In this document: positions 1-63,901 of the stretch, piece by piece
Position numbering within the stretch: position 1 is the stretch's first letter
Layout of the letters: each line of letters begins with the position of its first letter
DNA from: a virus
Taxonomy: Duplodnaviria > Caudoviricetes
DNA: 63,901 nt
Direction: 5' to 3' (one strand)
IMG/VR virus record: IMGVR_UViG_3300036768_000681
Coordinates: 1 to 63,901 of that record
Program-made: the position numbers and the translations under genes
The notes under the pieces: model-generated
Told to the model about the DNA's origin: nothing
Databases searched by the model: none
The model's input: only the letters and a program-made list of their open reading frames with translations

Positions 1-17
1 ATACTTTGGAGGTTAGT

Positions 18-251
18 ATGAAAGATTTATATCAAGTGACTAAAGATTTTTTATTGCAAAAAGCAGTGCCATTCCTGACTAAATATGTTGTCAGATGGTC
101 AATAAAGTTTGTTGGTAGTGTGCTTGTATATTTAGGTTATACTCAGACGCAATATGAAGAGTTTGTATCTGGAGTAATTTTGTTTGCGGTCGGAGTTTTA
201 TGGACTTTATTCACGGATAAGGTATTAGGCAAGAAGGATACATTATCTTAA
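18..251 (+). CDS. Putative holin
   Basis: Small protein with two hydrophobic segments and a basic C-terminus, upstream of endolysin; GGAGG precedes ATG at 18. Confidence 0.6.
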   Translation: MKDLYQVTKDFLLQKAVPFLTKYVVRWSIKFVGSVLVYLGYTQTQYEEFVSGVILFAVGVLWTLFTDKVLGKKDTLS

Positions 252-302
252 TGGATGTAATATTCCTTTTATCATTAATATTCATCTGGAGGCTTTTGAA
301 AG

Positions 303-653
303 ATGCGAAAGAAAGAACTGAATAAAGAGCAAGTGAAAGATTGTGCTAAAGAATTACAATTGGTGTCAAAAAAAGTTGATGATGTTATTAATGAGATGAT
401 GGTATTGCGGGGCTTTGTAGAACAAAGATTTCAAGAAGTTGAGCATAAATTAATTGAGCGGACAACTATTGTTATTACAAATGGGGATAACACTCCAAAA
501 GAGATTGTGGATAGGAATAAGTTTTTTTCTGATTTATACAATAGAACAAGATATTCATTTTTTTTTCAGTCGGTATATAAGTCATTAGGAACTATTCTAA
601 CAATATTACTTATTCTTAATTTAGTATTAACAATCCTGAGCAGGATTAAATGA
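303..653 (+). CDS. Coiled-coil membrane protein of lysis cassette
   Basis: Coiled-coil N-terminus, single C-terminal TM helix; conserved in the second copy. Confidence 0.5.
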   Translation: MRKKELNKEQVKDCAKELQLVSKKVDDVINEMMVLRGFVEQRFQEVEHKLIERTTIVITNGDNTPKEIVDRNKFFSDLYNRTRYSFFFQSVYKSLGTILTILLILNLVLTILSRIK

Positions 654-1117
654 AAGGCGGGTTTGTCGAATTTGCAAAGGCAATAAGAGAACGGGAGAGT
701 TCAAATCGGTATGATATTGAGAATAAGTTTGGTTTCTTAGGTGCTTATCAATTTGGTAAAGTAAGACTACTTGACTTAGGTATTTCAATTGATGGATATG
801 GTAAGGATACACATCCAGAAAGATATAAGAAAGCAATAAAGGTTTCGAAAGAAAAATTTTTGAATACTCCTCATATGCAAGACGGAGCTTTTTTCAGGCA
901 TTGCCAAGATTTAAAACGGATAATTCTTATGCGATATAGACATTTAATCGGGAAAGAAGTTCGTGGTATAAATTTAACAATTAGTGGTATGATAGCAGGT
1001 ATACATTTGGTTGGACTTGGTGGATTTTTGAAGTGGATTTCTGGCGAAGATGTTAAGGATGGTCTTGGAACAAAAATTGAAGAGTATCTAACAAAGTTCG
1101 GAGATTACGCAATATGA
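650..1117 (+). CDS. Endolysin, lysozyme/transglycosylase-like fold
   Basis: RESSNRY..N..G.LGAYQF motif of lysozyme-like phage lysins; lysis context. Confidence 0.75.
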   Translation: MKGGFVEFAKAIRERESSNRYDIENKFGFLGAYQFGKVRLLDLGISIDGYGKDTHPERYKKAIKVSKEKFLNTPHMQDGAFFRHCQDLKRIILMRYRHLIGKEVRGINLTISGMIAGIHLVGLGGFLKWISGEDVKDGLGTKIEEYLTKFGDYAI

Positions 1118-1557
1118 AATTAAAAGATTTTGTGCTTATATTACTTATTGGAGTTGTTGCGGGATTTTTAGCATATCATATTAGCTTCAAAAAACAAGCT
1201 CAAAAGACTTATGTTCCTGTTGAAGTTCCGATTATAAAAAGAGATACTATATGGGTGGAGAAAATAAAAAAGATTACACAACCTGCCAGAATAGAAACTT
1301 TAATTACAAAAGAAAAAGATACAATTTCGATTGCGAAAACTGATACAATATTCACAGATGATAGTTTGACATTAAATATAGATTATTATTTTCCACCATT
1401 AAATAAATTTGAAATATTTTACCAATTAAAATCACCAATGATTAAGGAAGTGATAAAGGAAGTTCAGGTTGAGAGAACAAATCCTTATTTAGTTGGTGGG
1501 TTGATAGTTCAAACATTTATCATAATATTAATTCTTTTAAATTCATTATTCAAGTAA
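1114..1557 (+). CDS. Putative spanin
   Basis: N-terminal TM, DTI/DTL repeats, C-terminal hydrophobic segment, directly after endolysin. Confidence 0.5.
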   Translation: MKLKDFVLILLIGVVAGFLAYHISFKKQAQKTYVPVEVPIIKRDTIWVEKIKKITQPARIETLITKEKDTISIAKTDTIFTDDSLTLNIDYYFPPLNKFEIFYQLKSPMIKEVIKEVQVERTNPYLVGGLIVQTFIIILILLNSLFK

Positions 1558-1558
1558 T

Positions 1559-2395
1559 ATGGTTAAGAATATTGTTGTTATATCAGATACACATTTCGGC
1601 TGTCAGCTTGGATTGTGTCCACCAGAAGTTCAATTAGATGGTGGAGGTATTTACAAGGCTTCGAAGATCCAAATGAAATTATGGAAGATGTGGTTATATT
1701 TTTGGAATGATTGGATACCACAGGTGACGAATAATGAAGAATATGCTATTATTATAAATGGTGATGTTATAGATGGAGTTCATCACGGGTCTAAGACGCA
1801 GATTAGTCAGAATATAGCAGATCAAATTAAGATAGCTGAAGAAGTTTTAAGACCAATTATTAAGAATAGAAAGTGTGTTGCTTATTATCATATTCGTGGA
1901 ACTGAAGCGCATATTGGAAAATCTGGAGAATATGAAGAAGAATTAGCTAAGAATTTGGGTGCGATAAAATCAAAGAATGGGAACTATGCAAGGTGGGAAT
2001 TGTGGTTGACATTTGGAAAACGAAAATTGCTCTGTCATTTCACTCATCACATTTCGTCAACGAATTCAACAGCTTATGAGAGCACAGCAGTTCACAAGGA
2101 ATTGGTAGAAGCATATAATGAAGCTGGTAGGTGGAAATTAAGACCACCAGATGTTGTAGTTAGATCACATAGACATAGATTTTATTTAGTTCAAATGCCT
2201 TCCAGTAATACTAATGCAATTTCGGTTGTCACTCCTGCTTGGCAATTAAAGACACCATTTGTATATCGAGGATTGCTTGGTAGAAGTTCAACTCCACAGA
2301 TTGGTGGAATTGTAATAAAGGAAGGAAGTGAAGTTCCAGTATATATTCGTCACAAGATATGGAACATTGAACGAGAGAGTGAGGAACGGTTATGA
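1559..2395 (+). CDS. Calcineurin-like metallophosphoesterase
   Basis: SDTH, NGDVIDG, RGTEAH and SHRH metal-binding motifs. Confidence 0.75.
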   Translation: MVKNIVVISDTHFGCQLGLCPPEVQLDGGGIYKASKIQMKLWKMWLYFWNDWIPQVTNNEEYAIIINGDVIDGVHHGSKTQISQNIADQIKIAEEVLRPIIKNRKCVAYYHIRGTEAHIGKSGEYEEELAKNLGAIKSKNGNYARWELWLTFGKRKLLCHFTHHISSTNSTAYESTAVHKELVEAYNEAGRWKLRPPDVVVRSHRHRFYLVQMPSSNTNAISVVTPAWQLKTPFVYRGLLGRSSTPQIGGIVIKEGSEVPVYIRHKIWNIERESEERL

Positions 2396-2634
2396 AAAAT
2401 TTAGAAATAAAATTTGAAGAATACATAAAAGCTCTTGAAGAAGCAAGGTATAGGAATAGAGTATTGCCGAAGGATGTTTATGATTTTGTTGAAAAAAAGT
2501 TAAAAGAAGGTAATAAAAAGTCTGTAATATTGAAATTCTTAATTGAGCAGAACATATTAAAAGTCTCAAAAGTGCATTTTATCCGAATGATTGAATATTC
2601 AAGGAAATATTATAGTCAAAAAAAAATGAGTTGA
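2392..2634 (+). CDS. Hypothetical protein
   Basis: Translationally coupled ORF. Confidence 0.55.
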   Translation: MKNLEIKFEEYIKALEEARYRNRVLPKDVYDFVEKKLKEGNKKSVILKFLIEQNILKVSKVHFIRMIEYSRKYYSQKKMS

Positions 2635-2640
2635 TGAAAA

Positions 2641-2830
2641 TCTATTGCAAAATCTATTGCAGTGTGGGTAATTTTTTGAAATTTTTAAAATTTTTGTAGT
2701 TTTGACATTTGCAGAATTGAACAATCTTTCCTTATTTTTATTTAAAAAATTGATTTATTTAAACTTTTTGATACCTCAAATATACCTGTCTTGACTGAAT
2801 TCTATTGCAATTCTATTGCAGTCTATTGAA
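2641..2830. other. Putative attP with integrase arm-type sites
   Basis: TCTATTGCA direct repeats at 2641, 2653, 2801, 2812 and a variant at 2822, flanking an AT-rich core at the integrase 3' end. Confidence 0.65.
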
Positions 2831-3808
2831 TAATGCTTGATTGATTGCATCTGCCATCTTGTTCACATCAACATTAATATAATATTTCATTGTAGTTTTA
2901 AAATTATTATGGCGCATAAATTTCATTAGATAATATGGATTTAAGCCTTGCTCTGCTAATCGAGTTCCACGAGTTTTTCTTAAATCGTGAAATTTATAAT
3001 TCAATCCTAAATTCTTTAATGCCTCAATAAAGATTAAATAATAATATTTTGAACTATTATAAGGACATAAGGGCTTACTTTTATCCAATTTTGATAAAAA
3101 TTGGTATGCGTCATCTGGGATTGGAAGGTAATCGATACGATTAGCCTTTTTGTTTTTGATCGTAATAATTCTTTTTTCCAAATCAATATCATCCCAAGTA
3201 ATATAAAGAATTTCACTTCGTCTTAGTGCGAATAAGTAGATAATTTTAATGATAGAATAAATTTTGAATGATCTTTTTTTAAGGTATTCGAATATTGTTT
3301 CGAGATCATTCTCGGAAATAATATTTATTTTTGATGGTTTAATTTTTAATTTAAAAAATTTGAAATTATATTGAATGCCTTTTGATCTTAAAAATTCAAA
3401 ATATTGTTTAATTATATTAATGTAATGATTAATTGAATTATTATTATTTAATTGGTGATGTTGGATAAAATTATTAAGATGAATTTCTGAATAATATTCT
3501 ATCGGGTAATCTCCATTTAAATTAATCCATTCATTTAATATCTTATTACATCTTTTTTTTCTTTCTTCAGATTTAGGAATTAGAAATTCTTCTATATAAG
3601 TAGAGAATTTTACGACTTTTTTTGAGTTATTAGCACTTATAAAATGATTAGGAAGGAGTTTTAGTTGTTTTTTAGCTTCAAAATCTTTTAAAATTCTTTT
3701 AGCTTCATAATAATCTTTTGTTTTTGTTGAAAATGATTTGGTCCGTTGAGTAAAATTATCGTAATAATATATGTGCCAGATATTACCACGCTTATATAAA
3801 TATGCCAT
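2813..3808 (-). CDS. int: Tyrosine integrase
   Basis: LRRSE (R), FHDLRKT (HxxR), MRH...TT..Y catalytic motifs; N-terminal arm-binding domain. Confidence 0.92.
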   Translation of the reverse strand: MAYLYKRGNIWHIYYYDNFTQRTKSFSTKTKDYYEAKRILKDFEAKKQLKLLPNHFISANNSKKVVKFSTYIEEFLIPKSEERKKRCNKILNEWINLNGDYPIEYYSEIHLNNFIQHHQLNNNNSINHYINIIKQYFEFLRSKGIQYNFKFFKLKIKPSKINIISENDLETIFEYLKKRSFKIYSIIKIIYLFALRRSEILYITWDDIDLEKRIITIKNKKANRIDYLPIPDDAYQFLSKLDKSKPLCPYNSSKYYYLIFIEALKNLGLNYKFHDLRKTRGTRLAEQGLNPYYLMKFMRHNNFKTTMKYYINVDVNKMADAINQALFNRLQ

Positions 3809-3809
3809 C

Positions 3810-4112
3810 TTAATATTGTAAGACGATTACTCCATATTCTGCGGTTGTTTCAACTTCTCTTAATGTTGTTTCACCAAATATTGGATCTTCTTCTATCAAT
3901 TTTGCTTTCAAAAATCCATATTGAGTTCTCTTCATAAATGTTGCATAATAATGACCTTGCCAATTCGATATTCCATAAGAATAATTTCCATATCCATCAT
4001 AGGTTGAATTTTCAAGTAATCCTATCCAGTAAGTATTGGAGCTGACTTCTACTCGATGCTTAACATTGCAACCTATGAAGATTAATAATAAGAATAATAA
4101 TAATGTTTTCAT
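3810..4112 (-). CDS. Lipoprotein, possible superinfection exclusion
   Basis: Signal peptide with lipobox FIGC; lies between repressor and integrase. Confidence 0.55.
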   Translation of the reverse strand: MKTLLLFLLLIFIGCNVKHRVEVSSNTYWIGLLENSTYDGYGNYSYGISNWQGHYYATFMKRTQYGFLKAKLIEEDPIFGETTLREVETTAEYGVIVLQY

Positions 4113-4741
4113 TTATCTTTATTCCTAATTTTTTCTTCTTCTTCTTTTGTAATATCTTGTAGTTTTCGTAATACTCCTATTATTGGATATATTTTATCAA
4201 TTTCATTAGGTTTAAATACTTCAGGAACTTCATATTCATTATACCAGATAAGAATTTCATTTTCGGGCAATATCTTAACTTTTCCAATTATTAAATTTTC
4301 ACTTTTCATTTTTATCAAACACAACATATTATTAATGTTTCTAATTGTTGGATCACATATAATTGTATCATTTCTTTTTATCTCTTCGAGTTTCGTATCA
4401 AAGTTAATTTTATAAAAAAATTGCTCTGGTTGTAATTGAAATAATGGCTTTTCTCTTATAAAATAATCTATCACTTCTTCTTTAATTTTTGTTTTATCAG
4501 TATAATCTTTTAGATTGCGATAGACTATTGGATCGGTATCTGCAATAATCTTAATGTTTAATCCTTGTTCTATTTTTCTAATGGTGCTTTTGCGGATATT
4601 AGTAATTGTGCCATAGATAATTCTATAAATGTTATTTGGTGATATTCCAGTAAGATTTGACAATTCATAAACGCTAAGATTAAAATCATTTAAAATTTTA
4701 AGTAGGAATTCTTTCCACCTATTTTTTTCTTCTTTCTTCAT
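4109..4741 (-). CDS. CI-like repressor (XRE HTH plus S24-like C-terminal domain)
   Basis: LSVYELSNLTGISPNNIYRI HTH; divergent from the Cro/Xis-like gene. Confidence 0.8.
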   Translation of the reverse strand: MKKEEKNRWKEFLLKILNDFNLSVYELSNLTGISPNNIYRIIYGTITNIRKSTIRKIEQGLNIKIIADTDPIVYRNLKDYTDKTKIKEEVIDYFIREKPLFQLQPEQFFYKINFDTKLEEIKRNDTIICDPTIRNINNMLCLIKMKSENLIIGKVKILPENEILIWYNEYEVPEVFKPNEIDKIYPIIGVLRKLQDITKEEEEKIRNKDK

Positions 4742-4831
4742 TTCGATTTCCTTTTATTCAAATTTAATATTTCTGTAAGTCTTTTTATTACAATAATTTA
4801 TGACATTTAATACTTTATTATTTAGAAACAC

Positions 4832-4860
4832 TTGACTTTTATTATAAAAAGTCATAAATA
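4832..4860 (+). promoter_or_regulatory. Lysis-lysogeny switch promoter/operator
   Basis: TTGACT -35 overlapped by the palindrome TGACTTTT-N6-AAAAGTCA (4833-4854). Confidence 0.55.
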
Positions 4861-4873
4861 GTAATAAAAAAGA

Positions 4874-5116
4874 GTGAAAATGAATAAGTTATTAACAATA
4901 AATGAAACAGCTCGCATCTTAAGATGCGGGCGTAATAAGGTAATTCAATTGATTAAAGATAATATCTTTCCTGTTGTAATTATCAATGATCGTTACTTCA
5001 TAAGACCTTCCGATGTTGAAAATTATATTAATTCACATCTTTATTTCTACACAAATATTCAAAGTCACACATTATCACACAATGTAATTATTCAAAAAAA
5101 AGAGGAGAAAGTTTAA
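4874..5116 (+). CDS. Excisionase/Cro-like HTH protein
   Basis: LLTINETARILRCGRNKV..LI Xis-like HTH pattern. Confidence 0.75.
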   Translation: MKMNKLLTINETARILRCGRNKVIQLIKDNIFPVVIINDRYFIRPSDVENYINSHLYFYTNIQSHTLSHNVIIQKKEEKV

Positions 5117-5542
5117 ATGAATTTGCAAAATTCACAAAAAGAACTTCAAGATTTTATTCTTGAAATATTAAGGAGAAATCATTTATCAATCGAATGGTTA
5201 GCTGATAAACTTAACTTAGATTATGATATTGTTCATTATCAGCTAAAACGAGCAAAGAATTATAGAAGTGAGTTTCATCAAAAATGCATACAATTATTTA
5301 AATCGGAAAAACTTATCAATGAAAAATATGATGATTTGAATGAGCTAAAGGATAAAGTTATACAATTGGATTATCTTATTAATGGGGGGCTTTCATTATT
5401 CGAAAGAAATCTTCAATTGTCACTTCAAGATAATTATCTCGATGAGAAAGAGAAACAAGAGTTGGAAAAGTTATTGAAAGAATTGAAGGATAGAATAGAA
5501 GATCAGATCAACAATTTCATTTTAACAATTCAACTTAAATAA
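5117..5542 (+). CDS. Putative CII-like regulator
   Basis: N-terminal HTH-like segment, helical C-terminus, position after Cro/Xis. Confidence 0.4.
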   Translation: MNLQNSQKELQDFILEILRRNHLSIEWLADKLNLDYDIVHYQLKRAKNYRSEFHQKCIQLFKSEKLINEKYDDLNELKDKVIQLDYLINGGLSLFERNLQLSLQDNYLDEKEKQELEKLLKELKDRIEDQINNFILTIQLK

Positions 5543-5553
5543 AGGGGGAAAAT

Positions 5554-5745
5554 ATGAAGAAATTAATTTGTCTTTTTTGTAAGAAACAAATTCAAATTAA
5601 TGATGAAAAACAACTGCTTGCAATAAGAGAGACTAATGAACCTAAAGTAAAAGAGGCTGGAGTTGTTCATATAGATTGTTTTAAGAATTTTTTGAAGTGG
5701 AATTCAAAAGATATCATTTTAAATCTTACGGAGGTGTTAAAATGA
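5554..5745 (+). CDS. Small Zn-finger-like protein
   Basis: CxxC...HxxC; good RBS. Confidence 0.55.
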   Translation: MKKLICLFCKKQIQINDEKQLLAIRETNEPKVKEAGVVHIDCFKNFLKWNSKDIILNLTEVLK

Positions 5746-6050
5746 TCAGAATATTATTTCCAAAAACTAAAGATTATCTTAATCTGCTTACCGAAAATGC
5801 TATCCTGAGAAAAAAGCTATTCAACACTTACCAAGATTATATTCAACTTAAGGAGGAAATAATGAATAATATTACTTTGATAGATATAAGACCATATAAA
5901 GAAGGGTATTATCTCCAATGTAATCATTGTGGTTATAAAGTAAAATCAAAAGTAAAATTAGAAGTAATGAAACGGGCGAATGAATTCGTGTATGACAACG
6001 GAATAATTTATTGTAATAAATGTTACTTAAGAAAGATAATTGAACAATGA
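5742..6050 (+). CDS. Zn-finger-like protein
   Basis: Two CxxC pairs; GGAGG upstream of ATG 5742. Confidence 0.55.
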   Translation: MIRILFPKTKDYLNLLTENAILRKKLFNTYQDYIQLKEEIMNNITLIDIRPYKEGYYLQCNHCGYKVKSKVKLEVMKRANEFVYDNGIIYCNKCYLRKIIEQ

Positions 6051-8422
6051 ATAATAAAGATATTCTTGTTTCATTTGCGAAAAAATTTCTTTCTGTTGGA
6101 GTTAATATACTTCCAACAAGAGTGAGTGAAAAGTATCCGAAGGTTAAGTCTTGGAGTGAATTTCAAAAGAGGATGGTGCGAGATGATGAGATTGAGAACT
6201 TATTCAAAAATGGAATTGATGGAATTGGTGTAATTACTGGTGCAATATCTGGTAATCTGGAATGCATTGATATTGATAATAAGCTCGGGAATGCAGGTGA
6301 AATATTTAAATTAATACAATGGGAATTAGAAGAAATTCTTCAGAGATGTATTATCGAAAAGACACAGAATGAGGGTTATCACATATTCTATAGAGCCGAG
6401 CGGGTAGATGGCAATCAAAAGCTTGCTCAGATGAAAGATATTACTGGGACTAAGATTACTATTATTGAGACAAGAGGGGAGGGAGGTTTTGTTGTAGTTT
6501 ATCCATCACCTAATTATCAGTTACTCTGGGGTAGTTGGACCAATATTCCTTATCTAAGTGAGGATGAAAGAGAACAATTAATAACATTTTGTATATCCTT
6601 CAATGAAATTGAAAGTGAAAAAGTTGAAATTAAAATAGGGGGATTTGAAATTAAGCCTTGGGAAGAATATAATGAGAAAGGGATTGAAGATGCAAAGAGA
6701 ATTTTAAAAGAAACTGGATGGACTTATGTAAAGACTAATATACACGGAGTTGAATATTGGCGGAGACCTAATGCTAAGACTAAGGGTATAGATGCAACAT
6801 TTAGGAATAATATCTTTTATGTGTTCTCTACTAATGCATCACCATTTGAAGCAGGCAAGGGATATTCACCATTTGGAATTTTGTCCCTTTTATATTTCAA
6901 CAATAATCATAAAGCTACTATAGAATATCTTGAAAAAAATGGATATGGTAAGCGGAAAGTATATATTAATTCAAAGAAAAGAAATGATGAACACGAATTC
7001 ATTGAAGTTATTGTCAGTGGAAAGGTTCCTAAGTTAAAAGTCAATAAGAATAATTTTTTGAATTTCTTAATAAAAAATGGTTTCGGGAAAATCTATATTG
7101 GAAGTGATATTATTATTGTTAAAGTAAGTAACAATATTGTAAGTAATTATAGCGAGGCAAGAATAAAAGATTTCGTTTTTAACTACATTAAAGAAAACGA
7201 ATGGAATATTGATGGTTTTTCCAAACAGGATGCATATAATCTAATTCTGGACAAAGAAAAAGAGATCTTCTCAATATCTTTCCTTGAATTCCTTCCTACA
7301 CTTGATCTTAATTTCAAGCGTGATACAAGAGATGAAGCTTATTTCTTTTTTACTAATGTTTGGGTGCGTGCTAACGAAAGTGGATATCAAGTGGTTGATT
7401 ATAATAAGCTTGATGGTGTTGTGTGGGAAAAACAAATTATTCAAAGAGAATTTGAAAAGGTTGATTTCGAAGGTTGTGACTTTCAAAAGTTCTTAATGAA
7501 TATATGTAGATATGAGCCACCTAATGATTTCAATGCTGATAGATATTTAAGTTTGAAAACAGCAATTGGTTATCTTCTTCATACATACAAAGATCCAGCG
7601 AATGCAAAAGCAATTATCTTTGTTGATGAGGGAGAACCAACTGATACTCCAGATGAGGCAAATGGTAGATCAGGAAAGTCTTTAGTAGGAAAAGCAATTG
7701 GAAAGCTCAGGAATGAAGTCAGAATAGATGGTAGAACATTCAAGTTCGATAAGACATTCGCATTCCAGAGTATTAACTTAGATACACAACTAATTCATTT
7801 CAACGATGTTCCTAAGCGATTTGATTTTGAAAAACTTTTTGCAATTATAACTGATAGCATTACGATTGAAAAAAAGAATAGAGATGAATTCATTATTCCA
7901 TTCGAACACTCTCCTAAGGTTTTAATTTCAACAAATTATACAATTCAAGTGGATGGCACGAGTGGTAAAGATAGAAAGTTTGAAATTGAATTCTCAAATT
8001 ACTACAACATTAGACATCGACCTATTGATGATTTTGAATACCGATTTTTTGACGATTGGACTGATGAAAAATCTTACGAATGGAAAAAGTTCGACAACTT
8101 TATGATCAGCTGTTGTGTAGATTACTTCCAGAATAGATTAATGCCATATAGATTTCGAAATTTGATCAGGAAACAGGTTGCACAGGGGACATTGCCTGAG
8201 TTCTATGATTTTATGGAAAATTATGTGATTAAAGATGGAAGATTCTATTCAACATCGGATCTATTCAACGAATTCAAAAAGTTATTTCCCGAATTTGAAG
8301 AAGTAACTATAAAAAGATTCTCACAATGGATTAATAATTATTGTATTAATACTGGAATAAAATATGAAAAAATCAGGATACAAGCAGATAGAGGTTGGAG
8401 ATTCACAAATGATAATAATTAA
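6047..8422 (+). CDS. Bifunctional primase-polymerase fused to P-loop helicase
   Basis: Prim-pol motifs CIDID, GYHIFY, ETRGEGGFVV..PS; Walker A NGRSGKS. Confidence 0.85.
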   Translation: MNNKDILVSFAKKFLSVGVNILPTRVSEKYPKVKSWSEFQKRMVRDDEIENLFKNGIDGIGVITGAISGNLECIDIDNKLGNAGEIFKLIQWELEEILQRCIIEKTQNEGYHIFYRAERVDGNQKLAQMKDITGTKITIIETRGEGGFVVVYPSPNYQLLWGSWTNIPYLSEDEREQLITFCISFNEIESEKVEIKIGGFEIKPWEEYNEKGIEDAKRILKETGWTYVKTNIHGVEYWRRPNAKTKGIDATFRNNIFYVFSTNASPFEAGKGYSPFGILSLLYFNNNHKATIEYLEKNGYGKRKVYINSKKRNDEHEFIEVIVSGKVPKLKVNKNNFLNFLIKNGFGKIYIGSDIIIVKVSNNIVSNYSEARIKDFVFNYIKENEWNIDGFSKQDAYNLILDKEKEIFSISFLEFLPTLDLNFKRDTRDEAYFFFTNVWVRANESGYQVVDYNKLDGVVWEKQIIQREFEKVDFEGCDFQKFLMNICRYEPPNDFNADRYLSLKTAIGYLLHTYKDPANAKAIIFVDEGEPTDTPDEANGRSGKSLVGKAIGKLRNEVRIDGRTFKFDKTFAFQSINLDTQLIHFNDVPKRFDFEKLFAIITDSITIEKKNRDEFIIPFEHSPKVLISTNYTIQVDGTSGKDRKFEIEFSNYYNIRHRPIDDFEYRFFDDWTDEKSYEWKKFDNFMISCCVDYFQNRLMPYRFRNLIRKQVAQGTLPEFYDFMENYVIKDGRFYSTSDLFNEFKKLFPEFEEVTIKRFSQWINNYCINTGIKYEKIRIQADRGWRFTNDNN

Positions 8423-8455
8423 TAGTTCTATGAGAATATTTAATGTTGCAGGATT

Positions 8456-8766
8456 TGCCACATTGCCACATTTGTCAGATTATTTAAACAATTTGGAGTT
8501 AAAGCTAAGTTATTGTTTTATAATACTTTATCTTTTTATTGCTCCTTATTCCTTTAAATTTAAACAATTTAAAAAAATAAAAAATATATATAATAAAGAA
8601 GAAGAAAGAAAAAAAGAAAGAAGAGTAATTTTAAAGAATATATTTAGCAAAATTATCTGTAATCTGGAGTTTCATTTCTCTAAATTATTATATTTTAATG
8701 ATTTATCCTTTGAACCACATTGTAATAACAATCTGGCAGATATGGCAATCTGGCATATTTCTGGAG
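8456..8766. other. Putative replication origin of phage A
   Basis: Inverted iteron sets (TGCCACAT/TGTCAGAT at 8456-8480; ATCTGGCA-like at 8655-8766) around a T-rich/A-rich core, just after the primase-helicase. Confidence 0.6.
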
Positions 8767-8796
8767 CTAAGTGGCTAATATTAACCAATATATGGA

Positions 8797-9243
8797 GTGT
8801 TTATGGAAATTCCAGATAGTCTAATCAAGCAATACAATAAGCAATTGATTAAGCGAAGTAAAATAAGTCAACTTACAGGATTGAGTAGTTCTATTATAAC
8901 AAGAATTTTATATAAGAAGGGAGTTGACTTGTGGGATTTAAATGATAAGAAATTAGTTATGAATGAATTAAAAATGATTGATAAGTATGAAAAGAAAAGA
9001 TATGATAGAAAAGAATTATCGGAAAGGTATAATATACCATTAAAGAAATTGAATGTGATATTACATAAATATTATATTGAATTGTGGGACAAGAAGGATG
9101 GTAAAATAAAAAAGAATAATAATTATTCATTCTGGAATGACATATTAGATGGACATCCAGATCCTGCATATGTAATGATGTTTCTTAATTATAATAAAGA
9201 TTGGAGGCAATATGATCGAAGTCGATGCAAAAGAAGTAAATAA
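8797..9243 (+). CDS. Tandem-HTH-like protein, homologous to 36182-36616
   Basis: Shared EIP.SLIKQY and FW.....HPDP.Y motifs. Confidence 0.6.
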   Translation: MFMEIPDSLIKQYNKQLIKRSKISQLTGLSSSIITRILYKKGVDLWDLNDKKLVMNELKMIDKYEKKRYDRKELSERYNIPLKKLNVILHKYYIELWDKKDGKIKKNNNYSFWNDILDGHPDPAYVMMFLNYNKDWRQYDRSRCKRSK

Positions 9244-9784
9244 AACATTACAAAAGATATTAGATGATCAACCGAGATATCTTGCTCGAGCAATTAATGA
9301 TACAAAAGATAGAACACTTAACAAGTGGATTGATTTAGTTCAAGATAATTATACAATCAAAAAGAGTGTGAAGAAGTTCTTTATATCAATTCCTGCAACT
9401 AAGAATAATCTTCAAGCAATTATTACTTTCAATGCTAAGAAAGAGAATAAAGTTGGATTAATATATTATAAGACAAAAGCAACGAAAAGAAAAGGTGTTT
9501 ATGTTGAAGTTATAAAAGGAAGTGAAGAGCAATTGCGTCACGCATTTCAAGCAACAATGCCATCAGGACATACAGGAATATTTCAAAGAACTGGAAGATT
9601 TAAAATTGCAATTAAGGGTAGATATAAGGGAAGGAAAAGGGAAGTTATCAAAGAATTATATGGACCTTCTCTATCGAAAATTTTTTCAAGAAAAGAAATA
9701 ATGGAGAGGATTAAGAATTATGTTAGAGAAGAATTATCAAAGCAACTGGAAAGACAAGTTGAGAGAATTAAGAGAGGTTTTTAA
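9212..9784 (+). CDS. Minor tail protein Z-like
   Basis: Basic protein with AF.ATMPSGH.GIFQR...ELYGPS signature. Confidence 0.65.
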   Translation: MIEVDAKEVNKTLQKILDDQPRYLARAINDTKDRTLNKWIDLVQDNYTIKKSVKKFFISIPATKNNLQAIITFNAKKENKVGLIYYKTKATKRKGVYVEVIKGSEEQLRHAFQATMPSGHTGIFQRTGRFKIAIKGRYKGRKREVIKELYGPSLSKIFSRKEIMERIKNYVREELSKQLERQVERIKRGF

Positions 9785-9787
9785 TTC

Positions 9788-9841
9788 TACGGGTCCTAAC
9801 TCAAGGTTAAAAAGCGAACTTCCACGACGCACGGCTTTTAA
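9788..9841 (+). other. Putative cos site (cosQ plus cosN)
   Basis: TACGGGTCCT as at lambda cosQ, then a GC-richer core flanked by AAAAGC/GCTTTT, upstream of terS. Confidence 0.6.
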
Positions 9842-9886
9842 TTTTGCATTAAAACAAAAAATGTTATCTGTTTCTGATTAAATGAT

Positions 9887-10366
9887 ATGAGTAAATATAT
9901 TATTACTCGGAAAGAATTAGCAGAAATTCTTGGATACGATGAAAAATATATTAACCAACTGGTTGATGAGAAGGGATTACCACGATTACAATTTAATCAG
10001 TATGATTTGATCGAAGTTGTGAAGTGGTGGAAGAATTATATTGAGGAATTGCATCGAGAAGAATTGAAGCGAGTTCGAGCGTTCAAGCCACAAGATGAAC
10101 TTGCGTTGAAAAGTGCAAGATTGAAAGAATTGGAAATATTGGAGCGTGAAGGGAAGCTTATAGAAGTTGATTTGGTGCGTTCTGCGTGGTTAGAGGAAAT
10201 AAAGCTGTTAAAAGAATTACTGGATAGTCTTGGAGCAAGATTGTCACATAATCTTATTGGAAAAGATGTGAAGGAAATAAAAAGAATTATTGATGAAGAA
10301 GTTGAAAGAATTGAACAGAACATTAGTGAATTGCCAATTGAGAATGAAGAGGATGATATCGATTAA
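9887..10366 (+). CDS. Terminase small subunit (Nu1-like)
   Basis: N-terminal wHTH (TRKELAEILG...GLP...YDL.EV.KW), coiled coil with G.LI; upstream of terL. Confidence 0.8.
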   Translation: MSKYIITRKELAEILGYDEKYINQLVDEKGLPRLQFNQYDLIEVVKWWKNYIEELHREELKRVRAFKPQDELALKSARLKELEILEREGKLIEVDLVRSAWLEEIKLLKELLDSLGARLSHNLIGKDVKEIKRIIDEEVERIEQNISELPIENEEDDID

Positions 10367-10398
10367 ATTATTAATGAGTAATAATAAAGGAGAAAAGA

Positions 10399-10617
10399 AT
10401 GGATGATAAGATATTGTGTTGGGGAATGAAGGAAAAATGGGTGGGTGCGGGAATTGGTCCAACTAAGTTGTGTCCATTAAGGTGGGAGTGTAGTAGGTTT
10501 ATTGGATTATTCCAAGATAACAAAGATGTGGTAAAGGTATTTTTGAATTTGCCATTCGATCATAAAAAGAAAAGATGTGAATTTTATGAAAGCAATAATT
10601 CGACAGATAATAAGTGA
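10399..10617 (+). CDS. Small Cys-rich hypothetical protein
   Basis: AGGAG RBS; C...CPLR..C.RF...CEFY. Confidence 0.55.
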   Translation: MDDKILCWGMKEKWVGAGIGPTKLCPLRWECSRFIGLFQDNKDVVKVFLNLPFDHKKKRCEFYESNNSTDNK

Positions 10618-12472
10618 AGGTAGGAAAATATTTAAAAAAAAGGAATATCTTACTATTTCGCAGTGGGCGGAGAGGTATAGATATATATCGAGTGCGGAAA
10701 GTAGTAGACCTGGAATGTGGGATAATACTCTATTTCCGTTCGCAAAGGAGATTATGGATGCGGCGTGTGATCCAGAAGTTGAAGAAGTTACTGTGATGGG
10801 TTCGGCACAAATATCGAAAACAGAAATTCTAAAGAACATTGTTGGGTATTACATTGACTATGAGCCAACAAAGATATTAATAGTTATGCCAACAGAATTG
10901 ATTGGAAGGGCATTCTCCGTTGATAAGCTTGAGCCGATGATCAATAATAATCCGTGTTTATCTAATAAAATTTTAAAATTAAAAGGGCAAAAGAATGTTA
11001 ATACTAAGATGCATAAGGTTTATCTGGGTGGAAGTTTGACAATAGTTGGTTCGAATTCTCCAAATTCATTGGCACAGAGGAGTGTTAAGATTGTTATTAG
11101 TGATGATATTGATAGAATGCCTGAGAGTTCTGGAGAGGAAGGAGATCCTGTTCGATTAGCTGAAGAGAGAAGTGAAAGTTATCGCTTGGTTGGGTTTAAG
11201 CATATAAGATTTTCAACACCAACAATTAAAGGTATTTCGAGAATTGAGAGATTGTATTTGAGAAGCGACCAGAGGGAATATTATGTGCCGTGTCCATTCT
11301 GTAATCATTATCAGACATTGAAGTTTGAGAATTTGGTATGGGATAAAGAAAGTCAGGATATGTTTGGGATTAAAACAACAGACAGGTTTGAAAATACTAA
11401 ATATAAGTGTGAGAAGTGTGGGGAATTGATTGAGGAAAAGCATAAGAATTGGATGCTAAACAATGGAAAATGGGTGGCAAAATATCCAGAGATAAAGAAA
11501 CATAGAGGATATTGGATAAATAGATTGTATTCTCAATTTTCGAGCTGGGGTGATATTGCAAGAAGATTTAATGAAGTGAAAGATTCACCTGAGGAATTGA
11601 AAGTATTCCTGAATACATATCTTGCAAGGACTTGGGAAGCTGAGGAATATAAAGAGCTTGATGAAGCTTATCTTCTTAATAGGGTTGAAGATTATTGCAC
11701 TGATGATAATCCGAGAATTCCGAATGGAGTATTATTCTTAACAGCTGCAGTTGATACGCAACCAGATAGATTGGAAATCTTAGTGAAGGGATGGGGTAGA
11801 GATTGGGAAAGTTGGTTAATTCATTATGAGAAGCTGTGGGGTGATCCAGATCAATTGGATGTGTGGAATATGCTTGATGAGTTCTGGGATAGGGAATGGA
11901 TAAGAGAAGATGGAATTAGAATGAAGATTAGAGGTGCGTTCATTGATAGTGGTGGAAGTAACACGGAGGCTGTATATGAGTATTGTCGCAGAAGGCAATA
12001 TAGAGATATAATTGCAATTAAGGGTATTGGTGGATGGGGTAAACCATTGTTATTGAATATTACAAGAGTAGGGAAGTATAGAGATGTTATTCTTCAGACA
12101 ATTGGTGTTGATGCAGGAAAGGAGATGATATATTCACGATTGCAGATTGAACCGCAGAAGGACCAACCTACTCCAAAGGCAATGCATTTTAGTTCACAAT
12201 TTGCAACATTGGAATACTTCTTGGGATTGACGGCAGAGAAGCAAGTGAAAGAGTTCGATAGAAGGATGGGGTATAAAATTGTGTGGAAGAAGAAGAAGAG
12301 AGATGCAAGGAATGAACCACTTGACTTGGAAGTATATGCATTGGCAAGAGCTAAGTCGTATAATCCAGATTGGGATGTGCTGGAGCAAAGATTATTTGAC
12401 TTACAAAAAACTTCCGATAATGAAAAAGTAATGGAATATCAACGAAAAAAAATAAGGGTAAAAATCATATGA
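10577..12472 (+). CDS. Terminase large subunit (lambda GpA family)
   Basis: SAQISKTE Walker A, DDIDR Walker B, STPT, YYVPCP.C, AAVDTQ, RNEPLD. Confidence 0.93.
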   Translation: MNFMKAIIRQIISEGRKIFKKKEYLTISQWAERYRYISSAESSRPGMWDNTLFPFAKEIMDAACDPEVEEVTVMGSAQISKTEILKNIVGYYIDYEPTKILIVMPTELIGRAFSVDKLEPMINNNPCLSNKILKLKGQKNVNTKMHKVYLGGSLTIVGSNSPNSLAQRSVKIVISDDIDRMPESSGEEGDPVRLAEERSESYRLVGFKHIRFSTPTIKGISRIERLYLRSDQREYYVPCPFCNHYQTLKFENLVWDKESQDMFGIKTTDRFENTKYKCEKCGELIEEKHKNWMLNNGKWVAKYPEIKKHRGYWINRLYSQFSSWGDIARRFNEVKDSPEELKVFLNTYLARTWEAEEYKELDEAYLLNRVEDYCTDDNPRIPNGVLFLTAAVDTQPDRLEILVKGWGRDWESWLIHYEKLWGDPDQLDVWNMLDEFWDREWIREDGIRMKIRGAFIDSGGSNTEAVYEYCRRRQYRDIIAIKGIGGWGKPLLLNITRVGKYRDVILQTIGVDAGKEMIYSRLQIEPQKDQPTPKAMHFSSQFATLEYFLGLTAEKQVKEFDRRMGYKIVWKKKKRDARNEPLDLEVYALARAKSYNPDWDVLEQRLFDLQKTSDNEKVMEYQRKKIRVKII

Positions 12473-12663
12473 AGATCGAAATATATGATCACATTCAAGA
12501 GATTGCCTTAAAGAAGGCAGCAAAAATGAAAATGAGTGTTACACAATTCGTGAATTTTATCATTGAAATTGCGGAGGTGAAAGTTGAGGCAGAAATAAAA
12601 TTTAACGATAAGGATGGGGAAAATAAACAAAAACAAAACAAACAATTCATAAGGAGATGCTAA
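12469..12663 (+). CDS. Small ribbon-helix-helix-like protein
   Basis: LKKAAKMKMSVTQFV pattern. Confidence 0.4.
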   Translation: MKIEIYDHIQEIALKKAAKMKMSVTQFVNFIIEIAEVKVEAEIKFNDKDGENKQKQNKQFIRRC

Positions 12664-12664
12664 A

Positions 12665-13075
12665 ATGATTGATTTAAATTATCTTAGAACGCTTTTTAAC
12701 GGCAAGAATAATATGATTGGGCTTGCCAGTTCTTTAATTAAATTTAATGACTTCCGTAATGAATACGAGAAGTTGAAGAAAGATTACGAGAATATTCTGG
12801 GTGAAGAGGTTGATGAAATTACTTTGAGTATGATTGATAATACTGAAATATATAATGATGATATTGAATATTTGAATAAAAGTTATAAAGAACTTGAGGA
12901 AAAGATAAAAGATGAGATACTTGAAGGATATTATGTAATTAAAGATAAAGTTGTGAAGAATGAATTGAAGTTAAAGCATACTGATCATATTAAAGTGTTA
13001 TTGGATTACTGGAAGGATTTGATTTTTGAAGAGGTTGTTGCGATGGTAAATCGTGATATTGAGAAAGAAAATTAA
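12665..13075 (+). CDS. Hypothetical protein
   Basis: AGGAG RBS; helical, weakly resembles the 38431-39888 family. Confidence 0.6.
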   Translation: MIDLNYLRTLFNGKNNMIGLASSLIKFNDFRNEYEKLKKDYENILGEEVDEITLSMIDNTEIYNDDIEYLNKSYKELEEKIKDEILEGYYVIKDKVVKNELKLKHTDHIKVLLDYWKDLIFEEVVAMVNRDIEKEN

Positions 13076-13509
13076 TGAAGGAGGTTAAAATGAAGTTGAT
13101 AGTTAATGATAGAATATTACGAACAATATATTATGCGATTGAGAATACTCTGGAGAATTTGAGCTTGCAAAATGTTGGTCCGAAGGAGAATGAGTATTAT
13201 TATTCTTTAATTGATTTAAAATATCAGTTGAAAGATATTATTGAAGGAAAGAGAGATTATATTCCAGAGTTATTGAGATCGAAAGAGAATAGGATTGAGA
13301 TAGAAAGGATTGATGAGAGTTTAATTAATGATTTGATCGAAGATCTTGAAATAAAGCCGAAGTATACGCAATATACGATATGGCATGATGGTGGTGAGTG
13401 GTTCATTGGAGTTAAAGGGAATGAAATGAAAGAATGCAAAAGACTTACGGAGTGGTTAAGGGGTGAAATATTGGAAAAGGATAAAAGAAGAATTTTACAA
13501 AGTATATAA
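13075..13509 (+). CDS. Hypothetical protein, N-terminus related to 34732-34968
   Basis: YY..LIDLKYQLK versus YY..IVDLKYQIR. Confidence 0.6.
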   Translation: MKEVKMKLIVNDRILRTIYYAIENTLENLSLQNVGPKENEYYYSLIDLKYQLKDIIEGKRDYIPELLRSKENRIEIERIDESLINDLIEDLEIKPKYTQYTIWHDGGEWFIGVKGNEMKECKRLTEWLRGEILEKDKRRILQSI

Positions 13510-13638
13510 TTGGAGTGGTTAAGGGGTAAAAGATTAGAAAAGGATAATAAGTGATTTTGTCAAGTCTTTTTTTTGATTTTTTTAGATTATTTTAAATGTT
13601 AAATTCCTGTAAGTTATTGAAAATAAATAACTTAACTT

Positions 13639-13706
13639 TGTAAGGAAAATCCTACAAAAATTTTTTAAAAAAACTCTTGACAAGTAATATACTCTTGGCG
13701 TATATT
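13639..13706 (+). promoter_or_regulatory. Operator plus sigma70-type promoter
   Basis: TGTAAG-N6-CCTACA 13639-13656; TTGACA 13677; TATATT 13701. Confidence 0.7.
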
Positions 13707-13763
13707 TGCATTAGAAAGTTTGATTGAAAATTTGTTTAACAAAAAAAGAAAGGAGAGAAAAAA

Positions 13764-14042
13764 ATGGAAATAGATAGAATAAATGATACCTTTGTATTGA
13801 CACTCAATAATCCCGAGAATGGGAAAGCGTGGGTAGCGATATTAACAGGAAAGGATGATAAGTATATATTTAAAAGAGAATTTGTTCGAAAAAGATCAAG
13901 TGCATCTAAGATAACTTCTTGTTATTACGTTCCGAATGGATGTGTAATTGAAGTTAATGATGCTCAGGGTAGAAGATATTATGAAGTATTGAATGGATTG
14001 TCTAAGATATCGAGAGAGAAAGCAATTGAATTAGTAGGGTGA
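13764..14042 (+). CDS. Hypothetical early protein
   Basis: Strong RBS, first gene after promoter. Confidence 0.65.
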   Translation: MEIDRINDTFVLTLNNPENGKAWVAILTGKDDKYIFKREFVRKRSSASKITSCYYVPNGCVIEVNDAQGRRYYEVLNGLSKISREKAIELVG

Positions 14043-14089
14043 TTATGGGAATTCAAATTTTAACTAATTAAAAAAAAAGGAGCAATACC

Positions 14090-14605
14090 ATGTGCTTAAG
14101 AATTCAATCTATACAAGGCTGTTTATTAGAGTTCAATCTCTACTTGGTGGGAATAAAGGAATTTAATTTCACCAATAGTGGTGAATTAGCTCCGCCGGTT
14201 ATTATTGACAGTGTATATAGATTTGAAATAATAGACGGGCTATTAGTTGCGATGCCGTCTAATAGTCGGCAGGAAGTTAAGAATTTCATTGAGGTGCTTT
14301 GGGAGGGTGAAAAGAACAAGTGGGATTTCAATAATTATATAGACAATTTGGGATATCATGTTGCATTGTTTGATAGCGAGAATATTGCTAATGCATTCAG
14401 GATATACAAGGGCGAGCAGGAATATGTAACCTTACCAGTTTTCATTCAAGAGGAAGATATTCAATTAGCTGGGAGCCATGTTATTGTGGAAAGGTTCGGT
14501 GTACCTAATAGTCAATTATACTTGGAATTCTGTAGATATTTTAAAATAGAAGCTGATAAAGAAATCATTGAATTATTAGACAAAGTTTATCAAACTTACT
14601 CTTAA
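14090..14605 (+). CDS. Paralog family 1 (MC-start, LGYH, LPV.F) hypothetical protein
   Basis: Aligns by eye with 32284, 34965, 40531 and 45750 ORFs. Confidence 0.7.
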   Translation: MCLRIQSIQGCLLEFNLYLVGIKEFNFTNSGELAPPVIIDSVYRFEIIDGLLVAMPSNSRQEVKNFIEVLWEGEKNKWDFNNYIDNLGYHVALFDSENIANAFRIYKGEQEYVTLPVFIQEEDIQLAGSHVIVERFGVPNSQLYLEFCRYFKIEADKEIIELLDKVYQTYS

Positions 14606-14625
14606 ACTTAATTTCAAATCTTAAT

Positions 14626-14692
14626 TCTAAGGAAATTCTTACAAAAAATTCTTTTAAAAAGGTTTGACAAAATAATTTATGTAATCATTTTG
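14626..14692 (+). promoter_or_regulatory. Operator plus promoter
   Basis: TCTAAG-N6-CTTACA 14626-14643; TTGACA 14664; weak -10. Confidence 0.55.
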
Positions 14693-14752
14693 CGAATAAA
14701 ATTAAAAGTTAATTCAAATTATGTTAAACAAGAACAAAAGAGGAGATGAAAA

Positions 14753-15067
14753 ATGAAAAAAGAATATTCAATCATAATTAATGGTAGCGACTTCTCTCAT
14801 TGGTGGGGGGATGCTACTACTTTGAAAGAAGCTAAGAAGTTGACCAATGAGATTTCGAAGATTGGTTGTTTCTGGCTTTTGGACGAGAAACTTAATTCTG
14901 ACGACTTGATATATAATTGCATCACGATTGATGTATATTGTGGTGATGAAGTAGTGTATTCAAAAACATTGACCAAAAAGTTTCGAAAGGAATTATTGGA
15001 ACAAGGGGTTAAGCGGGGTTGGTATTCCAAATTTGTATACGAGGAATTCAAATGGTATAATTCATAG
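14753..15067 (+). CDS. Paralog family 2 hypothetical protein
   Basis: YSIIINGSDFSHW...LKEA...GC.WL; homologous to 44075 and 44377 ORFs. Confidence 0.7.
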   Translation: MKKEYSIIINGSDFSHWWGDATTLKEAKKLTNEISKIGCFWLLDEKLNSDDLIYNCITIDVYCGDEVVYSKTLTKKFRKELLEQGVKRGWYSKFVYEEFKWYNS

Positions 15068-15088
15068 AATAAAAAAGGAGATTTAAAA

Positions 15089-15361
15089 ATGAAAAGATAT
15101 TGTGTTGATATTGATACTTCGTTTGGAATTCATAATTATTCCGAACATAATGATCTGAAGTCTGCATTGAAAGTTGCGAGAGAATTGGTTAAGATTGGAT
15201 GTTCTTGGTTGGAAGATGATAAGAGATTATACTGGGATTTAAAAGAAGAGAATATCTGGATTAATGTTTATGATAATCAGGAGGAAGATTTTGTTTATTC
15301 AAAAAAGATCACCAAGAAATTGAGAAATTATTTATTGAAGAAGATTGAGAAGGGGAAGTGA
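15089..15361 (+). CDS. Paralog family 2 hypothetical protein
   Basis: VAREL.KIGCSWLE...I.VYD...YSK...KKLR.YLLK. Confidence 0.7.
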   Translation: MKRYCVDIDTSFGIHNYSEHNDLKSALKVARELVKIGCSWLEDDKRLYWDLKEENIWINVYDNQEEDFVYSKKITKKLRNYLLKKIEKGK

Positions 15362-15365
15362 TGAG

Positions 15366-15548
15366 ATGGATATTAAGAAAATTCGGATTGAATTAGGAAT
15401 GACACAGAAAGAATTAGCAGAAAGATTAGGATTAAGTGGACAATCGAGAATAAGTGAGTATGAAAATGGTAAGCGAAAGCCTTCCAAGAGAATTGAGATC
15501 TTGATTAAAATGATTTATGAGCAAGAAATAAAGAAAAAGCAGAGATAA
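15366..15548 (+). CDS. XRE-family HTH regulator
   Basis: MTQKELAERLG...ISEYENGKRKP. Confidence 0.85.
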   Translation: MDIKKIRIELGMTQKELAERLGLSGQSRISEYENGKRKPSKRIEILIKMIYEQEIKKKQR

Positions 15549-15741
15549 TATTTTCTGACAGAGCAAGCCTTTTTTCCTTCCTAATTTTAAGTGCAGAAAA
15601 AGTGCAGTAGTAGTGTATTTCATTTATTACAATTAAAAATAATATTGCCACCAGTTACTTATATGAATTCTTTTTTGGCTAAGGATGTTTGAGTTTTTTT
15701 CTCCCTCTCTTTTTTCTCAAACATCCTTCTTGAAATAAAAA

Positions 15742-16269
15742 ATGATGGTAATGATAATGAATATACCAAAAGAAATATACGCTGGTGGCACTTATTATTG
15801 GATTGAACAAATTGATGAATATCCTGCAAGTTCATATTCACTTAAAATTATTCTGAGGAATGGTGATCGGAAGATTGAGATTAATGGAACATCTTCAGGG
15901 AATAATTATGAAGTGAGTATTTCTAATTCTCAATCTGCGAGCTGGATTGCTGGTGAGTATGAGTGTGTATACTACTTTTATAATTCAAATGAACATAAGT
16001 TTATAAGTGCAGGATATGTTAAGATCCTACCGAATATTCTCACTACTTCAAACAAACTACACGAAGAAATTGTTCTTGAGGCAATAGAGGCGGCAATTGA
16101 GCGAAGAGCGACTAAGGAACAATTGAGTTATTCGATTAATGGTAGATCGTTGCAATATATGTCGTTAGAAGAATTAATCAAGGCAAGAAGTTTTTATCAA
16201 TATATAGTAAATGTAAAGAAAGGAAAGATCAAAGGATATATTCCTGTGAGGTTCAATGAAGTTAGGTAA
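15742..16269 (+). CDS. Head-tail joining protein (gpW-like C-terminus)
   Basis: SYSINGRSLQY..LEEL...R..Y; immediately before portal. Confidence 0.65.
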   Translation: MMVMIMNIPKEIYAGGTYYWIEQIDEYPASSYSLKIILRNGDRKIEINGTSSGNNYEVSISNSQSASWIAGEYECVYYFYNSNEHKFISAGYVKILPNILTTSNKLHEEIVLEAIEAAIERRATKEQLSYSINGRSLQYMSLEELIKARSFYQYIVNVKKGKIKGYIPVRFNEVR

Positions 16270-17746
16270 TGTTATTAAAAGAATATTTGGTATTAATAAA
16301 AAGTCACCAGTAATGGTAGGATTAAGAGGATACAAGTCTGCAAAAACGAACAGGTTAACATTTGATTGGTTAACATTTAATCGTGCTGCAGACTTTGATG
16401 TATTTCAAGACGGAGCGAGATTAAGAGCGAGGGCAAGAGACTTGTATTTAAACAATGATTATGTGCGGAAGTATGTGTTATTAATGGTTCAGAATGTAGT
16501 TGGACCAGATGGATTTATATTACAAAATCAAGCGAAAGATATTAATGGGAATTATGATATTGGAGCGAATAACATTATTGAGAATGCGTGGTATGATTGG
16601 GGATTGTATTATGCGGATGTTCAGGGTGTGAGTTCTTTCAGACAATTGTGTGAGATTGTTGTGAAGCAACTGGTAATTGATGGAGAGATATTCATTAGAA
16701 TAGTGAGGAATAAGAGCAAGTATGGAATTCAGTTGCAGATTATTGAGGCTGATTATGTTGATGAAAAGTTGAATGAAACATTAAAGAATGGCAATCACAT
16801 TCGAATGGGAATTGAGTTGGATCAATGGAGAAGACCTGTTGCGTATTACATTAAAGCAATTGATATAGAAAGTGAATTGTATGCATCTTTGACAACGACT
16901 AAGAATGTGAGAGTGCCTGCAAGTGAGATTATTCATATCTTTTCAAAGGATCGTGCTAACCAAACGAGAGGAGTTAGTTGGCTTGCGCCTGCAATGTTGA
17001 GATTGAAGATGTTACAAGAATATGAAGATGCGGCGGTTATCAATGCGAGAATTAGTGCAAGCAAGATGGGGTTCTTTACATCTCAGACACCGATTGGAGA
17101 ATTTTCGACAAAAGAAAGTATAGAAGTTGAACCAGGGGTATTTGAAGAATTGCCACCTGGATATTCATTCATAGCATTTGATCCAAAGTTTCCAAGTGAA
17201 CAACACGGCTCTTTTGTGAAATCAATGCTGAGGGGAATTGCATCAGGGCTCGGAGTATCTTACAATACATTAGCGAATGATCTTGAAGGAGTGAATTATT
17301 CGAGTATTAGAGCGGGATTGCTTGATGAAAGAGAATTCTATAAGACGGTTCAAGCGATGGTGATTGAGAAATTATTAATACCAGTATTCAAAGAATGGTT
17401 GCTGGAAAGTTTGACAAGAGGAGTATTGAAAGGAAGCGAATTGACAGATCCATTGCCAGTAAGGAAGTTTGATAAATTTTTTGCACCAGTCTTTTATGGC
17501 AGAAGATGGTCTTGGGTTGATCCATTAAGGGACATTGAAGCTGAAGCACTTGCAGTTGAGAAAGGGTTTAAGACAAATAGTGAAGTTCTTGCAGATAGAG
17601 GAAGAGACATTAATGATGTATATGAGCAATTAGCGAAGGAGAAAACATTGCAGAAGAAGTATGGATTGATTGAAGAAGATAACACTAATAATAATGGTCG
17701 TAGTAAGAACAAGAGATTAATAAAAGAATTGATTAAGGAGGAATAA
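16256..17746 (+). CDS. Portal protein, lambda family
   Basis: LRARARDL..N, QTRGVSW, NYSSIRAGL, W.WVDP.RD. Confidence 0.93.
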   Translation: MKLGNVIKRIFGINKKSPVMVGLRGYKSAKTNRLTFDWLTFNRAADFDVFQDGARLRARARDLYLNNDYVRKYVLLMVQNVVGPDGFILQNQAKDINGNYDIGANNIIENAWYDWGLYYADVQGVSSFRQLCEIVVKQLVIDGEIFIRIVRNKSKYGIQLQIIEADYVDEKLNETLKNGNHIRMGIELDQWRRPVAYYIKAIDIESELYASLTTTKNVRVPASEIIHIFSKDRANQTRGVSWLAPAMLRLKMLQEYEDAAVINARISASKMGFFTSQTPIGEFSTKESIEVEPGVFEELPPGYSFIAFDPKFPSEQHGSFVKSMLRGIASGLGVSYNTLANDLEGVNYSSIRAGLLDEREFYKTVQAMVIEKLLIPVFKEWLLESLTRGVLKGSELTDPLPVRKFDKFFAPVFYGRRWSWVDPLRDIEAEALAVEKGFKTNSEVLADRGRDINDVYEQLAKEKTLQKKYGLIEEDNTNNNGRSKNKRLIKELIKEE

Positions 17747-17748
17747 AA

Positions 17749-19479
17749 ATGGATGAGAAGAAATTAATTGGACAAAGTTTTGATAGAAGTTTCAATATTC
17801 AAGACATAAGATCGGTAGAAGGAAATGATAGAATATTGGAGTTTTCTTTTTCGAGCGAAACACCGATTGATAGATATGATTATATTGAGATACTGGATCA
17901 CAATCCAGAGTCGGTGAGATTGCAGAGGTTACAGACTGATGCTCAGGTATTATTCAATCATAATCCTGATAGAATAGTAGGTGTTGTGCTTGATCCGTAT
18001 ATTGATACAGAGGCAAGGAAGTGTAAAGGGAAAGTGAAGTTCTCGAGATCTCCAGAGGGTGAGATCAATTATCAGGATGTCTTGGATGGCATCCGTAAGA
18101 ATGTTTCAATTTCATACATAATATATGCTCTTCGTCAGGAAGGCGAAGTGAATGGAAAGCCTGTGTATCGAATTACGGATTGGGAGCCGTATGAAGTATC
18201 GATTGTCTCAATACCTGCAGATATAACGGTTGGTTATCAAAGAACAATTAATATGGAGGAAAGAATTATGGAAGATAAATTAAATAACACTAATCAAATC
18301 AACGATAACAAAGTTGATGAAAGAGATGAAGCGAAAAGAGTAGAAGAGATTAAGGCTCTTGGTGAAAGGCATAAGGTTCCATATGAATGGGCTATTCGAG
18401 ATAGAGTTCCAGTGGAAGTCTTTAGAGGTTTTGTTTTGGAAATGAAACAGGATAGCAAGCCACTTTATACCGATGACATTTTTCTTTCAAGGAATGAGAT
18501 AAAACAATATTCGATTACCCGTGCAATCAATGCTGTGATTAATGGTGAAGAGACCTTTGAAACGGAACTTTCTAAAGAATTTGCAAAGAGATTGGGAAAA
18601 ATTCCAGAAAAAGGAAAACTTTATATTCCACATTCAGTATTTCAGAGAGATTTGACAGTTGGTGGAGCTGGAACTGGTGCGGAACTTAAAGATATTGAAT
18701 TCTTAGGTGGTGAATTCATTGACTTACTAAGAAACAAGATGGTAACACTTCAGCTTGGGGTAAGAGTATTATCTGGATTGAAGGGCGATGTTTATATTCC
18801 TAAGCTTGCAAGCGGTGCAACTTGGGGATGGAAGACTGAGACTGGATCATTCGCTGAAAGCACTCCTGCAACGGCTCAAATTCAAATGGCAGCAAAAGAA
18901 GGTGGAACATATGTTGATTATTCGAAGAAGTTGCTTTTGCAATCTAATCCGAGTGTAGATCAGGTTGTTATGGATGATCTCACCAAAACTGCTGCGTTAG
19001 GATTGGATAAAGCAATTCTCAAAGGTTCTGGTGCATCTGGAGAACCGCGAGGAATTCTAAATACGACTGGCGTGAATAGTGTTACTTCTGCATCTTTGAC
19101 ATATGCGAAGGCGATTGAGTTTGTGCAAAAGGTAAAAGAAGCTAATGCATTGACTAACAATTGTGCATTTGTTCTTTCTCCTGCAGGATGGGGATTATTG
19201 AAAGGTCGAACAAAGGTATCTAATTATCCAGACTTTTTGATTGATAAAAATGAGACAATGGTTGGATATCCTGTATATGATACTGCACAGCTTAATAGTG
19301 CTGAGATTATATTCGGAGACTTTTCACAAGTATTACTGGGATTATGGGGTGGAGTTGAAATCACAGTTGATCCATACTCCCAATCTGCAAGTAATCTAAT
19401 TCGTGTTGTTGTTTCACAAATGGCTGATGTTGCGGTGAGAATACCTGCTGCGTTCAGTGTCGGAACTGACCTTAGCTAA
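17749..19479 (+). CDS. Major capsid protein with N-terminal prohead protease
   Basis: Protease motifs LFNHN, VSISY, EVSIVSIPAD fused to an HK97-fold capsid domain (FGDFSQ, VDPY). Confidence 0.88.
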   Translation: MDEKKLIGQSFDRSFNIQDIRSVEGNDRILEFSFSSETPIDRYDYIEILDHNPESVRLQRLQTDAQVLFNHNPDRIVGVVLDPYIDTEARKCKGKVKFSRSPEGEINYQDVLDGIRKNVSISYIIYALRQEGEVNGKPVYRITDWEPYEVSIVSIPADITVGYQRTINMEERIMEDKLNNTNQINDNKVDERDEAKRVEEIKALGERHKVPYEWAIRDRVPVEVFRGFVLEMKQDSKPLYTDDIFLSRNEIKQYSITRAINAVINGEETFETELSKEFAKRLGKIPEKGKLYIPHSVFQRDLTVGGAGTGAELKDIEFLGGEFIDLLRNKMVTLQLGVRVLSGLKGDVYIPKLASGATWGWKTETGSFAESTPATAQIQMAAKEGGTYVDYSKKLLLQSNPSVDQVVMDDLTKTAALGLDKAILKGSGASGEPRGILNTTGVNSVTSASLTYAKAIEFVQKVKEANALTNNCAFVLSPAGWGLLKGRTKVSNYPDFLIDKNETMVGYPVYDTAQLNSAEIIFGDFSQVLLGLWGGVEITVDPYSQSASNLIRVVVSQMADVAVRIPAAFSVGTDLS

Positions 19480-19487
19480 AATAAGGT

Positions 19488-19512
19488 GGGAGTGGGAAGA
19501 CCACTCCCTTTT
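19488..19512 (+). terminator. Intrinsic terminator after capsid gene
   Basis: GGGAGTGG-gaaga-CCACTCCC-TTTT. Confidence 0.75.
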
Positions 19513-19534
19513 ATTAAAAATGATGGAGGTAAAG

Positions 19535-19726
19535 ATGAAAGTAAAATTATTAGCGGACATTATAGTAAATGGGAAGCCTTGTAAAGCTGGTGATGTGGTA
19601 GATGTTGAAGGTGTGGATTATGTTGAGATTGTGAAGACAGGAAGAGGAGTTGATTATACCGAAGATAATGAGCAAGAGCAGAAAGAACAAGCAAAAGTTA
19701 AACCAGTTTCAGAGAAGAAAAAATGA
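19535..19726 (+). CDS. Small head-associated protein
   Basis: GGAGG RBS; KAGDVVDV motif common just after capsid genes. Confidence 0.55.
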   Translation: MKVKLLADIIVNGKPCKAGDVVDVEGVDYVEIVKTGRGVDYTEDNEQEQKEQAKVKPVSEKKK

Positions 19727-20031
19727 ACGAGAATTTAGATCTCTTTTTTGATACTAAGGAATTTGCAATTAATGTTACTTATAGAAATAGAAATGGAGTT
19801 GAGAAAATTATTCCGTGTATATATGATGGTGAAGATGTGGGAATGATGATGCAAGGAATTGAAGTTATTAATACTAATCCGAGATGTTTTATTAAGACAA
19901 GTGATGTGGATGCAAAGGAAGGTGATACATTGAAAATTAATATGATACAATATAAAGTTATTGGTGTTTACAAGGATGGAAGCGGAATAACGAGATTAGA
20001 ATTATCAAAAGATGAAAGAGAAGAGGACTAA
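19723..20031 (+). CDS. Head-tail joining protein (FII-like)
   Basis: GDTL.I....Y.V.....DGSG.T.L.L; synteny. Confidence 0.65.
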   Translation: MNENLDLFFDTKEFAINVTYRNRNGVEKIIPCIYDGEDVGMMMQGIEVINTNPRCFIKTSDVDAKEGDTLKINMIQYKVIGVYKDGSGITRLELSKDEREED

Positions 20032-20487
20032 ATGATACCAACGCAACGAGAAAAGATAATTGATTTGCTCAAGTTAAGATTAGAAGCAATAAGAATGGCG
20101 AATGGATATAGGACTAATGTTGGTGAGAATGTATTTGTCTGGAGAGTTTCACCGATAACGGAGAATGAAATTCCTTGCATAGTTATTCAAGATACTATAG
20201 TTGAACCGATTAGTGAGAAGTCGGTAAGTAGTATGCAAGTTCTGGATGCTGGAATGAATGTAGATATTCTATGTTATACAAAGGGTGGAAGTGCAGTTAG
20301 GGAATTAAGAGATAGTTTGTATGATATATATAAAGCAATTGGAAAAGATGTTTCATTTGATAGTAATGTGATTGATATAGAGATATTGAGTGATGAGATT
20401 ACTGCAGAGCAAGAAGATCGTAAGATTGCAGTTGGTAAGATAGCATTAAGAATAAAATTTAGAACAAGAAAATGGGAGAATGAGTAA
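20032..20487 (+). CDS. Tail terminator protein
   Basis: REKII..L...L..I..ANGY.T; synteny. Confidence 0.6.
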   Translation: MIPTQREKIIDLLKLRLEAIRMANGYRTNVGENVFVWRVSPITENEIPCIVIQDTIVEPISEKSVSSMQVLDAGMNVDILCYTKGGSAVRELRDSLYDIYKAIGKDVSFDSNVIDIEILSDEITAEQEDRKIAVGKIALRIKFRTRKWENE

Positions 20488-20618
20488 TGGAAGAGATTAT
20501 AATTGAAATTAAAGAAGAAAAGGTTGGAAGTTATGTTATTGATGATGATGGGAAAATTATTCCGAATGAACAAGATGAAGCAATGAAAGAAAGGAGTAAA
20601 AAAAATGATAGCGAATAG
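20487..20618 (+). CDS. Small hypothetical protein (43 aa)
   Basis: TAATG coupling with upstream gene, fills the gap before the tail tube; below the ORF-track cutoff. Confidence 0.45.
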   Translation: MEEIIIEIKEEKVGSYVIDDDGKIIPNEQDEAMKERSKKNDSE

Positions 20619-21537
20619 ATATCTTGTATTAGCCAAGATTGAGGGTTCTTATGGAGTTGATCCAATTCCGACAACTTCAGCGAATGCAATTATAACGACC
20701 AAGCCGACATTTGAAATTATTGAAAAGTCACTTGAGAGACCATATGTATTGCCTGCATATGGGAAGCCACCGCAGATGAAAGTTGGTGAGGGTGTGAAAG
20801 TATCATTTGCAACTGAGTTCAAGGGTTCTGGAAGTGCAGGGACGGCTCCAAAGATTGGTGCATTGATTAGAGCTTGTAATTTCACAGAGACAATTCAAGC
20901 TATGAGTTCAGTCACATATAAACCTAATAGTTCGCAGGATGGAGAGAGTGTAACATTATACATATATATTGATGGTATATTCCATAAGGTTCACGGATGT
21001 GTTGGGAGTTTTAAATTTAATGGTGGTCTTAATGAGATAGCAAAGCTTGAATTTGAATTTACTGGATTATATGGTGGAGCATCAATGATAAAGGATACGA
21101 CATTTCCGTCATATACATTGGATACAGTTAATCCAATAGTTTTTAGAAATGCACAGGTGAGTTTTAACTCTGCTAATTACATAACTAAAAATGTTACATT
21201 TGATATTGGTAATGCAATATCTCCGAGAAAGAATGTGAATGCATCAACTGGAGTTGAGAGATATTTTGTTAGCAATAGAGATGTTAAGGGGACGATACAA
21301 TTTGAAGTAGTTAGATTGGACATAGAAGATCCATTTTCGAATTGGGAGAACCAGATACAAAATGATTTAATGTTTGTTGTTGGAACTGAGACTGGAAATA
21401 GATGTGATATATATATGCCGAGAGTTGCCCTTGATGTTCCAAAGTATGGTGATGATGAGAATATATTGATTTGGGATTTATCTTTTCGAGCATTGACACT
21501 CAATGGAAATGATGAAATTCAATTGGTGTTTCAATGA
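20605..21537 (+). CDS. Tail tube (major tail) protein
   Basis: LAKIE..YG.DP, G.G.AGTAP..G.L.RAC; synteny. Confidence 0.75.
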   Translation: MIANRYLVLAKIEGSYGVDPIPTTSANAIITTKPTFEIIEKSLERPYVLPAYGKPPQMKVGEGVKVSFATEFKGSGSAGTAPKIGALIRACNFTETIQAMSSVTYKPNSSQDGESVTLYIYIDGIFHKVHGCVGSFKFNGGLNEIAKLEFEFTGLYGGASMIKDTTFPSYTLDTVNPIVFRNAQVSFNSANYITKNVTFDIGNAISPRKNVNASTGVERYFVSNRDVKGTIQFEVVRLDIEDPFSNWENQIQNDLMFVVGTETGNRCDIYMPRVALDVPKYGDDENILIWDLSFRALTLNGNDEIQLVFQ

Positions 21538-21926
21538 TAAAGATTAATGATAACATTGAAAAAATTGTTGTAAAAGTTGGAGAAGATGAAATACTCTTCT
21601 ATGTGAGGAAGCCGAAGACTTCTGAGAAGATAGATTATCAAAGGAAGACATTTGAATTTCTTTCAGGAGAGAAGTCTGGAGAGGCATTTCAGAAGCAACT
21701 TGAATATCACATTGAGCTTGGAATGAAGCATATTACAGGATTTAGAGAAGGTGATATTGAGTATGAAGGGAAAATAATTAGTTCAGATGAGAAGAGTGAG
21801 AATTATTATCCAAAATGGAAGGAAGTGATAAAAGAACATCTTGGTGAAGTAGTTTCGAAATTGATAGAAGAGATATACAATGTTGGTAAGGTCGAGGTGA
21901 AGAAAGTCCCTTTCGAGAGGAATTGA
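21534..21926 (+). CDS. Tail assembly chaperone (G-like)
   Basis: Between tube and tape measure; ends in slippery C CCT TTC. Confidence 0.65.
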   Translation: MIKINDNIEKIVVKVGEDEILFYVRKPKTSEKIDYQRKTFEFLSGEKSGEAFQKQLEYHIELGMKHITGFREGDIEYEGKIISSDEKSENYYPKWKEVIKEHLGEVVSKLIEEIYNVGKVEVKKVPFERN

Positions 21927-22198
21927 AACAATGGTTAGAGAGTTGCACACCAGAGAAGAGAGAAAGATGTCGAAAGAATTTTCCAAATGAAGAGATATGG
22001 AAAAAAGCGTGCGAGAGTTGTTTAAGTGCGAAGCAATTCGAACCTTCTGTGGAGTTCGCACATATATATCAACTATATCTCCTGCAATATGCGGGAGTTC
22101 AATTTTCTATAGATGATTTGAGTTATGAAGAATGGATGTTACTTGGAGAATTAAAAATAGCAATAGAGGAATATAGGTTAAATGGCTTCAACAAGTGA
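21908..22198 (+). CDS. Tail chaperone GT-like extension via -1 frameshift
   Basis: The -1 frame is open from heptamer CCCTTTC (21908-21914) into ORF 21923-22198. Confidence 0.6.
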   Translation, partial: PFREELKQWLESCTPEKRERCRKNFPNEEIWKKACESCLSAKQFEPSVEFAHIYQLYLLQYAGVQFSIDDLSYEEWMLLGELKIAIEEYRLNGFNK

Positions 22199-23897
22199 AG
22201 AAGTAAAGATAAAAATAACGGGTGATAATAATTCGATAAAAAAAGCACTTAATGAAGTTCAGACTTCATTAAGAGGGCTTGAAGATGTTACGAGAGGTCC
22301 GATAAATGCTTTAGGTGGATTGACTAATTTAATGGGGATAGGACTTACTGCAGGAATTAGTGCAGCAGTATATGGATTTGGAACCTTGATGAAGCAAGCG
22401 ATTGATACTGCAGATGAGATGAATAAGATGTCGCAAAAGATTGGAGTGAGTGTTGAATTTCTTTCAAAGATGAGATATGCACTGGATTTGAGTGATGTAA
22501 GTATGGAGCAATTTCAAGTTGCAATGACAAGATTAAGTGCGTATATGCAGGAGAATAATATTACAGGTAATCTTGAAGAACAATTACTGAAGATAGCGGA
22601 TCAATTTTCTAATGCTAAGGATAGTTCGGAGAAGACGGCAATTGCTTTAAAATATTTTGGTCGCAGTGGAGCTGAATTAATTCCATTACTTAATCAAGGT
22701 GCGGATGGATTGAAACAAATGATGGAAGAGGCTAAGGCATTAGGATTGGAAATTTCAAAAGAAACGGCAGTTCAGGCGGAAAATTTGAATGATCAAATGA
22801 AAGTTTTAAAATATCAGTTAGAAGGAATTGCCATACAAGTGTTACCTGGATTGCTTGATATGATACAATTTATGGTATATCAGTTTAAACATCTTGGATT
22901 GACAATAAAAGCTTATCTATTTCAATCTGGTGATGCAATCAATAAACTAGTTGATGGATATGAAGCTGAAAAGGCTCAGATGTTGGATAATGCAAAAAAG
23001 AGAGAACAATTAAATAAAGTTATGGAAGAGACGAATGAGAAGAGGAAAAAAGAAGAGGAAAGATTAAAGAGAATAAATGATGAATATCAGAAGTTATTAG
23101 CTAATACGGAAGATGAAATTAAATTCTATATAATGGGTGGCAAGAAAGCTGATGATTATACAAAGGAATTAATAAGATTACAAATTCAATATGATCATTG
23201 GATTAAGAAATTTGGAGAGGCGAAAGCGAAGAAGTTATTTGAAAAGCAAGAATTTTTAATCTTCTTGAAATATGTTGATGAAATGCCCGCGAAAGAAACG
23301 ATGATTGATCCAGTAATACAAGCGAGGGTGGAGGCATATCAAAAGGATTTGGAAAATTTTCAACAATATTCAACTGAGAAGCAGTCATTGATTAGTGATT
23401 TATCAGCATTTGAAATATTGACGGCATCGATGACGATGGAAGAATATCAGGAAGGATTTTCAATATTAAGGAATAGTATTGATGGTATTATGGAATATGT
23501 GGGAAAGCAAAGTGAAAGTGGATTTCAATTATTCAAAGCATATAAGAAAGCAGAGGCAATGATAAGTGCATATAGTGCAGCAGTGAAAGCGTATGAAAGT
23601 TTAGTTGGAATTCCAATAATTGGACCAGTTCTTGCGACTGCTGCAGCTGCAGCGGCGCTTGCATTTGGATTAGCACAAGTGAGTATGATTAATAGTATTC
23701 AGAGAGGTTCAGGAGGTGGTGGAAGTGTTAGAGCAACAGCACCGACAATTCCTGCGGTTCCGAGAAGTGAAGTTCCGAAAGGTGAAAGTGGTGGAAAGCA
23801 AGTCACGATAAATATATATGGGAGTGTAGTAGATCACGATAAGTTTGCAAGAGAATTAATTCCAAGTATTAGAAAAGCAGTGATGGATGGAGTATGA
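22182..23897 (+). CDS. Tape measure protein
   Basis: Long helical Ala-rich protein; FGRSGAELIPLLNQG motif. Confidence 0.85.
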   Translation: MASTSEEVKIKITGDNNSIKKALNEVQTSLRGLEDVTRGPINALGGLTNLMGIGLTAGISAAVYGFGTLMKQAIDTADEMNKMSQKIGVSVEFLSKMRYALDLSDVSMEQFQVAMTRLSAYMQENNITGNLEEQLLKIADQFSNAKDSSEKTAIALKYFGRSGAELIPLLNQGADGLKQMMEEAKALGLEISKETAVQAENLNDQMKVLKYQLEGIAIQVLPGLLDMIQFMVYQFKHLGLTIKAYLFQSGDAINKLVDGYEAEKAQMLDNAKKREQLNKVMEETNEKRKKEEERLKRINDEYQKLLANTEDEIKFYIMGGKKADDYTKELIRLQIQYDHWIKKFGEAKAKKLFEKQEFLIFLKYVDEMPAKETMIDPVIQARVEAYQKDLENFQQYSTEKQSLISDLSAFEILTASMTMEEYQEGFSILRNSIDGIMEYVGKQSESGFQLFKAYKKAEAMISAYSAAVKAYESLVGIPIIGPVLATAAAAAALAFGLAQVSMINSIQRGSGGGGSVRATAPTIPAVPRSEVPKGESGGKQVTINIYGSVVDHDKFARELIPSIRKAVMDGV

Positions 23898-24616
23898 AAC
23901 CAATAATTCTATATTATAACAAGATTAAGGATGCGATTTATATTAATGCAAGTGAAACAGGTTCAGGGAATGTGCTTAATTTAATTGATTATAAAGCACA
24001 TACGATATGGAAAGCAAGTTCTACAGGGATTAAAAATATTTATCTTGAGTGGAATTCAAATAATTATTTTAGTGCTATTGGATTAGTTAATCATAATATA
24101 CGGCAAATAGAAGTAATTAATAATATGAATGATGAGACATTGCTTAATAGAACCATTGATAATAATGATGTGAAATTGTTTACATTTCCACGAACTGGAA
24201 CAACAGAGATAAGAATAAGGCTAACTAATTTTACAGAAATTCCATATTGTGGTGAGATGATATTGGGAGAGTATATGGAATTTCCGCAACCAGTTGATGC
24301 ACCATATTCTCCATATATAGAAGAACCAGAGATTGAAGGGGAATATTCAAAGACTGGTGTATTAATTGGGGTAAATTATAAATATGCGAAAGTGAGTGCT
24401 AATCCGAGATTTAGTTTAATTGATAAAAGATGGATTGAAGAAAATTACATTCCATTTTGGAATGATCACGCAAAATTAGGGAAACCATTTTTATTCGCTT
24501 ATGATCTTGATAATGATCCAGTAGTAATATATGGTAAGATAAATGGAAGGTTAGAACTTCCGAGAGAGATTAGAAATTATGTTAATCTTGAATTCACGAT
24601 AGAAGGATTGAAATGA
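23894..24616 (+). CDS. Distal tail-like protein
   Basis: Synteny after tape measure. Confidence 0.5.
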   Translation: MKPIILYYNKIKDAIYINASETGSGNVLNLIDYKAHTIWKASSTGIKNIYLEWNSNNYFSAIGLVNHNIRQIEVINNMNDETLLNRTIDNNDVKLFTFPRTGTTEIRIRLTNFTEIPYCGEMILGEYMEFPQPVDAPYSPYIEEPEIEGEYSKTGVLIGVNYKYAKVSANPRFSLIDKRWIEENYIPFWNDHAKLGKPFLFAYDLDNDPVVIYGKINGRLELPREIRNYVNLEFTIEGLK

Positions 24617-26631
24617 GTAGTTATGATGACAGAATAAATGAGATTTCAAGAACTAAGATATATCTTGTTAAGATATATCTTGATATTTGCACAAGGACAT
24701 TTGGAGTAAGTCCTTGCAATGCTACTGGAATAAAATGTTATAATACAATAGCGACTTGTAAGTATACGAATGCTTATAATAAAAGTAGTAAGGAATATAA
24801 GTTTTGTTCGTTATATGTTATACATAATCTATATAATGCAAGACCTTATGTGATAAATGTTGACTTTTATTCACAAGAATTAAAAGAAGATAATACAGTT
24901 AGCGGAAGAATTAAGATTAAGATGTATGATGAATGGGATATTGATGTTGAAATGGATCCGTATTGGAGTGATAGGTATATTAACATTGAGCAGGTTAAGG
25001 GGACATTTTGGAAGAAGTTAATTGTGCGTAATCCTAATTATGTAGGTAAGAGAATTGAAGTTTATGAAGGTTTTGATGGAATTTTGGAAAATGAGATGAA
25101 ATTGATGTTCGTTGGTACATTAGAAAATATTACATTCGATAAGAATACTGTTACAATAGAAGCAAAAGATATTTTAGGTTCATTAAGTGATATAAGTTAT
25201 CCAATTAGTGTTGATGTTGCAATAAGTGAAGATATTCCAGAGATACACACGGCGAGTTCTGATCAAGGAATGATAAGTCTGAATGCAATGAGTGGAGATT
25301 ATTGTAAGAGAACAGATTTTCTTTCAATGCAATTACATCTTACTCCTCAGGATCTTGGTGGTTCTCTTACGAGTGGATTATATGACTATATGGTAGTTGC
25401 GTATGATATATATGATAGACCTTTGGCGAAAGTAATAGGAAGTGTGTATGTGGATAATGGAATGGGTGAGAATGGTGTTATATTATCTTGGTATAGTGTT
25501 ACAAATGCAAGTTATTATTGTGTTTATAAATATAACAACTTTGATCAATATAAAAAGACTTCGTTAACTTATCTGGATGATCTTGGTGAAGTTTGGGATG
25601 CTGGAACTCCACCAGAAGAGGCTGAAAGATATTATGTATTGAATGGAAGACCAGAGATATTAAGTAATTGGAGTGTATTTGCGGGCTTGTTTACAATCAA
25701 ATTAACAAATAGTAATATACTTCCTGCAACAAATGGATGGATAAGGATAGAAGATGAAGTTATTAATTATGGAATGAATGACACGGGGACGAAGACATTG
25801 TTAGAATGTAGAAGAGGAATGTTTGGAACTCCAACAAAAAGACATTCAAATATTACAAAAGTTAAGTTGCTGGCAAGATACGAACCGCAGAATCCGTTTG
25901 TATTACTTTATAATTTACTTTCTACTTATGTTGGTTTAAATAATATAGATAGCACTACATTTAATAATTATGCAACGAGCTGGACAGGGATTAATTTTTC
26001 ATTAAAACCTGTAATAAAAGATAAGAAATTGAGTGAATTATATTTTGATGCAGTTAATATGATGAATTGTAATAGTTGGGTAAATGAAGAAGGGAAGATA
26101 ACGATCAGAAAGTATGATGATGAAATTGGACTGGAAGAGATTAAAGATGATGATATAATTCAGGGAAGTGATAGTTGTGAATTTGACATTGATGAGAGAT
26201 ATACAAGAGTGAATATTAATTGGCATAAGATTGATTTAACTCAAGATGATAATGAAGATAATTTTAAATATCAAAACTTGAGCATAAGTTCAGTGATGGA
26301 AAGTGATAAATGGTATGGGAAGTCAAGAGAGAAGAGTTACAAAACGCTTTTTATTAATGAAGATTGTGGAGTTAATGGATTAACTCCGAATGATTACATA
26401 TCAAGTCTTGGTGCGAATATTTTGAGCCGACTAAAAAAAGCACCATTGATTGTGGAATGTGAATTAGAGATGAAGGATCAAAATAGAATTAGATTGGGTG
26501 ATGTTATATTATTAACAAGTGATATTATGTGTGATTATTATGGAAAAAATTTGAATAAGAAAAAGTTTATTGTTATTAAAAAGGAAATAGTTGATAACAG
26601 AGTAAAGATTAAATTAAAAGAAAAATTTTAG
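24613..26631 (+). CDS. Tail tip/hub protein
   Basis: Synteny; N-terminal Cys cluster; IEDEVI.Y...RGMFGT...H domain. Confidence 0.55.
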   Translation: MSSYDDRINEISRTKIYLVKIYLDICTRTFGVSPCNATGIKCYNTIATCKYTNAYNKSSKEYKFCSLYVIHNLYNARPYVINVDFYSQELKEDNTVSGRIKIKMYDEWDIDVEMDPYWSDRYINIEQVKGTFWKKLIVRNPNYVGKRIEVYEGFDGILENEMKLMFVGTLENITFDKNTVTIEAKDILGSLSDISYPISVDVAISEDIPEIHTASSDQGMISLNAMSGDYCKRTDFLSMQLHLTPQDLGGSLTSGLYDYMVVAYDIYDRPLAKVIGSVYVDNGMGENGVILSWYSVTNASYYCVYKYNNFDQYKKTSLTYLDDLGEVWDAGTPPEEAERYYVLNGRPEILSNWSVFAGLFTIKLTNSNILPATNGWIRIEDEVINYGMNDTGTKTLLECRRGMFGTPTKRHSNITKVKLLARYEPQNPFVLLYNLLSTYVGLNNIDSTTFNNYATSWTGINFSLKPVIKDKKLSELYFDAVNMMNCNSWVNEEGKITIRKYDDEIGLEEIKDDDIIQGSDSCEFDIDERYTRVNINWHKIDLTQDDNEDNFKYQNLSISSVMESDKWYGKSREKSYKTLFINEDCGVNGLTPNDYISSLGANILSRLKKAPLIVECELEMKDQNRIRLGDVILLTSDIMCDYYGKNLNKKKFIVIKKEIVDNRVKIKLKEKF

Positions 26632-26643
26632 GAGGATAAAAAA

Positions 26644-26970
26644 ATGAAAAGATATTTAGCATTATTAATATTGATATTCGTAATAGTTAGTTCAATTAAA
26701 GCTCAACAGAGGTGGAAAGTAAGTCAAGGAACTACAGGAACTTCCGTTGATACGGTTTACTTTGGAATTCCTTATTGGGGTTTGTATGTTGAAAATCAAG
26801 GGGAATTTTCCGACACATTATGGGTATGGCAGATAACAAGTCCAGGTGTGAATGATAAGATAATGTTAACAGGTGGAGAAGGATTTTATTTTCCAAGTTC
26901 AGCACCGAATTATTATGTATTTCTCAAGAGTAATGGTAATGTAAAGAGAAGAGTTATAGTTACATATTAG
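26644..26970 (+). CDS. Signal-peptide-bearing tail-region protein (homolog of 62301-62615)
   Basis: MKRYLALLILIFVIVSSIKA-Q; GTTGT.VDT..F shared. Confidence 0.65.
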   Translation: MKRYLALLILIFVIVSSIKAQQRWKVSQGTTGTSVDTVYFGIPYWGLYVENQGEFSDTLWVWQITSPGVNDKIMLTGGEGFYFPSSAPNYYVFLKSNGNVKRRVIVTY

Positions 26971-26982
26971 GAGGAATTAGTT

Positions 26983-28548
26983 ATGAAAAAGGTAATATTA
27001 TTAATATTAATACTTGTATTACAAGTATATTCGCAGGTTGTGGTTAAATCACCACAATACTTTGAACGATTAGATAATCAGACAATTCGATTGAAGGCTG
27101 GAATGAATAATCTATGGTTCGGTAATGGTGGGTTTCGCTGGCTAAATAATCAATTACAATTTAGTAATGATTTAACAAACTGGTATGCTATTCCTCAATC
27201 ACTTACTCAAGGCGGGGGATGGACATTAGGATTTAATAAAATTTATCAATCTACAGCAGGCACTCCAGTTCACATAAGAACTAATGCGGGTGATACAACT
27301 GGGTCAGGACTGCTTAATGTTTATGGACATCTAAGTGTGGTTCCATCTTCTTCGGCATCAAATGTGTTGACAACGAAATCGCTTCAATCAACAGCACCGC
27401 TTGGTAGTGAATTAGTTACGAATGGGACTTTCGATAGTAACACTGGATGGACTTGGGGGACAGGATGGGTCTACGATGCTACTAATCAAGAAGCAGATCA
27501 TACTACTTTCAACACAGCACCATTGACACAAACAATTAATGTAGTGAGCGGAACAACTTATCAAATTAGTTTTCAAATTAAAAATATGACTACAGGCTCG
27601 GTCACTATAGATATTGGTGGGGTATTTGTGACTAATTATGGTTCATATATTAGTTTTGATTATAATAGCACATTTAATAGAACACTTGTTGCGAACAGCA
27701 CTGGCAGTGTTTTATTATCTATTACTCCAACGAGTAACTTTGATGGCAGTATTGACAATGTTTCTATAAAAGCTATTACTGGCACTTCACAACCTAACTT
27801 AAGTTTCATTGACGAGACAGATAATGTTTTTGCCGACTTAAGGGGAAATAAATCATTATCTAATATCGCTTTGGGTTTAGGGGATTTAAGTTCGAATACC
27901 ACTGGTTATTATAATTCAGCATTTGGTCACTATACTCTTTATTCCAATACCATTGGTTATAATAATTCGGCGTTTGGTCGTGATGTCCTTTACAATAATA
28001 CTACTGGATTTGATAACTCAGCATTTGGTCTGGGCGTTCTTCATTTCAACACCAGTGGATATAAAAATTCAGCGTTTGGCGTAGACGCTCTGCATTTCAA
28101 CACCACTGGTTATAGCAATTCAGCATTCGGACGAGACGCTCTCTTTTTCAATACCACTGGATATTACAATTCGGCGTTGGGGTCAAACGCAGGTGCTTCA
28201 ATAACAACTGGTTATAATAATGTTTTCGTAGGTTATGACGCAGGATATAATGGTTCGCAAAAAGTTGATGCTCAAAATTCAATTGCTATCGGTGCTAATA
28301 CTTATACTACTAATAATAATCAAGTAGTAATTGGTAGTGGGACAACAACTCACGGATTGGGGAAAATACCAGATTTGACGGGCAATGGGTTAGATATTAA
28401 TGGGACTACAATAAGACTTCAATTTAGAACAATAAGTTCACCGACAGCTACAGGTAATGTTGGTGAGATGTGTTATGATGCTAATTACATTTACATTTGT
28501 ATTGCAACTAATACTTGGAAAAGAATTCCAATTCCATCAAGTTGGTAG
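26983..28548 (+). CDS. Tail fibre/adhesin-like protein with 14-aa beta-roll repeats and N-terminal signal peptide
   Basis: ELVTNGTFD carbohydrate-binding-like domain; NTTGYYNSAFG..AL repeats; C-terminal YIYICIATNTWKR. Confidence 0.75.
   Translation: MKKVILLILILVLQVYSQVVVKSPQYFERLDNQTIRLKAGMNNLWFGNGGFRWLNNQLQFSNDLTNWYAIPQSLTQGGGWTLGFNKIYQSTAGTPVHIRTNAGDTTGSGLLNVYGHLSVVPSSSASNVLTTKSLQSTAPLGSELVTNGTFDSNTGWTWGTGWVYDATNQEADHTTFNTAPLTQTINVVSGTTYQISFQIKNMTTGSVTIDIGGVFVTNYGSYISFDYNSTFNRTLVANSTGSVLLSITPTSNFDGSIDNVSIKAITGTSQPNLSFIDETDNVFADLRGNKSLSNIALGLGDLSSNTTGYYNSAFGHYTLYSNTIGYNNSAFGRDVLYNNTTGFDNSAFGLGVLHFNTSGYKNSAFGVDALHFNTTGYSNSAFGRDALFFNTTGYYNSALGSNAGASITTGYNNVFVGYDAGYNGSQKVDAQNSIAIGANTYTTNNNQVVIGSGTTTHGLGKIPDLTGNGLDINGTTIRLQFRTISSPTATGNVGEMCYDANYIYICIATNTWKRIPIPSSW
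27134..28255 (+). repeat. Tail-fibre segment, copy 1 (near-identical to 62780-63901)
   Basis: Direct nucleotide match with scattered substitutions. Confidence 0.95.
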
Positions 28549-28572
28549 TAACAATTAAGAAAGGAGCTTGCT

Positions 28573-28827
28573 ATGTTTGAAATTAAAATCAAACCTAAAC
28601 AGATTTATTTCGATGCTACAAAACCTAAGGCTAATAGTCTTTTAGTTTGTGTAGAAGAACTTATTCCAAACGAAAAAGCTCAATTTTCGGTTCAATTCAG
28701 AAATAATGAATATGGGACATTAGATCAAGTAATTCTGAATTTAGAAGGACAAGAATATCAAAGCTGGGTTGATGATAATTACTTAATTAATTGGATTGTG
28801 AATAAGCTTGGGGTTGAAAAAGAATGA
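28573..28827 (+). CDS. Putative tail fibre chaperone
   Basis: Follows fibre gene; EY.SW.DD.Y.INW....LG. Confidence 0.5.
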   Translation: MFEIKIKPKQIYFDATKPKANSLLVCVEELIPNEKAQFSVQFRNNEYGTLDQVILNLEGQEYQSWVDDNYLINWIVNKLGVEKE

Positions 28828-28908
28828 TTATTCAATTAGTGTTATTCACATTAGAATTCTCACTTTAATTATTTCAATTACTTTATTGATAATACTTTGG
28901 AGGTTAGT

Positions 28909-29142
28909 ATGAAAGATTTATATCAAGTGACTAAAGATTTTTTATTGCAAAAAGCAGTGCCATTCCTGACTAAATATGTTGTCAGATGGTCAATAAAGTT
29001 TGTTGGTAGTGTGCTTGTGTATTTAGGATATACGCAAACGCAGTATGAAGAGTTTGTATCTGGGCTTGTATTATTCGTAGTTGGTATTTTGTGGACACTT
29101 TTTACAGATAAGGTATTAGGCAAAAAGGACACATTGTCATAA
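28909..29142 (+). CDS. Putative holin
   Basis: Near-identical to 18-251. Confidence 0.6.
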   Translation: MKDLYQVTKDFLLQKAVPFLTKYVVRWSIKFVGSVLVYLGYTQTQYEEFVSGLVLFVVGILWTLFTDKVLGKKDTLS

Positions 29143-29193
29143 TGGATGTAATTTTTCTTTTATCATTAATATTCATCTGGAGGCTTTTGAAAG

Positions 29194-29544
29194 ATGCGAA
29201 AGAAAGAACCGAATAAAGAGCAAGTGAAAGATTGTGCTAAAGAATTACAGGCGGTATCAAAAAAAGTTGATGATGTTATTAATGAGATGATGGTATTACG
29301 GGGATTTGTAGAACAAAAATTTCAAGAAGTTGAGCATAAATTAATTGAGCGGACAACTATTGTTATTACAAATGGGGATAACACTCCAAAAGAGATTGTG
29401 GATAGGAATAAGTTTTTTTCTGATTTATATAATAGGACACGATATTCATTTTTATTTCAATCGGTATATAAGTCATTGGGGACAATATTGACAATATTAC
29501 TTATTCTTAATTTAGTATTAACAATCATTGGAAGGTTTAAATGA
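29194..29544 (+). CDS. Coiled-coil membrane protein of lysis cassette
   Basis: Near-identical to 303-653. Confidence 0.5.
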   Translation: MRKKEPNKEQVKDCAKELQAVSKKVDDVINEMMVLRGFVEQKFQEVEHKLIERTTIVITNGDNTPKEIVDRNKFFSDLYNRTRYSFLFQSVYKSLGTILTILLILNLVLTIIGRFK

Positions 29545-30008
29545 AAGGTGGTTTTGATGAATTCGCAAAAGCGATTAGAGAACGGGAGAGTTCGAATAGA
29601 TATGACATTGAAAATAAGTTTGGTTTCTTAGGTGCTTACCAATTTGGTAAAGCAAGACTACTGGATTTAGGAATTTCAATTGATGGATATGGTAAGGATA
29701 CGCATCGAGAAAAATATAAAAAAGCAATGAAGATTACTAAAGAAGAATTTTTGAATACTCCGCATATGCAAGACGGAGCTTTTTTCAGACATTGTCAAAA
29801 TCTAAAACGAATAATTCTTATGCGATATAGACATTTAATTGGTAAAGAAGTTCGTGGCATAAAGCTTACACTTTCTGGTATGATTGCTGGAATTCACTTG
29901 GTTGGACTTGGCGGATTTTTGAAATGGGTTTCTGGTAAAGATGTTAAAGATGGTTATGGGACAAAAATTGAAGAATACTTAACAAAATTTGGAGATTACG
30001 CAATATGA
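29541..30008 (+). CDS. Endolysin, lysozyme-like
   Basis: Near-identical to 650-1117. Confidence 0.75.
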   Translation: MKGGFDEFAKAIRERESSNRYDIENKFGFLGAYQFGKARLLDLGISIDGYGKDTHREKYKKAMKITKEEFLNTPHMQDGAFFRHCQNLKRIILMRYRHLIGKEVRGIKLTLSGMIAGIHLVGLGGFLKWVSGKDVKDGYGTKIEEYLTKFGDYAI

Positions 30009-30496
30009 GATTAAAAGATTTTGTTTTTATCTTAATCATAGGTATTTTAGGGGGACTTCTGATTTATAAATTCTTGCAAAAGCCGAAACAGATTGAAAAA
30101 AAAGTTGAAGTTAAAACAATTAAAACGGATACACTTTATTTGCCAGTTATTAAACAAAGAATTATCGCTAAAGCGAAAATTGATACTATTCGAATTAGCG
30201 AAATACCACAATATGAAGACTATTTTACTGGCTTTGAAGATCAAGAAATTAAGCGTGCATCTGCTGATACAACTTATTCTGATAGTTCTTTGTCATTAAA
30301 AATTAAATACTACTACGAACCTGTAAATCTATTTGATATTAACTACCAATTGAAACAAAAAGAAATTGTTAAAGCAATTACAAAAGAACCGAGTTTATTC
30401 TTAGGTATAGGTGCGGGCGTAGGTTTTGATACCAAAGGTCGGATAAACCCAAATGTTTCAATAGGAGTTTATTATAAGATATTGACGATAAGATAA
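30005..30496 (+). CDS. Putative spanin
   Basis: N-terminal TM; C-terminal amphipathic beta-hairpin LGIGAGVGF...VSIGVYYKI. Confidence 0.5.
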   Translation: MRLKDFVFILIIGILGGLLIYKFLQKPKQIEKKVEVKTIKTDTLYLPVIKQRIIAKAKIDTIRISEIPQYEDYFTGFEDQEIKRASADTTYSDSSLSLKIKYYYEPVNLFDINYQLKQKEIVKAITKEPSLFLGIGAGVGFDTKGRINPNVSIGVYYKILTIR

Positions 30497-30545
30497 TGTC
30501 TCCTCTAATCTCCTTCCAGTCTCCTTCTTCTTGTCTCCGTTCTCC

Positions 30546-30575
30546 AGCCACTGCTAAGGGCAGTGGCTCTTTTTT
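30546..30575 (+). terminator. Intrinsic terminator of lysis operon
   Basis: AGCCACTGC-taagg-GCAGTGGCT-CTTTTTT. Confidence 0.8.
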
Positions 30576-30598
30576 ATTAATCAAAGATGGAGTAAAAA

Positions 30599-31582
30599 AT
30601 GAATATTCCAAAACAAGCGTCAAAATATCGTGATTTGATATTACGATATTACCGCAACTATCCGCATCTTTCGATGTCAAAACTTGCAGTAATGATAACA
30701 TCGGAGAATGATATTCCCATTCAGGCTGATGGTTTTAGAAAGGTTGTATCTTATGTTGTAAGGCAAGAAGTCGGCAAGCAAGCAAAAGAATTTGATTTTG
30801 ATTTTGAAGATAAAGAATTTGAATTTGATGAAATTCCGAGTAGTGCAATTAAACCTAATTTTTATGACTTGTCAGATAAATATCAAAGAATTTTAGTTAT
30901 TTCTGATATTCACATTAAATACCACGATAACGATGCTTTAAGAATTGCTTTGAAGTATGGCTATGACAATAAATGCGACACGATAATTCTAAATGGTGAT
31001 ATAATTGATTTTGCAGGAATTTCACGATTTGAAAAGTCTTTACTGGACAGGAACATTGCCTATGAGAGGAACCTTGTTATAATGTTTTTAACTAAACTTC
31101 GTGAAAAATTTCCAAAGCAAAAAATAATTTTCAAGGCTGGTAATCACGAATTAAGACTTAAGAAATTTATTGAAACTAATGCTGAACAATTGGAAGGAAT
31201 TCAAGAATTAGAAATTGAGAATTTCTTAAAGTTATATCAATTTAACATTGATTATGTTGATCCTTATTCGATTATTAAGGTTGGAAGTTTGAATATCATT
31301 CACGGACACGAAATACTTGGTAATGGAATTAATGTTGCGAGAATGCATTTATTAAGAGCTTTTGATAATGTTTTGTTCGGTCATTTCCACAGGACACAGG
31401 ATTATATCCAAAGGAATATCAAGAACAAAACCTTTGGTGGATGGTCTATAGGATGCCTTTGCGGGCTTTACCCTACTTTCTTTCCAGTCAATAACTGGAA
31501 TCACGGCTTTGCGTTTGTAATTAGAGAAGGAGACTTCTTTAAGGTTGAAAACAAAAAAATAATCAATGGGCAAGTATTATGA
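30599..31582 (+). CDS. Calcineurin-like metallophosphoesterase with N-terminal helical domain
   Basis: SDIH, GDIID, GNHE, HGHE, GHFH motifs. Confidence 0.85.
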   Translation: MNIPKQASKYRDLILRYYRNYPHLSMSKLAVMITSENDIPIQADGFRKVVSYVVRQEVGKQAKEFDFDFEDKEFEFDEIPSSAIKPNFYDLSDKYQRILVISDIHIKYHDNDALRIALKYGYDNKCDTIILNGDIIDFAGISRFEKSLLDRNIAYERNLVIMFLTKLREKFPKQKIIFKAGNHELRLKKFIETNAEQLEGIQELEIENFLKLYQFNIDYVDPYSIIKVGSLNIIHGHEILGNGINVARMHLLRAFDNVLFGHFHRTQDYIQRNIKNKTFGGWSIGCLCGLYPTFFPVNNWNHGFAFVIREGDFFKVENKKIINGQVL

Positions 31583-31878
31583 AAAAAGAAATTTCACAAG
31601 CTTTTAAGCAACTTGAAAGATATGGATTTATCGTTCGCAACTTGCAATTCTACAAAGCTTATGGTAAAGGAGCAGTTGACTTGCCTGACATTGTAATAAT
31701 CGGGAAGCGTTGTAAAGGTGATATTCATTTCGTTGAGATTAAAATTGGTAAAGACAAGCTTTCCAGAGGTCAGAAGATAATGAAAGAATATCTTGAAAAG
31801 ACAAGTAATTACTACATTGCTAATGAAAGTAATTACAATGATATTATAGAACAAATAATTAGATTTAATGGCTCTTAA
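31579..31878 (+). CDS. VRR-NUC-like PD-(D/E)xK nuclease
   Basis: PDIVII...FVEIK....LS.GQ. Confidence 0.7.
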   Translation: MKKEISQAFKQLERYGFIVRNLQFYKAYGKGAVDLPDIVIIGKRCKGDIHFVEIKIGKDKLSRGQKIMKEYLEKTSNYYIANESNYNDIIEQIIRFNGS

Positions 31879-32249
31879 CTAATTCCAAGCTCGGCAAAGA
31901 TTTTATTTGAGATTGTTTTACCCCATCGATTAAGCATTGCTTGTGCTTGGTCAACAACTTCATTCTCGAATTCCAGTCTCTTAAGCTCGGGAGTTATATT
32001 AAACTTATACTTTCGCAGGGCATTTTTAATTTCCTTACAAAGACTTTGATATTCACTCTGGAACTCTTTATAGGTTGGATATTTCTTTGCTTTGTTTTTA
32101 ATCTCAGCGGGGGTTATTTCTCGAAGGAAGTATCGATTATTAAAAATCTTTTCTTCAATGTCATTAAATTTATCTAAAATAGCATTATACTTTTTTCGCA
32201 ATTCTGAATAAGCTTTCATTTCTTGATAGAGGCTTTGACTGACTTGCAT
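31875..32249 (-). CDS. Hypothetical protein, distantly like family 3
   Basis: RBS present; helical pattern like 38431-39888. Confidence 0.6.
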   Translation of the reverse strand: MQVSQSLYQEMKAYSELRKKYNAILDKFNDIEEKIFNNRYFLREITPAEIKNKAKKYPTYKEFQSEYQSLCKEIKNALRKYKFNITPELKRLEFENEVVDQAQAMLNRWGKTISNKIFAELGIS

Positions 32250-32283
32250 AAAATTTCCTTTCTTTTGTTTGTTTTAAGGTTAA

Positions 32284-32808
32284 TTAAGAATAACTTTTAA
32301 AAAGTTTTTCCAAAAATTCAATCAAAAATTCTGTCGGTTCTATACGATATACTTTGCAAATCTCACTATATAAATCTTGATTAGGTATTGCAAACCGGTC
32401 AACCACAATATTACTACCAATCATTTGTATATTCTCCTCACCAAATATTACAGGTAGTGTAACCGTATCGTCTTCAATGCAAAAAGTATTAAAGCAAGTT
32501 TCAGTATTCAGTTCCTTTGGAAACTGATATATGTGATAACCAAGTTTACCTGTCTTTTCAATTACAAGGTCATATATTTTTTCAAAACTATTATGAATAT
32601 TTAAAGTATAATAAATTCCTTGTTCTTGATTATATGGTTCAGCGACTAATTTATTATTAATGACGCTGAACTTATATTCGAAACTTTTGATAACAAAAGG
32701 TTCTAAAGTGATTAAGTCACCCATAATAGAAACACAAAAACTTTTATATCCAACAAGCCATCCATAGTATTTTAACAATTTATTTTGATTTGAAAATGTT
32801 AAACACAT
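32284..32808 (-). CDS. Paralog family 1 hypothetical protein
   Basis: MCL, LVGYKSF, LGYHI, LPVIF.EENIQ, LY.EIC motifs. Confidence 0.7.
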   Translation of the reverse strand: MCLTFSNQNKLLKYYGWLVGYKSFCVSIMGDLITLEPFVIKSFEYKFSVINNKLVAEPYNQEQGIYYTLNIHNSFEKIYDLVIEKTGKLGYHIYQFPKELNTETCFNTFCIEDDTVTLPVIFGEENIQMIGSNIVVDRFAIPNQDLYSEICKVYRIEPTEFLIEFLEKLFKSYS

Positions 32809-32847
32809 AATAATGTCTCCTTCCTTTTGTTTGTTATTAATTATAAA

Positions 32848-32910
32848 CCCCGATGCTAATCACATCGGGGCAAAGGCTATTAGAACCTTCCACCTCCAAA
32901 ATGCTTTGGA
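32848..32910 (-). terminator. Triple hairpin ending in terminator-like stem downstream of the TROVE operon
   Basis: TCCAAA/TTTGGA, AAGGTT/AGCCTT and CCCCGATG/CATCGGGG followed by TTTA on the minus strand. Confidence 0.5.
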
Positions 32911-32930
32911 TTAATGCAAATATAAAAAAA

Positions 32931-32998
32931 CTGGGGAATATTTGAAAGAGTTTGGCTTTCGATTGCAGATCGAAGTAACTCTTTCATTCACCACCAGC
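32931..32998 (-). ncRNA. Y-RNA-like element 3 (short)
   Basis: GCUGGUGGUGA 5' end, bulged terminal helix, UGAAAGAGU/ACUCUUUCA stem, UUCGA/UCGAA hairpin, followed by U7. Confidence 0.75.
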
Positions 32999-33009
32999 TT
33001 AAAAATTTA

Positions 33010-33134
33010 TGGAGGAAAGTTAGGAAGGGAATTAAATGCTCTACCAATTGAGCTACAGAAGATTAACTTCTGGTGGGACTCGAACCCACAACCTTTCGCT
33101 TTGCAGGCGAAGTATCCCTTCCTATCACCATCCA
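33010..33134 (-). ncRNA. YrlA-like Y RNA with circularly permuted tRNA module
   Basis: Outer stem UAGGAAGGGA/UCCCUUCCUA; anticodon arm with GCA; T arm GUGGG-UUCGAGU-CCCAC; loop-closed acceptor stem; D arm GCUC-AAUUGGUA-GAGC; adjacent to TROVE gene. Confidence 0.85.
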
Positions 33135-33152
33135 CAAACTCAAAGAACAAAA

Positions 33153-34529
33153 TTAAATTTCAACACTATTTACAAAATCTATCAACTGATTTTCTTTCTC
33201 AATCCACTTCATAAAGTCAAAAATCTTTTCACTCCATCCAGCAATATGAAATGTGCGTGGATGGGAAATATCTTTTGTGCCATAACCTTCAATATCTATG
33301 CAGTAGACATAAACATCTGGATTTTTCTTCAAGTATTCAAGATAATATGGTTGAACTCCACCTCTCTCAATCCAGCTCTCCATATCTGACAAGATAATAA
33401 TTCTGTTGTATAATACTTTTGAATTAATTGCATAATCAAAGATAAGTGATGCCTGAGTGCCACCGCCTACTTCATTTTGTATTCTATTCGCAAGTGTCAA
33501 TACTGGTTCAATCCGTAAATATTTAAATTCCTTAATAACATCGCTATACAATATAACATCTGCATTATTACTTTTAATTAAAGCTCCTGCGAATATTGAT
33601 GCTATTTCAATTGGTTTACCCATCATTGAACCAGAAGTATCAATTGCTATTAAAGTCTTGCCTTCAAAATGAGGCACATTCTCAACGGCATAATCCAGAG
33701 CTTTCGCAATCGCTTCAAGCATATCTTGATTTCTAACTTCCTTATACGCCGTATAGAACCTAAAAGGAAGTTGCTTAGACTTTAACACTCGCTCTTTGTT
33801 TGCAATTATTTCACAAGCTTTTTTCTTTGTCTCTTCATCTGTTTGTTGGTCTATGTTGCGTAAATTCCTAAGTAAAGCCATATAACCTATTTTTTCTTCT
33901 AATACCAAATCCCTCCAAGCTTTTGCTTTATCTTCACCACTTGATAACCTTGCTTCCCAAGTCTCAGTATTTTTTAAATTTCCACTCATCAAATCACGCC
34001 AAACTTCCGCTTGCTCTTCATCTACAGGTTTAGGATGTGTTAAATTAAATAAATCAACAAGCTTGACTTTGTGATTTTCTAATCTATATTTTGCAAGTTG
34101 ATAAGCATCGAATTTTGTCAATGCTTCGGCAATTCCTTTTTTTACTTGAGCAGGCAAAGGTTTACCAAGATAAGCAACTATTTCAGTCAAATCGTCTGGT
34201 CTTTCTGCTATTCTAACAATTGCTTTGCTTACTAAACTATCACCCCTGTGATTTTTTGAAAGTTCTGAAATTAATAAATGAGTAATGCTTCTTAAATGAA
34301 ATTCTTTTCTTGCCAAAACAGCAAGTTTTGCAACAAATTCAGGTTTGACTTTTTTAATAAGTTCTTTAATTCTTTGTATTCTTTTATCGCCACTTTCATA
34401 GTATTTGTCTTCAAGGAAGGTTGTTAACACTGATACTATTAACTCCATTTCTGGAGAGTGTCGATAAGCTTTACCACCAGCTAAGTTAGTGGCGATTGTT
34501 GTTTCTTTTGTTTCATTAAATCGTGCCAT
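33153..34529 (-). CDS. TROVE-domain (Ro60/Rsr-family) RNA-binding protein with vWA domain
   Basis: TN.AGG.AY, YQLAKY, HPKP, TWE, GYMALLRNLRN, SKQLPFRF; MIDAS DTSGS...GGT...SD. Confidence 0.92.
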   Translation of the reverse strand: MARFNETKETTIATNLAGGKAYRHSPEMELIVSVLTTFLEDKYYESGDKRIQRIKELIKKVKPEFVAKLAVLARKEFHLRSITHLLISELSKNHRGDSLVSKAIVRIAERPDDLTEIVAYLGKPLPAQVKKGIAEALTKFDAYQLAKYRLENHKVKLVDLFNLTHPKPVDEEQAEVWRDLMSGNLKNTETWEARLSSGEDKAKAWRDLVLEEKIGYMALLRNLRNIDQQTDEETKKKACEIIANKERVLKSKQLPFRFYTAYKEVRNQDMLEAIAKALDYAVENVPHFEGKTLIAIDTSGSMMGKPIEIASIFAGALIKSNNADVILYSDVIKEFKYLRIEPVLTLANRIQNEVGGGTQASLIFDYAINSKVLYNRIIILSDMESWIERGGVQPYYLEYLKKNPDVYVYCIDIEGYGTKDISHPRTFHIAGWSEKIFDFMKWIEKENQLIDFVNSVEI

Positions 34530-34554
34530 TTCTTGTCTCCTTGTTTATTATTAA

Positions 34555-34620
34555 CTGGGGAAGTTTTGCAAGGAGAAAGGTTTCGCCCCAAGCGAAGTAT
34601 CTCCTTGCGTCACCACCAGC
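34555..34620 (-). ncRNA. Y-RNA-like element 1 (short)
   Basis: GCUGGUGGUGA 5' end, GCAAGGAGA/UCUCCUUGC stem, UUCG/CGAA hairpin, UUCCCCAG 3' end; lies between promoter and TROVE RBS. Confidence 0.75.
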
Positions 34621-34641
34621 AAAATTTCAATTACTGATGCA

Positions 34642-34719
34642 AATTTAGTAAAGCAATAACAACTTGTCAAGTTTTTGTTTGTAAGAAAATTCTTACACGC
34701 TTGTAGGATTTTACTTACA
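34642..34719 (-). promoter_or_regulatory. Promoter of TROVE/Y-RNA operon with tandem operators
   Basis: TTGACA(34670-34665)-N17-TAAATT; palindromes at 34680-34697 and 34702-34719. Confidence 0.75.
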
Positions 34720-34731
34720 AAGTCTAACATT

Positions 34732-34968
34732 CTAACCTTCAATTTTTACCTTATTCCTTAAATCTTTTAATCCTACTTCTGAATAATCGGTATTGGTCAA
34801 TCCATTAACTTTGTCGATATAATGTCTAATTTGATATTTCAAGTCAACTATTGTGTTATAATAAGTGTCATTTATGCTTTTTGTCTTCGAAGCAATTTCT
34901 AAAGCTTCGAGCAAACCATTTAATGCGTGGTAGGATATTTCAAGTTTTAACATCTCTAACCCTTTCAA
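34732..34968 (-). CDS. Hypothetical protein related to 13075-13509
   Basis: Shared DLKYQ motif. Confidence 0.55.
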   Translation of the reverse strand: MKGLEMLKLEISYHALNGLLEALEIASKTKSINDTYYNTIVDLKYQIRHYIDKVNGLTNTDYSEVGLKDLRNKVKIEG

Positions 34969-35519
34969 ATATCTTCAATTTCGATGTTATCAAGAATTTC
35001 AGAAACATTACTATTTGGCACTTGCTTAAATTCTTTACATATCTCTAAATAGAGTTTTGATGTAGGTAGCATAAACCTGTTAACCAATATTTCATAATCA
35101 GTAAAGCCGATTATATCTTCTTCTTTGAATAAAGCAGGCAGTAATATATAATTATAGTGAAAATAAGGAAAAGTCAAATAGAAATTAGAATAGCTATTTT
35201 CTCCTGTCTTTTTAAAAAAACCAAGATTATAACCATAAGAAACATTGTTTTTACTTTGAAGTTCGATTATTTCACTGTTTTCGTTATTTACTATCATAAT
35301 CTTTTTGCCAATCCGCTTATTTTTCAAAAAGTCAGTTGGGGCATTGTATAATTCTTCTTCGCCGTAAATATAGAATTTAATTCGGTATCGATGTTGTGGA
35401 TCATATAAATAAACTTTTTTATTAATTCTTTCATAAAATAAATGAATGATAGCAATGTAAAAAACATCGCCATCTATTGTTGTTTTAAAGATAAATTTTG
35501 TGTTGTCTGCTGTTTCCAT
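34965..35519 (-). CDS. Divergent paralog family 1 protein
   Basis: LPALFKEEDI...V.RF.LP...LYLEIC. Confidence 0.6.
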   Translation of the reverse strand: METADNTKFIFKTTIDGDVFYIAIIHLFYERINKKVYLYDPQHRYRIKFYIYGEEELYNAPTDFLKNKRIGKKIMIVNNENSEIIELQSKNNVSYGYNLGFFKKTGENSYSNFYLTFPYFHYNYILLPALFKEEDIIGFTDYEILVNRFMLPTSKLYLEICKEFKQVPNSNVSEILDNIEIEDI

Positions 35520-35536
35520 TTTAGTTCTCCTTCTTT

Positions 35537-35890
35537 TTATTTTTCCATTCCTTTTGAAAAAATTCTTTTTAATGTTTCGTATTCATTTAAGTAATAGTCT
35601 AAATTACGAAGTATATCACACCAATTGATTTGAATTAATTCTTCAACAACTTTCAAAGCCAATCCTTTGAATGGATAAGGCAAACTTTTTTCAACTCTGT
35701 CTAAAATCTCTAAGTTATAATTTAATCTCGAGTGAATTCTAATCACATAATTAAGAATTGATATCTGGATGCACCAGACTTTCTTTTGATACTCTTTCTT
35801 CACTTTATCAACATTCCAATTAATACTGGTAATACTAAAGTAAGTTTTAATGTAATTATCTTTATCGAATTTAATTATTTCGATTTTCAT
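35537..35890 (-). CDS. Hypothetical protein
   Basis: AGGAG RBS, in operon. Confidence 0.55.
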   Translation of the reverse strand: MKIEIIKFDKDNYIKTYFSITSINWNVDKVKKEYQKKVWCIQISILNYVIRIHSRLNYNLEILDRVEKSLPYPFKGLALKVVEELIQINWCDILRNLDYYLNEYETLKRIFSKGMEK

Positions 35891-35903
35891 CTCAGTTCTC
35901 CTT

Positions 35904-36185
35904 CTATTTTGTTAATTTTTTATAACATTCTGGGCAATAATAATAACCATTTTCATAAAAGAAAGTTTTTTGTCTACAAAATTCACAATAACCTGGCTTT
36001 TCGTCATTTATTAATTCAACCTCGTCATATTTGTCAAAATCATTATTCATAATAGAGCAACTTAATTTGAATTTGAAAAAGGCTCTGTCAAAACCATATT
36101 CATCGCATATTTTATCGATTAGATTATCAACTCTGTTTTTAATTTCATTCAAAAATTTCTGCTCTAATTTCCTTTCTTTGTTCAT
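35904..36185 (-). CDS. Zn-finger hypothetical protein
   Basis: CEFC...YCPEC. Confidence 0.55.
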   Translation of the reverse strand: MNKERKLEQKFLNEIKNRVDNLIDKICDEYGFDRAFFKFKLSCSIMNNDFDKYDEVELINDEKPGYCEFCRQKTFFYENGYYYCPECYKKLTK

Positions 36186-36616
36186 CTTGTTTTCCTTGCT
36201 ATATTTAATGCATCACGATTATATGAATAAATCATAGATGCATATTGCGGGTCTGGATGTTCGTTATAAACCCAGTCCCAGAATTCGCTCTTAATCCGTA
36301 TTTTTTCTTCATCTGTCATTCTGTCCCATCTTTTAACACCATATCTCGAGAGAGTGCTACTTATATATTTAAAACTTAACCCATATTTCTCTTTAATCTG
36401 CTCTCTATTAATTTTCTTCTTTTCATATAAACTAACAATTTTCAAAAGTGGTAGTAATGTATCTTTTTGTGCATCCCAAATCTCTAATCCTCTATCATAT
36501 AATTCTTTTGTGATTAAACGAGTGTCTAATCCAAGTTTTTTCGCAATATCTCTCCGTCTCATTTTGCGTTCTTTGTATTGCTTTATTAATGATTGTGGAA
36601 TTTCAATTATGTCCAT
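36182..36616 (-). CDS. Tandem-HTH-like protein, homologous to 8797-9243
   Basis: RRDIAKKLGL HTH; HPDP.Y motif. Confidence 0.6.
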   Translation of the reverse strand: MDIIEIPQSLIKQYKERKMRRRDIAKKLGLDTRLITKELYDRGLEIWDAQKDTLLPLLKIVSLYEKKKINREQIKEKYGLSFKYISSTLSRYGVKRWDRMTDEEKIRIKSEFWDWVYNEHPDPQYASMIYSYNRDALNIARKTR

Positions 36617-36995
36617 TGTTGCCTCCGAATTTTTGATAGATTTGTTTATAAACTGGATTTGATATTTTTTCTTTGAATTCGAATGGTGAATATCTTTTTA
36701 ACATCAAAAGGTCTTCATAAATAAAACATTCGTGAGTATATTTAGGGCAATACTTATTACATCTTTCACAAAATCTATACCTTCTTTCTCTAATTTCGAA
36801 GTATTTGCCTCGAATTTGTGCGATTGTAGGAAATTCATTTTGATTATCCAGAATGTATTCAATAGCTTCCTTGAAAACATCTGCTTGCAAGTTATTAAGT
36901 CGTTCGAAATAGATTTCCAGAATTCTTTCGTCTGTCGGTGCAAATCTTAAAGCATCAAGTTTGCTTATCAAAGAAAAGAAATATTCTCTTGTCAT
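36603..36995 (-). CDS. Putative helicase loader/inhibitor
   Basis: Follows initiator; MTRE.F...I..L...FPTIAQI pattern. Confidence 0.55.
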   Translation of the reverse strand: MTREYFFSLISKLDALRFAPTDERILEIYFERLNNLQADVFKEAIEYILDNQNEFPTIAQIRGKYFEIRERRYRFCERCNKYCPKYTHECFIYEDLLMLKRYSPFEFKEKISNPVYKQIYQKFGGNNGHN

Positions 36996-37837
36996 TTTAC
37001 AACTCCTTCAAGTTGTTTTTGTTGTTGTAGTTTAAGTAAGATTTTTTGAGTAGCTGTAAGTTTCTTTTCTTTTGATTGATTATTTGAAAATTGTTGCGAT
37101 GGGAATGGATTTTCTAAAACCGCTCGGATGTAGTCTACATAATTCTTAAACCTCAACACTGACTTTTGAAATGCTTGTTCAACCTTATCAACGCCGTGTT
37201 TTTTTGCAAGTCCTTCGAGTATAACAACTTCAAATGACCTAAGTTCACGCCCCCAGTAGTATCTTGCAAAGTCTTGAACTTTTTCAACCTCTGTGATAAT
37301 TGGTGGTGGATCTGCTTGTATTTCAACCTTAGGAGTTTTCAAAACTTCAGCTTTCGCTTCTTCTTTTTCTTTTTTAAAATCATTATATGTATTATTATAT
37401 ATTAATGAATGTGACGATTTGTCACTTTCGGCAGTTACTTCCTGTAAATTTGCCTTTTTGTCACTTCGATTTTCAAGCAAAAAATTTTTCCAGTCTTCAC
37501 GGATTTTATCAACCACTGGAATGTAATGATTTATAACAAGCCCCCGAAACCTTTTCCGTTCGATTAAAAGGTATCCTTTGTCTCGCAATTCATTACAAAT
37601 ACGCATAAGCTCTCTTTTACTAAGTCCAATCTCATCTTCCCATTCCTCATAAGTTTTCGCAACAAATCCTTTCTTTGACTTTCCAAACCAATAAAGGAGC
37701 TGTGACATAAACACGGCAATTTTTAAATCACCAAAGAATTTTATCATTTTCTGATTAACTGAAATTGAATAAGATTTGCCGTTTACAAGCTTGTCAATCT
37801 GATTAAGCTCACGATGGATGTTATTATTCGTCTGCAT
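36992..37837 (-). CDS. Replication initiator protein
   Basis: SQLLYW...KTYEEW..EIGLS wHTH, low-complexity linker, DnaD-like YI.AVL.N C-terminus; internal TTGTCACTT repeats. Confidence 0.7.
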   Translation of the reverse strand: MQTNNNIHRELNQIDKLVNGKSYSISVNQKMIKFFGDLKIAVFMSQLLYWFGKSKKGFVAKTYEEWEDEIGLSKRELMRICNELRDKGYLLIERKRFRGLVINHYIPVVDKIREDWKNFLLENRSDKKANLQEVTAESDKSSHSLIYNNTYNDFKKEKEEAKAEVLKTPKVEIQADPPPIITEVEKVQDFARYYWGRELRSFEVVILEGLAKKHGVDKVEQAFQKSVLRFKNYVDYIRAVLENPFPSQQFSNNQSKEKKLTATQKILLKLQQQKQLEGVVK

Positions 37838-38270
37838 TTTCTTGTTCCTCTTTTTTGTGTTTATAAAACCAAGCTTTATAAGACTTAAGATAATAGTCTG
37901 CTAATTCAATGAATTTATTAAAGTTCACCTTGAATACTTCTTTATCTTGCTCTTCAATTATTCCTAATTGGATTAAAAATTTAATTCCCTCTTCATAAAT
38001 TTCGTCATTTATAATATAATAAATTTTGTCTTTGATATTCTTAACTATAAGGTAGGATTGAGTGGGGTCTACTTCAAGATTTTGCTCGATTGTTTTCCAA
38101 ATGAAAGCAATGTCGGCGGAATTAAAAAGTATAACATAGTCTTCAGGAATTATAAAATCTGCTGAGAAAAAATTGAGATCGGTTAAAATGTTTTGTGCTT
38201 TTTCATCTAATAGGTTCATAAGTCCTCCATAATTTAATGTTTTTTGAATTAAGTTCAAAATTCTTTGCAA
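37824..38270 (-). CDS. Hypothetical (wHTH-like) protein
   Basis: In operon; L..LGII...F.VNF. Confidence 0.5.
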   Translation of the reverse strand: MQRILNLIQKTLNYGGLMNLLDEKAQNILTDLNFFSADFIIPEDYVILFNSADIAFIWKTIEQNLEVDPTQSYLIVKNIKDKIYYIINDEIYEEGIKFLIQLGIIEEQDKEVFKVNFNKFIELADYYLKSYKAWFYKHKKEEQENADE

Positions 38271-38440
38271 ACTAAATAAGGTGTTATAATTGCAACGAAG
38301 TATGTGAATAAAGCAACTACTACTTGAATTGTGTTTTCAGCAATTGCCATTAAAATAGTTGCTTCCAAACTGAGCCAGAATGATAGTCCGATTGAAATTA
38401 AAAATTGCGTAATGGTGCTATTAAACTTTCTCATTTCCAC
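38255..38440 (-). CDS. Small membrane protein
   Basis: Two hydrophobic segments. Confidence 0.45.
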   Translation of the reverse strand: MEMRKFNSTITQFLISIGLSFWLSLEATILMAIAENTIQVVVALFTYFVAIITPYLVCKEF

Positions 38441-39006
38441 CTCAAACTTTTAAATAGATGTTCTCTGTCCCATTCTAACATTCTTTCACGAATTTCTGTA
38501 TTTTCTTTGTTAAATAAGTCGAATAATTGACTTTTACGATTTGCGAGCCACGACCAATTCCGCCCCTTCTCAACTTCCTTGATTTCAAAAAATTCCAAGA
38601 GTTTATCACGGCAAATATTAATCCATATTTGAAGTAAGATTAAAGCTTTGTCTATTGCGAAACTGGGGTCGTTTAACTTTGCATCATCAGGGAATTCTTT
38701 ATTATATTTTAAGAAAGTTTTTCTAAGCTCATCATAGAAATTTAAATAATCTGCTCTCAAATTAATAAGTTTCTCAATTTCTGTTGTTTTGCCATCACCT
38801 TGAAGTCTTAATTTCCATATTATTTTATCAATTGTGTCTATGTCGAAATGGATTGGTATGTTATGCGGGTTAATTACTCTTTCTAATTCGAAATATCTTT
38901 GTCTAAACTTGTAAAAATCTTTAATCTCATCACTCAATTGTTTCGGAAACTTGATGTATTTAGCTTCCGCTTTGCTCCTTCTTAGAAATAAATTTTTAAT
39001 TTTCAT
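38431..39006 (-). CDS. Paralog family 3 hypothetical protein
   Basis: YIKFPK.L.DE...Y.EL...FLKYNKE.P..AKLN. Confidence 0.65.
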   Translation of the reverse strand: MKIKNLFLRRSKAEAKYIKFPKQLSDEIKDFYKFRQRYFELERVINPHNIPIHFDIDTIDKIIWKLRLQGDGKTTEIEKLINLRADYLNFYDELRKTFLKYNKEFPDDAKLNDPSFAIDKALILLQIWINICRDKLLEFFEIKEVEKGRNWSWLANRKSQLFDLFNKENTEIRERMLEWDREHLFKSLRWK

Positions 39007-39008
39007 TT

Positions 39009-39461
39009 TTAGTCTCCTTCGTAGTTTTCTATTCTCTTTATTCCAAGAATATCTAATATTTTATAACCACAAATATGGAGCCAATCGTCTAAAAAATAAT
39101 AAACAATGTCTCTGCTTAAATTCTCGTAGTTTAATTTTGCCATACTTGGTATTTCTTGATTATATTTTAGAAAGGCATCTTTAATCTCCTCATATAAAGC
39201 AAGATATTTGATTTTGAAATTTGAAAGTTTCTCAATCTCTGGATTTTTCTCACCAAGCTTTTTACCATATTGAAGTTTTTCACCTATTTCAGCATTAATT
39301 CTTTCTAAAGTGATATCAATAGGTTGATAATCATCAAAAAGATTATCTTGTTCTTTCTTAAGCTCTGAGTATCTTCTTTTGAATTCAAATATTAATACAA
39401 GTTCGTCTTGTATAGTTTTAGGAATTTTAATATAATCAGTCTCCATTTTAAACCTCCTCAT
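39009..39461 (-). CDS. Paralog family 3 hypothetical protein
   Basis: MET.YI..PK, INAEIGEKLQY, CGYKILD.LGI. Confidence 0.7.
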   Translation of the reverse strand: MRRFKMETDYIKIPKTIQDELVLIFEFKRRYSELKKEQDNLFDDYQPIDITLERINAEIGEKLQYGKKLGEKNPEIEKLSNFKIKYLALYEEIKDAFLKYNQEIPSMAKLNYENLSRDIVYYFLDDWLHICGYKILDILGIKRIENYEGD

Positions 39462-39888
39462 TTTTCTTATATTCTATTCCAAGAGTGTCTAAAATTTTAA
39501 ATCCGCAATTTCTAATCCAAGCATCAAGTAAATTACTCAGAATGTCATTTTGATATTCAAGGTTGCTTGTATTCTGTTTTGCATTGTCAGGAATTTTGTT
39601 ATGATATTTTAAAAATGCATTTCTAACTTCTTCATATAAATCAAGATATTTTACTTTGAATTCTAAAAACCTCTTGATTTCAGGATTTTTATCGGTGAGT
39701 GTCTTTGCGTATTGAAGCTTTTCGCCTATTTCTCGATTAATCGCATTCAAGGATATATGACCATAATAGCAACCAGTGAAAAGTTTATCATATTCCTTTT
39801 TGAGTTCAAAGTATTGATTTCTGAATTTGTAGGCTAATGCGAGTTCATCTCGCAGTTCTTTTGGGAATTGAATGTAGTTAGTTTCCAT
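39448..39888 (-). CDS. Paralog family 3 hypothetical protein
   Basis: MET.YI.FPK, INREIGEKLQY, CGFKILD.LGI. Confidence 0.7.
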   Translation of the reverse strand: METNYIQFPKELRDELALAYKFRNQYFELKKEYDKLFTGCYYGHISLNAINREIGEKLQYAKTLTDKNPEIKRFLEFKVKYLDLYEEVRNAFLKYHNKIPDNAKQNTSNLEYQNDILSNLLDAWIRNCGFKILDTLGIEYKKNEEV

Positions 39889-40060
39889 TTTTAATGTCTC
39901 CTAAATGATTTTTGATTTTGTTAATGATTTGTTCAAGGTCTTTAATTAAGTCTTTAAGTTGTGAATTAGAAAGCAGTCCTAAATAGACTTGGATTTGATT
40001 ATCCAGAATAAGTTTTACTTCTGTTTTTGATTCGCTAATTTGTGAAAGTTTGATTTCCAT
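39878..40060 (-). CDS. Hypothetical protein
   Basis: Coupled small ORF. Confidence 0.5.
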   Translation of the reverse strand: MEIKLSQISESKTEVKLILDNQIQVYLGLLSNSQLKDLIKDLEQIINKIKNHLGDIKNGN

Positions 40061-40233
40061 TATAACAATACCAATATTAAGATTAGAGTAATAATTAATA
40101 ACATATAAATCATTAATGTTGCTATAGGATTGCTTGTTTTTCTAAAAGGGCATTCCTTGTCAGGACAGACGGCACAATCTTGCGAAAGTGCCATCTCGTA
40201 GTTTCCGTGACAAGCTTTTTCTAAGTCTTTCAT
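40060..40233 (-). CDS. Small Cys-rich membrane protein (57 aa)
   Basis: Translated by hand: MKDLEKACHG...CAVCPDKECPF plus C-terminal TM; fills the operon gap. Confidence 0.5.
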   Translation of the reverse strand: MKDLEKACHGNYEMALSQDCAVCPDKECPFRKTSNPIATLMIYMLLIITLILILVLL

Positions 40234-40237
40234 TTTA

Positions 40238-40528
40238 TTATTTCCTTAAAAACTTTTTGATGTTATTGTCATTGCTTTCAATCTTTTTCCAAAGATATTC
40301 TTGCCACTTGTCATCAAATTCTTTTTCGTATTCGATTAAAAAATCCAGCAGGGTTTGAGTATAATGCAGGAAATATTTTGCTAATTCATATGCAAGGTTT
40401 ATATAATCCTGTCTAATCCCGAGCTCATTTCTCGGAATGAATTCAGCAAGAGCATCAGCAAATTGACTACTTGCTATTGCTAAATCATTAATAAGATCAT
40501 CTTGATTGCGAATTGTTTCTCTGTCCAT
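40238..40528 (-). CDS. Hypothetical protein
   Basis: AGGAGAC RBS. Confidence 0.55.
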   Translation of the reverse strand: MDRETIRNQDDLINDLAIASSQFADALAEFIPRNELGIRQDYINLAYELAKYFLHYTQTLLDFLIEYEKEFDDKWQEYLWKKIESNDNNIKKFLRK

Positions 40529-40530
40529 TT

Positions 40531-41073
40531 TTAGTCTCCTTCCGTTTTGATTTTTGATGTAAATTTAGTTAATAGTTCAGAAACTTTTTTGTTAGGTGTT
40601 ATATCATATACCAAGCAAATGTCCTCATAAACTTCTTTGTTTGGTATTATAAAAGTTTCTACTGCAAGGTCATTAATTCCATCCACTTGTATCCATTCTT
40701 GTTTGAATAAGACAGGTAAAATAATTCCATTATCTTCAAGAAAAGAAATATCGAAATGATTTTTCAATAACTCGTATTTGAAAAATTTAGCAATATGATA
40801 TCCAAGTAAAAGATTTTTTGGTATTTTAATAAAATCAAAATGTCCTTCCTTTGCTCTTCTTGTTAATATCTCATAAAGAATTGGTTGAATTGAATTGTTT
40901 GGAATAGCTATAAGTCCTTTTTCGTGTTTTTCAAATTTGTATGTATGCTCTTTTAAAAATCCACTTATAACAAAGAATTTGCCAGATTTATGAAATTTGA
41001 ATGTTTTTAGTCCAACAAGATAATTTTCGTATTCTAAGATGTAAAATTGGGGTGATGAAATTTTGATACACAT
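40531..41073 (-). CDS. Paralog family 1 hypothetical protein
   Basis: MCI, LVGLKTF, LGYHI, LPVLF..E.IQ. Confidence 0.7.
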   Translation of the reverse strand: MCIKISSPQFYILEYENYLVGLKTFKFHKSGKFFVISGFLKEHTYKFEKHEKGLIAIPNNSIQPILYEILTRRAKEGHFDFIKIPKNLLLGYHIAKFFKYELLKNHFDISFLEDNGIILPVLFKQEWIQVDGINDLAVETFIIPNKEVYEDICLVYDITPNKKVSELLTKFTSKIKTEGD

Positions 41074-41075
41074 TT

Positions 41076-41264
41076 TTAGTCTCCTTCTTTTAATGCTTGT
41101 TTGAAAATTCTAATTAAAATACTTAAAAAGGTTCGATACTCCCACCATTCATCACTTGCATCTTGTAAAGAATAAACATAATTCCATTCACTTACAATGA
41201 TATTCCACGCTTCTTCTGGAGTTTTGGAATTACAAATTCTTTCAAGTAGAGCTTTTTTGTTCAT
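41076..41264 (-). CDS. Hypothetical protein
   Basis: Coupled ORF. Confidence 0.5.
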   Translation of the reverse strand: MNKKALLERICNSKTPEEAWNIIVSEWNYVYSLQDASDEWWEYRTFLSILIRIFKQALKEGD

Positions 41265-41557
41265 AAGTTTTCCTCAAGATTATTTTGCAAAGCCTCAAGA
41301 TATTGTTTGAAGTCATTTATTGTTAATTTTTTGCCATTGATTTCAATGTTAAAAAGCTTGTCAATCTCAGAGGGGTTGTATTCCAACCCCTCAAGTCGTT
41401 GGTAGTCAATTTCGTCTTCAATTTCTTCAAAAATATCTATTATTCTCGATGCTAAATCGGAAATTTGATAAAGTTTTGGATGGATAAAATTAAACTCGAA
41501 TTTACAAGATGGACAAAAGCCGAGTTCTTGATAGAATTTATGTTTTTCGCAAATCAT
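41261..41557 (-). CDS. Hypothetical protein with N-terminal Zn-finger
   Basis: CEKH...CPSC. Confidence 0.55.
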   Translation of the reverse strand: MICEKHKFYQELGFCPSCKFEFNFIHPKLYQISDLASRIIDIFEEIEDEIDYQRLEGLEYNPSEIDKLFNIEINGKKLTINDFKQYLEALQNNLEENL

Positions 41558-42585
41558 ATTCCTAAACTCCCTTTTAATTGTTCTAATTGTTCAGCTGAGT
41601 ATTTTTGTAATTCTGCGAAAACATCGCCTTCCTCATAAAAAGGAACCAAGTCTGGGAGCAAGTCTAAAACAAGTTTTTCAAATTCTTCATCATCACGGCG
41701 ATTAACAATTTCTCTTGCAATTGCTGTTCTTAACTTGTCTTCTTCTGAAAGAGCTTGTTGGATTGCATTATTGCATCTCTCAATTAGGTCTAATGCTCTT
41801 TGTTCTGTAAGATTTGGGTCGCTTGCAATTTTAAGAAGAATAGCACGATCAGATTGAGTATTGCCTTCACTTATTCTTTCGAATAATTTGTGATTTGCAA
41901 GCTTTATAAGTTTATCTCTTGTTTCTTTACTAACCTTTTTATCTTTCACAACTTCAACTTTCTTTGGAGTTGCATCGTCAATTACTTCAATTCGAACATC
42001 AACATCAGCTTGTTGCATTTCCTCATCGGTATAAAGTCCACTTGCAATGTCTGGGAAAGCTTTTCTTAATGCAAGGGCTTCAGCACATTTACCGAGCATC
42101 AAGAAAGGCATTTTATCCCACATAAAAGCTTTTTTACCGCCAGGATAATACTCTTCCCATCGGGCTGACGCACGAATTGGATGCACATTGCCGTTAGGTA
42201 GAATTTTATATACAATCGCAGTTGCAGTTGTTGGTCTTTTGCGTCCTGCTTTTACCATTTCATATAATGTCAATCCTTCATCAAACAAATAGTCGTCGGT
42301 TCCTGCGTATTTATTCGTTCTTTCTGCAAGGCTTCGAAGTCCGTCTATTGCTATCTGGATAGTATATTGTTTGCGATTAAGTTCGCTATTAAATCGTGGG
42401 ATAAGATGGATTTGTCTTGTGAAAGGGCTAAGATTTTTTTCAGCACAAAATCTTGCGAATAATTTTATAATGCCTTGCGGAGCATCCTCAGGGATAATTT
42501 GAGCATCCACAAGAGTTCTAATATCTTCTTCGCTTAATTGAATTTGGGGAATTGTAGCTTTTTGAATTGCTTTTTCATTTTCCAT
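41554..42585 (-). CDS. bet: Single-strand annealing recombinase (Bet/RecT family)
   Basis: L.PF.RQIH, IDGLR..A.RT..YAG, W.KMP..ML.KCAEALALRKAFP, GLYT.EEM. Confidence 0.88.
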   Translation of the reverse strand: MENEKAIQKATIPQIQLSEEDIRTLVDAQIIPEDAPQGIIKLFARFCAEKNLSPFTRQIHLIPRFNSELNRKQYTIQIAIDGLRSLAERTNKYAGTDDYLFDEGLTLYEMVKAGRKRPTTATAIVYKILPNGNVHPIRASARWEEYYPGGKKAFMWDKMPFLMLGKCAEALALRKAFPDIASGLYTDEEMQQADVDVRIEVIDDATPKKVEVVKDKKVSKETRDKLIKLANHKLFERISEGNTQSDRAILLKIASDPNLTEQRALDLIERCNNAIQQALSEEDKLRTAIAREIVNRRDDEEFEKLVLDLLPDLVPFYEEGDVFAELQKYSAEQLEQLKGSLGI

Positions 42586-42991
42586 TTTTTGTCTCCTTTA
42601 TATAGTAAGTGTAACTTTTAATTTCGTTAACCTCAAGAGCTTTTAATTGCTCTTGGAGTTCTTTAATTTTAGCTTGTAATTCTAAAGCAAGCTGTTCGTT
42701 GGAGTATCTTTTTTCAGTGACTGGTCTTTCAACTACCCCGAACCCGCTTTTTATTTCTGGTGGAGTAGTTGAATTCTTATGTGAGATGAAAAATTCACGA
42801 AGGGCTTCAGATTGTTTATCACGGTCAAACCTTTCGATGTCCTCTAATAACTTTTTCAAAACATAAACAATGAAAGCTCTGTCAAGTGGATTGATTTGAC
42901 AGGTTGAAAATTCAATAGCCGTATTCTTGATATCTTCACGGCTAATATCTTTAAGAGCAATACTTATATTATCCTTCTTGATGATATCCAT
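42575..42991 (-). CDS. Hypothetical protein
   Basis: In operon upstream of bet. Confidence 0.55.
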   Translation of the reverse strand: MDIIKKDNISIALKDISREDIKNTAIEFSTCQINPLDRAFIVYVLKKLLEDIERFDRDKQSEALREFFISHKNSTTPPEIKSGFGVVERPVTEKRYSNEQLALELQAKIKELQEQLKALEVNEIKSYTYYIKETKNGK

Positions 42992-43202
42992 TTGGCTTCC
43001 TTCCTCTTATCTTTCCTTTTCTTTCTTTTAGTTTATTGATAAAATTATATGCGTCATTAATATCAATTAGGTAGTCTCGCAAGACTTTTCTTGCGGGTAA
43101 TTTCAATGTCCTAATCCACCAATATATGATAGCTCTTGAGCAAGGCAATCCGTGATTGTTTAAAATTTGTTGAAATTGTTCGGTGTTAATTTGTTCGTTC
43201 AT
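42969..43202 (-). CDS. Xis-like HTH DNA-binding protein
   Basis: SRAIIYWWIR..KLPA.K....YLI. Confidence 0.7.
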   Translation of the reverse strand: MNEQINTEQFQQILNNHGLPCSRAIIYWWIRTLKLPARKVLRDYLIDINDAYNFINKLKERKGKIRGRKPNGYHQEG

Positions 43203-43216
43203 AGTTCCTCCATTGT

Positions 43217-43390
43217 TTATTGGTTGTTGTTTGTAATTTTTTTTAATATTGAATATGTAATTAATAAAAATAATATGAAAAAGAAATAAGCTAAGGGCAA
43301 TGCAGTGTTATCTCCGCTAATATCAATATAAATCGCCCATCCGAATGAAAGAATTAAAAATGTTATTGCAATTAGCATTAATGGTTTCAT
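43217..43390 (-). CDS. Small two-TM membrane protein
   Basis: Hydrophobic; first gene of leftward operon; start uncertain (43390 or 43432). Confidence 0.5.
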   Translation of the reverse strand: MKPLMLIAITFLILSFGWAIYIDISGDNTALPLAYFFFILFLLITYSILKKITNNNQ

Positions 43391-43471
43391 ATTCTCTCTT
43401 TTTTGTTTTTGTCTCCGTTTTTTCATATGCATTAAAGAACTTAAAATTCATTTATTAAAAATTTCTGTTGC

Positions 43472-43559
43472 AATATAATTATTCATTATTATTTTGTCAA
43501 GTTATTTTGCAAAAATTTTTGTAGGATTTTCCTTACAAGCTTGTAAGTTTTTGCTTACA
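43472..43559 (-). promoter_or_regulatory. Leftward early promoter with tandem operators
   Basis: TTGACA(43500-43495)-N17-TATATT; palindromes 43520-43537 and 43542-43559. Confidence 0.75.
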
Positions 43560-43563
43560 AGTT

Positions 43564-43828
43564 AAAAATTCATAAGGGAGGTTCGAAATTAAAAATTTAT
43601 AACGGGGTTTTGGAAGTTTGCGGACGGTGGATTGTATACAAAGGAATTTGTGAACAAAAATTCATAACTGGTTGCACGGGCGAAAAATTTATATCGAGGT
43701 TCTCAGATTAAAAATTTACAACTGGTTTCCCAGACTAAAAATTCATATCGGGGATTTGAAAGAACAAAAATTCATATTTCACTTGCGAGCGGATTTTGCC
43801 AGCTTTGCAAGTTTGCAAAAAATTCACA
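43564..43828. repeat. AAAAATT(C/T)A(T/C)A repeat array, mostly 27-bp period
   Basis: Copies at 43564, 43591, 43656, 43683, 43710, 43737, 43766, 43818. Confidence 0.75.
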
Positions 43829-43915
43829 TTGCCAGCGGGTTCATTGCTGGCTAAAATTCCGTGAAAAATTAAGAAAGAATTTTTTAAAAGTCAAGTGGTT
43901 TGGGATTAAATTTTA

Positions 43916-44004
43916 TGTAAGAAAATACTTACAAGCGTGTAGGGAAAATCTTACAAAAAAATTTTTAAAAAGGACTTGACAAAATTAAGTTATAAAATTA
44001 TATT
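43916..44004 (+). promoter_or_regulatory. Rightward promoter with tandem operators
   Basis: Palindromes 43916-43933 and 43938-43955; TTGACA 43976-N17-TATATT. Confidence 0.75.
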
Positions 44005-44074
44005 GCAAATGAAATTAGTTCAAATAAAGTTCATTAAACAAATGTTTAACTAAACAAAAGAAGGAGACTAAACA

Positions 44075-44344
44075 ATGAAAAACAAGGAATATTCAGTCTG
44101 GATTGTTGGATCCGATTGGATTCACGAATATGGCGACTTTAACACTCTTAAGGAAGCGGTGGAAGTTGCCAGGGATATTGCTCGGGTTGGCTGTGCATGG
44201 CTCGAGTTAGCGAGTTTATACAAAAGCGAGATTGATGAAATTTCTGTTCAGGTGTGGGATGATGAAGGATTAAGGTATAATCGTAAGTTAAAAAAGAGTG
44301 TTAAAGAATATATTCTAAGGTGGAATAGGTATTTAAGAGGGTAA
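44075..44344 (+). CDS. Paralog family 2 hypothetical protein
   Basis: EYSVWIVGSD..H..GD..TLKEA...GCAWLE. Confidence 0.7.
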   Translation: MKNKEYSVWIVGSDWIHEYGDFNTLKEAVEVARDIARVGCAWLELASLYKSEIDEISVQVWDDEGLRYNRKLKKSVKEYILRWNRYLRG

Positions 44345-44376
44345 TCATTAATTCACAAAAAAGAGGAGACAAAACA

Positions 44377-44649
44377 ATGAACAACAGGTATTATGTTATC
44401 ATTAACGGCAGTGACTTCAGTCACTGGTATGCTACTTTAAAAAGGTTGGAAAAAGCTAAGAGATTAGCTTTGGAAATTGCGCGGGGAGGTTGCTACTTCC
44501 TGGAGGTTAGTAGCATTCTTACAGACGATTTAAAATTCAATCGTATTACAGTCGATGTATACGATAACAATGATAATTTGAGATTTTCAAAAACACTTAG
44601 CAAGAGACTAAGAGATTATTTGTTGAAGCAAAAAAAAGGTTTAAACTAA
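44377..44649 (+). CDS. Paralog family 2 hypothetical protein
   Basis: IINGSDFSHW identical to the 14753 ORF. Confidence 0.7.
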   Translation: MNNRYYVIINGSDFSHWYATLKRLEKAKRLALEIARGGCYFLEVSSILTDDLKFNRITVDVYDNNDNLRFSKTLSKRLRDYLLKQKKGLN

Positions 44650-44673
44650 AAATAAGAAGAAGGAGATTTTAAA

Positions 44674-44910
44674 ATGGAAGTTTTAAAAATGAAAGATTAT
44701 AACTGGGATAGATTATACATATACAATAGAGCGGGGTGGGATATTCTGGAAATAGAGCGGATGGGTAGTTATTATTATGTATTTGAGGATAAAGGCTGTA
44801 GAATTGCCGATGGGTTTGAAAAGATATTAGATATTGAAGGGGTAAAAGAATTGATTAGGAGACTTAAAAAGAGTGGGCGGTATTATTTCGATCCTTACTA
44901 TAAAGGTTAG
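44674..44910 (+). CDS. Hypothetical protein
   Basis: Strong RBS, followed by terminator. Confidence 0.6.
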   Translation: MEVLKMKDYNWDRLYIYNRAGWDILEIERMGSYYYVFEDKGCRIADGFEKILDIEGVKELIRRLKKSGRYYFDPYYKG

Positions 44911-44918
44911 TCAATCAC

Positions 44919-44943
44919 AAGCTGGCTAAATGCCAGCTTTTTT
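44919..44943 (+). terminator. Intrinsic terminator
   Basis: AAGCTGGC-taaat-GCCAGCTT-TTTT. Confidence 0.8.
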
Positions 44944-44958
44944 GTTTTTTTCGAAATT

Positions 44959-45055
44959 AAAAATTTATAACGGGGATTGATTGACTAAGTTAAAAATTTA
45001 TAGTGGGTTTAATAAACTAAAAATTTATATAACTTTTGCAAATTAAAAATTTATA
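44959..45055. repeat. Second AAAAATTTATA array
   Basis: Copies at 44959, 44992, 45019, 45045; TCGAAATTAAAAATTTATAACGGGG is shared with the first array. Confidence 0.7.
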
Positions 45056-45108
45056 GTTATTCAATCTTAAAGTTATGAAAAAGGATTTTAAAAGTCAATA
45101 AGTTTATT

Positions 45109-45196
45109 TGTAAGAATTTTCTTACAGGGTTTGTAAGGAATTTCTTACAAAAAAAATTTAAAAACTATTGACAAATTTATTTTATATCATTATTTT
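45109..45196 (+). promoter_or_regulatory. Promoter with tandem operators
   Basis: Perfect TGTAAG-N6-CTTACA at 45109 and 45132; TTGACA 45168-N17-TATTTT. Confidence 0.75.
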
Positions 45197-45275
45197 TGAA
45201 ATGAAAATTAAAATAAAATTAAGTTCATTAAAACAAATGTTTAACAATTAAAAACAAAAAGAAAGGAGACAAACT

Positions 45276-45722
45276 ATGAATCGGGAACAATTCAAAAATT
45301 TGGTTTATTCTTTACAGGAATTGGTAAATTCCAATCCTGGTTTATCATTTTATGATTATTGCGATCGCAAGCTCTATAATAATGATAGAGCAAGAGTTGC
45401 GAGGCAAAGATTGGAGGCTTTGAAAATGCTTCAATTATTATTGACTTTTATTGAAAAAAGAAACATTCAGGAAATAGAGGACAATTTGATTTTAAACGCC
45501 TATGATAGAGTGCAATTTACCAGCGAGGGAAATGAGTTCAAGGTTCGATACATTCCTGGACAATATTATTGTATAGAATACAGGCCAGCAGTAGCATATT
45601 GGGCTTTCCGCGTGCTAATAAGTTTAGCGATGGAGCTGGCGGGTAGTTATGAGGAAGCTAAAAGGTTGTTACTTCAGATATTTTACAATGATAAAAGGCT
45701 TTTAAAATCTTATTTTAATTAA
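45276..45722 (+). CDS. Hypothetical early protein
   Basis: Strong RBS; Y..GQYY..EYR.AV motif. Confidence 0.65.
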   Translation: MNREQFKNLVYSLQELVNSNPGLSFYDYCDRKLYNNDRARVARQRLEALKMLQLLLTFIEKRNIQEIEDNLILNAYDRVQFTSEGNEFKVRYIPGQYYCIEYRPAVAYWAFRVLISLAMELAGSYEEAKRLLLQIFYNDKRLLKSYFN

Positions 45723-45749
45723 TTAACAAAAAAGAAAGGAGACTTTAAA

Positions 45750-46286
45750 ATGTGTTTGGAAATTCAAAATTTTGATAAAAATAAAACTTTTTTACTTTTT
45801 GAGAGAAACTTGGTTGGTTGTAAAACTTTCGAAATATACCGCGGACAGGATGGCATTAGATTGGAGACGGCTTGGATTTATATAAAAGGATTTGATTACA
45901 ATTTTAAAGTTTGTAAAAATTTCCTAACAGTCAAACCTAATAACAGGAAACAGGAAGTCAGATTGGTCTATAATGTCGTGGGTTTCAATTCAGAATTAGA
46001 GGAATACATCACTTATAACTACTTTAAATTGGGGTTTCATATTAGCTTTTTTGAATTAAACAAATTAAATGAGGCTTTCCCATTTGAAGGTAGATTTGTA
46101 AGGTTGCCAGTTCTATTCCATCCTGATCATATTCAATTGGTCGGGGACGATGCAATTGTGAAAAAGTTCAAAGTTCCTTCAGCAAATCTTTATGTTAAAT
46201 TTTGCAAACTTTATGACATTGAAACAAATCAAGCAATCATTGATTTATTGAATGAAATCTTTAAAACTTATTCAAATCAAAATTGA
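45750..46286 (+). CDS. Paralog family 1 hypothetical protein
   Basis: MCL, LVGCKTF, LGFHI, LPVLF...IQL.G, ends TYS. Confidence 0.7.
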   Translation: MCLEIQNFDKNKTFLLFERNLVGCKTFEIYRGQDGIRLETAWIYIKGFDYNFKVCKNFLTVKPNNRKQEVRLVYNVVGFNSELEEYITYNYFKLGFHISFFELNKLNEAFPFEGRFVRLPVLFHPDHIQLVGDDAIVKKFKVPSANLYVKFCKLYDIETNQAIIDLLNEIFKTYSNQN

Positions 46287-46311
46287 CTAAAATTAAAATC
46301 TTAATTTTAAG

Positions 46312-46334
46312 AGCTGGCTTTTGCCAGCTTTTTT
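46312..46334 (+). terminator. Intrinsic terminator
   Basis: AGCTGGC-tttt-GCCAGCT-TTTTT; same stem as 44919. Confidence 0.8.
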
Positions 46335-47032
46335 GTTTTAAAAACTTTCTAAATTCCAATCTTAAAACTTATCTAATTAAGTAGTAAAATCCACTCAATC
46401 AGTAGCATTGCAAACATTAATTCAATCACATAACAAACTTAATTTTGAGTAGCATAAATTTACAGAAACTTAACAAAACTTGATAAAAAAGTAAAGATAA
46501 AATCGCACTCAAATTTCATACCATCAACACTCTACTCTCTCAATCAATGTTATAACATTATTTCGTACTCCGATTAATTCGGTCTCCGATGTAATTTTAA
46601 TTCACTAAAACATTACAAACATTACTTAAGTATTACTCAAACATTGGTAGCATCATTAATAATTTTCGTGGCATCATTAACTATTTGGAATTTCGAAGTG
46701 TTTCTAAATTGGAAACAGTTCAATACTACAAACTCAAACATTAGTAGCATTCCAAACATTCCAAGCAGTAGTATTATTACAATCATTAGTAGCATTGGGT
46801 ATAGCGGTTTTGGTTCAGAAAAATTGGTAAAAGTGATGCGTAACCCCCTCTCACAACACAACTAAAATTTTTAAATTACGATATAACACAAATTCAGAAA
46901 TTTTTGTTTAGTTTTAGATTGTCTTGTTAACGGGGATTAGTCACTTGAGAACTTTGGATTTGTTTTTGTATTAGTCATCTTAGCATCACTGGGTTAATAA
47001 AACTTTGCATTGAGAAGCATTTTACATTGAAC

Positions 47033-47255
47033 TTGTTGACATCACTAAGAGATTATCACTTTTCATTGGTAGGCGTAGTTTGCCATTAGAGGCTGTTGCT
47101 TGATTTTTCAGAACCAACTGGGTTTTTCGCATAGAACCCAGCAACGGGCTTGCAGATGCGGCGCACCAAAGGATTAGTGATCTGCAAGTCGACCACAGAG
47201 CCTTGATATGGGCAGAACTATTACTCGATGGTCAATAACATAATTTCAAAACTTT
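47033..47255 (-). ncRNA. Candidate structured ncRNA
   Basis: GC-elevated non-coding segment with nested helices downstream of a consensus minus-strand promoter. Confidence 0.5.
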
Positions 47256-47260
47256 GTGCG

Positions 47261-47289
47261 AATATAATAAAAACTAATTCACTTGTCAA
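47261..47289 (-). promoter_or_regulatory. Sigma70-type promoter facing a non-coding region
   Basis: TTGACA(47289-47284)-N17-TATATT(47266-47261). Confidence 0.65.
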
Positions 47290-47418
47290 GTCCTTCTTAA
47301 ATCGTGCTACGCAAATGTTGTAAATTACTTCTTTTTGTGTTATTTTAGAATAAATTATGAAAGGTTTTTATGTGCAGTCCACACAACAAAAATAAACTTA
47401 CAAATACAGGAGACTAAA

Positions 47419-47721
47419 ATGGCACACTTTGTCAATAAAGAATTTCAAAAATTATGCAAACAAAAAGGCATTGACAATCAAGATTTTATAAATGCAATTA
47501 CTTTTGACATATACTTATCAATTGCTTTGAACACATTTTATGTTGACATCACAAAAACCGAAGAAAACTTTGAAAAGCTTGATAGCGATTATAATGGGGC
47601 TGAATGCAGTTATAAAGGTGAAAATATTTCCTTCGGCGACTATATCAAACAAAAATACGGCGAAAAGTATTACAACTTTTTACTTGACTTATCCACTGGA
47701 AAATTTAAAGTCAGAACATAA
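47419..47721 (+). CDS. Hypothetical protein
   Basis: AGGAGAC RBS before ATG 47419. Confidence 0.6.
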   Translation: MAHFVNKEFQKLCKQKGIDNQDFINAITFDIYLSIALNTFYVDITKTEENFEKLDSDYNGAECSYKGENISFGDYIKQKYGEKYYNFLLDLSTGKFKVRT

Positions 47722-47733
47722 TGGAGACTGAAA

Positions 47734-49242
47734 ATGAAAGTCAATAAAATCTATCAGGGCAATTCCTTAGAAATACTTAAAACATTTGAAGATAACTCCA
47801 TTGATGCAGTTGTAACCGATCCACCTTATGGATTGTCAGACCATAAAGAAAGCAAAATTAGAGAAACACTGCAGAAATGGTTAAGCGGTGAAGATGATTT
47901 TATCCCTAACGGCAAAGGATTTATGGGAAAAGAATGGGATGCCTTTGTGCCACCACCTGCTTTATGGAAAGAAGTTTATAGAGTAATGAAGCCAGGTGCT
48001 CATATTCTATGCTTTGCAGGGACACGAAGTGTTGATTTAATGACACTAAGCCTTAGACTTGCTGGATTTGAGGTAAGAGATACTTTAGTCTGGGCATATG
48101 GGAGTGGATTTCCCAAATCATTAAACATTGGAAAAGCAATTGATAAACTTCTTGGAAATGAAAGAGAAGTTATAGGACATATAAATACAAGTTATTTGAA
48201 AACTCTTAATGAGGAAAGAGTAAAGCAAGGTTATAGACCTAATGTATCAAAATTATCTGGAGAAATAACAAAAGGTAATTCCGAATGGGAAGGCTGGGGC
48301 ACTGCTTTAAAACCTGCAATTGAGTTTATCATCTTAGCTCGCAAACCTTTGTCAGAAAAAAATGTTGCTGAGAATGTTTTGAAATGGGGAACTGGTGGGT
48401 TGAATATTGATGGATGTAGAATTCAACATAATGACCCACTAAAGTTAACAAATAGAAATCCAAATAGCACTTTTACGAAATTTGCCGAAAAAGTTGGCTG
48501 GCGTGCTGGCTATAAACAACCTACTAATATAGCATCCGCATCCCCGCAAGGTCGCTTCCCGAGTAATTTTATAATCCAATGCAATTGTGATGAAGTGGTT
48601 GAAGGAAAAGAAACAGGGAAATTTAGAACAGGTTCTATAAGACATCATTCAATTTGGAATAGCACTAAAGGAAATGGTATCAAATGTAATGCACCTGATA
48701 ATTATGGCGATAAAGCAATAATTCACACTAACCCCGAATGCCCGTGTTTTATGTTAGATGCTCAAAGTGGGATAAGTAAAAGCATTAGAAGTTATCGTGG
48801 CATACAATCTAAAGGTTATTCCGCAGGGATTGAGTGGAGAAGAGCAGGCATTGAAACAAATACAATTCGTGGACATAATGACACAGGCGGTGCTTCCCGC
48901 TTTTTCAAACAAATTACATTTGAACCTGAAGATTATTTGCCTTTTTACTATTGTGCGAAGGCAAGTAAAAGTGAAAGAAATTTTGGTTTAGAAGGAGAAG
49001 TCAACAGACACCCAACACTTAAGCCGATAAGATTATGCCAATATCTCGTCAAGCTCATCACTCCACCAAATGGAATAGTTTTAGACCCGTTTGCTGGAAG
49101 TGGATCAACTTTAATCGCTTGCAAAAAACTTGGATTTAATTTTATCGGGATTGAACTTAATCCTGAATATGTTCTAATCGCCGAAAAAAGGCTTCAAGCC
49201 GTTGAACCAAATTTATTCAATGAGGTAAACAATGGGGCGTAA
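47734..49242 (+). CDS. N6-adenine/N4-cytosine DNA methyltransferase (beta class)
   Basis: TDPPY near N-terminus; HPTLKP and LDPFAGSGST near C-terminus. Confidence 0.92.
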   Translation: MKVNKIYQGNSLEILKTFEDNSIDAVVTDPPYGLSDHKESKIRETLQKWLSGEDDFIPNGKGFMGKEWDAFVPPPALWKEVYRVMKPGAHILCFAGTRSVDLMTLSLRLAGFEVRDTLVWAYGSGFPKSLNIGKAIDKLLGNEREVIGHINTSYLKTLNEERVKQGYRPNVSKLSGEITKGNSEWEGWGTALKPAIEFIILARKPLSEKNVAENVLKWGTGGLNIDGCRIQHNDPLKLTNRNPNSTFTKFAEKVGWRAGYKQPTNIASASPQGRFPSNFIIQCNCDEVVEGKETGKFRTGSIRHHSIWNSTKGNGIKCNAPDNYGDKAIIHTNPECPCFMLDAQSGISKSIRSYRGIQSKGYSAGIEWRRAGIETNTIRGHNDTGGASRFFKQITFEPEDYLPFYYCAKASKSERNFGLEGEVNRHPTLKPIRLCQYLVKLITPPNGIVLDPFAGSGSTLIACKKLGFNFIGIELNPEYVLIAEKRLQAVEPNLFNEVNNGA

Positions 49243-49603
49243 ATCAACTAAAGATTTAGATAAGAAAAAAGTTTTTCTCGAAAGATATGGTGATCCGTTT
49301 AATTATCATCTTGACATCTCAAAAATTTGTGCTTCTCTTAATATGACAAGAGATGATTTTGAATACTGGTGCGACCACGATAAAGAATTTGTTAAGAAAC
49401 TTGAGAAAGCAAAAAAAGTAGCAGTCGACCACCTTTTAGCTCATTATATCACTTTATTTCAAAATGGTAATATGAACGCTGGCGAATTTATCTTAAAAAT
49501 GTTAGACCCGAAAAGATTTGGTATCAACGAAAAAGACAAAAACTCAATCGCAGATTTAGTAAGAGAGGTAACCGATGCTGTCAGTCGCAGAAGACCGAAT
49601 TAA
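49232..49603 (+). CDS. Terminase small subunit
   Basis: HTH-like N-terminus, GN..A..F.LK; directly before terL. Confidence 0.65.
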   Translation: MGRKSTKDLDKKKVFLERYGDPFNYHLDISKICASLNMTRDDFEYWCDHDKEFVKKLEKAKKVAVDHLLAHYITLFQNGNMNAGEFILKMLDPKRFGINEKDKNSIADLVREVTDAVSRRRPN

Positions 49604-51077
49604 AAAATATGGCGATCATATATTAGACAAACTCCGTGACCCGTTTTTCTTTATTCAAAAAATCTTAGGAGTAGAAAAACTTACAAAACAACAAAAGATG
49701 GTTATTGAAAGTGTCTGGAGTAATAAGTTTACTGGAGTAAAGGCGGCACACTCAGTAGGTAAAACTTTCTTAGGTGCTTGTATCACACTTGCTTACATTG
49801 TGCCAAATCCAAATACAATTGTAATCACAACCGCTCCTACAATGAGGCAAGTAAAAGATTTGCTATGGGCTGAGATAAATTATTTGTATCAAAAAGCTAA
49901 ATATCCACTCGGTGGTAAAATGTTGACTGTGAGATATGAATTAGCTCCTAAATGGTTCGCTGAGGGACTTTCAACAGACCCTGGTAAAGAGGAAGTTTCG
50001 GCAGTTAAACTTCAAGGTTATCACGCAAATCACATTTTAATAATTCTTGACGAAGCCGTTGGTATACATCCAACTATCTGGGAAGCAATTGATGGTATTA
50101 CAAACTCTGAAAATGCTAAAGTATTAGCAATCGGAAACCCATCAACAACTAATTGCGTGTTTTATAAAAATTTACAAACTGAGGAATGGAACTCTCTAAC
50201 AATATCTGCTCTGGAACATCCAAATGTTAAATACAAAAAAGAAATTATTCAAGGTGCTGTTAGTTATAAGTGGGTAAAAGATAAAATTCGTAAATGGTGC
50301 GTGCCTTATACAAAGCATAATGAAAAATTAAAAACATTTGAATTTGAAAATGTGATTTATAAACCTAATTCTTTATTCTTGTGGAAAGTCTTAGGCGAAT
50401 TCCCATTAGATGAAGCAGAAAGATTTATTTCTGTTGATTTAATTGAAAGAGCAATGCAAAGAGGACGCATACAAGGACTTGAAACTGAAATTAGAGATAT
50501 GGCAATTGATGTTGCTCGTTATGGTGGCGATGCTTCAGTAATTGCTGTTAACATTGGAAATAACTTTGAAGTGTTTAAGTATTTTGATTTAGACTTAACT
50601 GGAATCGCAACTGAAGCAATAAAATTAATCAAAAAATATAAACCGCATAAAGTAGGTGTTGACTGCGATGGCATCGGAGCTGGTGTATTTGATATTATAA
50701 ATGAACAATTAATTCACGATAACATTAAAGACGAGAGTAATAATGTGATAACTTTTGATTTATATGAAATTCATTCCTCTGCTAAAATGCAATCAACTGA
50801 TGACACGACTGAAAAGTTTGCAAATCTTAAAACTCAAATGTGGGCTCAGTTAAAGAAAGATTTAGATTATATTAAACTTCCAGATGATGATGACTTAGAA
50901 GAAGAATTAAATGCTCCTAAAGTAAAAGTTGATAGATTTGGAAAAACCATTCTGGAAACAAAAGATGAAATTCGTAAAAGAATTGGACGCTCTACGGATA
51001 TTGCTGATGCTGTTGTATATTGCAACTGGCTGAAATATATTGAAAATAAAAATTTGAAATTCTTCTTTATTGATTAA
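49575..51077 (+). CDS. Terminase large subunit
   Basis: AAHSVGKT Walker A, ILDEA Walker B, GNP, DVARYGGD, RS.D.ADA. Confidence 0.9.
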   Translation: MLSVAEDRIKKYGDHILDKLRDPFFFIQKILGVEKLTKQQKMVIESVWSNKFTGVKAAHSVGKTFLGACITLAYIVPNPNTIVITTAPTMRQVKDLLWAEINYLYQKAKYPLGGKMLTVRYELAPKWFAEGLSTDPGKEEVSAVKLQGYHANHILIILDEAVGIHPTIWEAIDGITNSENAKVLAIGNPSTTNCVFYKNLQTEEWNSLTISALEHPNVKYKKEIIQGAVSYKWVKDKIRKWCVPYTKHNEKLKTFEFENVIYKPNSLFLWKVLGEFPLDEAERFISVDLIERAMQRGRIQGLETEIRDMAIDVARYGGDASVIAVNIGNNFEVFKYFDLDLTGIATEAIKLIKKYKPHKVGVDCDGIGAGVFDIINEQLIHDNIKDESNNVITFDLYEIHSSAKMQSTDDTTEKFANLKTQMWAQLKKDLDYIKLPDDDDLEEELNAPKVKVDRFGKTILETKDEIRKRIGRSTDIADAVVYCNWLKYIENKNLKFFFID

Positions 51078-51091
51078 ATTAGGAGGTGGAT

Positions 51092-52591
51092 ATGAATGTT
51101 TTGAAGAAAATGCTACTTAAAACTGCAGGCGTGCTACTTGATATGGTAGACGCAAAAAAATTCAAAATCCAATTCGGAGATTATTTTAATGCTTATACTC
51201 AAAGTGATAAAATCTCCAGTTGGGTATTTGTCTCAATGGATATTCTTGGCAAGTATTTTGCGAAGGCAAATTTTAGAGTTTATAAAAGAACCGAAAATGA
51301 TTTGATTGAATTAAAAGACCATCCGATTAATCAAATCTTTAGAAATCCAAATCCTTATCAAACTTTTTGGAGCATAAAATATCGCTGGGCATTTCACTTG
51401 GCTTTATATGGAAATAGTTATCTTCTGAAATTAAGAAATAAACTTGGTGTGCCTTCGGCGGTTATTCAACTTAAACCTTTTAATGTTGAACCTATAATCG
51501 AAAATGGAGTTTTGAAATACTATAAATACAAAAATGGTGGACAGGAATTAACACTTAAAAATGAAGATGTTATTAATTTAGTTTATCCTGACCCTGATAA
51601 TGTTATCATTGGTAGACCAATTATAAGCAACATTTTAGACCAAGTTGAAGTCGACCAATTACAAACTAAGTATCAAAAGCAATTTTATAAAAGTGGAGGC
51701 TTCTTAGGACAGACATTTGTAGCTCATAAAGAGCTTTCTAAAACTACTTTTGAAAGAATGCAAGAAGAATTACAAAAGAGATATGGTGGCGGATACGAAA
51801 ATGCTTATAAGGTGGCATTACTTGAATTAGTTGAACCTGTAAAGGCGGCGTATTCGATTAAAGATATGGAGCTTACTATTCAAAGACAACTTAGCCGTGA
51901 AGAGATAATGGCGGCATTCCAAATTCCAAAAATCTTAGCTGGTATCGGTGAAAATATCAATCGTGCTACTGCTGAAGCATCAATTTACCAATTTACAAGT
52001 GGCGTTGTAGATCCGCTCTGCAGTTATTTTGATGAGACTTTAACTAAATCTTTTGCATTAGATTTTGAAGGTGGCGAAAATCTTGTAATTGAACACGACC
52101 CACTTGCTCCGAAAGATACTGAAGCAAATATCAATTATTACAAAAATGGATTAAATGATGGCTGGCTTACTTTGAATGATGTTAGAGAATTGGAGAGTTA
52201 TCCTAAATATGATTTTCCAGAAGCTGATATACCAATCATTGCTCTTAATCGTGCTCCGATTGATTTTTATAAAGATGCTCAAAACAAAAAGAAAGATTTT
52301 GTTATGGAAACTAAAGCTTTAAAAATTCAAACAATTATTTTTGATAAAAAGTTCTTTACTCTTGAAGAAGCAAGAAAATGGATTAAAGACCACAAATTTC
52401 AAGATAATGGCGTAGATGAAACTGAGAATTCATATCGGTTTAGACAATTAGACCCTGAGCTATTTGATCCAAATAGCTTTAGAACCATTGTGCTTACAGA
52501 AGGCGTAAAAGCTGTTGTTGGTAAACTTAAAGGTTTTAAGAATATTAGTGCTATTGACTATTTGAAATTTGCTAAAAATTTTTTAAATTAA
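51092..52591 (+). CDS. Portal protein (HK97 family) with C-terminal extension
   Basis: HP...NPN.YQT, L.GNSY, AFQIP, NRATAE, GWLT.N.VR..E. Confidence 0.88.
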   Translation: MNVLKKMLLKTAGVLLDMVDAKKFKIQFGDYFNAYTQSDKISSWVFVSMDILGKYFAKANFRVYKRTENDLIELKDHPINQIFRNPNPYQTFWSIKYRWAFHLALYGNSYLLKLRNKLGVPSAVIQLKPFNVEPIIENGVLKYYKYKNGGQELTLKNEDVINLVYPDPDNVIIGRPIISNILDQVEVDQLQTKYQKQFYKSGGFLGQTFVAHKELSKTTFERMQEELQKRYGGGYENAYKVALLELVEPVKAAYSIKDMELTIQRQLSREEIMAAFQIPKILAGIGENINRATAEASIYQFTSGVVDPLCSYFDETLTKSFALDFEGGENLVIEHDPLAPKDTEANINYYKNGLNDGWLTLNDVRELESYPKYDFPEADIPIIALNRAPIDFYKDAQNKKKDFVMETKALKIQTIIFDKKFFTLEEARKWIKDHKFQDNGVDETENSYRFRQLDPELFDPNSFRTIVLTEGVKAVVGKLKGFKNISAIDYLKFAKNFLN

Positions 52592-52621
52592 AATAGTAAC
52601 ACACAATTAATGAGGTTTGCT

Positions 52622-53401
52622 ATGGAAAAGAAAATTTTAACCTTCTACAATGTAAACAAAGAATTTAACGAAAATGAAAAGTCAGTTGTTCATTATATTA
52701 CAACTTCTGCGAAAGATAGATATGGTGACATTGTTAATACAACGGGGGCTGATTTAAGTAATTATGAAAAAAATCCAATTGTGCTTTTTAATCACAATCC
52801 AAACTGGGTAGTTGGCAGGTCACTCTGGCGTAAAAATGATAACAATGGAATTTTAGCAAAAACAAAATTTGCAACAACTGATTTTGCAAATGATGTTTAT
52901 CAATTATACAAAGAAGGTGTAATGAATGCGTGGTCAATTGGATTTATTCCTGACTGGCAAGAAGCTGTTGATTTAGGTGATGGATATTTGTTTAACAAAT
53001 GGGAGCTTGTAGAATACTCAGCGGTGTCAATTCCTGCAAATCCTGATGCTATCACTATAGGGAGATCGATTGTTAAAAGTTATGAAGGAATTAAATTAAT
53101 TGAAGAGCTTGAATTTAGGAATAAAATTGAAGAGCTTTTACAAGAGAATAAAAAGACACTTGCTGAGATTGAAAATTTGAGAAAGACAATTGATAGTATT
53201 AAATCGAATGCTGAAAGTGATGAATTGAAATTAATGCAAGAAAGTATTTTAGAACTTAATTCTAAATTTGAGCAACTTGAGAAGTTTATTAAAAAGGATG
53301 TTACTCAAAAGGCGGGGATAGTAGGCAATGGTGATTTGACAAAACTTGTCAAGGAAGCTGTTGCTGGAGCTATTAGTCAAGTTAAAGGTAACATCAATTA
53401 A
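52622..53401 (+). CDS. HK97-family prohead protease
   Basis: DRYGDIV, LFNHN, WSIGF, EYSAVSIPANPDA. Confidence 0.9.
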   Translation: MEKKILTFYNVNKEFNENEKSVVHYITTSAKDRYGDIVNTTGADLSNYEKNPIVLFNHNPNWVVGRSLWRKNDNNGILAKTKFATTDFANDVYQLYKEGVMNAWSIGFIPDWQEAVDLGDGYLFNKWELVEYSAVSIPANPDAITIGRSIVKSYEGIKLIEELEFRNKIEELLQENKKTLAEIENLRKTIDSIKSNAESDELKLMQESILELNSKFEQLEKFIKKDVTQKAGIVGNGDLTKLVKEAVAGAISQVKGNIN

Positions 53402-53434
53402 CGATGTTAAACTAATTTGAATATGGAGGTAAAG

Positions 53435-54520
53435 ATGGAAAATCAAGCAACATATAATTTCACTGCTGATGAAATTAAGTCTATTATCACAGCTTCTGTT
53501 TTAGAAGCTTTTAAACAGAGTAATGCGACAAAACCTGATGTGAAACTTGAATCTGAAGAGAAAAACCCGACTACTGCGTTTTCTAAGTCTTTGAAGAATG
53601 CTTATAATTTACTTATCGGCAAGGCGGCAAATCCTATGACAGAAGGAACTGCGCCCGATGGTGGTTATTTAGTGCCTGATGTTACAAAACCAAAGATTTT
53701 AGAATTGCTTGAAACTTATGGACAGGCAAGAAAGCTCTTTACAATTATGCCGATGGGGAATAATCCTGTAATTCATATTCCAAAAGTAAATACTGGTGCG
53801 ACTGCATATTTTGTTAATGAAGGTGCAACAGCAACATCTTCGAAACCTACTCTCGGCCAGCTTACTTTGACGGCGAAAAAATTGGTAGGTATTGTAGCTG
53901 TGTCACGAGAGCTTATGGAAGATGCCATTGTAGATGTTAGTGATTTTATAATAAATCAACTTGCTAAAGCAATCGCAAAGAAAGAAGACGAGGCTTGCTT
54001 CTCGGATGCTACCCCATTTACAGGAATTTTCAGCACTGGCGTCACAGCATCTGATTTTGGTCATTCTGCTGATTTATCTGGTAACATATCTAACTTAAGT
54101 TATGATGTTTTATTAGATGCCGTTTATGGATTAGACCAGTCACTCTTAACTGGCGCAAAGTGGGCAATGCACAGAACGATATTTGCAAAAATCCGTGAAT
54201 TAAAAGATAGTAATGGTAGACCTTTAATTTACGATGCTAATGCTGGTAATCCTGCAACACTCTTTGGTTACCCAGTTGTGTTAATTGAAAACGCACCTGC
54301 GGTTTCTGGAACACTTGCATCTAAACCTTATGTTGTCTTTGGTAATTTTGAGAATAGTATTTTTGGTGTCAGAAGTGAAGTTACTTATGAAGTAAGTAAA
54401 GAAGCAACAGTCGATGGCACATCACTCTGGCAGAATGGTTTAGTGGGCATCTTGATGCAGGAAAGGGTTGCATTTAACCCAGGGCTCTTGAAAGGTTATT
54501 CAGCAATATTTGGAGCATAA
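53435..54520 (+). CDS. Major capsid protein (HK97 fold)
   Basis: DGGYLVP, S.EL.ED, LKDSNGRP, LFGYPV, FGNF. Confidence 0.9.
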   Translation: MENQATYNFTADEIKSIITASVLEAFKQSNATKPDVKLESEEKNPTTAFSKSLKNAYNLLIGKAANPMTEGTAPDGGYLVPDVTKPKILELLETYGQARKLFTIMPMGNNPVIHIPKVNTGATAYFVNEGATATSSKPTLGQLTLTAKKLVGIVAVSRELMEDAIVDVSDFIINQLAKAIAKKEDEACFSDATPFTGIFSTGVTASDFGHSADLSGNISNLSYDVLLDAVYGLDQSLLTGAKWAMHRTIFAKIRELKDSNGRPLIYDANAGNPATLFGYPVVLIENAPAVSGTLASKPYVVFGNFENSIFGVRSEVTYEVSKEATVDGTSLWQNGLVGILMQERVAFNPGLLKGYSAIFGA

Positions 54521-54526
54521 TTTAAC

Positions 54527-54545
54527 GGGGGCTTTTGCCCCCTTT
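54527..54545 (+). terminator. Terminator after capsid gene
   Basis: GGGGGC-tttt-GCCCCC-TTT. Confidence 0.7.
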
Positions 54546-54554
54546 AGGATTTAT

Positions 54555-54704
54555 ATGACTAAATGTTTAGTAAAATTCATTAAAGATTATGGTAAATACA
54601 AAGCAGGTAATGTGATTGTAATCAATTACTCAAAGTATTTTGAGTTAAAGAATTATGTCATCTTGCTTAAACTTTACACTGATTTAGGAATTATTAAGAA
54701 ATGA
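54555..54704 (+). CDS. Small head-associated protein
   Basis: VKFIKDY..YKAG.V motif; position after capsid gene. Confidence 0.45.
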   Translation: MTKCLVKFIKDYGKYKAGNVIVINYSKYFELKNYVILLKLYTDLGIIKK

Positions 54705-55282
54705 TAAGTATCTTTGAATTCAAACAATTTAATAAGCTTGACCAGACTAATGTTGAGCTGGATAATTTTATTCAATTGCTAATTGACATTGCGGTTGATA
54801 ATGCTATTAATTACTTAAATTATGATTTTAGAAAAAATGATTATGTTGAAGTATATGATGGTGATAATACTGACCGATTGATTTTGAATAATTATCCAGT
54901 AAATAGTGTGTTGAGTATTGCTAAGTATGATAGTTTGACGGGAAATTTCAAGACTTTAGTTCAAGGGGTTGATTATTCAAGGCTTGTGATTAAAGACAAA
55001 ACAATGGTAATTCTTGAAGGTGGTTTATTTGAAGCTGGTAATCAAAACTATCGAATTAATTATAATGCTGGTTATGATGATAATGATTTGCCGAAAGATA
55101 TTAAACTTGGACTTTTAGAGCTTGCAAGTTTATATTTTAATGAAAGCTCACAAGGACAGGGAATGTTGTTTGTAATTCAAAAGAATAGACCTCAGATGGG
55201 AATGACAGAAAATTTTGATAAAAATGCTGAGCAAAGAATTTTCGATACAAGATTTCAGAAATATCGCAGGTATAATGTATGA
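54701..55282 (+). CDS. Head-tail connector protein
   Basis: L.NYPV.SV, Y.AGY....LP.DIK. Confidence 0.75.
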   Translation: MISIFEFKQFNKLDQTNVELDNFIQLLIDIAVDNAINYLNYDFRKNDYVEVYDGDNTDRLILNNYPVNSVLSIAKYDSLTGNFKTLVQGVDYSRLVIKDKTMVILEGGLFEAGNQNYRINYNAGYDDNDLPKDIKLGLLELASLYFNESSQGQGMLFVIQKNRPQMGMTENFDKNAEQRIFDTRFQKYRRYNV

Positions 55283-55776
55283 GTGAGATTTTGAAAGCGA
55301 TTGAAGATTGGTTTGATCAGGACTTATATCAATCTATTATTCAGAATTTTGATGCAAGTGGAACGCCAAAAACAATCTGGGGCGGCGGTGGAAGTCAATT
55401 GCTTTTGAAATCTAAAAGGCTTGCGAATTCGTGGCTTGGTAGTTCAAGTGATAGTATTACAAAAAAGACAATCACTGATAATAAAGTTATCTTTGAAAGA
55501 TATACTAAGGTGCCTTATGCAAGACTTCACGAATATGGCGGGGAAATTGCGGTTACTCCAAATATGAGACGATATTTCTGGATGCTTTATTTTCAACATA
55601 AAGGGACTGAGCTTGGTAATGCAGCAAGACGAGTAGCTTTGTTTGGAAATGTTTTGAAATTCCCATCGAGAGCTTATTTGAGACCAGCAATTCAAAAAGC
55701 AATCGAAAAATTGCGTGAAAGGATTAATCAAGGTTTAAGATATGAAATTTTGAAAGATTTTAAGAATGAGAAATGA
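55279..55776 (+). CDS. Virion morphogenesis/tail completion protein
   Basis: VPYARLHEYGG...PSRAYLRPA. Confidence 0.7.
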   Translation: MSEILKAIEDWFDQDLYQSIIQNFDASGTPKTIWGGGGSQLLLKSKRLANSWLGSSSDSITKKTITDNKVIFERYTKVPYARLHEYGGEIAVTPNMRRYFWMLYFQHKGTELGNAARRVALFGNVLKFPSRAYLRPAIQKAIEKLRERINQGLRYEILKDFKNEK

Positions 55777-56176
55777 AATTTTAAATACTTTGAAGACTGA
55801 TTTATTAAGACTTGAGAAAGTTAAAAATGTGTCATTTAGGGCTTTGTCTTTAGATGAAATTAATTATTCAAATACTCCATTGGTAATGATTTTTGCTTTG
55901 AGTGAAGATATTAAGAGATTTGAGAATTCAAGAATTTCGACTTTTGAAATCGGAGTTAGTTGTGTTTTATATGCTGATGACAGAAATCCTGATAAATTGA
56001 AAGATACTATTGAGATTTTTATTGAAGATGTGAAAAAGTGGATTGATGGTGATTTAGATTTGTATAAGATTGATGGAGTTGAATATTTTGACTTAATTAA
56101 AATTTCACCAGTATTTAATGCTGGTGATGATTTAGGAATAGTAGAATTTATTTTTCAAATAGTTTATGTTAACTAA
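55766..56176 (+). CDS. Tail terminator protein
   Basis: Synteny and size. Confidence 0.5.
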   Translation: MRNEILNTLKTDLLRLEKVKNVSFRALSLDEINYSNTPLVMIFALSEDIKRFENSRISTFEIGVSCVLYADDRNPDKLKDTIEIFIEDVKKWIDGDLDLYKIDGVEYFDLIKISPVFNAGDDLGIVEFIFQIVYVN

Positions 56177-56190
56177 TAAAGGAGGTAATT

Positions 56191-56736
56191 ATGCCTTGGT
56201 CAATAATAAGAGATAAAGGTGCCATCACGAAATATGGTGGTGGTGTTATTAAAATTTTAGAAGTAGATGATAGCGGAACTCCTGTAAGTGGTGCAACTGC
56301 GATTGATTTAGGTTACATTCAAGAAACCGTGTTTTCAGACCAAACAGAAACCGAAGCAGTAAGTGATGAGACAGGGAATAAAGTTCAGGAATTCGAAGGA
56401 CAGCGAAATGTTAAACTTACTGCGACTTTGATGCAAACAAATAAAGAAGTGCTTGACCTTGTAAAAGAAGTCAGAGGAAAATACTATCAAGTATATTACT
56501 TGTCAAGCAAAAATATAAATGGTAAAGCCCAAGAGATTGTATTTGCTATTGGTAGGATTAAGCCTGCTATTGAATTGAATTCCTTGCAGAAGCGAGTTCC
56601 GATTGAAATCAACTTCTTAAAGAATGAAGCCACAATCCATGTTAATACAGACACAATTTATGGTGGATATGCTGATGGAGTAAACATTCTTGCTGGCGAA
56701 TATTACACAATTGTAGAAACTGCTCCTATACCATAA
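56191..56736 (+). CDS. Major tail protein
   Basis: Strong RBS, DLGYI motif, synteny. Confidence 0.6.
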   Translation: MPWSIIRDKGAITKYGGGVIKILEVDDSGTPVSGATAIDLGYIQETVFSDQTETEAVSDETGNKVQEFEGQRNVKLTATLMQTNKEVLDLVKEVRGKYYQVYYLSSKNINGKAQEIVFAIGRIKPAIELNSLQKRVPIEINFLKNEATIHVNTDTIYGGYADGVNILAGEYYTIVETAPIP

Positions 56737-56754
56737 TAAAAACTTGATGAGGTT

Positions 56755-57093
56755 ATGACATATAAATTAACAGATAACATTGAAGTTAAACTTAATAAAA
56801 TCACTCCGAAGGCACTTAAGAAACTTCGTGAAAGTGGAGTGTATGATTATAGCAAGCCGACTAACGAAGTATTTCAAGCGTTGCAAAAAGTGTTTCTTGA
56901 AGATGATGAGAAATTTAGACTACTTTTAGAAGGACTTTTCGAGCAAGTGCCTGAGGGGATTGAGCTTGAAGATGTTAACTTAGATGAAGTTAGTAATGCT
57001 TTATTTGATTTTTTCGGGAAGTTGGCAGGGCGTTTAGGGACATTGAGTCTCTTATCAATGACTTCAATGAATTCCGACTTGAAGACGAATTGA
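56755..57093 (+). CDS. Tail assembly chaperone (G-like)
   Basis: DFF slippery T TTT TTC at 57009-57015. Confidence 0.65.
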   Translation: MTYKLTDNIEVKLNKITPKALKKLRESGVYDYSKPTNEVFQALQKVFLEDDEKFRLLLEGLFEQVPEGIELEDVNLDEVSNALFDFFGKLAGRLGTLSLLSMTSMNSDLKTN

Positions 57094-57296
57094 TTTTAAG
57101 TTCTTTAACTTCTGCCCTGCCAGATAAATATGACTTGGATTATCTTGTTTATAACGCGAGTGATAATGTTTTACAAGAAGAAATTATTTGGAATACTGAG
57201 ATAACACAACTTTATAAAAGGTTGTTATTTAGAAAATTTGATAGCTGGATTAAAGAGCAATATCAAAAATCTCTGGAAATGAGGCGAAATGGCTGA
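57009..57296 (+). CDS. Tail chaperone GT-like extension via -1 frameshift
   Basis: The -1 frame is open from 57009 through ORF 57090-57296. Confidence 0.6.
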   Translation, partial: FFREVGRAFRDIESLINDFNEFRLEDELILSSLTSALPDKYDLDYLVYNASDNVLQEEIIWNTEITQLYKRLLFRKFDSWIKEQYQKSLEMRRNG

Positions 57297-59436
57297 TGTA
57301 AATCTTGGCGTAAAAATAGAAGCTGATGCTCAAGGTATATTAGACCTCAAGCAACATTTGATTGACCTTAAAAAGCATCTTGTAGAGTTAAGACAGCAAA
57401 AATTAGATATTGCTGATAAGGGTAGACTTGCCGATATTAACGACCAAATTCGTAGAACAGCGGTTGAAATTCAGAACACAAGTGTTAAAATTCAGGAGTT
57501 GAATTATAATCTCCAGAAGGATATGGCTTCGGCTTTGGCTCAAGGTGGACAGGCGGCGCATCAGATGTCAATGGCATTACAATCACTTAACTTTGTCATT
57601 CGTGACTCTCCTTATTTCTTTAGAGACTTTGCTCTTGGAGTTTTAGCAATAGGTAATAACTTAAACCCACTTATTGATAGCTTTATTAGAGCAAAGCAGG
57701 CGGCAGATGAGCAAAACATTTCTTTTATGGCTTTGATGAAACAGGGCTTGATGGGAACTTCTGGAATAATCTTAGGATTTTCTTTACTCGTTTCGATTTT
57801 GCAAGCAGTAGTGTTTTGGAAAGAAAAAACAAAAGATAAAACAGAAGAAAACACAAAAGCTTTAGAAAGAGAGCAAAAACAACTTGAAAAAAACATCGAG
57901 ACTTTCTTAAAATATAAAGCAAACTTGCCTGCTTATAAAGAAGGTGAAGAATTAATTAAAAGTGTTGATGAACAGATAAAGAAATTAGAAGAACAGAAGA
58001 AAGCAATAGAAAAAAGCATCAAGGCTAAACAAGATGAACTTGACACATGGTTGCAAGTGGCTATAGTAACTAATACAAATACTAAAGATACAAAAAACCA
58101 ATCAAACGAAACTCAAAGATTAAAATCAGAAATTGAAGATTTAAATCGCCAATTAGACACACAAAATAGCAAACTCAAAGAATTACAACTTCAGAAAGAT
58201 AACTTAATAAAACAGCAAATAAAATACACTGAACTTACTGAGCTGGGCAATAAAGTATCAAAAGAAGGCGTAAAAGTAATACAGGATTATATTAAACAAA
58301 CTAAACCTTTATATGCTGAGTATGACCTTTTAGTTGAGTATTTAACCGAACAACTTAAATTATCAAAGGATAATAGTAAAGAAGCGAGAAATTTTGCATT
58401 AGCAATTGACTTTTTAAAACAAAAGCAAAATGAACTTACTGATGCAATTAAAAATTCACGAAAAGAAACGCAAGAATGGATAAAGGATTTAATAAAGCAA
58501 GATGAAGAAGAGTATAAAAAAATTTCAAAAAGAGACAAAGAATTCGTTAAACACAAAGAACAAGAACTTAGCGCAGGGAAGTTTACAGATTATGAGCGTG
58601 ATTATCAAGTGGAATTGGAAGAACACGAGAAACGAAAAACCAGATTATTAAATGAGTTTACAAAGAAGTTAGAAAAACAACCCGATACACAGCTTCGTTA
58701 TGAATTAACACTCGAATATCTAAAGAAACTAAAAGAAGAAGAGGATAGATTTTATAGAAGAGCTGAACCATATTTTATACTGGTCAAAGGCTATCGAAGT
58801 CCAGCTTTGAAGTTAATTGAGGAAGATTCGAAAAAGGCGAAGGAGCGTGGTGCGGAAGCAACTAAAGAAACAGAGAAAGAACTTGCCGATCTAAATGCCA
58901 AGCAAAAGCAAATCAATGAAACACAAAAAGATAGATTAGAATTACAACAATGGGAATTAAAAAACTTAAAACTTCAATTCAATGCTCTTGGTGATATTGC
59001 TATGGCATTAGACAGCATTACTGGAAAAACAAACGACTGGGGTAGACGAATTGCTTCTATTTTGCAATACATTATAGAAATAGCAACAGCATATGAAAAA
59101 ATGCAAACTTCACAAGTTTCAGGAACTACTGGATGGTTGCAAATTCTTGGAAGTATTTTAGGTATTGGAGCATTATTATTCAAACCTAAACCTTTTCAAA
59201 CTGGTGGCATAATTGGTGGTGAAGGTGGCAGGGCAGTTCCTATAATTGCACACGAAGGCGAGATGGTTCTAAATAAACAACAGCAAAGAAATTTATTTAA
59301 GATGATAAATTATGGATTTGTGGCACCGAGTAATAGTTTGAATGTTAGAATTGATGGGAGCATAAAAGCTAAAAAGAGTGATTTTATTGTTGAATTCAAA
59401 AGAGCGGAAAAATTAATTTATAAGTCTAACTTATGA
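57289..59436 (+). CDS. Tape measure protein
   Basis: Long coiled coil; C-terminal FQTGG.I...H.GEMVLN..QQ.NLF. Confidence 0.85.
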   Translation: MADVNLGVKIEADAQGILDLKQHLIDLKKHLVELRQQKLDIADKGRLADINDQIRRTAVEIQNTSVKIQELNYNLQKDMASALAQGGQAAHQMSMALQSLNFVIRDSPYFFRDFALGVLAIGNNLNPLIDSFIRAKQAADEQNISFMALMKQGLMGTSGIILGFSLLVSILQAVVFWKEKTKDKTEENTKALEREQKQLEKNIETFLKYKANLPAYKEGEELIKSVDEQIKKLEEQKKAIEKSIKAKQDELDTWLQVAIVTNTNTKDTKNQSNETQRLKSEIEDLNRQLDTQNSKLKELQLQKDNLIKQQIKYTELTELGNKVSKEGVKVIQDYIKQTKPLYAEYDLLVEYLTEQLKLSKDNSKEARNFALAIDFLKQKQNELTDAIKNSRKETQEWIKDLIKQDEEEYKKISKRDKEFVKHKEQELSAGKFTDYERDYQVELEEHEKRKTRLLNEFTKKLEKQPDTQLRYELTLEYLKKLKEEEDRFYRRAEPYFILVKGYRSPALKLIEEDSKKAKERGAEATKETEKELADLNAKQKQINETQKDRLELQQWELKNLKLQFNALGDIAMALDSITGKTNDWGRRIASILQYIIEIATAYEKMQTSQVSGTTGWLQILGSILGIGALLFKPKPFQTGGIIGGEGGRAVPIIAHEGEMVLNKQQQRNLFKMINYGFVAPSNSLNVRIDGSIKAKKSDFIVEFKRAEKLIYKSNL

Positions 59437-60791
59437 TAAGATTTTATTTAAGAATTTTTAATTCAACCTCAACAATAAATGGTTTTACTTATCCAAAAAC
59501 TACACCAGGCACTTATAGAACTTATGATATTACTAATGAAATTATCGAAAATGAAGATATTATAATTGACAAGCGAGTTGAATATGATGGCTTAGATAGT
59601 ATTGCAACTGATGAAGTTAGCTTGGTGATATCAAAAAATGCAACAACCGAAAGGCTATTATTGAATGATAATTTTAAGGCTCTTTATATTACTGAGGCTG
59701 ATAAACTTTACTTTGCTGGTTTTATAGACAATAATAGAGTTATAAATTACAACGAAGACACTCTTGAAATAAAGGCAAATGGAGTTTTATCATTCTTATT
59801 TGATTTGTGGGATTCTATCCCAGTGCCTTATGAGGGAGTGGGTAGTTATACTTATGATTACAAATTAAATTATTTTCTTTCAAATACATTAACCGCAATA
59901 CCTGAATTTAGACTTAGAGAATTTTTGGATTATAATTTCTATGAAGATTTCTTAAGAATAGGATTACCTGAATTTAGTAATACCGATTTTAATAATATAG
60001 TTTATTATGTTTTTGCTTACAACTCACAGCAATGGTTTCAAGGTAATGCTAAATATAAATATACAGCAAAGGATTTCCTTTTAGAAGTTTTAAGACATTA
60101 TCTTGCAATGATTTATATCCATCCGAGTAGAAGACTTATTATTCAAAGTAAACTTTATTTAACAAATCCACACAACTTACCAAATCTTTCTGAAAATATT
60201 CTAAAAATAACAGACTATGCCTTAGATGATATTATATGGGAACAAGAATATAGTGTTTATGACGGAATTTTATTTAATGTGGTTAACGCATCAACTAACG
60301 AACATTTGTGGGGTTTGTATTCTAAAAATGCTGAATTTTACTGGGAGGTTCGAGACGGCGGGGATGGTCAAGAAGTAACATTTTTTTATAGGAAAATACC
60401 AGTTTCAAAAGATGGGTTCGGCGATGGTAACTATCTTGATTTGCGAATGAAACTTTTAACTGACAAAGGTATTCAAGTAGTCACTGAACCTTTATTGTTT
60501 TTAGGATCTCCAAGAATGGATGTATTGCCAGGTGGGCGATACGCACTTTTAAACCTTTATTATTCAATAGGGGGGCAAGACTATCATTATGATAGTGCGT
60601 CTGATATTCAGTATGGTATTTTCGAAAAATTATTAAACAAAAAAACAAGTATTCTAAAGACTACATTAACAGGGCTTGATTATAACATTGGAGACTTTTT
60701 TGAATTTAATAACAAGATATTTATATTGTATGAGATGAAATTAAATTTGACACAAAATACGACTGAAGTAGCAATGCGGGAGATTAAATAA
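59433..60791 (+). CDS. Tail tip protein
   Basis: Synteny after tape measure. Confidence 0.5.
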   Translation: MIRFYLRIFNSTSTINGFTYPKTTPGTYRTYDITNEIIENEDIIIDKRVEYDGLDSIATDEVSLVISKNATTERLLLNDNFKALYITEADKLYFAGFIDNNRVINYNEDTLEIKANGVLSFLFDLWDSIPVPYEGVGSYTYDYKLNYFLSNTLTAIPEFRLREFLDYNFYEDFLRIGLPEFSNTDFNNIVYYVFAYNSQQWFQGNAKYKYTAKDFLLEVLRHYLAMIYIHPSRRLIIQSKLYLTNPHNLPNLSENILKITDYALDDIIWEQEYSVYDGILFNVVNASTNEHLWGLYSKNAEFYWEVRDGGDGQEVTFFYRKIPVSKDGFGDGNYLDLRMKLLTDKGIQVVTEPLLFLGSPRMDVLPGGRYALLNLYYSIGGQDYHYDSASDIQYGIFEKLLNKKTSILKTTLTGLDYNIGDFFEFNNKIFILYEMKLNLTQNTTEVAMREIK

Positions 60792-61678
60792 TGGCAAGTG
60801 GTGGATACGGCAGATACATAAGGATTATTTATCCTACTTCGATTGTGAAAGTTCACAAATCGGGTAATTTAACTATCCGATGGGAAAGTGGAGCAAACAT
60901 TTCTATTTTCAATATCCAATATCGTAAAAATCCAAGTGATAACTGGCATACTATTGCTAATGATGTAACAGGTAATAGTTATTTGTGGCATTTGTATAAC
61001 TTTACACTTGATCCTTCCAGACAATATCAAATAAGAGTTTACAGAGAAATTGATGATATTATTTACGAAGCAATTAGCCCCGCATTCACAGTTTATGCAG
61101 GTTCGCTAATTCCTTCTAATTATCCTTACATTTTACACGGATACGGCAAGCCTTATTTTGTGATGCGTGATTTAGAAGGTAATATCTTAAAAGAAGCAGA
61201 GCTCCGTTATCCAGTTGCGATGGTTGAAAAATGGACACCAGAAATTATTGTTCATAAGTTATGGAGTGGAAAAAAGAGAGTGCTTGCTAAAGGTTGGTGG
61301 TATGAATGTGTTTTGGATTTTTCAAGTTATTCAACTTCGAAAGATATCGCTGATATTTTGCCTTTATATGATTTTGCAAGTAGAGATTTGACAGGTTCCC
61401 GTGAAATTTTATTTTATCCTCGTGGCAACATTATTGAAAATGGTGGCAATTTTAATTATTTTTACAAAGTAGAAATAAGTGAAAATTCAGTTTTGGAATT
61501 ACAAATGTTGCCTCATAGAAGCGGATATAGGAATTTGAAACTTGAATTAAAAGGCATTGAAAGATTGAGCCAGCCGTTTGATGATATTACATTCTTTAAT
61601 ACTGAAGAAATGAGTAGAGCTTTGCCTCACGGAATTGAAGGCGGTTATGGAACAAATTATGGAGAAGAATATGGTTAA
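60791..61678 (+). CDS. Tail protein with N-terminal Ig/FN3-like domain
   Basis: TIRW...IQY....W.TIA....NSY.W......YQIRV. Confidence 0.55.
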   Translation: MASGGYGRYIRIIYPTSIVKVHKSGNLTIRWESGANISIFNIQYRKNPSDNWHTIANDVTGNSYLWHLYNFTLDPSRQYQIRVYREIDDIIYEAISPAFTVYAGSLIPSNYPYILHGYGKPYFVMRDLEGNILKEAELRYPVAMVEKWTPEIIVHKLWSGKKRVLAKGWWYECVLDFSSYSTSKDIADILPLYDFASRDLTGSREILFYPRGNIIENGGNFNYFYKVEISENSVLELQMLPHRSGYRNLKLELKGIERLSQPFDDITFFNTEEMSRALPHGIEGGYGTNYGEEYG

Positions 61679-62291
61679 AAAACTAATTTTTGTCTTTGTA
61701 TTATTTTGTGTAGTTGGTTTTTCACAAACTACACCACCGAGCGGGTATACACCGCATTATAAACTTAGAATGTGGTCGCAAGGTGCAAGACCAAGTGCTG
61801 ATAGTTTAAATCAAAACTGGAAAGATATTGATAGTGTGATTTATAGTGTATCACAAAAGACAATAATTGATACTACTGATATTGCTTATAAGAGTAAAAG
61901 TAATTCTTTTAGTAATTATAATGTCATTAGTGAATTATTTATATTGAAATATCTTTATTATAACTATAGCTTATTTGAGCCGATGTCTGGCACTTATACC
62001 GCTTTACAATTTGATAATTTAGTAAATGCTTTTGTTTCTGGTGGATATGACACAGTTAAGGTTTATAGTATTAATAACTGGGATAAAGCTGGACAGATTT
62101 TAGTAATAATTAATTTAATGGGGCGTGAAAAATACATTAAACTTTATCACGATAAAGCTCAGGGAACTAAGTATAAAATGTTGTTGCCGAATGAAAATGA
62201 TTTACTAATTCCTTATCTCGGCTCGGTTACTTTAATGGCAATTGACAATGGTAGCGAAAAGAAGTATTATTTAATAAGCAAAACATTTTAG
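61671..62291 (+). CDS. Signal-peptide-bearing tail-region protein
   Basis: MVKKLIFVFVLFCVVGFS-Q; T..Y.L.......LN.NW..ID tail-fibre N-terminal-like motif. Confidence 0.6.
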   Translation: MVKKLIFVFVLFCVVGFSQTTPPSGYTPHYKLRMWSQGARPSADSLNQNWKDIDSVIYSVSQKTIIDTTDIAYKSKSNSFSNYNVISELFILKYLYYNYSLFEPMSGTYTALQFDNLVNAFVSGGYDTVKVYSINNWDKAGQILVIINLMGREKYIKLYHDKAQGTKYKMLLPNENDLLIPYLGSVTLMAIDNGSEKKYYLISKTF

Positions 62292-62300
62292 GAGGTAGAT

Positions 62301-62615
62301 ATGAAAAAAGTAGTATTATTTTTGTTGGTTTTAGTAGCAACATCTTTTGCACAAGTAAGATTTTTGAGTTATACAGGAACTACAGGAACTCAGGTGGATA
62401 CAATAAATTTTGATTTTTATGTGTGGGAAGTGTTTGTGATTAACGATAGTCCTGATAGTCTTTGGTTCTGGACAGAACCAAATGCTTCGAGTAATAGAAA
62501 AGTATTACTCTTAGGTGGTGAAAGTATGGATTTTAGATTTCAGAATTCAGTTAATAGAGTATTTTTAAAAGCAAGTAAAGCAAACACAAAACGAAGGGTA
62601 ATAGCAAAACCTTAA
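62301..62615 (+). CDS. Signal-peptide-bearing tail-region protein (homolog of 26644-26970)
   Basis: MKKVVLFLLVLVATSFA-Q; GTTGT.VDT, L.GGE, KRRVI. Confidence 0.65.
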   Translation: MKKVVLFLLVLVATSFAQVRFLSYTGTTGTQVDTINFDFYVWEVFVINDSPDSLWFWTEPNASSNRKVLLLGGESMDFRFQNSVNRVFLKASKANTKRRVIAKP

Positions 62616-62625
62616 TGGAGGTGAT

Positions 62626-63901
62626 ATGAAAAGAATTTTATTTGTCATTTTAATTTTTGCTCTGAGTATTTATGCTCAGAGTATTCAATTTAGCACACCA
62701 AGATTTTTGTATCGTATAAATGATAGCACAGCTAAGTTCACAGATAATTATACCAATTTGAGAATAGGTGGTGGGCAATTTCGCTGGCTTAATAGTCAAT
62801 TACAATTTAGTAATGATTTAACAAATTGGTATGCTATTCCTCAATCACTTACTCAGGGCGGGGGATGGACATTAGGATTTAATAAAATTTATCAATCTAC
62901 AGCAGGCACTCCAGTTCACATAAGAACTAATGCTGGTGATACAACGGGGGCGGGTTTATTGAATGTTTACGGGCATTTAAGCGTGGTTCCATCTTCTTCA
63001 ACATCAAATGTTTTGACTACAAAGTCGCTTCAGTCAACTGCACCGCTTGGAAGTGAATTAGTTACAAATGGAACTTTCGATAGCAATGCTGGATGGACTT
63101 GGGGAACAGGATGGACTTACGATGCTACTAATAAAGAAGCAGATCATACTACTTCCAACACAGCACCATTGACACAAACAATTAATGTAGTGAGCGGAAC
63201 AACTTATCACATTAAATTTCAAATTAAGAATATGACTACAGGCTCGGTCACTATAGATATTGGTGGGGTATTTGTGACTAATTATGGTTCATATATTAGT
63301 TTTGATTATAATAGCACATTTAATAGAACACTTGTTGCGAACAGCACTGGCAGTGTTTTATTATCTATTACTCCAACGAGTAACTTTGATGGCAGTATTG
63401 ACAATGTTTCTATAAAAGCTATTACTGGTGCTTCACAACCTAACTTAAGTTTCGTTGACGAGACAGATAATGTTTTTGCAGACTTAAGGGGGAATAAATA
63501 TTTATCTAATATCGCTTTGGGTTTAGGGGGTTTAAGTTCAAATACCACTGGTTATAGCAATTCAGCGTTTGGTCACTATACTCTTTATTCCAATACCATT
63601 GGTTATAATAATTCGGCGTTTGGTCGTGATGTCCTTTACAATAATACTATTGGATTTGATAACTCAGCATTTGGTCTGGGCGCTCTTTATTTCAACACCA
63701 GTGGATATAAAAATTCAGCGTTTGGCGTAGACGCTCTGCGTTTCAACACCACTGGTTATAGCAATTCAGCGTTTGGTCGAGACGCTCTATTCTTTAATAC
63801 CACTGGATATTACAATTCGGCGTTGGGGTCAAACGCAGGTGCTTCAATAACAACTGGTTATAATAATGTTTTCGTAGGTTATGACGCAGGATATAATGGT
63901 T
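62626..63901 (+). CDS. Tail fibre/adhesin-like protein, truncated by window end
   Basis: GGAGG-ATG 62626, MKRILFVILIFALSIYA-Q; near-identical to the 26983 ORF from about 62780. Confidence 0.8.
   Translation, partial: MKRILFVILIFALSIYAQSIQFSTPRFLYRINDSTAKFTDNYTNLRIGGGQFRWLNSQLQFSNDLTNWYAIPQSLTQGGGWTLGFNKIYQSTAGTPVHIRTNAGDTTGAGLLNVYGHLSVVPSSSTSNVLTTKSLQSTAPLGSELVTNGTFDSNAGWTWGTGWTYDATNKEADHTTSNTAPLTQTINVVSGTTYHIKFQIKNMTTGSVTIDIGGVFVTNYGSYISFDYNSTFNRTLVANSTGSVLLSITPTSNFDGSIDNVSIKAITGASQPNLSFVDETDNVFADLRGNKYLSNIALGLGGLSSNTTGYSNSAFGHYTLYSNTIGYNNSAFGRDVLYNNTIGFDNSAFGLGALYFNTSGYKNSAFGVDALRFNTTGYSNSAFGRDALFFNTTGYYNSALGSNAGASITTGYNNVFVGYDAGYNG

Follow-up and report, generated by a model that had tools for sequence, protein, structure and literature searches.

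A hairpin in a phage YrlA-class Y RNA with features of a split tRNA anticodon arm

The stretch of DNA analysed here (63,901 nt, hereafter the window) comes from a 63.9-kb virus record estimated to be 91% complete. Its minus strand carries a Ro60 gene, two Y RNA genes and a terminator-like hairpin. These are listed below with window coordinates and, for the tRNA-like body, with tRNA position numbers.

33153..34529, minus: Ro60 gene, 458 aa, TROVE domain and vWA-like C terminus (ORF list, Pfam, PHROGs)
33006..33139, minus: YrlA-type Y RNA, whole as folded, its ends being fold-based (Rfam RF02553, fold)
33115..33139, minus: outer (Ro60-binding) stem, 5' strand, pairing with 33030-33006 (fold)
33110..33114, minus: UACUU junction, which includes the conserved YUAY of the family
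33095..33114, minus: UAC (33114-33112), then the hairpin UUCGC / CUGCAAA / GCGAA (33111-33095) (sequence, fold)
33097..33109, minus: local part of the anticodon-like arm, C29 G30 C31, loop CUGCAAA (32-38), G39 C40 G41
33095..33096, minus: A42 and A43, 3' end of the arm stem; partners by homology U28 and U27 on the D-arm side
33090..33094, minus: variable region 44-48, AGGUU
33073..33089, minus: T arm, GUGGG / UUCGAGU / CCCAC (Rfam alignment, fold)
33056..33072, minus: acceptor-like stem of 6 bp, closed by a 5-nt loop (fold)
33038..33055, minus: U8 and A9 (33055-33054), then the D arm GCUC / AAUUGGUA / GAGC (33053-33038) (Rfam, fold)
33035..33037, minus: A26 (33037) and U27-U28 (33036-33035), the D-side half of the split stem by family covariation
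33006..33034, minus: UAAU linker followed by the outer stem's 3' strand (fold)
32924..32998, minus: second Y RNA, YrlB-like (fold -25.1 kcal/mol, z-score -4.79)
32847..32871, minus: terminator-like hairpin closing the Ro60 and Y RNA unit

The Ro60 ORF matches the Pfam TROVE domain (PF05731) at 1e-24 and phrog_850, annotated as "RNA-binding protein", at 9.5e-48. The first Y RNA begins 14 nt past its stop codon on the same strand, within the distance of about 4 kb used to recognise YrlA genes. At gathering thresholds, Rfam gave no match anywhere in the window; the YrlA gathering cut-off of 69 bits is an operational threshold rather than a biological feature. With E-value reporting, the YrlA model covered 33006-33131 at 52.2 bits (E 4.5e-11). 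With the TROVE gene directly upstream, this match bears out the preliminary description of the element as the Y RNA of a Ro60 locus. The YUAY of the YrlA family is represented by AUAC at 33115-33112, and the 5' strand of the outer stem contains GGUGAUAG (33129-33122), which by eye only approximates the published GNCGAAN0-1G motif. The second Y RNA consists of an outer stem, GGUGAAUG (by eye likewise an approximate match only to that motif), UAC, the hairpin UUCGA / UCUGCAA / UCGAA (32974-32958) and a U run. It has neither T arm nor D arm, and its hairpin is among the TACTTC hairpins with all five positions paired. In the surroundings, the same-strand genes upstream have the look of a replication module and a metallophosphoesterase gene lies on the plus strand at 30599-31582 (Pfam, PHROGs), while PHROGs and Pfam returned nothing for four or five small ORFs nearby.

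The minimum free energy fold of 33005-33140 has an energy of -52 kcal/mol and contains all five helices; its z-score is -5.05, and none of 200 dinucleotide shuffles equalled it. Every element that the preliminary description had read on the minus strand was found in the order given there, by sequence, fold, Rfam and ARAGORN. The RNA has the 5-bp anticodon stem of a canonical tRNA, here made from two strand segments, the 7-nt loop (U33, R37) and, ahead of the T arm, a variable loop within the usual 4-5 nt. Tertiary partners of tRNA can also be read from the sequence: U8/A14, A15/U48, in which U48 can form the Levitt pair with A15, G18-G19/U55-C56, A9 with U12-A23, and G46 with C13-G22. The linear order of a tRNA with free ends is absent: its parts are permuted, a 5-nt loop closes the acceptor stem, and the encoded sequence includes no CCA. 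In the Rfam YrlA alignment the hairpin stands as a 15-nt insertion, a point that the preliminary description had proposed to check for the extra arm, and the deficit in score coincides with this insertion.

The closest relatives come from six viral contigs whose Ro60 proteins are 39-59% identical to that of the window. At each of these loci one to three Y RNA genes lie upstream of Ro60, and in all the Y RNAs, with a tRNA-like body or not, the outer stem's 5' strand is followed by R-U-A-C-U-U-C. Two of the six gave sub-threshold Rfam YrlA matches at E 0.01 or better, and ARAGORN made no tRNA call at any of the six. The arm is present there in several states: in one locus (L006) the 5-bp stem is clean and bears a 7-nt loop, with AGGUC next, another (L005) has a version reduced to 3 bp, and the locus with the closest Ro60 (L002, 59% identity) has kept the 17-nt length and the 27-28 pairs and lost the local stem.

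We extended the comparison by scanning viral contigs with a pattern of TACTTC, a gap, GGTYG and a T arm, which found at least 118 stretches. Pooled with the window, those listed gave 113 distinct matches. Seven were dropped for an upstream motif resembling a D arm, one of them (L042) probably wrongly. Among the 106 kept from the matches listed, the segment was 17 nt long in 51, 16 nt in 22, 18 nt in 7 and of another length in 26, the 16-nt class having the same arm with a one-base shift. All five positions were paired in 40 of the 51 listed 17-nt sequences and four in 6 more, compared with a mean of 0.9 and a maximum of 5 fully paired sequences in within-sequence shuffles of this class. The hairpin helix of the listed 17-nt class was paired in 92.4% of cells and had a covariation score of 0.498 against 0.174 in shuffles, a value reached by 0 of 500. 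The loops of these 51 listed sequences had Y32 in 46, U33 in 49, R37 in 51 and A38 in 49, around 21 different middle triplets. Judged from these sequences, the arm exceeds chance at the level of the family. We also asked how often a 5/7/5 hairpin in a fixed register occurs in Y RNAs without a T arm; there were 9 of 218 near T-arm motifs and 15 of 1116 elsewhere, a modest enrichment.

A second collection was defined by the tRNA-like body itself: a T arm, next an acceptor hairpin (closed, 5 bp or longer), then UA and the D arm, with the sequence upstream ignored. The matches listed contained 134 such permuted units from phage and bacterial contigs, and 128 remained after 6 suspected tandem tRNAs were dropped. 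The full local 3-bp stem with a 7-nt loop was found in 70 of these 128 listed units; the remaining 58 are without the full arm. By source, it was present in 52 of 80 listed matches of the motif-selected scan, in 9 of 35 listed matches of a scan selecting only T and D motifs and in 9 of 13 other loci, which include Verrucomicrobia contigs and an R. etli plasmid. UACUU precedes C29 in 43 of the 70 arms listed, and some Y RNAs lacking a T arm have TACTTC as well. The acceptor stem most often has 7 or 8 bp (81 of the 128 listed units), and RNAalifold found a covarying 7-bp helix at the acceptor-like stem of the relatives. The arm, which had been presented as peculiar to the window's RNA, is thus a widespread variant of the known YrlA family and not a unique RNA.

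The loop of the arm follows a consistent pattern. Among the 70 arms listed, U33 is kept in 66, R37 in 69, A38 in 66 and Y32 in 59, such that the 7-nt YU-NNN-R form that the preliminary description had expected of homologs, here with A38 added, holds well beyond the window. Positions 34 and 35 vary, giving 25 triplets in these 70 listed arms, the commonest among the matches listed being GUU, UGU and GCU. Positions 36 and 37 are coupled: UA occurs in 44 of the listed arms, GG in 20 and other combinations in 6. Outside the loop, 8 of 9 GG sequences have a UA sequence as their nearest neighbour among the matches listed, a pattern that hints at repeated switches, at poor resolution. Position 36 is U or G in 66 of the 70 listed arms, so the "anticodon" triplet is not free to vary as it does in a set of tRNAs. 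The A36-A37-A38 of the window is unique among the 70 arms listed.

In tRNAs, the modification of position 37 follows its neighbours, with t6A placed on U36-A37, TrmD acting on G36-G37 and MiaA on A36-A37-A38. The 36/37 pairings of the family match these rules at the level of sequence, and the window would fit the MiaA type. The triplet GCA had also been taken for a Cys anticodon; the triplet is there, but A15:U48, C13-G22 and the lack of a free acceptor end do not go with a tRNA-Cys. After the hairpin comes a 5-nt NGGUY variable region and then the T arm, as in class-I tRNAs, and positions 45-48 are GGUC or GGUU in 68 of the 70 arms listed. A class-II variable arm begins after positions 44-45 and has a loop of 3-5 nt. 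Here all five nucleotides of the variable region follow the hairpin, and the loop has 7 nt with U33 and R37.

The place at which the Ro60 stem joins the tRNA-like body was read from an alignment of 45 sequences from the matches listed that includes the bases past the D arm (alignment A3). Among these listed sequences, the pair 43:27 was GC in 39, CG in 2, UA in 2, AU in 1 and something else in 1, and the pair 42:28 was AU in 28, GC in 11, CG in 4 and UA in 2. The 27-28:42-43 helix was paired to 98.9%, with double changes at both pairs; 89 of the 90 cells from the matches listed pair, all of them by Watson–Crick pairing, whereas shuffles reached 63.4 on average and 72 at most. Both 27:43 and 28:42 were paired in 113 of the 128 listed units. 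When the junction UU was instead set against positions 43 and 42 in the same alignment, we obtained 39 U.G pairs, 5-6 unpaired cases and no double changes. Covariation with the junction UU could not have shown itself, because the search pattern of the main set fixed those Us. Positions 42 and 43, however, change to bases unable to pair with U and yet stay complementary to the bases on the D side. In the window, A43-A42 could pair equally well with U27-U28 or with the junction UU, and the assignment to the D-side Us is made by homology; the Rfam YrlA alignment pairs the same bases, A42/A43 with the Us after the D arm.

As nucleotides 27-28 come from the D side and pair with 43-42, the stem is split, and the entry point of the Ro60 stem lies between positions 28 and 29 instead of between 26 and 27, where the preliminary description had placed it. 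The local pairs vary in the same manner, 30:40 being GC in 34, CG in 7 and UA in 2, and 31:39 being AU in 21, CG in 17 and UA in 7 of the 45 listed sequences, in which the D and T helices are paired to 100% among the matches listed. RNAalifold on the same 45 sequences predicted the T, acceptor and D helices and neither version of the arm. Positions 26/44 combined as G/A in 28, A/U in 18 and G/U in 8 of the 70 arms listed, which are the usual combinations at 26-44 in tRNAs. On this comparative reading, the tRNA numbering fits exactly, with 26 facing 44, 27-28 on the D side, 29-31 on the returning strand, the loop at 32-38 and then 39-43 and 44-48, and the Ro60 stem appears as an insertion between 28 and 29, held by the conserved UACUU and a short 3' linker.

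We consider it probable that this Y RNA, of the YrlA class and part of a phage Ro60 operon, has as its tRNA-like module a complete, circularly permuted class-I tRNA body. By sequence and comparison, the module runs from the T arm through the loop-closed acceptor stem and the D arm to position 26, facing 44, and to 27-28, pairing with 43-42. Past 28 the chain leaves into the 3' strand of the Ro60 stem, and the 5' strand re-enters through UACUU to give 29-31, the 7-nt loop with Y32, U33, R37 and A38, and the continuous strand 39-43. Together these make a 5-bp anticodon stem that is interrupted at 28/29, the point of attachment of the Ro60 stem. As strand 39-43 is unbroken, we expect the hairpin to be stacked on the D stem and the 27-28:42-43 pairs in the manner of an anticodon arm, and we infer that the Ro60 stem hangs from the 28/29 break on single-stranded linkers.

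The strongest competing explanation takes the outer Ro60 stem as the stand-in for the anticodon stem and the hairpin as a class-II-like variable arm serving as a structural spacer that plays no anticodon-like part, and we judge it rather unlikely. The hairpin is drawn in this way in section 6 of Chen 2014 (PMC4201824), and in the Salmonella crystal the post-D pairs lead on into the outer stem, which is kinked at the conserved UA (Wang 2018, 10.1101/312249). The full arm is also dispensable, being missing from 58 of the 128 listed units, and RNAalifold does not predict it. Against this, positions 44-48 lie wholly after the hairpin, including the Gs of G45/G46 type and Y48, and 39-43 are continuous with the 27-28 pairs, which favours the stacking of the hairpin. 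A spacer would also have no need of a 7-nt loop in which 66 of the 70 arms listed keep U33 and 69 keep R37, nor of the coupling of 36 and 37.

What a tRNA body with an anticodon arm might do for the phage can be put forward with less assurance. Going by the literature, Y RNAs would tether Ro60 to an effector. The RNA of the window would not be chargeable, and would link Ro60, probably along with PNPase or another exonuclease of the host, to proteins recognising the tRNA as a whole. Its anticodon loop is a putative bait, or a competing substrate, for anticodon nucleases and for enzymes that modify position 37, a role that we propose tentatively. More doubtful still is the idea that phages diversify positions 34-35 and keep the 36/37 rules, such that Ro60 particles might display chosen loops as decoys or traps for anticodon nucleases or loop modifiers of the host during infection. 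If they did, the loop displayed by the window's phage could be of the "Cys-like" A36-A37-A38 type, a suggestion open to the same degree of doubt. The second Y RNA has a similar hairpin without a tRNA body, and the hairpin could thus act on its own.

Parts of this picture have precedents in published work. A phage Ro60, its Y RNAs and host PNPase form a complex (PMC12135203), YrlA has been proposed as a competitive inhibitor of an anticodon nuclease (Hughes 2020, PMC7790460), and YrlA is modified by TruB and DusA (Chen 2014, PMC4201824). Salmonella YrlA was left uncut by the RecA-dependent nuclease (PMC7790460); the Salmonella RNA is without the arm.

Read as a U-turn (YUNR type), the loop might also serve for kissing, with the second Y RNA, another copy of itself or a tRNA anticodon as its partner and the likeness to an anticodon arm being convergent or inherited. 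The self-complementary UGCA stands in the loops of both Y RNAs of the window and, by eye, in Y RNA loops at three of the related loci (L002, L003, L006). A similar hairpin exists without a tRNA body, and a phage Ro60-Y RNA particle was observed as a dimer (PMC12135203). UGCA is, however, missing from most of the arms among the matches listed, and pairing between loops leaves the coupling of 36-37 and A38 unexplained. We regard the kissing loop as distinctly improbable.

Very improbable, in our view, is a permuted or split tRNA gene, in which RNase P or RNase Z would cut the acceptor loop and CCA would be added to give a chargeable two-piece tRNA reading UGC/UGU. All parts of a tRNA are present, and 7- or 8-bp acceptor stems prevail among the listed units (81 of 128), but the acceptor stem of the window has 6 bp, with neither a discriminator base nor CCA encoded. 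Cys identity is given by U73 and G15:G48, both of which are absent here, and the restriction of position 36 to U or G is unlike a decoding set. Searches across the window for RtcB, an Rnl2-type ligase and a CCA-adding enzyme found none, and the T4 Rnl1 family had no match in the window, a search that is uninformative because its control was likewise without a match in any genome. On the side of processing, the literature describes cleavage of M. smegmatis YrlA by RNase P and CCA addition (Chen 2014, PMC4201824) and raises processing as a possibility (Wang 2018, 10.1101/312249).

In the window, ARAGORN made a single tRNA call, tRNA-Cys(gca) at 33065-33139, and the Rfam tRNA model, whose cut-off is 29 bits, reached 26 over the hairpin, variable loop and T arm, matching model positions 4-67 only and skipping the D-arm positions via a 20-nt filler. 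An ordinary tRNA-Cys gene at 33065-33139, as these two results would have it, has next to no chance of being right, with the Rfam score below cut-off, the D arm skipped by the filler, the real D arm downstream of the T arm and the same stretch matching YrlA end to end. Similar calls were found among the relatives. At the Rfam YrlA gathering cut-off, none of the 20 tested loci with an arm-bearing YrlA gave a match, and at 4 of these 20 (L025, L029, L030 and L045) ARAGORN made a tRNA call that overlaps the YrlA. The GenBank "tRNA-Thr" of Xanthomonas phage 10KY502B and "tRNA-Gln" of Caulobacter phage CcrColossus each overlap an arm-type Y RNA. We also ran ARAGORN on the pieces rejoined in tRNA order, where 113 of the 128 listed units were called compared with 101 of 128 controls in which the arm was swapped for upstream sequence, a test that did not discriminate. 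With scores below the Rfam threshold and occasional deposits as tRNA genes, phage tRNA inventories contain false entries.

Arm-bearing Y RNAs thus fall below the Rfam YrlA cut-off and are sometimes deposited as tRNA genes. In published work on the YrlA partner, attention is directed to the tRNA elbow, and YrlA is said to be without an anticodon loop. If the hairpin is a true anticodon arm with tRNA-like loop rules in many phage YrlAs and some bacterial ones, the candidates for that partner widen to position-37 enzymes and defence anticodon nucleases. It would also bear on the dimeric-tRNA origin model cited by Wang 2018 (10.1101/312249), because the anticodon arm of the first tRNA would still be visible.

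The hairpin itself has been seen before. In Chen 2014 (PMC4201824), over 250 bacteria and phages are reported to have YrlA beside Ro60, a hairpin at the same position is named the "V" (variable) arm and called less conserved, and the conserved YUAY starts the region of this arm. With this hairpin and that of R. etli YrlA-2, the object is known already. The preliminary description had allowed that existing descriptions of YrlA might include the arm; in part they do, since Chen 2014 has a hairpin at the same site, whereas the Rfam consensus lacks it. The novelty lies in the reading of the V arm and not in the object itself; in the literature searched, we did not find the anticodon-arm form, the split stem or the tRNA-like loop rules stated, and earlier priority is possible.

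The best characterised relative is S. Typhimurium YrlA (6CU1, RF02553). It shares with the window's RNA a Ro60 neighbour on the same strand, a long stem formed by the paired ends, the order of T arm, closed acceptor and D arm, the YUAY, post-D nucleotides paired with the ones just ahead of the variable loop, and the tertiary partners of tRNA. Neither it nor the Rfam consensus has the hairpin; relative to it, the window's RNA is longer by 13 nucleotides, whose 3 bp, topped by the 7-nt loop, bring the anticodon stem to its full 5 bp. The Salmonella module was solved without a hairpin and described as one that "lacks the anticodon loop", with the outer stem taken as the equivalent of the anticodon stem and a kink at the conserved UA (Wang 2018, 10.1101/312249).

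R. etli YrlA-2 (L250, 3891-4024) has its hairpin in the same position, with a 3-bp stem, the loop UCGUUAA and CC paired with the post-D GG. Its Rfam score is 63.5 bits, and that of R. etli YrlA-1, which is without the arm, is 92.2 bits. V-arm YrlAs are read as having a variable arm in Chen 2014, whereas the phage set has the loop conservation of tRNAs and a split stem. D. radiodurans Yrn1 is similar in that it is a Y RNA combining a T arm with a "potential anticodon arm" whose stem has 5 bp, and differs by a 6-nt loop, the lack of a full D arm and the placement of the arm between the T and D elements; its independent evolution has been argued (Chen 2014, PMC4201824).

Outside Y RNAs, the permuted tRNA genes of red algae and an archaeon, as cited in Wang 2018, also start from a closed acceptor and have their ends in or near the anticodon stem. 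Those genes pass through a circular intermediate to working tRNAs, whereas nothing suggests such processing for the window's RNA, whose ends, unlike theirs, extend into the Ro60-binding stem. The TYMV tRNA-like structure and tmRNA-SmpB (Wang 2018) share the L-shaped mimicry with an equivalent of the anticodon domain; they have a free CCA end and are charged, whereas the RNA of the window has a closed acceptor and is tied to Ro60.

The window carries a second Y RNA beside the first, and a metallophosphoesterase gene in the neighbourhood:

32924-32998, minus strand: second Y RNA, YrlB-like, directly 3′ of the first Y RNA
30599-31582, plus strand: metallophosphoesterase gene (phrog_221, 9.2e-43)

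The YrlB-like RNA consists of an outer stem, UAC, a hairpin of 5 bp and 7 nt with the loop UCUGCAA, and a U run; it includes a GGUGAUUG-like motif, GGUGAAUG, and lacks both the T arm and the D arm. Inspection by eye showed that the window's two Y RNAs each have the self-complementary UGCA in their hairpin loop (minus strand, 33105-33102 and 32967-32964), as do several Y RNAs of the closest relatives, the viral contigs L002, L003 and L006. A kissing contact between loops is conceivable. The metallophosphoesterase gene and the Y RNAs are on opposite strands, approximately 1.4 kb apart, and no match to an RNA ligase or RtcB was found within the 63,901-nt window, the control of the T4 Rnl1 search being silent in every genome.

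Among the matches listed, 6 of the 51 arm-bearing Y RNAs (L027, L057, L064, L087, L090 and L125) did not show the D-arm motif TAGCTCA in the 62 nt 3′ of the T arm; some of these may consist of the arm and T arm only, and a variant D arm seems to be present at least in L064. A scan on the T and D motifs identified, again among the matches listed, a second YrlA subfamily with CAGCAA in place of UACUU on the 5′ strand, including L178, L213, L217, L230, L234 and L144 with others. Its members retain anticodon-like loops (CUUGUAA, CUGUUAA and UUUGGGA) on a local stem of only 2-3 bp, plus the D-side pairs.

Two GenBank features adjoining Ro60 genes overlap arm-bearing Y RNAs and look like miscalls of these: a "tRNA-Thr" of Xanthomonas phage 10KY502B (L251 2331-2398; the loop reads UGU) and a "tRNA-Gln" of Caulobacter phage CcrColossus (L252 1673-1740; CUG). 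Two Rfam tRNA matches near YrlAs, L019 8303-8379 (48 bits, model positions 5-66) and L078 612-685 (55.7 bits, positions 4-67), are without acceptor ends and may represent additional Y RNAs instead of tRNAs. For 20 arm-bearing YrlA loci, the Rfam YrlA gathering cut-off recovered none and ARAGORN called a tRNA at four. In Rhizobium etli, YrlAs with and without the hairpin lie side by side:

L250 3891-4150, R. etli CIAT 652 plasmid pA: a tandem pair of YrlAs, 3′ of the Ro60 gene

Here the scores were 92.2 bits without the hairpin and 63.5 bits with it.
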